This document shows positions 1-42,150 of a DNA stretch of 42,150 bases, one piece after another. Origin of the DNA: Promethearchaeota archaeon (lineage in GTDB: Archaea > Asgardarchaeota > Lokiarchaeia > Sigyniarchaeales > SOKP01); the NCBI GenBank assembly GCA_019058365.1, contig JAHPZE010000034.1, positions 1-42,150 on the forward strand, written 5' to 3'. The number at the start of each line of letters is the position of its first letter. Positions within the stretch are counted from its first letter, which is position 1. The position numbers and the translations under genes are program-made. Below the pieces are notes generated by a model. The model was not told the DNA's origin. It saw only the letters and a list, made by a program, of their open reading frames with translations, and ran no database searches.

Positions 1-119
1 AGGTCCTAATCTATTTTGTCGAGTGAGTGGGGTTTGACATTAAAGTTTTTTTTTAGATTTTTAACAATCAAATTATCTTCCTAGATAATTTTTATTTATT
101 AAGTTTAATTTGTATTTTT

Positions 120-950
120 ATGGCTCAAGATGATATTCCTTTTGAAGGAACTGTTCAAGAAACTATGCTTGGTCCTTTGTGGGCAAGAGCTAAATATAGT
201 CAGTTATATCCCGAATTATTAGATGATCAGAAGGCTATAGAAATTATTGAAAACATCAATTATGATTTTTCTAAAATACAAGAATATCTCGGAGAGTGGC
301 GTGGACTTGGACTTTTAGCTAGAGCTAAAAGTTTTGATATAGCAGTAAATGAATTTATTGAAAATTACCCATTCGCTACAATTATAAATATTGGTGCGGG
401 AATGGATACAACATTCTTCAGGGTAGATAATAACAAAATAATATGGTATGATTTAGATTTACCAGGTGCCATTAAATATCGTAAAAAATTATTACCTGAA
501 TCTGAAAGGAATATTTATATCCCAAAATCTGCTCTTGATTATTCGTGGTTTAAGGATATTAAATTTGAGCCTGAAAAGGGTGTTTTTTTCATTGCTGGAG
601 GTTTTGTATATTATTTTAAGGAAACCGAAATTTCATCTCTAATTATTGAAATGGCTAAAGAATTCCCCGGAGCAGAGATGATTTTTGATACAACCTCTAA
701 ATTAGCAAATAAAGTCATCAATAAGCGAGCTAAAAAGGCTGGTGAAAATGAAGTTCGAGTTCATTTTGGAGTTGGTAACCCAACAAAAGTATTTCCAAAA
801 TGGTCATCTAAAATTAAGGTGCATGATTGGCATACAATTTGGGAAAGAATTGAAATAAATTCTAATTGGAACGAGAAAACTATATCTGCAATTAAGATAT
901 CTGAGCGTGTAAAAGCGGCAAAAATCGTTAGATTAAAATTTATAAAGTAA
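120..950 (+). CDS. Class I SAM-dependent methyltransferase (leucine carboxyl methyltransferase / TcmP-like)
   Basis: N-terminal VQETMLGPLWARA, motif I INIGAGMDTTFFRVD and WYDLDLP are typical of this family. Confidence 0.85.
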   Translation: MAQDDIPFEGTVQETMLGPLWARAKYSQLYPELLDDQKAIEIIENINYDFSKIQEYLGEWRGLGLLARAKSFDIAVNEFIENYPFATIINIGAGMDTTFFRVDNNKIIWYDLDLPGAIKYRKKLLPESERNIYIPKSALDYSWFKDIKFEPEKGVFFIAGGFVYYFKETEISSLIIEMAKEFPGAEMIFDTTSKLANKVINKRAKKAGENEVRVHFGVGNPTKVFPKWSSKIKVHDWHTIWERIEINSNWNEKTISAIKISERVKAAKIVRLKFIK

Positions 951-971
951 ATTTCAATTAAAAAGTAATTA

Positions 972-1234
972 TCACACTTTGTTATTTTGAGGAAAGCCAC
1001 ATTTTAGGCATTTCTATTCAACAGGCATATCGATTTCTTCTTCATTCCCACATTCTAAACATACCCAATGAGCTTTTTCTTTTTCTGTAGAATGGATTAT
1101 AAAATCCTAAGGTTTTATAATTCTTCTTTTAAAATATGCTTAAGAACGACCACAGGAAACACATTTCCAATCATCTGGCAATCGTATGTACATGTACAAT
1201 TATCTTTTCTTTCTTCTTGATTACACTCAGTCAT
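972..1234 (-). pseudogene. Degraded Cys-rich / rubredoxin-like zinc-ribbon remnant
   Basis: Manual translation gives MTECNQEERKDNCTCTYDC, then after a frame change LPDDWKCVSCGRS*AYFKRR and WVCLECGNEEEIDMPVE*KCLKCGFP, with internal TAA and TAG. Confidence 0.5.
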
Positions 1235-1408
1235 GATTCCATTGAAAATGCTTATTTCTTTTTGTAACTTTTAATAGTCTAAATAAACCATAGCGTTTAA
1301 AAGTGGAATAAATACGAAGAAAATTCAATCATTCAATAATGCAAATTATTTTTTAGGAAAAATAAGATGAATAAAAATAAAATAAGAAAAAAATATTTGA
1401 AAAAACTC

Positions 1409-3838
1409 TTAAAAATTCTTTTTACTTCTCTTCCACTTCATTGTTATAATTGTAGCAACCCCAAATACTGCACCAAGGATAATAAAGATATCATAGCTAG
1501 GTATCATATCTTCTGCATAAGGTTCCCTTGCAGTCCAAATTAAATTATAGACATTTCCAGAAAAATCACCATAGATTCTTATATAATAAATTCCATCGGA
1601 CGGAAGATCATAGCTAATTACTTCATTATCTACCTGAGTTAAATTACTGGTTATTTTGGCATAATCCCCATCATAGATTTCAATACCTAATGCACCTTCT
1701 TGATAATCATACATAACTAGTACATGTAGATGTTCACGTCCAGTTTCAATTGCTATTTTGTACCAATCATTATCATATTGCAGACCTAATCCATGAATTC
1801 CCTGTAAAGCTCTATCTTCATAATTCGATAGATCATACGCAGTCGTAGGGTCATCATTTTCCTCATAATTATCATCGGGTCTGTTATCAGTTCTAAGATC
1901 ATCCCACCAAAGATCATATCTGATGCCAGAGTTATCTCCATAAACCTGAATGAAGTATATACCGGGATTTGGAAAAATATCTATATGCTCTCCATAAAAT
2001 ATTGGAGAGCTATCTGCAATATTATTACCCCATTCATTGTATATGGAAAACCAGATATCTCCAAAACCATAAGTTATTGAAAGATTGACCATCAAATGTT
2101 CAAAACCCGGTGAAACTTCAATTAAATACCAATCTTCATCTCCTTGAACCGCTAATCCATGAATATTTCTTAACCATTTATGTTCATAATCTCTTAGAAA
2201 ATATGCTTCATCCATCCAATTGTTATATTCATAGGGATCATCCCCGGATTGCATTCCATTCACCCATATATCTAAATAATAGATTACATCAACATTTGAA
2301 TCTCCAGAATTACGATAAACACGAATTCGCCATGCTCCTGATGCATCAACAGTAAAAGTAATATCTTCGTTACCTCCTCCATTATAAGATCCTATTTGGA
2401 GATGATTAGATGGATCATAAAGTTCCAAAAATAATACACCTTCCCAAGTATGGTAATAATTATGAATATCGATAGTATCACCAGAATTTAAATCTATTTT
2501 ATACCAATCCTCGTCGTAGTTTATAATTTTTAAATCAGGATAATATATAGGTTCAATCAACCGTGCGTGGCTGAAATCATCGTTTTCTATCCCAAAATCG
2601 TCTTTTTCTAACCAATCATCGTGAGAAAGATCCTCCCACCAGAAATCATAAATATTCCCTGTGTTATCGCCAGTAATTCGAATATAATATATTCCTCCTG
2701 CTGGTAATATATAATCAATATACTCACCATTTCTATCTGAATAACTATCTACAATCCAACTACTCCACTCATCGTAAATCTCAATATCGATATCTCCAAA
2801 TTTGTATCTGAATTTTAAATCCACTATTAATCGTTTTTCATCATTATTTACATTAATTTTATACCAATCATCATCCATTTGGATTCCAGATCCATTAATC
2901 GTGCTTAACCATGTTGCATCATATGAAGAAAGATCGTATGCTTCATAGTAATAGTCATTTTCTTCATAATTATCTTCTATTGGTCCAGTATCCCATCTTA
3001 GATCATAGGTATTACCCACATCATTCCCTCTGATTAGTATGTAATAAGTCCCAGAAGATGAAACAACCCAATTAATATACTCATTATGATCGCTTGACCA
3101 ACCTTCAGTTATCCTTATGGTCAGATTATGGTTCCAAATTTCAACCTCAAGATTATCGAAATAATTATCAAAAATCACCTCTACAAATAAACGTCTATTA
3201 ATCGGATCTATATTTATCTTATAATAATCGTAATCATATTGAATTCCGAGCCCATTTATGCTACTTAACCACTCTCCTCTATTAGAAGTAAGATCTGCAT
3301 ATATATCTGCTTGGGTATTATTATTGTTTGGTTCAAAATTATCATCATACGTAATACTACTATTAAGAGCATCCCATAACAATTCATAAGGCATTCCATT
3401 ATTATAACCATAAATGCAAAGATAGTAAGTTCCAGGAGTAGTAACAATATAATCAAGAAATTCACAATCAGTGTAATAATCTATACCATAAATATATGAA
3501 TAGTACTCATCATAAAGGTTAATACCTATATTGCCATCTGCAATGAAATAAATAATTTTAATTATTATACGTTCAAAGCCGGGAAATATATCAAATTTAA
3601 ACCAATCATCGTCTTCTTGAATTAAATTCAACCATTTTCGTTGTTCAGAATTTATATCTTTAGCAGACGAAAAATCATCATTCGGTTCGAATGGATCATC
3701 GGGTTGACTTGTTGAAATCTCATTTTTATCGACTGAATCCTTCTTAGATATATTTTTAACTAGTGGTATACCCGAAATCATAATAAGAAGTAAAAATAGT
3801 AAAAATATCCCCCGTTGATATATTTTATTAGATCTCAT
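1409..3838 (-). CDS. Cell-surface protein with about six PPC-like (pre-peptidase C-terminal) repeats and a Loki-CTERM-like anchor
   Basis: N-terminal signal/TM segment; repeats of about 120 aa with DD-x-(Y/F)E-x-ND, D-x-DWY and G-x-YY-x-x-I; C-terminal IPSY, TM helix and basic tail. Confidence 0.8.
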   Translation of the reverse strand: MRSNKIYQRGIFLLFLLLIMISGIPLVKNISKKDSVDKNEISTSQPDDPFEPNDDFSSAKDINSEQRKWLNLIQEDDDWFKFDIFPGFERIIIKIIYFIADGNIGINLYDEYYSYIYGIDYYTDCEFLDYIVTTPGTYYLCIYGYNNGMPYELLWDALNSSITYDDNFEPNNNNTQADIYADLTSNRGEWLSSINGLGIQYDYDYYKINIDPINRRLFVEVIFDNYFDNLEVEIWNHNLTIRITEGWSSDHNEYINWVVSSSGTYYILIRGNDVGNTYDLRWDTGPIEDNYEENDYYYEAYDLSSYDATWLSTINGSGIQMDDDWYKINVNNDEKRLIVDLKFRYKFGDIDIEIYDEWSSWIVDSYSDRNGEYIDYILPAGGIYYIRITGDNTGNIYDFWWEDLSHDDWLEKDDFGIENDDFSHARLIEPIYYPDLKIINYDEDWYKIDLNSGDTIDIHNYYHTWEGVLFLELYDPSNHLQIGSYNGGGNEDITFTVDASGAWRIRVYRNSGDSNVDVIYYLDIWVNGMQSGDDPYEYNNWMDEAYFLRDYEHKWLRNIHGLAVQGDEDWYLIEVSPGFEHLMVNLSITYGFGDIWFSIYNEWGNNIADSSPIFYGEHIDIFPNPGIYFIQVYGDNSGIRYDLWWDDLRTDNRPDDNYEENDDPTTAYDLSNYEDRALQGIHGLGLQYDNDWYKIAIETGREHLHVLVMYDYQEGALGIEIYDGDYAKITSNLTQVDNEVISYDLPSDGIYYIRIYGDFSGNVYNLIWTAREPYAEDMIPSYDIFIILGAVFGVATIITMKWKRSKKNF

Positions 3839-4035
3839 ACAATATTAACATAGATTCAAACTTATAAATTTTCACATATACGTAGTATGAATAGTTTGGA
3901 GTGACGTATTGTTTATCAAATCATTTACTAATGGAATAGATCGATTCCATTTTACTCTATTTTCATTTCATATAGAAAAAATTGATTTTAAAAACCAGTA
4001 AAGCAAGTTAAAAATTTTTTTTTTAAAAAAAGAGA

Positions 4036-4152
4036 TTATTCAACTAGGGTAAAAGTGCAATTACTATCATCACATCCGGGGCATCTAAAACCCTCGTCTG
4101 GGAAGTCATCTAATTCAAATTGATGACCACATTTGTCACATTTCCACAGCAT
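4036..4152 (-). CDS. 38-aa rubredoxin-like / zinc-ribbon microprotein (below the ORF-track cutoff)
   Basis: MLWKCDKCGHQFELDDFPDEGFRCPGCDDSNCTFTLVE*, with two CxxC knuckles and purine-rich AAGGGA just upstream of the ATG. Confidence 0.75.
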   Translation of the reverse strand: MLWKCDKCGHQFELDDFPDEGFRCPGCDDSNCTFTLVE

Positions 4153-4278
4153 TCATATCCCTTTTTAAATTAATTATCAAAAAGCCTATCTATTAAGATA
4201 AAAAGAATCTAAATTTAAAGTTTTGCGAAAAACTAAGCCTTGATTCATAAATTTATTATTTTTATATGCTCAATTAAC

Positions 4279-4809
4279 TTAAAAGAGTACAGAAATTACT
4301 TTTTTAAAAACAAATTCAGAATTTTGGCGATTTAAATTCATAAGGAGAACAGAAGGGATGGTTAAAAGATAATTTTTGAGCGGGTGTCTTAGATTTAAGC
4401 CTATAGTAGCTATAATTGCTATATTACTATTAAATATCTTCCTAATGAGGTCTTGAAATATCTCTGAAAAAAGTTCCATTTTCCCAATTTCATCAATCAC
4501 TACCAAATTAACTGTTTTTCCCTCTAAGTTTAGAGATTTTTCAAGGAGTCTATCAAACTGATCAATAAAGATATTATATTTACCTAATCTAAATTTAGTA
4601 TTGAAATTTCCCACTCTTGCTAAAGGAGATTTTTCTCCAGAATAAATATCAATAGCATCAAAACCAATTCGATTACCATGCTCCCTAACTTCTGGAGTTA
4701 GAAAGCCATAAACTGTAAATTTTTGCTTAGAAAAATATTCTATTAGTTTTAATATTAAAGTTGATTTACCACATTGAGGTGAACCGGTAATAAGTATTTT
4801 ACTACTCAT
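4279..4809 (-). CDS. Nucleoside-triphosphatase, THEP1/NTPase_1 family
   Basis: Walker A ITGSPQCGKST, GFLTPEVRE..RIGF, Walker B VVIDEIGKMEL. Confidence 0.9.
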   Translation of the reverse strand: MSSKILITGSPQCGKSTLILKLIEYFSKQKFTVYGFLTPEVREHGNRIGFDAIDIYSGEKSPLARVGNFNTKFRLGKYNIFIDQFDRLLEKSLNLEGKTVNLVVIDEIGKMELFSEIFQDLIRKIFNSNIAIIATIGLNLRHPLKNYLLTIPSVLLMNLNRQNSEFVFKKVISVLF

Positions 4810-4905
4810 TTAATTTATAAATTAAAACTTTAATTATAGTAAGAATTTAGATGAAATTATAAAATAATTAATTAATTGTTAAAAAATGCAAATGGAGATG
4901 AAAAT

Positions 4906-5853
4906 ATGAAAACTTCTACATTTAATTTTACAGATCAAGATGGTATTAAAATTTTCGTGTATAAATGGGAACCAGATACAGAACCTAAGGCAATAGTCCA
5001 GATCCTTCATGGATTAGCAGAACATGCTAAAAGATATACTCGAGTTGCAGAAGCTCTGTGTAAAGCAGGATACATTTGTTATGCAAATGATCAGCGTGGA
5101 CATGGATTAACCGCGGGTGATTTAACAGAAGCAACTTTAAAAGGGAATGCTGGTGTTCTAGGACCAAATGGTTGGAGAGGTGTAGTAAATGATGTTCATG
5201 AATTATCAAATATTGTAAAGAAAGAAAATCCAAAACTTCCATTATTCTTAATAGGACATTCTTGGGGTGCTATGATTGCACAAGATTACATTCAAGAATG
5301 GGGAAATGAAATTAAAGGATGTATTCTAAGTGGTACTAACGGGAAAGTAAGAACTTTAGTAGTTAAGGCTGGAAAGTTAATTATTAAGGGAGAAATGAAG
5401 AAACTTGGTGCTACGGAGCCTAGTCAAAAATTGCATGATATGAATTTTAAATCTAACAATCATGATTGGCAAAATGAAGAAGGAACTACAGGATTTGAAT
5501 GGCTCAGTAGAGATAAAAATGAAGTTCAAAAGTATGTTGATGATCCATGGTGTGGCTTTGTTAGTCCTGCCAGTCTTTGGTTAGAATTTCTATATGGATT
5601 CGAAAAAATGTATAATGCAAAAAATGAGCAAAAAGTACCAAAAGATTTACCAGTATTTTTTATATCTGGTTCTGAATGTCCTATCGGGAATAAGACTAAA
5701 TACGTGCAAGGCATGATTGATCGCTATAAAAAATATGGTATTAAGGATGTGACCTATAAATTTTATCAAGGTGCCCGGCATGAAATATTCAATGAAATAA
5801 ATCGTGAAGAAGTCTTTCAAGATGTAATAAACTGGCTGAACTCTCACCTATAG
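4906..5853 (+). CDS. Alpha/beta hydrolase (lysophospholipase / monoglyceride lipase-like)
   Basis: HGLAEH, DQRGHG, nucleophile elbow GHSWG and catalytic His in GARHEIFNE; ATG at 4906 is preferred over TTG at 4876. Confidence 0.9.
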   Translation: MKTSTFNFTDQDGIKIFVYKWEPDTEPKAIVQILHGLAEHAKRYTRVAEALCKAGYICYANDQRGHGLTAGDLTEATLKGNAGVLGPNGWRGVVNDVHELSNIVKKENPKLPLFLIGHSWGAMIAQDYIQEWGNEIKGCILSGTNGKVRTLVVKAGKLIIKGEMKKLGATEPSQKLHDMNFKSNNHDWQNEEGTTGFEWLSRDKNEVQKYVDDPWCGFVSPASLWLEFLYGFEKMYNAKNEQKVPKDLPVFFISGSECPIGNKTKYVQGMIDRYKKYGIKDVTYKFYQGARHEIFNEINREEVFQDVINWLNSHL

Positions 5854-5890
5854 TAGTTGAAAACAATAATAAAATCTTTTTTTTAGTCCT

Positions 5891-7024
5891 TTATTTATCT
5901 AATTCTCTGAATTTTTGTAATAGTTCCTTTTGTTTATCCGAAATCTTTCTAGGGATTTCAATATTTACTATAACATATTGATCTCCTCGACCTCTTCCTC
6001 GTATATATGACACTCCTCGATTTTTTATGCGAAACTCTGTTCCTGGTTGTGTTCCAGGAGGAATTGTCAATTCTTTTTCTGTTAACTTCTTTTCTTTATA
6101 ATCTAAGGTAGGAACGTTCATTTTCCCTCCAATTATAGCAGTTACAATATCCACGTTTACAGGAGTATAAAGATCATTTCCTCTTCGAATGAATTTTTCA
6201 TCACCAGTTATTCTGATTCCTAAATAAAGATCTCCAGGTATAGCGTTAACAGATGGGACATGTCCCGCCCCTTGAACCTTTAAGTGAACTCCATTTTCAA
6301 CACCTTCTGGAATTGAGACATGAATTGTTTTCATTTCGGTGACTACTTTTTTTCCTCCACAGACTTTACATTTTTTCTCAATTATTTTTCCTGTGCCATT
6401 ACAAGTATAGCATTCTGATTCTCGAATAATAGTACCAAAACCAGATTGTGACATTTTCCTTATTCGTCCCGTTCCTTGGCACTCTGGGCAATTTTTTATA
6501 CTAGAGGGATCCTCTGCTCCAGTTCCTTCGCATTCATCGCAGGGTGTATATCTTTCTATAGAAATATCTTTTTTTACACCAAACATTGCTTCCTCAAATG
6601 TTATCTCTATATAATCTTCTAAATCTTGTCCTACTTCTCTACGTGGAGCACTTCTTCCTCTTGTTCTTGAACCAAAACCCCCAAATCCAAAATCATCAAA
6701 TCCACCAAATGAACCAAAACCACCAAAAATACTTTTTAATAATTCATCGATTCCCGGAATACCACCGCTGAAAATATCACTCATATCAACATGTACTCCG
6801 CTAAAACCAAACCTATCGTAATTTTGTCTTTTATTTTCATCACTTAAAACTTCATAGGCTTCTTGAAGTTCAATAAACTTCTCTTTTGCTTTTGGGTCTG
6901 TCTTGTTTAAATCTGGATGAAGCTTTCTAGCTAAACGACGATAAGCAAGTTTAATATCGTTTAAACTCGCATCTTTACTTACGCCAAGAACTTCATAGTA
7001 ATCTCTTTTATTACCGGAACTCAT
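5891..7024 (-). CDS. dnaJ: Chaperone DnaJ
   Basis: J-domain with HPD, G/F-rich region, four CxxCxGxG-type repeats (the last degenerate) and C-terminal domain. Confidence 0.97.
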
Positions 7025-7244
7025 AATTTCTAAGATTCTTATTATTATTGAATAAGTTCAATATTCATGTGACTAAAATTATTTATGAAATTTAATTTTT
7101 TAGATAATAGGCTATTAAATAGATTAATTGTGGAATTCTTTATAAACTAAAAGGGAACTAACACTTATAGAAAATTATATAATATCATAAAATAAAAGTA
7201 TTATAAATTTTTTATTATCTTAAATTTCATTAACGGTAATTATT

Positions 7245-7766
7245 ATGAATAAAATTGTCGTCATAATTGGAGGACTTATTGGAATATTTGCTGCTATTCT
7301 ATGGTTATTCGAACCTTCACTTGGTTGGTGGGAGGTAACTGTTGAAAATTATTTGGGAATATTTAATGGCGCTGGATATATTAGCCCATTTGGATTCTCA
7401 AGTAATACTGGAAATAGTAATATAGAGTTTTATGGACCTTTACTTATAATTGGAGGGATTATATTTTTATTATCTTCTTTGTGTGCTGTAATTTCTGCAA
7501 TCAAAGAAAAAAGGAGTTATTCTATCTTATTTGACCTTCTTATGATTGGTGGGTTAGGACTATTTTGCTATGGGCTTGCGGTAATTGAAGATTTTGAAAA
7601 CATTTTAGAAGGACTAAATTTCTTGACTGGAACGAATTATACAGTGTTTTTTGGCAGTGAAAATCTAGGTGCTCTAGGAGTTTGGGCTTGGAGACTGGGT
7701 AATGGCTTTTTTATTGCAATTGGAGCATTTATTGTCACTTTGATTGGTTCACTTCTGAAAAAGTAG
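7245..7766 (+). CDS. Hypothetical membrane protein (about 4 TM)
   Basis: Four hydrophobic segments in a 173-aa ORF. Confidence 0.7.
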   Translation: MNKIVVIIGGLIGIFAAILWLFEPSLGWWEVTVENYLGIFNGAGYISPFGFSSNTGNSNIEFYGPLLIIGGIIFLLSSLCAVISAIKEKRSYSILFDLLMIGGLGLFCYGLAVIEDFENILEGLNFLTGTNYTVFFGSENLGALGVWAWRLGNGFFIAIGAFIVTLIGSLLKK

Positions 7767-8126
7767 CGCTCGTTATTTTATAACTTCATAATTTTATTAT
7801 ATAATAATTAATATCCCAATCAAGCTCCTAAGTATAATTATAAGCCATAAAACAATTTTTAAATCTATAAATCATTGACAATATGCTAAATTTCCTTATT
7901 TATTATTGGAAAGGTTATTGATACATATTGAAAATAATTATAAAAAATTTAATTTTTTAGGTATTCAGAAATAGATAAACAATATTTTCATATAAAGAGC
8001 TCATTTAGATCCTTAATATCAAAATAATCCAAGTTCATATATTCCTTTGATAAATTTGTATAAATTTATAAATTAAAAATTACTGTATTTAGTATTAGAA
8101 AATCTATCAAATATCCAAGTAGTCAT

Positions 8127-9398
8127 TTGAATTTGAAGTTTAAAATTAAAGTAATACTTTTAATGATTTTTGGAATTAATTTTATTTTATTACCACTAAT
8201 TTACTATAATATCAATATTGATGGAGAAACTATTTATAACGTCAATTCAACAAACAAATTCTTAAAAACATCAGAGTCATCTGGAAAAATCTTTATAAAT
8301 GGTACATCAGATTGGGTTGATTTCAAAAATGCCGGCAACTGCTCTGGCGAGGGTACCTATTCGGATCCTTATGTTATCAAAGATTTAGTAATTGATGCTG
8401 GGAATATAGGAAGCTGTATACGTATTGAAAATTCTGAAGCATACATCCGAATCGAAAATTGTACCCTATATAATTCAGGGAAAAACATTTTTAATTATAA
8501 TGCGGGAATAAGATTGCTTAATGTTAGTAATGGTTATTTGATAAAAAATAATTGCTCAAAAAATTTTTGTGGAATTTTTATTTTTGGGGATAATAATTCT
8601 ATATTCCAAAATAGTATAATTAATAATCAGATTGGGATTTATGGAGAAGGAAAAAATACTATTTCAAAAAACAATATTACTAACAATTTATTGGGTATTA
8701 GTGCAACACACTATTTGAACATTTCATTAAACTATGTGGATTATAATGAGCAAGGTGGGATAAGGATATATTATGGATTTAATAATACAATCTCTTATAA
8801 TTCGATAACCAATAACAATGGAATAGGTATATACTTAAACGAAGCTCATTATAATACTATTTCTCATAATAATTGTAGCAATAATAAAGGTAATGGGATT
8901 CATTTAGAGGATAGTGATTACAATAGTATGATCGAAAATATAGTACATTATAATTTATGTGGTATAATGCTCAATATCATACAAGACAATTATATAATCA
9001 ATAACAGCATAAATAACAATAAAAATGGAGGGATAGAGTTATATTCCAGTAGCAATATTCAAATTTCAAATAACCAAATTAACGAAAATTACTACGGGAT
9101 TAAGATAGTAGAATCTATATTAAATAATGTCTTTCAAAACACCATAAATTATAATTATTATGGAATATCCCTCTTTAATTCTTCGTATGGAAATATAATT
9201 ACTTACAATATTCTGCATTATAATAGAAAATGTTTTACAGAAACCGACGATTGTAAAGGCTATAATATCTATGAGAATAATGATTGTATCGAAATTAAAG
9301 ATAACAACATTCTTATTTGGATTATTCCACTTACAGTAATTATAATTTTTTCTGTTCTAGTTATAATTATTCTTCTCTTACGTCATAAAAGAACTTAA
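8127..9398 (+). CDS. Membrane-anchored right-handed parallel beta-helix (NosD/CASH-like) protein, copy 1
   Basis: N- and C-terminal TM helices, GTYSDPYVIKDLVID motif, repeated N-x-I-x-x-N-x-x-GI units. Confidence 0.85.
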   Translation: MNLKFKIKVILLMIFGINFILLPLIYYNINIDGETIYNVNSTNKFLKTSESSGKIFINGTSDWVDFKNAGNCSGEGTYSDPYVIKDLVIDAGNIGSCIRIENSEAYIRIENCTLYNSGKNIFNYNAGIRLLNVSNGYLIKNNCSKNFCGIFIFGDNNSIFQNSIINNQIGIYGEGKNTISKNNITNNLLGISATHYLNISLNYVDYNEQGGIRIYYGFNNTISYNSITNNNGIGIYLNEAHYNTISHNNCSNNKGNGIHLEDSDYNSMIENIVHYNLCGIMLNIIQDNYIINNSINNNKNGGIELYSSSNIQISNNQINENYYGIKIVESILNNVFQNTINYNYYGISLFNSSYGNIITYNILHYNRKCFTETDDCKGYNIYENNDCIEIKDNNILIWIIPLTVIIIFSVLVIIILLLRHKRT

Positions 9399-9721
9399 TT
9401 TCAGAATAATTTCTATCTATATATTTTTTTTAATATAAAATAGATTAAAGACAAGCAATCTTTCTTAGAGGTTATGATTCTATAGTTTCTTAGTATTATG
9501 AAATATGTTTAGAACTCAAGTAATTAAAATTGTTTCTAAAATTTAATTTTTTAGGTATCCGGAAATAGATAAATAATATTTTCATAATGAGAGCTCATTT
9601 AGTCCCTTAATATCAAAATTATCTAATTTTATATATTCCCATGATAAATTTGTATAAATTTATAAACTCAAAACTACTAAGTATAACATTAAAAGTCCAT
9701 CAAATGCCTAAAGTAAATCAT

Positions 9722-11008
9722 TTGAATTTGAAGATTAAAGCTAAAGTAATAATTTTAATGATTATTGGATTCAATTTTATTTTATTACCACTAATTTACT
9801 CTAATATCAATATTGATGGAGAAGCTATTTATAAAGTCAATTCAACAAACAAATTCTTAAAAACATCAGAGTCATCTGGAAAAATCTTTATAAATGGTAC
9901 ATCAGATTGGGTTGATTTCAAAAATGCCGGCAACTGCTCTGGCGAGGGTACCTATTCGGATCCTTATGTTATCAAAGATTTAGTAATTGATGCCGGGAAT
10001 ATAGGAAGCTGTATACGTATTGAAAATTCTGAAGCATACTTCCGAATCGAAAATTGTACCCTATATAATTCAGGGGAAGATTTTTATAATTATGACGCGG
10101 GAATAAGATTGTTTAATGTTAGTAATAGCTGTTTGATAAAAAATAATTGCTCAAAAAATTTATGTGGAATTGTTAACGATGGGTATTATAACGTTGAATA
10201 TAATAACTTTATACTAAAAAATAGCATAGTTAATAATCAAATCGGGATTTTTGGAACGGGAGAATGTATAATTTCAAAAAACAATATTACTAACAATCTA
10301 TGTGGTATTTTTGGAATAGAAGATTTGAAAATTTCATTAAATAACGTGAATTATAATAAGGGATGGGGGATATGGCTCTCTTGGGGTCTTTATAATTCAG
10401 TAACTTATAATTCAGTAAAATATAATGATGGTATAGGTATATTCTTAGATGAAGCTATTTATAATACTATCTCTCATAATAATTGTAGCAATAATAAAGG
10501 TAATGGGATTCATTTAGAGGATAGTAATTACAATAGCATGATCGAAAATATAGTAAATGATAATTTATGTGGTATCATGCTCAATATCACACAACAAAAT
10601 TATATAATCAATAACAGCATAAATAACAATAAAAATGGAGGGTTAGAGTTATATTTCAGTAGACAAATTCAAATTTCAAATAACCAAATTAACGAAAATT
10701 ATTATGGGATTAAAATTGTAGAATCGATATTAAATGATATCTTTCAAAACACCATAAATTATAATTATTATGGAATATCCGTCTTTAATTCTTCGTATGG
10801 AAATAAAATTACTGACAATATTCTTCATTATAATAGAAAATGTTATACAGAAACAGATGATTGTAAAGGCGATAATATCTATGAGAATAATGATTGTATC
10901 GAAATTAAAGATAACAACATTCTTATTTGGATTATTCCACTTACAGTAATTATAATTTTTTCTGTTCTAATTATAATTATTCTTCTCTTACGTCATAAAA
11001 GAACTTAA
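9722..11008 (+). CDS. Membrane-anchored right-handed parallel beta-helix (NosD/CASH-like) protein, copy 2
   Basis: Paralog of 8127..9398; the equivalent TTG start is at 9722 (the ORF track extends it to 9641). Confidence 0.85.
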   Translation: MNLKIKAKVIILMIIGFNFILLPLIYSNINIDGEAIYKVNSTNKFLKTSESSGKIFINGTSDWVDFKNAGNCSGEGTYSDPYVIKDLVIDAGNIGSCIRIENSEAYFRIENCTLYNSGEDFYNYDAGIRLFNVSNSCLIKNNCSKNLCGIVNDGYYNVEYNNFILKNSIVNNQIGIFGTGECIISKNNITNNLCGIFGIEDLKISLNNVNYNKGWGIWLSWGLYNSVTYNSVKYNDGIGIFLDEAIYNTISHNNCSNNKGNGIHLEDSNYNSMIENIVNDNLCGIMLNITQQNYIINNSINNNKNGGLELYFSRQIQISNNQINENYYGIKIVESILNDIFQNTINYNYYGISVFNSSYGNKITDNILHYNRKCYTETDDCKGDNIYENNDCIEIKDNNILIWIIPLTVIIIFSVLIIIILLLRHKRT

Positions 11009-11138
11009 TTTTTGTACACTTGCAATCTATATTTGATTTTTCCCATAAGATAAATTAAATACAAAAGATAATTAATCAAAAAAAAATAATAAATTTTAAG
11101 AAAATATCAATAATGTTTATGAAAATAATAATTGGGAT

Positions 11139-13139
11139 TTAATCTTCGTCCCAATCGACATCTACGACTTTCTTTTTCTTTTCTTCTTCTTTTTCCTTAT
11201 CTTTTTTATACGTAGCACCACCGGCTCCTGTCTCACCCATGCCACCTGGTGGAACTCCGCGTGGTGGAGCACCCCCCATACCACTTGCAGCACGTTGAGC
11301 CTGCTCAGCTGCTTGTTGGTAAACTTGATCTTGAGCTTGTGTTTGATAAATTCTTTGAGAAAAACTATACATAGACTTCTGTAAATTTTCGATCCCTAAC
11401 TTAATTCTTTGTAAATCATCACTTTTAATATCTTCTTCCAATGATTTTATAGCAGATTCGATTTCTTGTTTTTCATTTTCTTGAATCTTGTCTTTATTAT
11501 CTTCCATTAATTTCCGTGTTTGATAAATCATAGAATCAGCATTATTTTTAGCTTCTACTAAGTCTCTAATTTTTTTATCTTCTTCTTCAAATTGTTCAGC
11601 CGTTTGTACTTTTTCCTTAATTTCTTCTGGAGTTAACCCTCGCGCACCTGTAACAGTAATCCCCGTTTCCTTTCCTGTTCCTAAATCTTTCGCAGTAACA
11701 TGAACAATACCATCAGCATCAATAGAGAATTTTACCTCTATTTGTGGAATACCTCGAGGAGCAGGTGGAATACCTGTTAAATGAAACATACCCAAAGAGA
11801 TATTATCTTTAGCCATTGCTCTTTCTCCTTGAAGTACATTTATGGTAACAGCTGGTTGATTATCTGCTGCTGTACTAAATACTTGACCTTTCTCCGTAGG
11901 AATTGTACTATTTCGTTCAATTAATTTAGTGAACACACCACCCAATGTTTCAACCCCTAATGAAAGTGGTGTGACATCTAAGAGTAATAAATCTTCCACA
12001 TCTCCAGCTATTACCCCCCCTTGTATTGCTGCTCCAATAGCAACACATTCCATTGGATCAACTGAATGTTCAGGTTCTTTTCCGCCAAAAAATTTCTTGA
12101 ATCTTTGTTGAACAGATGGCATTCTTGTGGGGCCACCAACTAATATAACTTTATCAATATTAATAGCAGATAATTTCGCATCTGAGGTTGCTCTTTGCAT
12201 AATTGGATCGAGTCGCCTAAGAGTCGGTTCGATTAAAGATTCTAATTTTGCTCTCGTGAGTTCCATAGTTAGATGAACGGGATTTCCCTCTTTCTGTGAA
12301 ATATATGGCAGATTGATTGTAGTACTCAATGCTGTGGATAATTCTATTTTTGCTTTTTCACCGGCGTCCTTGATGCGAATCCACGCCTTACTGTCCCCCT
12401 TTAAATCGATTCCTTCTTTCTTTTTAAATTCTTCAGTCACCCAATCAATTATCTGATTATCCATATCAGTCCCACCGAGTTGAGTATCCCCCGCTGTAGA
12501 AAGGACCTCCACGACACCTTCACCGTATTCCATTATTGTTATATCGAAAGTACCGCCCCCTAAGTCTAATACGCAAATTTTCAATAATTTATCTTTAGTA
12601 TTTTTATCTAAACCATAAGCCAAACATGCAGCTGTGGGTTCATTGATCATTCTTACAACTTCTAAACCCGCAATTTCGCCTGCATTTTTTGTAGCAGTTC
12701 GCTGAGCGTCATTGAAGTATGCGGGGACTGTGATCACCGCTTTAGATACTTCTTCACCTAAATAAGCAGAAGCATCAGTTTTGATTTTTTTAAGTATCAT
12801 AGCACTTATTTCCTCGGGGGAAAATTCTTGCCACTTATCTCCTACCTTTAATTTTGCTTTGTATGTCGTTCCCATTTTACGTTTAATGGCTGTTACTGTT
12901 CCATCTGGATTTGAAACAGCTTGACGGCGAGCAGGTTCCCCCACTATTTTACGTCCAGTCTCGTCAAAAGCCACATAAGATGGAAAAGCTTTTCCTCCAA
13001 GAGTTCTACCTTCTGCAGCTGGGACAATCTCTGGTTTACCGGTTCCAGTCAGAACTGCACAGGCACTATTTGATGTTCCCAAGTCTATTCCAATTATTTT
13101 CTCTTTTCTTTTTGGCTTTTCAGTTTTTTCTTCACTCAT
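11139..13139 (-). CDS. dnaK: Chaperone DnaK (Hsp70)
   Basis: [27 protein letters not shown] and [14 protein letters not shown] signatures. Confidence 0.98.
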
Positions 13140-13394
13140 AATAGTTCCATCTTATTTTCTTGGATTTATTTGTATTTACACAATTAATTTTGAATGATTT
13201 TTTAGAATATAATAATTTAATTATTTTAAATTGTAAATTTACTGTTGATAATTTACTATTGTTAGGTAATTTAAATACAATTAAAAATTTTATTTATAAA
13301 GATCTCTAAGTCATAAAATTAAAAAAAGTTTATCGATTTTAAAACATATATACATAATTCAATACAATTAATTATGAATTAAAAGGGAACTGGT

Positions 13395-14216
13395 ATGGCA
13401 GACAGTAATAACAATGATTCAAAAGAAGGAGTTGAACAAGATATATCTTCTGATATTAAGTCAGCAGAAGAACAAGAAAATATCAAAAGTAAAATATCAA
13501 GTGAAGAAGTAAAAAGATTAGAAGAAAAAGAGCATTATGAATTAGATTATTTTTCTAAAGAAGATTTAGTCAAGGAAAAGGAAAATCTTGAAAAACAATT
13601 AAAAGAATTAAAAGAAAAGACTGAGAAATTACAGAAAGAGACTAGTGAGTCTAAGAATAAATTTATGCATCTGCAAGCTGAATTTGAAAATGCTCAAAAA
13701 AGATGGGATAAAAATCGACAAAATTTAAGAATTGAATATACAGCTTCAGTTTTAAAGAATTTCTTACCTTTATATGACTCTTTTAAAAAAGCTCTTGAGA
13801 GTGCGAACGAAGCGGAAAAAAAAATCATTGATGGATTTTACACCCAATTTATGAATATATTCAAATCTTATGGTTCTGAGCCAATAAAAGCTGAAATTAA
13901 CGATGAATTTGATTATAGTATACATGAAGCATTAACATCTATCGAAAAAGAAGATGTTCCAGAAAATAGGATATTAGAAATAGTCCAAGATGGTTTCAAA
14001 TATGGTAAAGAGATTATCCGTTATACTAAAGTTATAACCTCAAGAAAACCAAAACCTCCTGAACCAGAACCCGAAGAAAAAGAGTTTGAAGAAGAGGAAA
14101 GCGAAGTACCAATAAAAGAAGAAGAAATAATTGAACATAAAGAAACAGAGGAAAAAGAAGGAAAAGAAAAAAAGCACAAAAAACATAAGAAAGAAGAGGA
14201 TAAGGAAAGTTCATAG
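13395..14216 (+). CDS. grpE: Nucleotide exchange factor GrpE with a long charged C-terminal tail
   Basis: Coiled coil, AEFENAQKR, FDYSIHEA and EIVQDGF; divergent from dnaK. Confidence 0.93.
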   Translation: MADSNNNDSKEGVEQDISSDIKSAEEQENIKSKISSEEVKRLEEKEHYELDYFSKEDLVKEKENLEKQLKELKEKTEKLQKETSESKNKFMHLQAEFENAQKRWDKNRQNLRIEYTASVLKNFLPLYDSFKKALESANEAEKKIIDGFYTQFMNIFKSYGSEPIKAEINDEFDYSIHEALTSIEKEDVPENRILEIVQDGFKYGKEIIRYTKVITSRKPKPPEPEPEEKEFEEEESEVPIKEEEIIEHKETEEKEGKEKKHKKHKKEEDKESS

Positions 14217-14342
14217 TTCAATTATGTGAAATTTATATTATTTAACCTAAAAGATTAATAGGTTTCCTATGTTATAAAAAATAAATTAAACTAAGAAATA
14301 GCTTAAAAAAATTACATTAAAATTTAGAGCTGAGATTAAAAA

Positions 14343-14603
14343 ATGGCAGAGGAACCTCAACTTCCAGCTATTCCCGCGATAGGAGATATCCTAGACAGAA
14401 AAAAAAGGTTTATTGAAAAAAAGCACACTGTAATTAAATGTAAAAGCTGTTCTGAGAGTTTTTCACGCACATTCAAACCTGGAGATTATGTATTTAAAAA
14501 ATTAACAGAAGAAGAATGTGAAAAATGTCATAAGACAAAATCATTAACAATTATAGAGATCTACTCTGAATGGATTGACCCTAAAAAAAAAAAAAGTAGC
14601 TAG
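14343..14603 (+). CDS. Small archaeal zinc-binding hypothetical protein
   Basis: CKSC...RTFKPGDYVFK...CEKC. Confidence 0.7.
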   Translation: MAEEPQLPAIPAIGDILDRKKRFIEKKHTVIKCKSCSESFSRTFKPGDYVFKKLTEEECEKCHKTKSLTIIEIYSEWIDPKKKKSS

Positions 14604-14650
14604 GTCTCAACACTTTAATTTGTTAAAAAAAATGAGATTTTGTTTATTAT

Positions 14651-15286
14651 TTAGTTTTTAGTTCTTTTTCTATTAATCAGAATATATAGGCATCCCAAAG
14701 CTAAACCAAATGCAATTAAAATTGAGACGAACATAACAAACCCTAAGATACCGAGTGCGTTGATATCTAGAAAGTAATACAAATAATTACTTGTAATTGT
14801 GCCATGGATAACTGCGAATATTATATAACATAATGGATATATGATCCAATAGAGTAAATAGTTCCATTTGTATCTCACTTTAGTTTCTGTTAAAACCCAA
14901 TCGATGATGAATGCGATTGGAGTAATATAATGTAGAACTAGATTACTAAATGCTGCGAATCCTGTTGGTTGGTAAAAGGGACTTAAAAGAATTGCAAAGA
15001 CTACAAAGGTTATTGTTATATACATAGTAAAAGCACCTTTTAGAGGTCCCATAATTTTATCAAGTGATTCGGGTTTATTATGCCAAATAATTGCTAATGT
15101 AAACCATATTGTAACTATTAAGTTAGTTTGCATAGTGAAAGCTTTAAAGCTATTAAACCAAGGAAGAACTGTTCCATAAGTAAAGGTATAGATTAAAGCA
15201 CTTGCTATTATAGTAAACCAACTTAACGAAGCAAAAATTACACGATAAATTAAAAGATTTTTACTCGATAGAGTTAAATTTTTCAT
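14651..15286 (-). CDS. Pr6Pr / FAR-17a-AIG1-like integral membrane protein
   Basis: About 6 TM, with FTMQTN, LHYITP, YPLCY and YLYYFLD motifs. Confidence 0.8.
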   Translation of the reverse strand: MKNLTLSSKNLLIYRVIFASLSWFTIIASALIYTFTYGTVLPWFNSFKAFTMQTNLIVTIWFTLAIIWHNKPESLDKIMGPLKGAFTMYITITFVVFAILLSPFYQPTGFAAFSNLVLHYITPIAFIIDWVLTETKVRYKWNYLLYWIIYPLCYIIFAVIHGTITSNYLYYFLDINALGILGFVMFVSILIAFGLALGCLYILINRKRTKN

Positions 15287-15522
15287 TTTTATAACATCCT
15301 TAAAAAATTTAGATATTTATTTAGCAAGAGGAATAAAATTATAAATATTTCTTTTTCACCTTTTAGGATTATAACTAAAAATAATTGAATTTTCTATTTC
15401 TAAAGTTCCTTTATTTTCTCTAACTATAAACTAATTGTATAAACACAATTGAGGTGTATATTTTAATAAAGAGAATAAAATATATTATATAGGGACTGAA
15501 CATTATTAATATTTGAAAAATC

Positions 15523-15876
15523 TTGCAACGTCTAAAAGAAATTTCGGAAAAAATTTCGAATAGAAAAATAAAATTAAGAAAATCTTTGGACTCAATAATA
15601 AGACAATTAAAGGATTTTGGAGCAATTAAAGTATATCTTTTTGGATCGTTTGCTAGAGATGAAATCGATGTAAATAGTGATATTGATTTATTAGCTATTA
15701 TGCCTTCAAATAAAACAGGAAAAGAATGGTTAAGTTTTATTTATAGTAATATTAAAAGAGATATTGCTTCAGATATTATTGTGTTTAATGATAATGAATT
15801 TAGGAATCAATTATCATCAAATTCATTTTTAAAGAATATTATCAACTCAGGGAGATTAGTATATGAAAAAGCCTAA
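15523..15876 (+). CDS. Minimal nucleotidyltransferase (MNT), antitoxin-like partner of HEPN
   Basis: LFGSFARDEIDVNSDIDL (GS...DxD motif). Confidence 0.88.
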   Translation: MQRLKEISEKISNRKIKLRKSLDSIIRQLKDFGAIKVYLFGSFARDEIDVNSDIDLLAIMPSNKTGKEWLSFIYSNIKRDIASDIIVFNDNEFRNQLSSNSFLKNIINSGRLVYEKA

Positions 15877-16279
15877 AAAAGAAGAAGCTTTAAGATGGTT
15901 TACGTACGCAAAAGATGAATTCACAGATGCAGATGAATTAAGAAAAAGAAAACGGTTTTATTTGGCTTTATTTCATTTCCAACAATCAACTGAAAAAGCG
16001 CTTAAAGCATATTTGTATTTAAAGGTGAAATCTATTGAAATTTTTTATACGCATTCTATAAATGATCTAATTAATATGGTAATTGAAATTGATCGAGATT
16101 TTAAAGAACTAATATCTGTAAAAAAGCTTGATCAATATTACATCCCTACTAGATATCCCAATGGTCTTCCTGGGGGTATTCCATCAAGATATTATGATGA
16201 TCCTGAAGAAGCAGAAAATGCTATGCTGCTAGCAAAAAGTATAATTAACTTAGTTGAAAAAAAAATAAATCAAGAATAA
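15863..16279 (+). CDS. HEPN domain protein
   Basis: FHFQQSTEKALKA, THSI and YIPTRYP; overlaps the MNT gene. Confidence 0.88.
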   Translation: MKKPKKEEALRWFTYAKDEFTDADELRKRKRFYLALFHFQQSTEKALKAYLYLKVKSIEIFYTHSINDLINMVIEIDRDFKELISVKKLDQYYIPTRYPNGLPGGIPSRYYDDPEEAENAMLLAKSIINLVEKKINQE

Positions 16280-16305
16280 TTTATTCCATAATAGAATGCT
16301 TTTTA

Positions 16306-17304
16306 TTATTCCTTTTCAAGTCCTAGCATCTTTATTATTAAATTTACCATAGAATAAGGATCTAACGATTTCTGAATAGCTTGATCTATATATTTTCCAA
16401 TTTCTTTGTCAGAATTAAGTAATTTTTCAACTTTTTCAGTTAATTTGTGTTTTAAAATCTGTAAGGTCTCATTTGTAATCCTATTTTTCATATAGTTCGA
16501 AATAACTCCTGATTCTTTTAAGAAGAATTCATGCTTTTTTATTAATTTAAGGAGCTCATCGAAATTTTCACCAGATCTGGAATTCACTTTTGTGATTTCT
16601 GGTGTCCACAGTTCTATTTTAGCATATTTTTCACTGAGATCCTTTGAATCGTATTTATAATTATTTCTAAATTCTAGCATTTGTTTTATCTCAGATACTT
16701 TTTTATCAGCTCCAGGAAAATCCATTTTATTTACAACAAATATATCTGTTATTTCCATTATACCCGATTTTATCGCTTGAATATCATCTCCTAACCCGGG
16801 TACTAATAAAACTACAATAGTTTGCGCAGATTTGAAGATATCAACTTCAGATTGTCCCACACCAACAGTCTCAATAATTATGATATCGCACGCATAAGCA
16901 TCAAGAATTTTTATTACATCCTCTGTAGCTCTAGCAAGGCCACCCAATTGTCCTCTATTAGCCATACTCCTAATAAAGACATTTTTGAGTGAGAAATTCT
17001 GTTTCATACGGATTCTATCTCCTAAGAGAGCGCCACCAGTTAAAGGGGACGTTGGATCAACGCAGATTATTCCAACCTTTTTACCTTCTTCAACATAAAA
17101 TTTAGTTAATGTTGAAATAAATGTCGATTTACCTGTTCCTGGAGCCCCCGTAATTCCTAATATATATGCTTTGCCAGTATACTTATAAATTGAGTTGACA
17201 ATTTCTTCAGCAGCATCAATATCATTCTCAACAAAAGTAATTAAACGAGCAACAGCTCTCGGATTGCCTTTTAATAGTTGAGAAATAAAATTAGAATAAT
17301 CCAT
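16306..17304 (-). CDS. meaB: Acyl-CoA mutase-associated GTPase metallochaperone MeaB/ArgK
   Basis: GITGAPGTGKST, VDPTSPLTGGALLGDRIRM, ETVGVGQSE and NKMD; in the operon with the mutase. Confidence 0.95.
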   Translation of the reverse strand: MDYSNFISQLLKGNPRAVARLITFVENDIDAAEEIVNSIYKYTGKAYILGITGAPGTGKSTFISTLTKFYVEEGKKVGIICVDPTSPLTGGALLGDRIRMKQNFSLKNVFIRSMANRGQLGGLARATEDVIKILDAYACDIIIIETVGVGQSEVDIFKSAQTIVVLLVPGLGDDIQAIKSGIMEITDIFVVNKMDFPGADKKVSEIKQMLEFRNNYKYDSKDLSEKYAKIELWTPEITKVNSRSGENFDELLKLIKKHEFFLKESGVISNYMKNRITNETLQILKHKLTEKVEKLLNSDKEIGKYIDQAIQKSLDPYSMVNLIIKMLGLEKE

Positions 17305-17312
17305 TCTATTAA

Positions 17313-17740
17313 TTATCTTTTCAGGTTATTTTTAACAAATTCAACGATTGTTTTTAAATTAGTACCAGGACCATAAAATCCTTTTAATCCATGGTTTTCT
17401 AAAAATACTTTATCTTCATCTGGAATAATCCCCCCTACAGCTACAAGAACATCATCTATACCATTTTCTTTTAATTTTTCCATGATTAAAGGACATAACG
17501 CATTATGAGCCCCAGATAACATACTTAACATAACAGCATCTGGATCTTCTTGTATAACTGTATTAACTACATCATCCGGGGTCTGATGTATTCCAGTGTA
17601 AATTACTTCCATTCCTGCATCCCTTAATGCTCTAGCTAAGACTTTGGCTCCCCTGTCATGCCCGTTAAGCCCGAGGACTACAAATCCTCGTCAAGCCCGG
17701 GCTTACAAACCAAAACCTTAATTTTTTTTTTCTCATTCAT
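17313..17740 (-). CDS. B12-dependent acyl-CoA mutase small (cobalamin-binding) subunit, split by a 26-nt intron: exon 1 17740-17692, exon 2 17665-17313, 133 aa
   Basis: Joined reading [41 protein letters not shown]...SMLSGAH...VGGIIP; 49+353 nt = 134 codons; AAGGAG 10 nt upstream of the ATG. The ORF track shows only the last 99 aa, which lack DxHxxG. Confidence 0.88.
17666..17691 (-). other. Candidate bulge-helix-bulge (BHB) mRNA intron, 26 nt (ACGAGGAUUUGUAGUCCUCGGGCUUA)
   Basis: The sense RNA GCCCG-GGCU-UGA-CGAGGA-UUUGUAG-UCCUCG-GGCU-UAA-CGGGC forms a 5-bp exon helix, a 4-bp central helix, two 3-nt bulges and a 6-bp intron helix; canonical cuts restore frame and motif. Confidence 0.85.
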
Positions 17741-17750
17741 TTTTAATTTT

Positions 17751-17756
17751 CTCCTT
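17751..17756 (-). promoter_or_regulatory. Shine-Dalgarno-like AAGGAG for the small mutase subunit
   Basis: 10 nt upstream of the ATG at 17740, overlapping the stop codon of the large subunit. Confidence 0.55.
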
Positions 17757-19410
17757 AAAAAATTGAATCTTCATAATAAGTCCCAAAGATCTCTTTTAAT
17801 GCATTTATAATTTCTCCAATTGATGTGTATTCCCGTACTGCATCTATAATAAAAGGCATTAAATTTTCTGTTCCTCTGGCTGCTTCTTTTAGTCTTTTTA
17901 ATTTTTCTTGTACTTTATCATTATTTCTTTCTTTTTTCAATTTATTGAGTTTTCTAATTTGTTCACTCGCAACCTCTTCATCAATTTTTAACAATGGCAC
18001 TGAGCATGGTTCTCTTTGCTCAAATTGATTTACAGCTACAATTTTTCTTTCTCTATTCTCTATTTCCCGCTGGTATTTATAAGACGCATTTGCAATCTCT
18101 TTTTGAAAGAAATTAGCCTTTATTGCTGGAACAACCCCACCAAGGTCTTCAATCCTTTTAAAATAATTTTCTGCCTCTTCTTCCATCCTATTTGTGAGCC
18201 ATTCAACATAATAAGACCCTGCTAAAGGATCAACAGTATCTGTTACTCCTGACTCATATGCAATTATTTGTTGAGTTCTTAAAGCTATTTTTACAGCATT
18301 TTCTGTTGGAAGACATAGAGCTTCGTCAAATGAATTAGTGTGTAAAGATTGTGTTCCTCCTAGAACTGAAGCTAACCCCTGAATTGTTACTCTAGCAATA
18401 TTATTTTCTGGTTCTTGAGCTGCCAGTGAAACACCAGCAGTTTGAGTATGGAATCGTAATCGCATTGATTCGGGCTTTTTTGCTCCATATCTATTTTTCA
18501 TGTGTCTAGCCCATATCCGTCTAGCAGCTCGGTATTTGCAAATTTCCTCAAAGAAATTATTATGAGAATTAAAAAAGAAAGATAAACGAGGAGCAAAATC
18601 ATCAATATCTAACCCCCTCTCGATAGCAGCTTCTACATAAGCAAATCCATTGGCTAATGTAAATGCTAATTCTTGAACTGCTGTAGATCCTGCTTCTCTT
18701 ATATGGTATCCACTAATACTAATTGCATACCATTGGGGTACATGTTTAGTGCAATACTCTATTGTATCAACTATAATTCGCATCGATGGTTCAGGAGGAA
18801 AAATCCATGACTTTTGAGCAATATACTCCTTTAAAATATCATTTTGAATGGTTCCTCTTAATTGTTCTGGAGTATGGCCCTGTTTTTCAGCGGTCACAAT
18901 ATATAAAGCTAATAAAATGGAAGCAGGACCATTTATAGTCATAGATGTACTTATTTTTGAGAGATCAATACCATCAAATAAAGTTTCCATGTCTTTTAAA
19001 GAGTCTATTGCAACACCCTCTTTTCCAATTTCTCCTAAAGCTCTTTGATCAGTTGCTTCAATGCCATAAATAGTGTGTAGACTAAATGCTACACTTAATC
19101 CAGTATTCCCATGATCAATTAAAAATTTATATCGTTCATTGGTTTGTTCTGCATTTCCAAATCCTGCGAATTGACGCATTGTCCATAGTTGCCCGCGATA
19201 CATGTTTGGATAAGCTCCCCGAGTGAACGGAAATTGTCCTGGAAATCCTAAATCAAGAGCATAATTAAAATCTTTAATATCATTAGGAGTATATAATCTT
19301 TTAATTTCGATTTCAGATAAATTTCTGAAACTTTGCTTTCTTTCTTTTTTTAATGAGATAGAATTCTCCCAATCTTCCATTTCTTGTTTAATATTATCAA
19401 ATTCAGTCAT
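17755..19410 (-). CDS. B12-dependent acyl-CoA mutase large subunit (methylmalonyl-CoA mutase family; isobutyryl-CoA mutase-like specificity residues)
   Basis: PGQFPFTRG, WTMRQFAGFG, QNDILKEYIAQ, SISGYHIREAG and GGTQSLHTNSFDEAL. Confidence 0.93.
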   Translation of the reverse strand: MTEFDNIKQEMEDWENSISLKKERKQSFRNLSEIEIKRLYTPNDIKDFNYALDLGFPGQFPFTRGAYPNMYRGQLWTMRQFAGFGNAEQTNERYKFLIDHGNTGLSVAFSLHTIYGIEATDQRALGEIGKEGVAIDSLKDMETLFDGIDLSKISTSMTINGPASILLALYIVTAEKQGHTPEQLRGTIQNDILKEYIAQKSWIFPPEPSMRIIVDTIEYCTKHVPQWYAISISGYHIREAGSTAVQELAFTLANGFAYVEAAIERGLDIDDFAPRLSFFFNSHNNFFEEICKYRAARRIWARHMKNRYGAKKPESMRLRFHTQTAGVSLAAQEPENNIARVTIQGLASVLGGTQSLHTNSFDEALCLPTENAVKIALRTQQIIAYESGVTDTVDPLAGSYYVEWLTNRMEEEAENYFKRIEDLGGVVPAIKANFFQKEIANASYKYQREIENRERKIVAVNQFEQREPCSVPLLKIDEEVASEQIRKLNKLKKERNNDKVQEKLKRLKEAARGTENLMPFIIDAVREYTSIGEIINALKEIFGTYYEDSIF

Positions 19411-19771
19411 ATAAATAATCTCTCTAAGGTTAACTTGAAAGTTTAATCTATTATTCTATAAATGTTGATTCTTCAATTAGATAAGAGTTTAAAATTATTT
19501 TAACTTTATTTTATTCTTTTCAATGAAAAAATAAGATTGTTAAAAATGGAAAGTAAATTTAAAGTTATAATTATTAATAACGAGAAGGAAGAATGGACAC
19601 AACGACAAGTAAGAGGTGTAATAAAATCCAAAATTTCTCTGAAATGATAGTTAAATTTCTTGATCTTACTTAATTTACAAGAGGGGCATTTTTTTAAAAA
19701 TATCCGCAATAGCTCGTTCACGAATCTCTCTTTCATTTTTAAGACTTATTTTTAAAACTTCGAATCTTAAT

Positions 19772-20698
19772 ATGATTATGGGACTATTTACAGTGAAAAA
19801 TATAATAAGTCTTATTTCCATGGGTCCATCATTTTTACAGTCAATAGTAAGAAATGTTCCGTTATATGTGAATTATGATTTAACTTGGCAATGCAATTTA
19901 AAATGCAAGCATTGTTATTTTTTCTCATCAACAACGGAATTAAAAAACAAAAGAAATGAATTATCGGACGAAGAATGGATCAAAGTTTTTAAATACCATA
20001 GAAAGTTAGGAACGAAAATAGCAGTTTTAACTGGTGGAGAGCCTACTTTAAGAATGGATGTTATAAAAGAAGCGATTAAAATTTTTCCCTCAGTTCAGGT
20101 TGTATCAAATGGAGTGATTGAAATACCTCACTTTAGTGGGTATAAACAACCAAAATACTGGGTAAGTATAGATGGTACCAAGGAAACTCATGATGAGATA
20201 AGAGGTGCAAAGATTTTTGATAAAGTCATACAGAACATTCGGGAGAATAATCCGGTTGTTACCTCAGCCATCATGACATTAAATTACAAAGAAATTGAAG
20301 ATATTGCTAAAATTGCTTATAATAATGGTGCTTCTGGATTAATCTTTCAATTATATACCGACTATCCTGGCAGCCCACTCTTATTAAAAGGTAATATATT
20401 AAAAAAGACAATAAGAGACATTTTAAAAGTAATGCGTGAATATGGAAATTTTATTTTCTATTCCAAAAAAATGTTAGAAGTATACCTATCAAAAGAATTT
20501 GTGCCATATTGCATATTCAAAACTGGGCAAATAAAAAGTTTCTATCCTGATGGAACACAAAAGTTTTGTGTTATGGGAAATTCACCACTTTTATGTGAAA
20601 ATTGTGGATGTGTCGTGCCAATTGCTGCTTATGCTTTATTTAGGAAATTTGATTCCGGTACAGTTGATAAAGCTAGAAAATTGTTTAATTTTACGTAA
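19772..20698 (+). CDS. Radical SAM protein with a C-terminal Cys cluster
   Basis: CNLKCKHC, GGEP, SIDG...HDEIRG and C-terminal C..C...CENCGC. Confidence 0.88.
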   Translation: MIMGLFTVKNIISLISMGPSFLQSIVRNVPLYVNYDLTWQCNLKCKHCYFFSSTTELKNKRNELSDEEWIKVFKYHRKLGTKIAVLTGGEPTLRMDVIKEAIKIFPSVQVVSNGVIEIPHFSGYKQPKYWVSIDGTKETHDEIRGAKIFDKVIQNIRENNPVVTSAIMTLNYKEIEDIAKIAYNNGASGLIFQLYTDYPGSPLLLKGNILKKTIRDILKVMREYGNFIFYSKKMLEVYLSKEFVPYCIFKTGQIKSFYPDGTQKFCVMGNSPLLCENCGCVVPIAAYALFRKFDSGTVDKARKLFNFT

Positions 20699-20784
20699 GT
20701 TTTGCTATTTTGCAAAATCACTTTTTATTTATGAGAGTCAAAACTCAAACCTGAATGATTAAACTGAATAGCTAAATTTTGTTA

Positions 20785-21663
20785 TTAAGAACGAGAAATA
20801 ATAAAATCGACGAGTTTTCCATAATCTTTAACGTTATCATAACTTTTTGGAGCTCTTTCCTTAAAATAGTCTTTGAAAACCTCCCAATTTTCCTTTTTAC
20901 CAGAAGGTGCTTCAGTTAATACTTTCTTAACTTCTTGAAAGTCATAACTAAAGATTAAACCATTATTAATTCTATTAGCATTCTCAGTCAAGAGAAATAT
21001 ATAATAATCATTTAAGTCCCAAGGATTTAATACATGTTCTGGTTTGCTCCCATCTCCCGCTTTCTTTCCTCTCAAAAGACTCGTATCTACTTGTGTTGGT
21101 AATACCATTGAAAAATTAATGTTCTCTCTTTTATATTCTGTTGCCATTGCTTTTTGCATTCCTACGACCGCATATTTAGTTGCAACATATGCTGTAAGTT
21201 TCGATGGAGCATTTGGATACGCTTCGCTTCCAGTAATTATAAACCTTGCTTTATCCTTCTTATCATCTTTTTTCATGCATGGATAAGCCGCTTTAAATGT
21301 ATAGAAGACTCCGAGCACATTTATGTTCAAGATTTCAGCAAACTTTTCGTTTATAAACTCATGAGTGGTCCACATGCGAGAATATCCAGCATTAGCAATA
21401 ACACCGTTAAGTAAACCTAATTCATTATTAAATTCTTTAAATGCTTTCTCAACTTCTTCAAATTTAGTAATATCTGCTGGTTTTACAACTATTTTTACTC
21501 TACTTCCCAATTCTTCAATTTCTTTTTTAGTGCTATTTAATTCTCCAAGAGTTCTTGAAGTTAATCCTACATTAGCTCCCTCTTTTGCACAAGCTACTGC
21601 TATTGCTTTTCCAATACCTCTACCTGAACCGGTAATGACAACATTTTTTCCTTTTAACAACAT
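20785..21663 (-). CDS. SDR family oxidoreductase
   Basis: TGSGRGIG, NAG and YxxxK (YVATK). Confidence 0.92.
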   Translation of the reverse strand: MLLKGKNVVITGSGRGIGKAIAVACAKEGANVGLTSRTLGELNSTKKEIEELGSRVKIVVKPADITKFEEVEKAFKEFNNELGLLNGVIANAGYSRMWTTHEFINEKFAEILNINVLGVFYTFKAAYPCMKKDDKKDKARFIITGSEAYPNAPSKLTAYVATKYAVVGMQKAMATEYKRENINFSMVLPTQVDTSLLRGKKAGDGSKPEHVLNPWDLNDYYIFLLTENANRINNGLIFSYDFQEVKKVLTEAPSGKKENWEVFKDYFKERAPKSYDNVKDYGKLVDFIISRS

Positions 21664-21832
21664 TCCAATAAATCACTAATATTCTCTATTTAATTAATTT
21701 AATATTCATCAAATAATAGATATTGCAAGTATTTGATTAAAGTTAAATTATTAAGGAATAATTGAAAGATAATCAATAAAGATTTTTATTTTAAATTTAA
21801 ATGAATTCATCAAAGTAAATTTTAGTTAAGCG

Positions 21833-21972
21833 GTGAGTATATATAAAGTCGCTTTAGTAAATCCAGGGTCAGGAGAAATTTTAATTTAAGGTAGGATTAT
21901 TGCAAATGCAGATCACATTTATCCCCCCTAGGCATATGTTATTTAAGTGCTGTGTTAAAAGAGGAAAATTTT
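21833..21972 (+). pseudogene. Truncated N-terminal remnant of a B12-binding radical SAM gene
   Basis: (M)SIYKVALVNPGSGEILI*GRIIANADHIYP[frameshift in C run]PLGICYLSAVLKEENF, matching the N-termini of the neighbouring B12-rSAMs. Confidence 0.65.
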
Positions 21973-21986
21973 TTTCTAAGGAATAT

Positions 21987-23450
21987 TTATCCCCAGAAAG
22001 GTTTCCAGCGATTCCATATGTCCCACCGATCGACATGTTTAATGTTATAGAGGAACGCTTTTAATCTATATTTACTTTTTAAAGTCTTATAGATTTGTCG
22101 GGATATATAGCGAGGTCGCTGCATTAGCTTCCTATGAGCATCTCTTATTCCAGCCATAACTTCACTCAAAGGAATAGGAAGAACAGCTGTACCAACTTCC
22201 CAACACTCATCAGGATTAATTCTCTTTTCTTGTACCATTTGATCCCAAATCCAATTTCCAGGTATTATACCTAAAATGTGAAATTGTGGAAAATCAATAT
22301 CCAATTTAACTGATAATTTGAAGGTTTCAATAATTTCCTCACGTGTTTCAATTGGCGCACCTATTATAAAGTTCCCTAAGACAACATCCATTCCAACTTT
22401 TCTTGAATTTTTTAACGCATCATAAACCTGATTTAATGTTACATTTTTCTTATACCAGTCTAAAATTCTCTGTGAGCCACTTTCAATTCCATAACTTATT
22501 ATTCTACAACCCATATGTTTCATTGCAGTCAATAAATCCCTTGAACTCTGAGTTATTCGTCCTTCAGCCATCCAATTCAATTCTATTTTTTCTTTTCTTA
22601 CTAAATATGAGAGTTCCATTAATCTTTTTTTACTTATAGTGAAGTTATCATCAATCCAATACAAATTTTGATAACCTTGACTCTCAAGAAGAGAGAGTTC
22701 TTCTACTATATTTTTTGGAGATCTTGGACGCCATTTATGCCAGAACATAGAGCTTGAGCAAAAAGTACATTGAAAAGCACATCCTCTTGAAGAAGCCGCA
22801 GTAGTAAAATTACCAAGGGAGATATCAAGACCTTCCACTTCACTTTTATATTCTACCTTTCCTAAAAATTTCCTATTTGGAAATGGAAGTATATCAATAC
22901 TTTCTATAAGGGGTCTATCATCATTTCTAATAATTTTGCCATTATCTCGATATGTTAAACCTCTTATATCTTCAAATCCTCGATTCTTTTCAGTTTTTTC
23001 AGCAATTTCTAAAAGAGTATTTTCTCCTTCTCCCCTTATGCAAGCATCAATGAAAGGGTACTTATTTAATATTCTGGTATCATTAAAAGTTGCGTGATAA
23101 TTTCCAAATAAGATTTTAACATTTGGATTTATTTCCTCTTTTACACGTCTAGCAATTTCTGAGGATGTGATCCCTGTTCCTGCGGTAGTTATTGTCGAAA
23201 ATCCCAATATATCTGGATCCTCACGTTTTATCCAATTTAGAGTTCTATCAAGCGAAGCTCCTCTCGCGAATTGATCAAATATAGATACGTCATAATTATT
23301 TTCACTTAGATATGTAGCGAGATAAAGAATTCCCATTGGTGGAAATCCATAGAAATTTATTTTTTCCTCACTATACTCCTCAGCCTCTCTAACTGTACCA
23401 CAAAATGTTCCTTGTTCTGGAGGTTTTGGAAAAATTAAAGATATTTTCAA
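21987..23450 (-). CDS. Cobalamin-binding radical SAM protein
   Basis: PPMGILYLA, RGEGE, SRGCAFQCTFC, DDNF and GIESGS. Confidence 0.92.
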   Translation of the reverse strand: MKISLIFPKPPEQGTFCGTVREAEEYSEEKINFYGFPPMGILYLATYLSENNYDVSIFDQFARGASLDRTLNWIKREDPDILGFSTITTAGTGITSSEIARRVKEEINPNVKILFGNYHATFNDTRILNKYPFIDACIRGEGENTLLEIAEKTEKNRGFEDIRGLTYRDNGKIIRNDDRPLIESIDILPFPNRKFLGKVEYKSEVEGLDISLGNFTTAASSRGCAFQCTFCSSSMFWHKWRPRSPKNIVEELSLLESQGYQNLYWIDDNFTISKKRLMELSYLVRKEKIELNWMAEGRITQSSRDLLTAMKHMGCRIISYGIESGSQRILDWYKKNVTLNQVYDALKNSRKVGMDVVLGNFIIGAPIETREEIIETFKLSVKLDIDFPQFHILGIIPGNWIWDQMVQEKRINPDECWEVGTAVLPIPLSEVMAGIRDAHRKLMQRPRYISRQIYKTLKSKYRLKAFLYNIKHVDRWDIWNRWKPFWG

Positions 23451-23618
23451 TGAATTACTTTAGAATTTATCAATAGGTTATAACTAAGAAATTTATCCTA
23501 ATAATTAAAATCTCACCATTTCAATTTCTATTGACAATTTTATTAATAGAGATATAAATTTATAAAATTAAAATAAATAATACATAATCTACCAACAACA
23601 GGTGAAATAGTCTTTAAG

Positions 23619-25082
23619 ATGAAATTAATTGACAAAAAAATCCAACGAGTAGCATTGATAAATCCAAATTTTATTACTAAGAGCATTACAGATAAATTTG
23701 CACTTCCTGCTTTGGGATTAGAATATATTGCGGCTAAAATTTTAGACTTAGCTAATGTGAAGATCATTAATGGGAAAGTAAGAAACTTAAGCATCTCTCA
23801 AATAATGAGAGAACTTATAGATTTTAAACCTGATGTTGTAGGAATTTCATGCTGTTATACAATAGGTATAAGTTTTGCTTTAAAAATTGCAAAAGAATCA
23901 AAAAAACAAGGTTACTTAACTGTATTAGGAGGTTGGCATCCTAGTTTTGATTACTCAGAAATTTTAAAATATCCATTTGTAGATATTATTGTAAGGGGAG
24001 AAGGTGAAATCACTTTTAGGGAAATAATTGAAAATAAGGATTTAGAAAATATTAAAGGTATCTCTTATAAACGCAATGGGACATTATTCAATAATCCAGA
24101 TCGCTCATTAATTAAAGATTTAGATGAATTACCTTTTCCTGCCAGAAGTTTAAGACACAAAAAGTCATATTTTCAAGCATTTCAAATGCCTATAGATGTA
24201 ATAGAGACTTCGAGAGGATGTCCACATAGATGTATTTTTTGTAATATACATTTATTTTATCGTGGGACTTATAGAACAAAAAGCCCAGAAAGAGTAATAA
24301 AAGAGTTAAAAATCATTTCATATCAAAACCAACATAAAAATGTTTTTATTGTGGATGATAATTTCACAGCCAATATAAAGCGTGTAGAGAAAATCTGTGA
24401 TCGAATAATTGAGGAAGGAATTCAATTGGATTTCATATGTCAAAGTCGAATTGATGTGATTAAGAAAAATCCTCAGGTTATTAAAAAGATGGCTAAGGCA
24501 GGATTCTGGTTATTTTTCCTTGGTATTGAATCCTTTAATCAAAAAGCTCTTAATAATATTCAGAAGAAAGTTCAATTCAAAGATATTCTTGAAGCAATAG
24601 AAATTCTTCATGATAATGATATACTAATAATTGGAAGTCTATTAGTTGGATCCAAACTTGATGAAAAAGAGGAAGATATAAATCAAATGATAAAAATTGT
24701 AAAAAAATTAAGAATTGATTTTCCTCTATACTCAATTATGACCCCTCTACCAGGAACTCAATTCAGACAGCATTTAATTGAAAAAAACTGTGAGATATCT
24801 CAAAATTGGAGCGAATATAATTTTACAACAGCAGTAAATCCATTAAATAACTTATCAAAAGAAAAGGTAGAACAATTATTATCAAAAGCTTACTATTATG
24901 GATATTTTGATAGAGGATGGAGAGATACAATGCTAAGGATTTATAAAAGGAAAGGAATTAGACTATTTTTAAACCCAAGAAATTTACATGCTATGAGGGA
25001 TATTATGAGCTTCTTTAGGGATATTAGAAGAATGAAACATAATAAAGATTCAATTTCCATACAACCCATAAGATTTAATTAA
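23619..25082 (+). CDS. Cobalamin-binding radical SAM protein
   Basis: PALGLEYIAA, GGWHP, RGEGE, SRGCPHRCIFC, DDNF and TPLPGT. Confidence 0.92.
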   Translation: MKLIDKKIQRVALINPNFITKSITDKFALPALGLEYIAAKILDLANVKIINGKVRNLSISQIMRELIDFKPDVVGISCCYTIGISFALKIAKESKKQGYLTVLGGWHPSFDYSEILKYPFVDIIVRGEGEITFREIIENKDLENIKGISYKRNGTLFNNPDRSLIKDLDELPFPARSLRHKKSYFQAFQMPIDVIETSRGCPHRCIFCNIHLFYRGTYRTKSPERVIKELKIISYQNQHKNVFIVDDNFTANIKRVEKICDRIIEEGIQLDFICQSRIDVIKKNPQVIKKMAKAGFWLFFLGIESFNQKALNNIQKKVQFKDILEAIEILHDNDILIIGSLLVGSKLDEKEEDINQMIKIVKKLRIDFPLYSIMTPLPGTQFRQHLIEKNCEISQNWSEYNFTTAVNPLNNLSKEKVEQLLSKAYYYGYFDRGWRDTMLRIYKRKGIRLFLNPRNLHAMRDIMSFFRDIRRMKHNKDSISIQPIRFN

Positions 25083-25130
25083 TTATTTAATTTCAAATTA
25101 GAAAATAACAGAAATCTTAATATTAAAAAA

Positions 25131-26303
25131 ATGGTAAAGATTAAATATAAATCAAAGAACCAAGATTTTAAATTTCCAATATTGGGGTATTCTGGGTATT
25201 TTTTCACTAAATTTTTTGATACAGTTAAACCTCTCTCATATTTACTTGATAGGTTAGAAACGAATTGGTTAAGGAATGACATAAATAGTCTTTCCATTAA
25301 TAAACCTGTATACATTACAGGTCTTGCTCGTAGTGGAACCACTATCCTTTTAGAAATGTTACATCAGCATCCTGATTTAGCTACTCACAGATATAGTCAC
25401 CTTTTATTGCCCTATCTGCCCCATTGGTTTAGTTTAATTTTAAATAAGCTTTCGAGCTTCTTCTTCAAAAAATATCTCACATCACCTTTCGAACGTTTAC
25501 ATAAGGATGGTATAATCGTAACCCGTGATAGTCCTGAAATGGTTGAAGAAGTAATTTGGCAACAGTTTTTTGATAATCTCCATGATGAGGATGTTTCAAA
25601 TATAATAAATGAGGAGAATGTTAATCTAAAGTTTGAAAAATTTTATAAAACCCATATTAGCAAGCTTATTATAAATCAAAATCGTTCTCGATATTTAGCA
25701 AAAAACAATTATAACATTACGAGATTAGAATATTTATTGAGGATATTTCCAAATTCCAAATTTCTACTTACCATCCGCAATCCAGTGAAACATATTGCGT
25801 CCTTAATTAAACAAACACAATTATTCATAAGAATGGAACGAGAAGCGCCCCTTTTAATAGATTGGTTAAGAATAGTGGGACATTACGAATTCGGGTCTCA
25901 ACAGGTTTGTATTAATTCGGGTAATACAGATATTATCCGTAAAATTCGAGAGTTATCGAAACATAAAGAAACTTATGTAAAGGGTTGGGCTAATTATTGG
26001 GATTCTATTTATGGCTACATTTCTAATTGCCTTGATACTAATAAAAAACTTAAAAAGGCGACCCATATTGTTAGATATGATGACCTATGTGGAAATTCAG
26101 CGGAAGTGATAGATAAAATTCTTGAGCACACGGAGTTAACAGACTCTAAATTTGAGAAAGTTAAAAATTTTTATATTAAAAATTTACATAAACCTGCTTA
26201 TTATACCTCTAACTTCACTGAACAAGAACTTAATCAAATTTATGAAGTTACAAAAACAACAGCTAATTGGTTCGAACTAAAAGGTTTAAAGGAGGAGCTC
26301 TAA
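25131..26303 (+). CDS. Sulfotransferase family protein
   Basis: PAPS-binding loop YITGLARSGTT, IRNP...S and VRYDDL. Confidence 0.85.
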   Translation: MVKIKYKSKNQDFKFPILGYSGYFFTKFFDTVKPLSYLLDRLETNWLRNDINSLSINKPVYITGLARSGTTILLEMLHQHPDLATHRYSHLLLPYLPHWFSLILNKLSSFFFKKYLTSPFERLHKDGIIVTRDSPEMVEEVIWQQFFDNLHDEDVSNIINEENVNLKFEKFYKTHISKLIINQNRSRYLAKNNYNITRLEYLLRIFPNSKFLLTIRNPVKHIASLIKQTQLFIRMEREAPLLIDWLRIVGHYEFGSQQVCINSGNTDIIRKIRELSKHKETYVKGWANYWDSIYGYISNCLDTNKKLKKATHIVRYDDLCGNSAEVIDKILEHTELTDSKFEKVKNFYIKNLHKPAYYTSNFTEQELNQIYEVTKTTANWFELKGLKEEL

Positions 26304-26305
26304 TT

Positions 26306-26574
26306 ACGCTCAAAGTAAATTTCCTGTCTGATTTCTAAACCTTCAGGAATATTATAGGTGTGAATGGAGCCCCGTTGCGACTTTTAGTCAAGCAGAAGTG
26401 ATGCAATAATACGCAAAGGTTATTTTTAACAAGTATGGTAATGGTTACGACATGATTCATTGTCATAGATGCTTTCCTTATACTTCTCACCTATTAAAAA
26501 AAGGATTAAAATCGAAGAAGCCAGTAGTATTATCTGTTCATCAAAATCATTATAATATTGATGATTATCATTAG
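26306..26574 (+). pseudogene. Remnant of a GT4-like glycosyltransferase N-terminus
   Basis: GGAGG, then ACG-LKVNFLSDF*...; after a frameshift ...YDMIHCHRCFPYTSHLLKKGLKSKKPVVLSVH. Confidence 0.5.
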
Positions 26575-26579
26575 CTTAT

Positions 26580-27329
26580 TCAATCGTTAATTAAATCTTT
26601 TAAAGTAACAAATTCACCTTTCTTCGAAAGAGCGAACTTAATCAACCTATTCATTCTTGTGACAAATGTTTCTCCTGTTTTAATCCAGCGATCTGGTCGT
26701 AATAAATAATCCCTAAATAGATTTAGTCTAGATTTTTGAGTTAGCATTAAATTTTTCGCGTTTATTATTTCTAAAGGATGAAAATATAACACTATTATTT
26801 TATTTTTTAATATCCAGTTTTTTAAAAAAAAATAACCTATAGAGAATCTAAGAGATATATTCAAAGGAGTAAATTCTTGAATTTTATAATAATTCGTCTT
26901 ATTAAACTTGGTTCTATTACGAGATTTAATAGATGAATCATACTTAAATCCTAATTTATGTAATATTGCAAATAAAAAGTTTGGAGGTTTTAAGTACGGA
27001 GCCCGAAAACCAATTATCTCTGACTTTTGGCATGTTTCTTCGATAATCTTTTTATTACTGGCTATTAACTCTTGACACTCATTAAATGTTAGTTTGTTTA
27101 GTCTTTCATGATTTAATCCATGGCATGCGATCTCATGACCTTTATGTTCAATTGACCTTATATATTCAGGGAATTTTTTAGCAATGCTTCCAGTACAAAA
27201 AAATGTACCTTTTAGATTAAAATTTTCTAATAACTCTAGTATTTTCGGTATTCCTACTTTCACTCCAAAATAAGTATCTAAAACATAAGGAATATCTCTT
27301 TCAATATCAAAAGTTAATGCGATTTTCAT
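26580..27329 (-). CDS. Polysaccharide deacetylase (CE4/NodB) family protein
   Basis: LTFDIE, TFF, HEIACHGLNH, GFRAP, YDSS and YFHP. Confidence 0.9.
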   Translation of the reverse strand: MKIALTFDIERDIPYVLDTYFGVKVGIPKILELLENFNLKGTFFCTGSIAKKFPEYIRSIEHKGHEIACHGLNHERLNKLTFNECQELIASNKKIIEETCQKSEIIGFRAPYLKPPNFLFAILHKLGFKYDSSIKSRNRTKFNKTNYYKIQEFTPLNISLRFSIGYFFLKNWILKNKIIVLYFHPLEIINAKNLMLTQKSRLNLFRDYLLRPDRWIKTGETFVTRMNRLIKFALSKKGEFVTLKDLIND

Positions 27330-27491
27330 TATACAAAAAGTGATTTTTGAGATAGAGTGGAATCAATTTTTACTTTTATTAAAATATATTAAAAGAATGA
27401 TTAATAATATTTGTTCTTTGAGCGAACAAATTAAAATTGCCATAATCATTATTATAATTAGATTAATGATCTTTTAATCGGAAATGCTACT

Positions 27492-28685
27492 TTGAAGAGT
27501 TCTAAAAATTTTTATGAAGATTTATCTATTAGTGTAGAAAAAACTGCTAATGAATGCAAATTATATAAAAATCTATGTAATCAAGTCAATTATGATTTTG
27601 ATCTGATTTTAAAAGAATCTAATCTTGGAGAAATTCCATATGTACCATGGAGTTTATTCAAACTATCAAATAATAAATTCAAGGAATTGTTACGAGGAAA
27701 TTCCTTTGAAGAATTAGAATATTGGATGGAATCATCCGCGACATGTGGAGATCCCAGCATCGTCGGAAGATTAAATAATGATATTAAAGTTTTAAAAGCA
27801 AATTATAATGAGGTTTTTAATACTTTTTCAAATAAAGATAAGGTTAATAACTTAATCTTATTTGCTCCAGATATAAGATTCATTAATAAGATAAAGCATA
27901 AGTTTTATGGTAAAAATGCATATCTTTTATACAAGAGTATTGTCGATATTTGGAAAGGAAAGCAAGAAAATTTTTTATTGCAATTCTTTCTGGGGAAAAC
28001 AATCTGGAAAATAATAACTACTTTTAAGCTACGTGCTGTAATTGGGGTTAATGGAAGACTGTTAAAATCTGAACTTAATCGAGTTGAGAAAGATAAAATT
28101 CCAACAATTATGGCTAATTCACCTCTTTGGATGCATAAAGTATTAAAAGATTACTATCAAAAAGAGAAGAGCACTTTTGATTTGAGTGAACAATTATATA
28201 TCATCACTGGAGGTGGTGGTTGGGATGGTACTAAAGGTCGTGTTAAATTAGGATATAGTGTAGAAAAACCAGAATTCATTGAGCAAATGTGCGATATGTT
28301 CAATATTACTACAGATAAGTTCTGTGATAATTTTGCTGCCACTGAAAGTCCAATGACATGTGGAGGACATTGGTCAAAATATTATAACGACTTTATACTC
28401 CATGTTAATAACAAGCAAGGTCGAATCGTAATCCGAGATATAAAATCGTTAGAACCTATTAAAAATGCAAGAGAACCTGGAATTTTAGAATTAATAACTC
28501 CTTATGGTGTAGATAGTTATGCTGGAGTTGCTGTTTTATTAGACGACATCGTTCAAGTGGAAAACTGGGAAAGATGCCCTGAATGTGGTCGAGAGGGTGC
28601 TATTTTTAGAGTTTTAGGACGTATAACACCTTCAATAGGGAAGGGATGTAGTTCTTTATTTAGTTTAGATGCATTTAAATTATAA
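27492..28685 (+). CDS. LuxE-like acyl-protein synthetase / ANL-type adenylating enzyme
   Basis: ESSATCGDPS P-loop variant, ITGGGGW, AATE, LLDD and C-terminal CPECGR...VLGR...GKGCS. Confidence 0.7.
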   Translation: MKSSKNFYEDLSISVEKTANECKLYKNLCNQVNYDFDLILKESNLGEIPYVPWSLFKLSNNKFKELLRGNSFEELEYWMESSATCGDPSIVGRLNNDIKVLKANYNEVFNTFSNKDKVNNLILFAPDIRFINKIKHKFYGKNAYLLYKSIVDIWKGKQENFLLQFFLGKTIWKIITTFKLRAVIGVNGRLLKSELNRVEKDKIPTIMANSPLWMHKVLKDYYQKEKSTFDLSEQLYIITGGGGWDGTKGRVKLGYSVEKPEFIEQMCDMFNITTDKFCDNFAATESPMTCGGHWSKYYNDFILHVNNKQGRIVIRDIKSLEPIKNAREPGILELITPYGVDSYAGVAVLLDDIVQVENWERCPECGREGAIFRVLGRITPSIGKGCSSLFSLDAFKL

Positions 28686-28727
28686 TAATAAAAAGTACAA
28701 AATAACTCTTTGACGATCTAAAATAAA

Positions 28728-29846
28728 ATGCGAGTTTTAATATTAGGTGCAGGATTAACTGGCTGTACATTGGCACGATTGATGAAAAATAAAAATTATG
28801 TTGTTTCAATTAAAGAAAAACAAAATCATATTGGAGGGTTATGTTATACAAAAACAAGTCCTAATGGTATACTGTATGAGCCTTATGGAGGACATACATT
28901 TCACACAAAAGACACTCGTATTAAAAATTTTGTACTTCAATTTTCAGATTTTAACAATTATATACACAGAAAAGGGATCTATATTAATGGTATATTGCGG
29001 CATTTTCCTCTCAGTAAGGAAACTATTCATAAGATGGAAAAGAGTGAACAAATTCTTCAGGAGATTGAGGAACGACCGGAAATTCCTGATTTAACTAATT
29101 TTGAAACATATGCAATTTCTCAATTTGGAAATACTTTATATAAATTGTTTATATATAATTATTCCAAGAAAATGTGGGGCGTAGAACCCAGAGAGTTAAC
29201 AACTAAATATATCAGAAATCGGATTGAAATGAAAGACTCTAATACTCAGATATTTGATGATGATTTTCAAGGACTACCTGTTAAAGGATATACTGAATTC
29301 CTGAGAAATATGATACATGATATCCCAATAGAATTAAATACTAGTAAATATGACGAGTCATTTTATAACCTTATTTTATTCTCAGGTCGATTAGATGCAT
29401 TATTTAAATTTAAATTTGGAATTTTACAATTCAGATCTTTAAGATTTGATTATAGGGAGAATGAAAATTGGGAAAACAAAAATTATGGTTCAATCAACCT
29501 TCCACAACATACAAAATACATCCGAAAAATAAACTTCAATATTATGTATCAACAAAAAACAGATAGATCATTGATTCAATATCAAGAACCAATAACTTTT
29601 GACGATAGAAATTTGCCAATGTATCCAATCTATACTAAGCAAAATATTGAATTGTTTGATAGATATTTAATTGAGGTCTGCAAGTCTGATAAGATTATTC
29701 CTATTGGTCGGTTAGGTTTATATAAATATTTAGAAATGGGGCAGGCTATTAGTTTAGCAATGAATATGCTTCCCTTAATCGAAAATTGGAAAAAATTAAG
29801 CCCCAAAGTCAGATATTTTGAACTTAAAAAACTATTAAAAAATTAA
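28728..29846 (+). CDS. glf: UDP-galactopyranose mutase
   Basis: GAGLTG, HIGGLCY, YGGHTFHT, YSKKMWG, QGLPVKGY and GRLGLYKYLEM. Confidence 0.88.
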   Translation: MRVLILGAGLTGCTLARLMKNKNYVVSIKEKQNHIGGLCYTKTSPNGILYEPYGGHTFHTKDTRIKNFVLQFSDFNNYIHRKGIYINGILRHFPLSKETIHKMEKSEQILQEIEERPEIPDLTNFETYAISQFGNTLYKLFIYNYSKKMWGVEPRELTTKYIRNRIEMKDSNTQIFDDDFQGLPVKGYTEFLRNMIHDIPIELNTSKYDESFYNLILFSGRLDALFKFKFGILQFRSLRFDYRENENWENKNYGSINLPQHTKYIRKINFNIMYQQKTDRSLIQYQEPITFDDRNLPMYPIYTKQNIELFDRYLIEVCKSDKIIPIGRLGLYKYLEMGQAISLAMNMLPLIENWKKLSPKVRYFELKKLLKN

Positions 29847-29867
29847 TGAGTCCTATTAAAGCTAATT

Positions 29868-30632
29868 TTACTCCTTCCAATTGACATCTTTTGCCAAATT
29901 ATGATAAATATCTTTTTTTGAATAATATTGGATAATACGTCCTATACTGCGACGAGTACTCAAAGATCTACCACTTGTCATTACTGAAACAAAATTCAGA
30001 GTTTTTATTCTACCAGTTTTCATTTTTCTACTTAAATATATTAAAGAATCTGAGAAAACCTTATCCATTCCTATTAATTCTGGCGGTAATTGCTTAAATC
30101 CGCCAGTTTTAAAAAATATTTCTCTTCTAACAATTATGTTGCATCCTATAAGTTCAGGATATCCAAGTAAAGTTTTAAAAAAATACCATATGTGCATATT
30201 TAAGTTAAGAAAAAAATATCTCGTTATAGTAAATCTCCGAGAACCTAATTTAAATAAAATTGCCTTTCCATCATAATATTTAACTCTAGCACTACAAGCA
30301 AAAAGATTTTTATCTTTTTCAAAAATTCTATAAACATTCTGTAAGAAATATGGATCTATTAATGTATCTGCATCTAAAAATACAAGTAAAGTACCACATG
30401 TTTTAGGTATAACAAAATTTAATTGAAAGGATTTACTATTTTCAGGTGAAATATACACCTTTGCATAATCTTTGGCAATAGAAACAGTTCTATCGGAGCT
30501 CTGTCCATCAGCTACAATAACTTCATATGAAATGTTACAAATTTGCTTTTTGACGGCGATTAATGTTTCTTTTATGTGAGTTTCCTCATTATAAGTAGGG
30601 ATAATAACTGATATCTTAGGTTTATGATTCAT
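29868..30632 (-). CDS. Glycosyltransferase family 2
   Basis: SVIIPTYNEE, ADGQSSD and FLDAD. Confidence 0.9.
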   Translation of the reverse strand: MNHKPKISVIIPTYNEETHIKETLIAVKKQICNISYEVIVADGQSSDRTVSIAKDYAKVYISPENSKSFQLNFVIPKTCGTLLVFLDADTLIDPYFLQNVYRIFEKDKNLFACSARVKYYDGKAILFKLGSRRFTITRYFFLNLNMHIWYFFKTLLGYPELIGCNIIVRREIFFKTGGFKQLPPELIGMDKVFSDSLIYLSRKMKTGRIKTLNFVSVMTSGRSLSTRRSIGRIIQYYSKKDIYHNLAKDVNWKE

Positions 30633-30751
30633 TTCTTTTTTTCTAAGTTAAATTGAAAATAAAAAATCTATAATTTATTAGAAAATTTTATTTTATTATT
30701 CTATACAAGTATAAGATTTATTAAATAATTAATTGATATTAAAATAAGATA

Positions 30752-31867
30752 ATGTCTAAGAACTCAAGTAAGATGAAATTCTTGACAAAAGGGTTCATAA
30801 TTTCATTTATTTTCTTAATTTTGAGCGCAAGTTTCATTGTATTGTTAATAATTAATCATCTCTTTCTGCCAATTCCATGGATGGATTTTTTATATCAATT
30901 CTTAAGGCCTTGGTTGTTGCTTTTTTTTTATAATTATAATATATATGTCTATTCTGGAGTTTTCATTAGTTATACACTTTTACTTTTATTATATGTTTTC
31001 GGATATAACTTAGCAAAAGTAAGACATATGACAGGTTCAATAATTTATGTCTTTAGTTTGTTAGGATTTGTATTAACTACTTTCTTTATCAGTCATTATG
31101 CTTATGCTAGTATCTTATTTAATCAAGATATAACCCTCAACACAAGGTTAATGTTATTAATGCTCTTTTTACCTATTATCTTTGCATTAGGATTATTTCT
31201 ATTTTTGGTTAATACTGATTTCCTCGTTTTTTTTAAAGATTTAATTAAAGCTAGAAAAATATGGAGACATAATAAGCCTGACTTCGAAATTGAAGTGAAG
31301 GGAAAAATAACGAATATTAATATAAATACTGAAGAACATATTTTCAATCCCGTTCCAATGTTAATTATTGCACAATATCTTCAAACTAAAGGATTTTCTG
31401 TGGCATGGTTTGTAAGAGGTGCTTTTAATCATATTATATCCTTGATTATTACATATTTAACTGGATGGCCGCGGGCTAGAAATGTGCTATTTCGATTAAC
31501 TGGAATGAAGATAGGCGAAAATTGCCATATATCTCAAAAAGCAATACCAGATCCTCTTTTACCTGAATTAATTGAATTTGAAGCAGGTAGTGGATGTGGA
31601 ATTGGAGTAAAATTAATGACTCATAATGCAATGAATATCCAACACGGAAGTTTTAGTTTTGGACCTATCAAAGTTTGTAAAAATGCGAGAATTGGAGCAT
31701 ATTCGGTTATATTACCTGGAGTTACAATAGGTGAGGGATCAATCATTGGAGCCAATTCTCTAGTTAGTGATGATATACCACCATTTTCTATTGCTTTTGG
31801 ATCTCCAGCTAAAGTTGAAAGGAAATTAACTGAAGATGAAAAGAAACTAGTAAGTAAGAATTATTAG
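30752..31867 (+). CDS. Membrane protein fused to a hexapeptide-repeat (left-handed beta-helix) acyltransferase
   Basis: About 4 N-terminal TM helices; C-terminal ARIGAYSVILPGVTIGEGSIIGANSLVSDDIPP...GSPAK. Confidence 0.85.
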   Translation: MSKNSSKMKFLTKGFIISFIFLILSASFIVLLIINHLFLPIPWMDFLYQFLRPWLLLFFYNYNIYVYSGVFISYTLLLLLYVFGYNLAKVRHMTGSIIYVFSLLGFVLTTFFISHYAYASILFNQDITLNTRLMLLMLFLPIIFALGLFLFLVNTDFLVFFKDLIKARKIWRHNKPDFEIEVKGKITNININTEEHIFNPVPMLIIAQYLQTKGFSVAWFVRGAFNHIISLIITYLTGWPRARNVLFRLTGMKIGENCHISQKAIPDPLLPELIEFEAGSGCGIGVKLMTHNAMNIQHGSFSFGPIKVCKNARIGAYSVILPGVTIGEGSIIGANSLVSDDIPPFSIAFGSPAKVERKLTEDEKKLVSKNY

Positions 31868-32005
31868 ATGATTTATTGACAATATTATCGATAATCTAAC
31901 GTATATATTTCATACACTTTTTGAAATAATATTTAAAATTCATAAAACTTATTGTATTAATCTAACAAAAATTAATTTAATAAAAAAATCATAAAGTGAA
32001 TCAAT

Positions 32006-32872
32006 ATATCAGAAAATAATCTTAAACCTTGGATAAAAAATTTAATTATACTTGCGATTTTCTTAGGAGTAATAATAATAACAGCTGAATTAGACTGGGC
32101 TGCTGAGCATTTTAATGTAGGAATCGTCGTACTACTCTTCTGGCTAATCAGTTTACTAAGTTTAGGGTTAATTCTTCCTATTGGATTTATGTATCTTGCA
32201 GGTAATAGAGAAACTGAAAGAGGAAGTTCTGATAAAAAATGGCTAATAATTGCGATAATTTTATTTCTAATCGCTAATGGTATCCCTATTATATTTTATG
32301 TGATTCTTGGATCTCCACCTGGTTTTCTCTTGTATGTACAATTAGCATTATTTGGTTTAATACCAGCTTTTTTTCTTCAACCAAAAGAGATAAAGACTCG
32401 TATCTTATTATTAGCTATTCTTTTTATAGCAATTATTATCCCTATAGGAATTTTTGTTAAGTTAACAATCGATGATGTTTGGTCTCAACTGATAGCATAT
32501 GGTTCAGCTGATAAAACAATGTATTATTTGTCATTCTGGGGTTTAATGATGACTTTTTTCTATCTTATTCTAGGAATTGGTTGGAAATTGGGAGGTGGCT
32601 CAAAAAGACAAAGCTGGAATTTTTTTATCTCTGGTACACTATTACAATACAACACTTTTGAAGATTTCTTATATTTCCTTTTAAATGGACAATCTCTTCC
32701 AGGGACTTGGCCATGGATGAGGAATTTTGTCATAAATTTAGAAGCATTGTTTGGCCATATTCCTACTGACTTAGATCTTCTCATTTTCTGCCTAATTGTG
32801 AGTACAATAGCAATTTTTATCCTCTTTGATTGTCATGGGTATATATGGACAAAAATTAAAGCAAGAAAATGA
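32006..32872 (+). CDS. Polytopic membrane protein; the frame is open 61 codons upstream of the ATG at 32189
   Basis: The upstream in-frame segment encodes two more TM helices starting ATA-SENNLKPW; C-terminal EDFLYFLL...LPGTWPW. Confidence 0.65.
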   Translation: MSENNLKPWIKNLIILAIFLGVIIITAELDWAAEHFNVGIVVLLFWLISLLSLGLILPIGFMYLAGNRETERGSSDKKWLIIAIILFLIANGIPIIFYVILGSPPGFLLYVQLALFGLIPAFFLQPKEIKTRILLLAILFIAIIIPIGIFVKLTIDDVWSQLIAYGSADKTMYYLSFWGLMMTFFYLILGIGWKLGGGSKRQSWNFFISGTLLQYNTFEDFLYFLLNGQSLPGTWPWMRNFVINLEALFGHIPTDLDLLIFCLIVSTIAIFILFDCHGYIWTKIKARK

Positions 32873-33016
32873 AATCTTTTTTTTATTTTCTTTTTTGATA
32901 ATTACCGCTTCAAAACCAAAAAACCTTTAACTAATATTTATATAATTTGATTTAAGATTTTCTTAAGCTTCAATTTAATAAAGGTTTATTTATTACAAAA
33001 AAATCTGGTAGTTCTT

Positions 33017-34513
33017 TTGAAAAGCTATGATGTAATTTTTATACATCCACCTAGATTATTAGAACCTGATTATCGAAAACATGCTAAATACGTTCGAGGA
33101 ACCTTTATTTTTATTCCAATGGGTCTTTTTGCTATTGCTGATCTCCTTGAAAGAAAGGGTTTTGGAGTTAAGATTATAAATTATCCTTTAGAACAATATT
33201 TAAACCGTAATTGGACTTTAAAAGATGATCTTAAACATATTAATTTTAAAATTTGTGGAATTGATCTTCATTGGATACATAATGCATATGGTGCCATTGA
33301 AGTTGCTAAGATAATAAAAGATGTAAAACCATATGCTAAAGTTGTTATTGGGGGATTTAGCGCCTCATATTATCACAATCAAATCTTAAAGTATTATAAC
33401 GTAATTGATGGTGTAATAAGAGGTGAGGGAGAAATCCCATTTTTAAGATATACTCAAAATATCAGCAAAAATAATTCTTTGGATTCTGTTCCTAATTTAT
33501 CTTATCGTGATTCTTCTGGACATATAAAAGTAAATCCACTTTCCTATGTCGCAAAAACATTAGACGATCTTAACTTTACGAATGTATCTTCTCTAAAAAA
33601 TGCAAAACAATATTTTGAGTGTAGTAGAAAGATTATGGGTATTTCTTTTAATCTCCCTATTGGGAGAGGTTGTCCGTTTAATTGTCCATTTTGTGGAGGA
33701 GGCCAAAAGTCTCAGCAAAATTTAACAGGACGGAAGACCGTTGTATTTAGAGATCCAGAAAAAGTACTCGAAGATATTACAAATATTATTGACAATTATA
33801 ATATTCTGAGTATCTTTTTTGGACATGGTGCATATCCCTCTAATTTGAAATATTGGAAAAGATTATTTAGGTTGATACAAAAAGAAAAATTAGAAGTTGG
33901 TGGAGATTTAGAATTATGGCGTCTACCATTTCCTAAAGAAATGTGGAATACATTTTATAAGACTTTTCCTCGCAAAAATTCATCAATAAGTATTTCTCCT
34001 CGAATAATGTCTGCGAAGGTTTATCAAAAAATTACAGAAATTTGTGATCCAACATTCAATTTTCCTGAAAGCCAAATTAGAGATTTAATTAAGAATGCAA
34101 ATTTATTTCGAATAACGCTAAGAATTTGGTTAACAATCGGCTTTCCATTCCAAACTCACCTTGATGTCCTTAAAGATTTTATTTTCGCATTCAAATGTTT
34201 TTTAAAATATGGAAAGTCCAAGTTAACACCAATTACTATAATGAATGAACCATATTTTGTTTTCCCTGGCTCTCCTGCTTATGAATCTCCTGATATCTTT
34301 GGAATAAACCTTATTTATAAATCTTTTCCAGAGTTAGTTGAAATTTTTAAGCGGTCAAAATCCTTTTTTAATAATTTGCTTAACTGTAATAATTATACCA
34401 CAGAATATTTATCTCACGCTTCAATTCGTTATATAAATATGCTATTTTCATTAATCAATGTACCTATGCTTTTAACATCAACATCAAATGACCCGAAAAT
34501 AAAAAATAAATAA
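33017..34513 (+). CDS. Cobalamin-binding radical SAM protein
   Basis: IPMGLFAIA, GIDLHWIHNAYG, GGFSAS, RGEGE and GRGCPFNCPFC. Confidence 0.88.
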   Translation: MKSYDVIFIHPPRLLEPDYRKHAKYVRGTFIFIPMGLFAIADLLERKGFGVKIINYPLEQYLNRNWTLKDDLKHINFKICGIDLHWIHNAYGAIEVAKIIKDVKPYAKVVIGGFSASYYHNQILKYYNVIDGVIRGEGEIPFLRYTQNISKNNSLDSVPNLSYRDSSGHIKVNPLSYVAKTLDDLNFTNVSSLKNAKQYFECSRKIMGISFNLPIGRGCPFNCPFCGGGQKSQQNLTGRKTVVFRDPEKVLEDITNIIDNYNILSIFFGHGAYPSNLKYWKRLFRLIQKEKLEVGGDLELWRLPFPKEMWNTFYKTFPRKNSSISISPRIMSAKVYQKITEICDPTFNFPESQIRDLIKNANLFRITLRIWLTIGFPFQTHLDVLKDFIFAFKCFLKYGKSKLTPITIMNEPYFVFPGSPAYESPDIFGINLIYKSFPELVEIFKRSKSFFNNLLNCNNYTTEYLSHASIRYINMLFSLINVPMLLTSTSNDPKIKNK

Positions 34514-34627
34514 GTAGTTAGATTTGTATTAAGAAGCATTAATAGACCCAATTAATTAAAGGGGAATATCTAAAAAAATTCTTTAAATCTATTAATAAAA
34601 ATAATTAATATCAGAAATCTATCTTAA

Positions 34628-35146
34628 TCATAAAATGCGTGTCCAAATCATTAAAATAGCTATTACCACAAGTATTGCATTAAAAATTATCCCAATAAAC
34701 CCTATTATGTTTCCAGCTTTCAAAATAGAACTTTCAGGCTCCATTTCTTTTGCTTTTTCACTATATAATTTAGATATAATTCCAAATATTATTCCCAGAA
34801 TATTTACTATTGTGAGACCTATAAGAACTCTTCTCATTAGGAAATAATAAGATATAACTGGATTCATTAATATAGTTGTTCCAAAATTAAATGCGAATGT
34901 CGCAATAACAAGAGAAATTATTCCGAAACCTAAACATATTTTCGAATTAGAACTAGTGCTTCCTTTTTTAACTGATTTTTGTTCGATTATTTGATATACT
35001 GGAGGTGAGGCTGGTGTTATTTTATATTGATCATCTTCAATCCCTAATTGAGGTGTCTCAGAAATGATTTGAATCTTATTTCCACAATTCTGACAAAACC
35101 TTTGATTTTTAATTTCTAATTTTTCTCCACAATTTTGACAATACAA
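34628..35146 (-). CDS. N-terminal zinc-ribbon membrane protein
   Basis: MYCQNCG...FCQNCG followed by three TM helices. Confidence 0.8.
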   Translation of the reverse strand: MYCQNCGEKLEIKNQRFCQNCGNKIQIISETPQLGIEDDQYKITPASPPVYQIIEQKSVKKGSTSSNSKICLGFGIISLVIATFAFNFGTTILMNPVISYYFLMRRVLIGLTIVNILGIIFGIISKLYSEKAKEMEPESSILKAGNIIGFIGIIFNAILVVIAILMIWTRIL

Positions 35147-35522
35147 GAGTTTTCTACAAAATGGATTTGATTGAATAGTTCTAAATGTTATTACTATTAT
35201 TTTAATATATTCAAATTTAATTTTTTCTATACTTCTAGAATCTTCTGTCTTTATACTAATTATAATTTGAGTACTAAGATTTAAAAATTAGATTATTTTC
35301 GGATAAATTCATTTGTACTAATAATTCTTTATAAAAATTATCATTTGGGTAATTAGATGGTTTAAAATTAAAATATTTTGTCTTTAATTCTTTGGAGAAA
35401 TAATCGTGAAATTTAAGTAGCGAAAGAATTATCTCTGTAAAAATTGTTTTTAGTGCTTTTTAAAATATAAATATAAATGGACTGTATAATTAGAATAGAA
35501 AAAATAAGTAATATAAAATTAG

Positions 35523-36875
35523 TTATACATTAGATAAAGCTATTACTTCTGCTTCTTCTCTTTCTAGTAACATTGGAGTTTTGTCCCAGCTTATTTCTTT
35601 AGGAAGTTTAAATTGCCGTAAAAACATAAAAAGATGAATAAAACCACTTATTGGAAAAAATAATAAAAGACTATAATGTTTATCACAGTATTTTCTTATA
35701 ACATTGAATAAAAAGCCAAATTGAAAGAATAGACAGGAAAGGCTCCAAATTAATAAATAAAATTCTCCAAGGAATGAATAAAGTATAGCAAATCCAATTA
35801 TTATCGGAATCCATGTATCCATATTTGCTATAACCATCATTGTCATATTTCTTGCGATAATTAAAGATTTACCATTTTTATATTCGCTTTCCATTGCCAT
35901 TAGTTGAGGCATGTCACCAATAAATCCAGCAAGCCATCGTGTACGCTGTTTTACTAATATCTCCCAATTGTTAGGGACATACTCATATATTTTTGCTTTT
36001 GGTGAAAATCGAATATCTACTCCGTCTAGATTTAGAAGTATAGAGAGATAAAGGTCTTCTGTCATAGAATCTTCGTTAAAACCCCCATATTTCCGTAGAT
36101 ATTTTGTTCTGATAGCAAAATTTCTTCCGAATGAATAAGCTGATGATCCTAATCTATTTTTAATTTCAAATAGTAATCCACCACCAGAAACAATACCGTA
36201 ATCCAGGAAGATACCCCTTGTTAATTTATTTTTTTTCCAATTCTTAACTAAAACAGGGCCTATAACAGCATTAATTTTTTCATCATGAAATGGTGATATC
36301 AAATTTCTTAGAGTATTTGGCTCTAAAATACATCCTGAATCATAAAGAACCACAATATCATTTCTTACATGATCTAAACCGTAATTAAGTGCTGCCGGTT
36401 TTCCTTTTTTAGATAAATCTTCTGATAATATTTGTATATCCATATCCTCATAATGCCTTACAAAGTTTTTACAATAATCTTTTGTCTTATCTGTTGAGCC
36501 ACTATTTACAATAATAATTTGGATATTTTCTTTAGGATATTCTGATAAAGCAATCGATTTTATTGTTCGTTCCAATAATATTTCTTCATTTTTAGAGGCT
36601 ATTAATATACTTATATTTGCATAAAATGGTGTTTTTGTTTTATAACCCCTCCCAAATGAGGCAAGGAAGTGTATTCCATAAAGAATAACAAATCCTAAGA
36701 GCATAATTAAACCAATAAAAGGAAATATGAACCACCAATAAGCTAAAGGATCTACAAAAAAAGTATCAATTGCTTCTTTTACTTTAGACGACCAAAAGGG
36801 TGGAAAATAGATGTGTATTAATACATATAAAATTACAAAAATAGATCCATATAATAAATATCTGTACAATTTCAT
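35523..36875 (-). CDS. Processive-type GT2 glycosyltransferase (membrane-bound)
   Basis: GKPAALN, YDSG (degenerate DxD), TED and QRTRW (QxxRW), with flanking TM helices. Confidence 0.88.
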   Translation of the reverse strand: MKLYRYLLYGSIFVILYVLIHIYFPPFWSSKVKEAIDTFFVDPLAYWWFIFPFIGLIMLLGFVILYGIHFLASFGRGYKTKTPFYANISILIASKNEEILLERTIKSIALSEYPKENIQIIIVNSGSTDKTKDYCKNFVRHYEDMDIQILSEDLSKKGKPAALNYGLDHVRNDIVVLYDSGCILEPNTLRNLISPFHDEKINAVIGPVLVKNWKKNKLTRGIFLDYGIVSGGGLLFEIKNRLGSSAYSFGRNFAIRTKYLRKYGGFNEDSMTEDLYLSILLNLDGVDIRFSPKAKIYEYVPNNWEILVKQRTRWLAGFIGDMPQLMAMESEYKNGKSLIIARNMTMMVIANMDTWIPIIIGFAILYSFLGEFYLLIWSLSCLFFQFGFLFNVIRKYCDKHYSLLLFFPISGFIHLFMFLRQFKLPKEISWDKTPMLLEREEAEVIALSNV

Positions 36876-36902
36876 TTTTTTTAAAACACCTTTTATGGTT
36901 TT

Positions 36903-37832
36903 TTATATACTATCGATTTTTTTAAGGTTTTTCCAGATGTATCTAGCAAATAAAATCACTGAAAGTACCATAATAGCCAATAGACTGATTTGATAAATAA
37001 ACATAGCCCAAGTGATAACCCACGAGTGGGAAACCGTCCAGATCGAGGTAGCAGTGGGATTGATCAAATTTGTTATTAATACAGTGAGACTCGAAGCACC
37101 ATACATTATGTAGAATGTAGCAATAACTAACACACGTGTTATCCTTTCCCCGATAAATGGCTTTGTTTCATGTAAACCTAAACTTTCATGTTTAGCTCTC
37201 ATATACTCGTATATAAATATTAAAATTATATTTGTCCAAATCATCCATTTAAAATCTAATCCATTGATAGCTAATACTGATAAGCTTGTAGGAATGAGAC
37301 ATACTAACATTAATGTATCACTGACCCGATCAATTACATTATCTAACCAGGCACCGCTTTTAGACTTAATATTTAATAATCTCGCTATTGCTCCATCAAT
37401 CCCATCAACAATTCCAGTAAATAGTACCAAAAGAGCAAGAGCGAAAAACCAAGCGCCATAAAGGGGTTGCTGAGTAAATAAACCTAGTGTATGACCTTTT
37501 CCCGCTATAATTACACCATAAAATATGAGAAACGACAAAATTAAATTCATAAAAGATACTTTATTTGGAGTTAAACCTATTTTTATAAAAAATTTTGCGC
37601 CTTTATAAGTTATAGGCATATAAAGCAATCCTGACGGATCCTTTTTCATTTGTATAAATTGCTCTTCTAATTTGGGAGCTTGTCCATGATCTTTTAGCCA
37701 ATCTTTTATGAATTCATCACAACTCATAAATTCTTGGTTGGATTTTTTTTTAGAGATCCCACTAAGAAAGATAATTAAAAGGAGTATAAGTAGTATTAAG
37801 GGAAATACAATATTAAACACAATTTCTGTCAT
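36903..37832 (-). CDS. CDP-alcohol phosphatidyltransferase family protein
   Basis: TPN motif and DGIDGAIAR...GAWLDNVIDRVSD. Confidence 0.9.
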   Translation of the reverse strand: MTEIVFNIVFPLILLILLLIIFLSGISKKKSNQEFMSCDEFIKDWLKDHGQAPKLEEQFIQMKKDPSGLLYMPITYKGAKFFIKIGLTPNKVSFMNLILSFLIFYGVIIAGKGHTLGLFTQQPLYGAWFFALALLVLFTGIVDGIDGAIARLLNIKSKSGAWLDNVIDRVSDTLMLVCLIPTSLSVLAINGLDFKWMIWTNIILIFIYEYMRAKHESLGLHETKPFIGERITRVLVIATFYIMYGASSLTVLITNLINPTATSIWTVSHSWVITWAMFIYQISLLAIMVLSVILFARYIWKNLKKIDSI

Positions 37833-38276
37833 ATTGTCCTCTTCAGTTTTTCTAATATTTTCTTAATTAAATATTTTTGAATTTTGTAATTTTTATAAGA
37901 GTATACGAAATATTTAAACTTATTGTAAAAAGTTTTAGAATTTGACTACTTTAACAAAAAAATCAGTTATTGAATTATAATTTCTAGTTATCATTTATTC
38001 TGATTAAGTATTTTAGGATATTGATGTTTATCTTTAATCAATTTTTTATATGCAATGATGTTTGAAGGCTAATTCTTCTGGTTCTAGTATACCAATTACT
38101 ATAAAATATCAGCTTATTTAGAAAATTTAATTAATTTTTATTTAAACGAATTTTTTTTCATGTCAGGATTAATATCCAAGAGCTCGATATACTTAAGAAT
38201 TGGACCCCTAAAACATTATAAAGTATTATTTAATTATAAGAATAAATAGTCAAATAAATTTTAAAAGTTTGTAAAT

Positions 38277-39113
38277 ATGTCAAGTTCTAGTTTAGAAATG
38301 AAATGGAATAAATTCGGTAAAAATTTTCTTGGTGCTGCAATTTTATGGATTTTTATATTTATTCCGTATGTAGCGTTTGGTGTTATTATTCTTCAATTTA
38401 TCTTTATAAATTTAGCATTAAATGAGATTAAAAATATAAATCATCAACTGAATAATCCAAATCTTGAAAAATTTTATTCAAAATGTTTAAAAGGGAATAT
38501 AATTAAATTGATTGGTTTAATTGTCATCAATGTTGGTGGCGCAATGATAGCTGGAGCTTTAATATTACGTCATTTTTTTAATGTTTTTCGGCCTTTATGG
38601 ATCTTTGTTCCTCCAATCGTAGTATTAATGGTTGGATTTATATTATTAATTATTGCTAGTAGCATTGAAATGCATGCTTGGGAAAATTTAAAGAGTTTCC
38701 TTCAACAAAACAAGGAAATGTTTCCAGTTAAAATAGCTAAAGATGTAATCGATGGCGCAGATAACTTAAAGTCTGGGACTTTTTCATGGGCACTCGGATT
38801 TTTATTTGTTCCTATAATAATTGGATGGATATATCAAGTAGTGGGTTATTTCAAATTAGCGTCTTTTAATAAATTGGTTCCAAAAAAGGAAGTTAAAATA
38901 ACTCCCATTCCTGAATACCAATCAACTACTACTCATATACATCAATCAACTACCGCTCCTATATATCAACCAATCCCTACTCCCATTTACCAACCAAATC
39001 CTACACTTAATTTAGAAGAAAGAGATACTTTTAATTTTTGTCCAATTTGTGGAGCGAAATTAAATCAAGCAGCTAAATTTTGTGGCGAATGTGGATCGCA
39101 ATTAAGGAGTTAA
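38277..39113 (+). CDS. Membrane protein with a Pro/Thr/Tyr linker and C-terminal zinc ribbon
   Basis: Several TM helices and C-terminal FCPICG...FCGECG. Confidence 0.8.
   Translation: MSSSSLEMKWNKFGKNFLGAAILWIFIFIPYVAFGVIILQFIFINLALNEIKNINHQLNNPNLEKFYSKCLKGNIIKLIGLIVINVGGAMIAGALILRHFFNVFRPLWIFVPPIVVLMVGFILLIIASSIEMHAWENLKSFLQQNKEMFPVKIAKDVIDGADNLKSGTFSWALGFLFVPIIIGWIYQVVGYFKLASFNKLVPKKEVKITPIPEYQSTTTHIHQSTTAPIYQPIPTPIYQPNPTLNLEERDTFNFCPICGAKLNQAAKFCGECGSQLRS
38916..39011 (+). repeat. Four degenerate 24-nt tandem repeats encoding YQSTTTHI/HQSTTAPI/YQPIPTPI/YQPNPTLN
   Basis: 24-nt periodicity visible in both DNA and protein. Confidence 0.65.
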
Positions 39114-39271
39114 AAAGAACAATAAAAATATGTTTAACTTTTGAAAATTTTTTTTTAATTATTCTCATTTTTCAAATTGTTTGAGGAATAATTCTTAAGA
39201 TAATTTATTGAACATGCTTATAGGTAAGAATTTTATGATTCTTTTCTATACAATAATCTTGTTTAATCAAT

Positions 39272-40405
39272 TTATGCTCCTATATATGCCTCTTTAATCG
39301 CTGAACACCCTCCGCATCTTACGCAACCTGCTTTGTTTTTTAAAGGATTAACGCTATATTCTCTCATCAATTTTGCACATTTTTTATATATATCTAATAA
39401 ATCTTGATAATTTGTGATGGGTAAATCTTTTTTTCCAGGGATGGATCTTACAGGTGTAACATATGGAATCACTCCAATTGAAATAACTTTTTTCACATCT
39501 TTTATAAAATTAGATTTAGATTCTCCAAATCCAGTCAAAATATAACTACTAACTTGATTTTCTCCAAAAATGTCTATTGCGTGTCTCCAATTTTTTTCAT
39601 ATAATTCATGAGAAATGCTGAACTTACCAGGTGTAATCTCTTTTCTTAACGATTCATTAAGAACTTCTATATGAATCCCAATAGTGTCAGCTCCTGCTTC
39701 TTTTAATCTATTAATATATTCTAAATCTTCTAAAGCTTCAATTTGAACATGCAAGGGAAGATTAGGATGCTCATTTTTCACACCTTTTAACATTTCAATA
39801 TAACGATTTACCCCTTTATCAATATTTTCATCCGTTCCGCTAGTTAACGTCATGTGAGAACATCTACTTTCTTTCTTAGCAGCTGTAATTACTTCTGACA
39901 TCTGTTTTGCATTTTTTTCTTTAATTGTAGTATCATATTGTAAACTTAATTCAATACCACAAAACTTACAAGGTTCACCACATGCCCAATATACGCACTT
40001 TTGATAAATAGTACTCGCTAAACAATCGACTCCATGTACTAAAGCGATTTTTTTCATGTCAATTCCATCAGTGGTTTTCAAATCATAGAATTTTGGATTT
40101 TCAATAAGTTTTACCTTACCAAATAAGTGGTTATTAATATTATCATAAACTTCAAAAAATTCTCCTCTTTTCGCTTGCAAAACTAAATTGGTCTTATTTT
40201 TATCATTCCAAAGAGCAACATTCACTAAAGTTTTACCATCTTCTAATAAAAAGTATCTACCTCCAAGAGGTCCTGCTCCTCCTTTTCTTCCAAAATCTAT
40301 TTGAATTCCTTGTTCTCTATATAGCTTGATTAGTTCATGATCTAAATATAATCCCTTACATAACAATTCAGTCTTCTTTTTTAACACAGTTTCGGATTCT
40401 ATCAT
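39272..40405 (-). CDS. Radical SAM protein, MSMEG_0568/NitD-like
   Basis: RKGGAGP, IALVHGVDCLASTIYQKC...CKFCGIE, IGIHIE and C-terminal KAGCVRCGGCS. Confidence 0.78.
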   Translation of the reverse strand: MIESETVLKKKTELLCKGLYLDHELIKLYREQGIQIDFGRKGGAGPLGGRYFLLEDGKTLVNVALWNDKNKTNLVLQAKRGEFFEVYDNINNHLFGKVKLIENPKFYDLKTTDGIDMKKIALVHGVDCLASTIYQKCVYWACGEPCKFCGIELSLQYDTTIKEKNAKQMSEVITAAKKESRCSHMTLTSGTDENIDKGVNRYIEMLKGVKNEHPNLPLHVQIEALEDLEYINRLKEAGADTIGIHIEVLNESLRKEITPGKFSISHELYEKNWRHAIDIFGENQVSSYILTGFGESKSNFIKDVKKVISIGVIPYVTPVRSIPGKKDLPITNYQDLLDIYKKCAKLMREYSVNPLKNKAGCVRCGGCSAIKEAYIGA

Positions 40406-40819
40406 TGTTCCCTAAAAAAGAATTCAATATTGTCTTATTCTTTTATTGATTTAGCGTGTTTTAATTTTCTTTATGGAATTTAAATGTGGCGCGTATTTAA
40501 TTCTAAGTATTATTGAAAATAAAAATACATATCTAAAATCTTATTAATCTATCAACTATATATAAAATCATTAAAATCCAAAACATGAAAATAATAATGT
40601 ACAAGATTTCATGGATTTAGAGCGTTGTCTTGTTTACATTTAATGAAAGTTCGAAATGAATTGAAAAGAAATTTCTGAGGAATTGAATTTAAGATATTTT
40701 CCTGAATTTTTTACGTCAAGTAAAGAATTAAATAAAAAAGAAAATAATCATAACTCAGCAATTAATTTTATAATTATCACACAATCCTATATATCAAAAT
40801 TAAAAAAAAGTTGAGATTT

Positions 40820-41515
40820 ATGGCAAATATTAGAGATCAAATTTGGCTTTTACCTTTTGCTGGAGCTATACTTACAGCAATTAGCATTTTCACACCAACG
40901 TTAGTTTTTCACTTAGGATCATACTTTTGGCTTCAGTATATGGATGGTTTTAAGCTAATTATTGGTGGAGGATCTGGACCTTCAGTAGGATTCTTCGCTG
41001 TCCTAAGTATAATGATTATTGGGATTATTTCGACAATATTAATAGTAATATGTACAATTATTTTGTTTATCTCAGCTCTTTCCCATAGAGGAAAAGAAAT
41101 ACCTGGTTCCTGGATCGTCATTGGCATTTTCCTTATTGGAGGAACAATATTTTATATTGGAGGATCAGAGTTAGGTTATTTTATTTATAGGCTGATACAT
41201 TATGGGCTACCGGGTAGTTTTTGGCGTGGTGGTATCCCTAGTTTCGCGGTTATCGCTCCATTTATTGGAGGAGGATTGTCAATCTTAAGCGTTATTATAG
41301 GTAAAAGTGTGGGTAAAGAAGAAGTTGATATAACCCCAGTTAGTAAAGAAGCACCTTCAGTAAGCATAGATGAACCTCCTATAAAAGAAGAAATATCCCA
41401 ACCTTTCCCAACTGCGAAATTTCAAAGTGCTAAGTTTTGCCCAGTCTGTGGTGAAAAAATACTGAGCATAGAAGCTCGATTTTGCCCAAGTTGTGGAAAT
41501 AATTTGAAAAAATGA
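40820..41515 (+). CDS. 4-TM membrane protein with C-terminal zinc ribbon
   Basis: Hydrophobic helices and FCPVCG...FCPSCG; ATG at 40820 is preferred over TTG at 40811. Confidence 0.78.
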   Translation: MANIRDQIWLLPFAGAILTAISIFTPTLVFHLGSYFWLQYMDGFKLIIGGGSGPSVGFFAVLSIMIIGIISTILIVICTIILFISALSHRGKEIPGSWIVIGIFLIGGTIFYIGGSELGYFIYRLIHYGLPGSFWRGGIPSFAVIAPFIGGGLSILSVIIGKSVGKEEVDITPVSKEAPSVSIDEPPIKEEISQPFPTAKFQSAKFCPVCGEKILSIEARFCPSCGNNLKK

Positions 41516-41654
41516 TAATGATGTTTTCTTTCTTAATTTATTTTTGATAAGATTTTTGTATTCCAATTTCTAAAGATTTATTAATAAATCTATTATAACC
41601 TAATTTAACAATCTCTTTTTACATTAAATAAAGAAAATTCAATGGTGCCTAATA

Positions 41655-42071
41655 ATGCCAAAAATGGAAAGAAAAATAGATATTGCCGCATCTCAAGAAA
41701 AGATTTGGCAAATTGTTGATAATGATGATGATTATCCTAGATGGAATATTGTTGTAAATGAGGTTAAAAAACTTGGTGAAGGGAATTATTTTTTCAAAAC
41801 TAATGTTGGAGATGTAACTTCCCAACGAGCAGAAACAAATCCACCTAATGACCTTTATGCAACTCAAGAAGGAAGTCCCATGACAAGTTTAGGATATTCT
41901 TTAAAGCCTAAAGGTGATGTTGTTGAAGCCACAATCTGGGCAGAATTTGATGATGAAAAACAAGAACCAATCTTAGGAATTGCTGGAGAAATGCTCTTAA
42001 AAAGCTTAAAAAAGTATGCAGAACATCTAGAATCTGGTGGAAATCCTGATGAGTTTAATAAAAAAAAATAA
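41655..42071 (+). CDS. SRPBCC/START (polyketide cyclase-like) family protein
   Basis: IDIAASQEKIWQIV...YPRWN N-terminus and C-terminal helix LKSLKKYAE. Confidence 0.8.
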   Translation: MPKMERKIDIAASQEKIWQIVDNDDDYPRWNIVVNEVKKLGEGNYFFKTNVGDVTSQRAETNPPNDLYATQEGSPMTSLGYSLKPKGDVVEATIWAEFDDEKQEPILGIAGEMLLKSLKKYAEHLESGGNPDEFNKKK

Positions 42072-42150
42072 AATTATATTTTAACTTCTTTTTTTCATTC
42101 AGTATCTAATGAAGTATTTATTTATCTTTAATTTTTTATTTTTTTTATTC

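What the first reader, a model, noticed from the sequence alone, without database searches (positions are those of the whole stretch)
17660..17702. Canonical bulge-helix-bulge intron inside the cobalamin-binding motif of an acyl-CoA mutase small-subunit mRNA
Seen: the minus-strand gene reads ...AAG CCC GGG CTT G[ACGAGGATTTGTAGTCCTCGGGCTTA]AC GGG CAT GAC AGG GGA. Unspliced, it ends after 20 aa at a UAG inside the insert (KPGLDEDL*). The RNA folds as exon helix GCCCG/CGGGC (5 bp), central helix GGCU/GGCU (G.U, G-C, C-G, U.G), 3-nt bulges UGA and UAA on opposite strands, and intron helix CGAGGA/UCCUCG closing a 7-nt loop. Cutting after the 2nd nt of each bulge removes exactly 17666-17691 (26 nt) and rebuilds the GAC codon, giving [13 protein letters not shown] with the DxHxxG cobalt-ligand motif in a 133-aa protein. 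The 43-nt motif is 27/43 G+C in a very AT-rich window. The rest of the gene, its SD and both operon neighbours look intact. Established: BHB motifs are the substrate of archaeal tRNA-splicing endonuclease EndA (ligated by RtcB), and the well-characterised archaeal mRNA example is cbf5. Inference: this is a functional spliced intron in a metabolic gene of a probable Asgard archaeon, which annotation would miss as a truncated or pseudo gene.
Basis: partly seen in the sequence, partly recalled or inferred. Interest (0 to 1): 0.96.

Follow-up and report, generated by a model that had tools for sequence, protein, structure and literature searches.

The report
tRNA-type mini-intron splitting Asgard mutase gene
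The gene for the vitamin-B12-binding subunit of an acyl-CoA mutase in this Asgard archaeon is interrupted by a 26-base insert shaped like an archaeal tRNA intron, and comparison with relatives shows the gene is in use and can only be read after that insert is cut out of the mRNA, which the papers I could search report inside a coding sequence for only one other archaeal gene (cbf5).

Summary
On the minus strand, a 26-nt insert (17691..17666) splits the Asp codon of the DxHxxG cobalamin-binding motif of an acyl-CoA mutase small subunit gene (17740..17313).

- **Fold:** the RNA forms a strict hBHBh' motif, and this is the minimum-energy fold in every context up to 351 nt.
- **Conservation:** the same site carries an insert of 26, 28 or 32 nt in 8 of 154 genomes searched in the order, plus 3 metagenome contigs.
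- **Covariation:** across the 11 versions, 98.4% of cells pair, 8 of 17 pairs change on both sides, and 0 of 500 shuffles match this.
- **Splice product:** cutting after the second nucleotide of each bulge restores [10 protein letters not shown] in all 11.
- **Selection:** exon 2 has dN/dS of 0.017-0.042 with synonymous sites near saturation, so this is not a pseudogene.
- **Rival recoding models:** ribosome hopping fails in 4 of 8 genomes. A single frameshift type cannot serve inserts of 26, 28 and 32 nt.
- **Enzymes:** the genome encodes a catalytic EndA, a second EndA paralogue lacking the catalytic His, and RtcB.
- **Distribution:** carriers are scattered on the gene tree, which forces at least 5 gain or loss events.

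This scan had already noted the same intron site on other DNA (at least 5 other genomes) and other mRNA mini-introns in this genome. The searchable literature reports only cbf5 and one Haloferax 5'-UTR case.

The parts
17313..17740 (-). Whole interrupted gene: acyl-CoA mutase B12-binding small subunit (133 aa after splicing)
   Evidence: Exon 2 matches TIGR00640 acid_CoA_mut_C at 138 bits (cut-off 57), profile positions 14-128 of 132, and Pfam B12-binding PF02310.
17692..17740 (-). Exon 1: ATG 17740 through [16 protein letters not shown] plus the first base (G) of the Asp codon
   Evidence: The peptide and its start are conserved in intronless orthologues.
17666..17691 (-). 26-nt BHB intron (ACGAGGAUUUGUAGUCCUCGGGCUUA), phase 1, containing the in-frame UAG
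   Evidence: Homologous inserts of 26, 28 or 32 nt occupy the same site in 10 other sequences.
17313..17665 (-). Exon 2: the AC of the Asp codon, then GHDRGAKV... (116 aa) and the stop codon
   Evidence: P0001. dN/dS is 0.017-0.042 among intron carriers.
17660..17702 (-). Complete hBHBh' motif
   Evidence: It is the MFE fold. Covariation is shown.
17698..17702 (-). 5' strand of the exon-exon helix h (GCCCG), pairing with 17660-17664 (CGGGC)
   Evidence: All 55 cells pair across 11 sequences, with one C-G to U.G change.
17694..17697 (-). 5' strand of the central 4-bp helix H (GGCU, end of exon 1), pairing with 17668-17671 (GGCU, 3' end of the intron)
   Evidence: 100% of cells pair. G-C becomes A-U, a change on both sides, in two genomes.
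17691..17693 (-). 5' bulge UGA, with the predicted cut after G 17692
17665..17667 (-). 3' bulge UAA, with the predicted cut after A 17666
17672..17690 (-). Intron hairpin h' (CGAGGAUU / AGUCCUCG, 8 bp) with the 3-nt loop 17680-17682
   Evidence: 7 of its 8 pairs show changes on both sides among the 11 sequences.
17751..17754 (-). GGAG ribosome-binding site, 10 nt upstream of the ATG
   Evidence: read directly from the sequence.
17755..19410 (-). Upstream operon gene: acyl-CoA mutase catalytic subunit (551 aa)
   Evidence: PF01642 at 742 bits and TIGR00641 at 773 bits.
16306..17304 (-). Downstream operon gene: MeaB G-protein chaperone (332 aa)
   Evidence: PF03308 at 282 bits and TIGR00750 at 334 bits.

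Best explanation
This is a genuine archaeal bulge-helix-bulge intron inside a protein-coding gene.

The operon (mutase catalytic subunit, B12-binding subunit, MeaB) is transcribed. In the pre-mRNA, the last 9 nt of exon 1, the 26-nt insert and the first 6 nt of exon 2 fold into a strict hBHBh' motif. The tRNA-splicing endonuclease EndA, here most likely an (alpha-beta)2 heterotetramer, cuts after the second nucleotide of each 3-nt bulge. RtcB joins the exons and probably circularises the 26-mer. The ligated mRNA reads CUU GAC GGG CAU and encodes the complete DxHxxG cobalamin-binding subunit. The unspliced mRNA gives only a 20-aa peptide.

Shown here: the structure, its conservation and covariation, the exact frame and motif repair, purifying selection on the downstream exon, and the presence of the enzymes. 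Inferred: the cleavage and ligation themselves.

The intron looks dispensable. Close sister species lack it. It was either lost repeatedly from an ancestral copy or spread between lineages. The flanking imperfect direct repeats (CGGGCTTGAC / CGGGCTTAAC), which follow from the two-fold symmetry of the motif, could make deletion at the DNA level easy.
For: 1. The MFE fold is exactly hBHBh' and stays so in up to 351 nt of context.
2. The same codon is interrupted in 8 species genomes (7 of 54 searched in the genus, 1 in another genus of the family) and in 3 metagenome contigs.
3. Covariation on 11 sequences: 98.4% of cells pair, 8 of 17 pairs change on both sides, 0 of 500 shuffles reach this, and slid controls pair in 12-55% of cells. 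One of the covarying pairs lies in the exon-intron central helix.
4. Cutting after the second bulge nucleotide yields [10 protein letters not shown] in 11 of 11, whether the intron is 26, 28 or 32 nt.
5. Exon 2 has dN/dS of 0.017-0.042, with dS from 0.76 to saturation among carriers.
6. In 10 of 11 sequences the outer pairs of helix H are G.U and U.G. These would be C-A mismatches on the other strand, so the structure belongs to sense-strand RNA.
7. The enzymes are present. One EndA paralogue keeps Tyr, His and Lys and best matches the A. pernix alpha subunit 3P1Z_B. The second has Ser where the catalytic His aligns. There is one RtcB.
8. tRNA genes of this genome are heavily interrupted: 19 of the 30 genes ARAGORN finds have a called intron.
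9. In carriers, the exon codons that form the helices are almost fixed (CCC GGG CTT ... GGG C). Intronless orthologues use many synonymous codons there.
Against: There is no RNA-level evidence. No protein identical to exon 1 plus exon 2 of this genome was found in the large protein collection.

A motif of this stem strength occurs about once per genome by chance in the mirror-topology control. The structure alone would therefore not be enough.

My ORF-fusion census could not show a genome-wide excess of such introns.

Early translation could in principle compete with folding and splicing, because the intron lies only 49 nt into the coding sequence.
Confidence: 0.9

Rival explanations
1. Translational recoding instead of splicing. 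Either the ribosome hops from the Leu codon CUU before the insert to the repeated CUU near its end (as in phage T4 gene 60), or it frameshifts within the insert.
For: The insert is flanked by an imperfect direct repeat (CGGGCUUGAC / CGGGCUUAAC). It contains a stable hairpin and a stop codon soon after the take-off site. Hopping CUU to CUU would stay in frame and give KPGL-N-GHD. Two intronless relatives (G024, G012) do encode Asn there.
Against: In 4 of 8 genomes the take-off and landing codons differ, or the next codon would be Tyr. Insert lengths of 26, 28 and 32 nt need different frameshift directions. Substitutions in the insert follow base pairing, not codon structure. The BHB rule gives the conserved Asp in 11 of 11.
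Confidence: 0.03
2. A dead gene. The insert is a disabling insertion, or a small palindromic element with a target-site duplication, and the small subunit is a pseudogene backed up by the paralogue on contig C46.
For: Read unspliced, the gene stops after 20 aa. The genome has a second small-subunit paralogue at C46:21090-21437, 43% identical. The direct repeats around a hairpin resemble a target-site duplication.
Against: dN/dS is 0.017-0.042 over exon 2, with saturated synonymous divergence among carriers. There are no other defects in 11 copies. The start codon, RBS and exon 1 peptide are conserved. The structure is kept by compensatory changes.
Confidence: 0.02
3. The intron is spliced but also acts as a regulatory switch. 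Splicing efficiency, or a competing fold, would set how much B12-binding subunit is made. Alternatively, cleavage without ligation would destabilise the distal part of the operon mRNA.
For: The intron sits in the cobalt-ligand motif, at the start of the gene, and carries an in-frame stop. A sibling note of this scan (e1-5554130) proposes a competing fold. In Haloferax, removal of a BHB intron from a 5' UTR affects expression (PMC7714728).
Against: All suboptimal folds within 2 kcal/mol are variants of the BHB, and the BHB pairs have probabilities of 0.84-1.0 in every context tested. Sister species with nearly identical proteins lack the intron, so it is dispensable. No ligand-binding or extra conserved element fits in 26 nt. 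Apart from loop-proximal U residues next to the hairpin stem, only the helices and cut sites are conserved.
Confidence: 0.08
4. Assembly or sequencing artefact: the insert is not in the real DNA.
For: The genome is a 54-contig assembly rated 6.6% contaminated. I could not inspect raw reads.
Against: Homologous but non-identical inserts lie at the same site in 8 separately assembled genomes and 3 metagenome contigs from other projects.
Confidence: 0.01

Closest known systems
BHB intron in the cbf5 (pseudouridine synthase) pre-mRNA of Crenarchaeota (Watanabe 2002; Yoshinari 2006; Yokobori 2009, PMC2738675)
   Same: Both are short introns inside an archaeal coding sequence, defined by a bulge-helix-bulge fold. 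The cbf5 intron is cut by the hetero-oligomeric EndA and then ligated. It too has a lineage-specific, patchy distribution with losses, and gene finders mis-predict it.
   Different: The gene is different (a metabolic B12 enzyme subunit, not an RNA-modification enzyme) and so is the phylum (Asgard / Promethearchaeota). Most cbf5 introns have relaxed, unconventional BHB motifs. This one is a strict hBHBh' with a 5-bp exon helix. cbf5 splicing is shown by experiment. This case is inferred from sequence comparison only.
Archaeal tRNA introns (hBHBh' motif; Marck and Grosjean 2003), including the heavily interrupted tRNA genes of Asgard archaea (bioRxiv 10.64898/2026.10.13.758758)
   Same: The geometry is identical: two 3-nt bulges on opposite strands, a 4-bp helix, a cut after the second bulge nucleotide, and a size within the tRNA-intron range. 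The same enzymes are expected. The Asgard tRNA preprint likewise reports repeated, apparently independent gains and two EndA paralogues in most genomes.
   Different: The host RNA is an mRNA with no tRNA body, so recognition must rest on the BHB alone. That preprint does not mention mRNA or protein-gene introns.
BHB intron in the 5' UTR of HVO_1309 mRNA in Haloferax volcanii (Schwarz et al. 2020, PMC7714728)
   Same: It is an EndA substrate in an mRNA outside the Crenarchaeota. Cleavage was confirmed in vitro.
   Different: It lies in the untranslated leader and does not interrupt the reading frame. The Haloferax enzyme is a different EndA type.
Unconventional cytoplasmic splicing of HAC1/XBP1 mRNA in eukaryotes (IRE1 cleavage, ligation by RtcB in metazoa) - from my own knowledge, with the RtcB/XBP1 link mentioned in PMC8718801
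   Same: In both, a short intron (26 nt in XBP1) is removed from an mRNA by a protein endonuclease acting on a stem-loop, then ligated by the tRNA ligase. Removal changes the reading frame.
   Different: The endonuclease (IRE1 kinase/RNase) and the recognition motif (twin 7-nt loops) are different, and that splicing is regulated by stress. There is no evidence of homology. This is an analogy only.

Membership tests
Archaeal BHB (EndA/RtcB-type) intron | Two 3-nt bulges on opposite strands, each 3' of a 4-bp central helix | tested here: met
   The MFE fold is as required. The layout is explicit in 11 sequences. The central helix pairs in 100% of cells.
Archaeal BHB (EndA/RtcB-type) intron | Flanking helices h (exon-exon) and h' (intron) of at least 2 bp, the strict hBHBh' form | tested here: met
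   h is 5 bp, mostly G-C. h' is 7-10 bp in all copies.
Archaeal BHB (EndA/RtcB-type) intron | Cutting after the second nucleotide of each bulge and joining the exons yields a functional product | tested here: met
   In silico, this restores CUN GAC GGG CAY, that is L-D-G-H of DxHxxG, in 11 of 11 despite lengths of 26, 28 and 32 nt.
Archaeal BHB (EndA/RtcB-type) intron | The structure is maintained in evolution by compensatory changes | tested here: met
   8 of 17 pairs change on both sides, 0 of 500 shuffles reach this, and slid controls collapse.
Archaeal BHB (EndA/RtcB-type) intron | The host genome encodes the splicing endonuclease and the RtcB ligase | tested here: met
   There are two PF01974-plus-PF02778 proteins and one RtcB at 568 bits.
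Archaeal BHB (EndA/RtcB-type) intron | Cleavage and ligation are observed (a spliced RNA, an excised linear or circular intron) | not testable with these tools
No exon1-plus-exon2 protein identical to this genome's was found.
(alpha-beta)2 heterotetrameric EndA (broad-specificity type) | Two distinct subunits, one catalytic (Tyr-His-Lys) and one structural | tested here: met
   The L001 ORF best matches A. pernix 3P1Z_B and keeps Y, H and K. The L002 ORF has Ser at the position aligned with M. jannaschii His125.
(alpha-beta)2 heterotetrameric EndA (broad-specificity type) | The two subunits assemble as a dimer of heterodimers, and the alpha subunit carries the specific loop that gives broad specificity | not tested
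   I did not run a complex prediction or a loop analysis.
Acyl-CoA mutase B12-binding small subunit (TIGR00640 / PF02310) | Family score above the cut-off, and a DxHxxG cobalt-ligand motif | tested here: met
   Exon 2 alone scores 138 bits (cut-off 57), covering profile positions 14-128 of 132. The motif is complete only after splicing.
Acyl-CoA mutase B12-binding small subunit (TIGR00640 / PF02310) | Genomic association with the catalytic subunit and the MeaB chaperone | tested here: met
   The neighbours are at 17755-19410 and 16306-17304. MeaB is linked in all orthologues. The catalytic subunit is not adjacent in five of them.

The most novel reading that the evidence does not exclude
This intron is one visible member of a general layer of mRNA splicing in Lokiarchaeia-type Asgard archaea. 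On this reading, the tRNA-splicing machinery (a broad-specificity EndA plus RtcB) routinely removes mini-introns from many protein-coding transcripts. These introns would be gained and lost repeatedly, preferentially at G+C-rich codons of conserved Gly/Pro motifs, which can form the exon helix in an AT-rich genome. That would be a protein-only mRNA intron system in the closest prokaryotic relatives of eukaryotes.
Probability: 0.5. Interest if true: 0.88.

Novelty: new member of a known kind. Interest (0 to 1): 0.72.

Why it matters
**What is new.** The papers I could search document endonuclease-spliced introns inside an archaeal coding sequence for one gene only (cbf5, Crenarchaeota), and in one 5' UTR. 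A strict, conserved, covarying BHB intron in a metabolic enzyme gene of an Asgard archaeon extends the phenomenon to a new phylum and a new class of gene.

**Consequence for annotation.** Gene callers would probably report such genes as truncated or broken. I did not test this.

[quoted passage not shown] A working route for removing introns from mRNA with the tRNA-splicing enzymes bears on how intron-containing protein genes could be tolerated before the spliceosome existed. It also parallels RtcB-dependent XBP1 splicing.

**A usable test case.** The carrier and non-carrier sister species, and the Asn "scar" allele, give a natural system for studying the gain and loss of such introns.

Tried and rejected
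2. **Spliced product in the protein collection.** The search found only intronless relatives at 97% identity or less, and nothing identical to this genome's exons. An exact look-up of the spliced protein was not possible, because it has no reference and is too long to type.
3. **Genome-wide census of BHB mRNA introns.**
   - Strict scan plus ORF fusion gave 2364 real against 2299 mirror hits at loose thresholds.
   - At stem score 32 or more, the counts were 12 against 11.
   - The relaxed scan gave 245 against 169 when both sides had at least 100 open codons.
   - Chance fusions of adjacent genes dominate all of these. The census is inconclusive, neither for nor against further introns.
4. 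**Ribosome-hopping model.** Rejected.
5. **Competing-fold switch.** Not supported.
6. **Copies of the intron elsewhere in the genome, as for a mobile or tRNA-derived element.** blastn-short found only chance matches of 13 nt or less.
7. **Rad51-family paralogue at C46:248812-249396.** Its family match stops at profile position 203 of 244, and the frame changes there. My routine found no clean BHB that repairs it, so I left it unresolved.
8. **AMP phosphorylase.** I confirmed the 30-nt in-frame insert with a TAG. The strict cut rule removes 28 nt there, so that motif is relaxed.

Full report
**Observation**

On the minus strand, an ORF starts at ATG 17740, 10 nt after a GGAG. It reads [20 protein letters not shown] and stops at TAG 17680-17678. 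In another frame, from 17663, runs [17 protein letters not shown]... for 116 aa up to the stop codon at 17315-17313.

Deleting 17691..17666 (26 nt) joins CTT G to AC GGG CAT. This gives a 133-aa protein with an intact DxHxxG motif.

The RNA from 17702 to 17660 folds as follows:
- exon helix GCCCG/CGGGC;
- central helix GGCU/GGCU (G.U, G-C, C-G, U.G);
- 3-nt bulges UGA and UAA, each 3' of the central helix on its own strand;
- an 8-bp intron hairpin.

This is the layout of the canonical archaeal hBHBh' motif. In a pre-tRNA with an intron at 37/38, the 3' end of the 5' exon likewise pairs with the 3' end of the intron (my own knowledge of Marck and Grosjean 2003, consistent with the description quoted).

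ViennaRNA returns exactly this structure as the MFE: -22.8 kcal/mol, z = -3.8, 0 of 200 shuffles as stable. It keeps all 17 pairs in contexts of 121, 201 and 351 nt. Pair probabilities are 0.84-1.00, apart from the loop-closing end of the intron hairpin at 0.56. Every suboptimal fold within 2 kcal/mol is a variant of it. The motif is 63% G+C in a region of 32-34%.

**Chance**

I scanned both strands of the whole 4.74-Mb genome for strict hBHBh' motifs with introns of about 16-124 nt. This motif is the single highest-scoring one. A mirror-topology control, with each bulge 5' of the central helix, also reaches that score once. The fold by itself is therefore about a once-per-genome event. Significance comes from where it lies and what its removal does.

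**The gene and its neighbours**

- Exon 2 matches TIGR00640 (acyl-CoA mutase C-terminal B12-binding domain) at 138 bits against a cut-off of 57. It covers profile positions 14-128 of 132, so exactly the N-terminal stretch is missing.
- Upstream (17755-19410) lies the catalytic subunit: PF01642 at 742 bits.
- Downstream (16306-17304) lies the MeaB chaperone.

**The organism**

The window is contig C6 of a 54-contig assembly rated 100% complete and 6.6% contaminated. Near-identical orthologues in named records belong to "Promethearchaeota archaeon" and "Candidatus Hermodarchaeota archaeon" MAGs. Promethearchaeota is the Asgard phylum in the NCBI taxonomy.

**Comparative evidence**

With the exon-2 protein I collected orthologues from relatives and read the junction in each. 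Most read ...KPGLD|GHD straight through. Four had an insert at the same codon.

Two pattern searches over all 154 genomes held for the order raised this to eight carriers:
- 7 of the 54 genomes searched in the genus (G000, G011, G020, G022, G083, G093, G102);
- 1 in another genus of the family (G067);
- none in the other 100 genomes.

A metagenome scan added three more distinct copies: L157, L188 and L243.

The inserts are 26 nt (nine copies), 28 nt (G083) and 32 nt (G067). Their hairpin sequences all differ, yet each forms h = 5 bp, H = 4 bp and h' = 7-10 bp. Cutting after the second nucleotide of each bulge gives [10 protein letters not shown] in every case.

On the 11-sequence alignment A2:
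- 98.4% of cells are standard pairs;
- 8 of 17 pairs show changes on both sides (21 cells);
- 0 of 500 column shuffles reach the observed values;
- sliding the 3' partners by 1-3 columns drops pairing to 12-55%.

One covarying pair (G-C to A-U) lies in the central helix, between exon 1 and the 3' end of the intron. There a synonymous-site change in exon 1 (Gly codon GGG to GGA) is matched by a change in the intron.

The G.U and U.G pairs closing the central helix, present in 10 of 11 sequences, would be C-A mismatches on the opposite strand. The selected structure is therefore sense-strand RNA.

**The gene is in use**

Among carriers, exon 2 has dN/dS of 0.017-0.042, while dS runs from 0.76 to saturation. 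Exon 1, its start codon and its RBS are also conserved, with synonymous differences. The segment GHDRGAKV..., immediately after the intron, is conserved at the protein level with synonymous changes. So translation must enter exon 2 from upstream, not from the internal Met at 17612.

In carriers, the codons that form the helices are nearly fixed (CCC GGG CTT G ... AC GGG C). Intronless orthologues use CCA/CCT/CCG, GGT/GGA/GGC, TTA/TTG and mostly GAT at the same positions. This is an extra constraint on the exons, as expected if the fold matters.

**Rivals**

- *Hopping.* A hop between the repeated CUU codons would stay in frame and give Asn. In 4 of 8 genomes, however, the landing codon differs or the next codon is Tyr.
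- *Frameshifting.* It cannot serve lengths of 26, 32 and 28 nt with one direction of shift. The insert also evolves by pair-preserving changes, not codon-preserving ones.
- *Pseudogene.* Excluded.
- *Assembly artefact.* Excluded by 11 independent assemblies carrying homologous but different inserts.
- *Competing-fold switch* (a sibling note on this stretch). Not supported by the ensemble, and sister species manage without the intron. A regulatory side-effect of splicing efficiency cannot be excluded.

**Machinery**

The genome has two full-length EndA-family genes, each with PF02778 plus PF01974.
- The C26 copy best matches the catalytic alpha subunits of the crenarchaeal heterotetramers (A. 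pernix 3P1Z_B, E = 1e-35). In that alignment it keeps Tyr, His and Lys.
- The C12 copy aligns best with M. jannaschii EndA, but has Ser at the position of catalytic His125.

This fits an (alpha-beta)2 enzyme. That is the type reported to cleave cbf5 pre-mRNA and relaxed motifs outside a tRNA body (PMC2738675; PMC5829648 abstract). It is also what the Asgard tRNA preprint reports for 44 of 60 genomes.

One RtcB is present, at 568 bits. ARAGORN finds only 30 tRNA genes in this genome rated 100% complete, and 19 of them have called introns. The splicing system must therefore be heavily used.

**Distribution and history**

On a tree of exon 2 plus MeaB (27 rows; rows G038 and G039 left out because their downstream gene did not align at the start), carriers are scattered. 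Starred branches force at least 5 changes. Three well-supported sister pairs are carrier/non-carrier: G083/G019, G093/G002 and G102/G018. This means either many losses of an old intron or spread of an intron-bearing allele. I cannot tell which.

The two halves of the motif form an imperfect direct repeat (CGGGCTTGAC ... CGGGCTTAAC), a by-product of its two-fold symmetry. G024 is intronless and reads CCCGGGCTTAACGGGCAT. That is exactly what deletion between the repeats, retaining the 3' copy, would leave. It turns the motif Asp into Asn. This is inference only. G012 also has Asn (AAT).

**Other introns in this genome**

Earlier notes of this scan report BHB-like mini-introns in radA, AMP phosphorylase, lsrF, uL11 and a JAMM protease of this genome. 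They also report the same mutase site in at least five other genomes, with inserts of 18-32 nt.

I checked one of these myself. AMP phosphorylase (C9:32411-33973) matches TIGR03327 over positions 1-500 with one in-frame TAG. The stop lies in a 30-nt insert that splits DKHST|GG and forms a hairpin plus a 4-bp helix. The strict cut rule would remove 28 nt, not 30, so that motif is relaxed.

My own motif-plus-ORF census was inconclusive.

**Literature**

In the library I could search, a 2020 paper states that only one BHB intron had been reported in an archaeal mRNA besides its own 5'-UTR case, namely cbf5 (PMC7714728). The cbf5 paper says other predicted cases were unconfirmed (PMC2738675). The 2026 Asgard tRNA-intron preprint does not mention mRNA. 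A 2025 EndA structure paper and a 2026 review of non-canonical splicing add no Asgard mRNA case. Subscription journals are not covered by this library.

**Verdict**

This is a real, conserved, strict BHB intron in a live protein-coding gene of an Asgard archaeon. Splicing by EndA and RtcB is the only model that fits all 11 copies. It is a new member of a known kind (cbf5-type pre-mRNA introns). Direct RNA evidence is still missing.

Noticed in passing
L016 (G024), junction region around locus position 1500; also L012 (G012): Two intronless orthologues encode Asn instead of the motif Asp (KPGL-N-GHD). G024 reads CCCGGGCTTAACGGGCAT. That is exactly the product expected if the intron were deleted at the DNA level between its flanking direct repeats, retaining the 3' copy.
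   Followed up: partly
G000 contig C9:32411-33973 (+), insert around 32924-32953 (locus L252): The AMP phosphorylase gene matches its family end to end but has a 30-nt in-frame insert with a TAG splitting DKHST|GG. It forms a hairpin plus a 4-bp helix, but the strict BHB cut rule removes 28 nt, so the motif is relaxed.
   Followed up: partly
G000 contig C46:248500-249396 (-) (locus L131): The family match of a Rad51-family paralogue stops at profile position 203 of 244, and the reading frame shifts by +1 near ...STRM / RVMFKTKG.... Removing 13 nt (GATGCCACTTTCG) would restore the frame. I found no clean BHB there.
   Followed up: partly
whole genome G000: ARAGORN finds only 30 tRNA genes in a genome rated 100% complete. 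19 of them have called introns, of 7-78 nt plus one doubtful call of 960 nt, at various positions. Many tRNA genes are probably hidden by introns.
   Followed up: no
window 15523-16279 (+): Overlapping genes for a nucleotidyltransferase (PF18765/PF01909, 117 aa) and a HEPN-domain protein (PF05168, 138 aa) form a likely MNT-HEPN toxin-antitoxin pair, next to the mutase operon.
   Followed up: no
L004 (G021), L013 (G011), L016 (G024), L021 (G004), L043 (G093): In five orthologous loci the gene upstream of the small subunit is not the mutase catalytic subunit, while MeaB stays linked downstream. The operon has been rearranged within the genus, independently of whether the intron is present.
   Followed up: no
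window 17693-17704 and 17660-17671 (-): The exon sequence GCCCGGGC is itself a palindrome, and intronless relatives such as G023 already carry AAGCCCGGGCTTGATGGGCAT. So both halves of the exon helix exist without the intron. G+C-rich Pro/Gly codons of conserved motifs may be preferred landing sites in this AT-rich genome.
   Followed up: no
window 19772-20698 (+): A radical SAM protein gene (PF04055, 308 aa) is transcribed divergently from the mutase operon.
   Followed up: no
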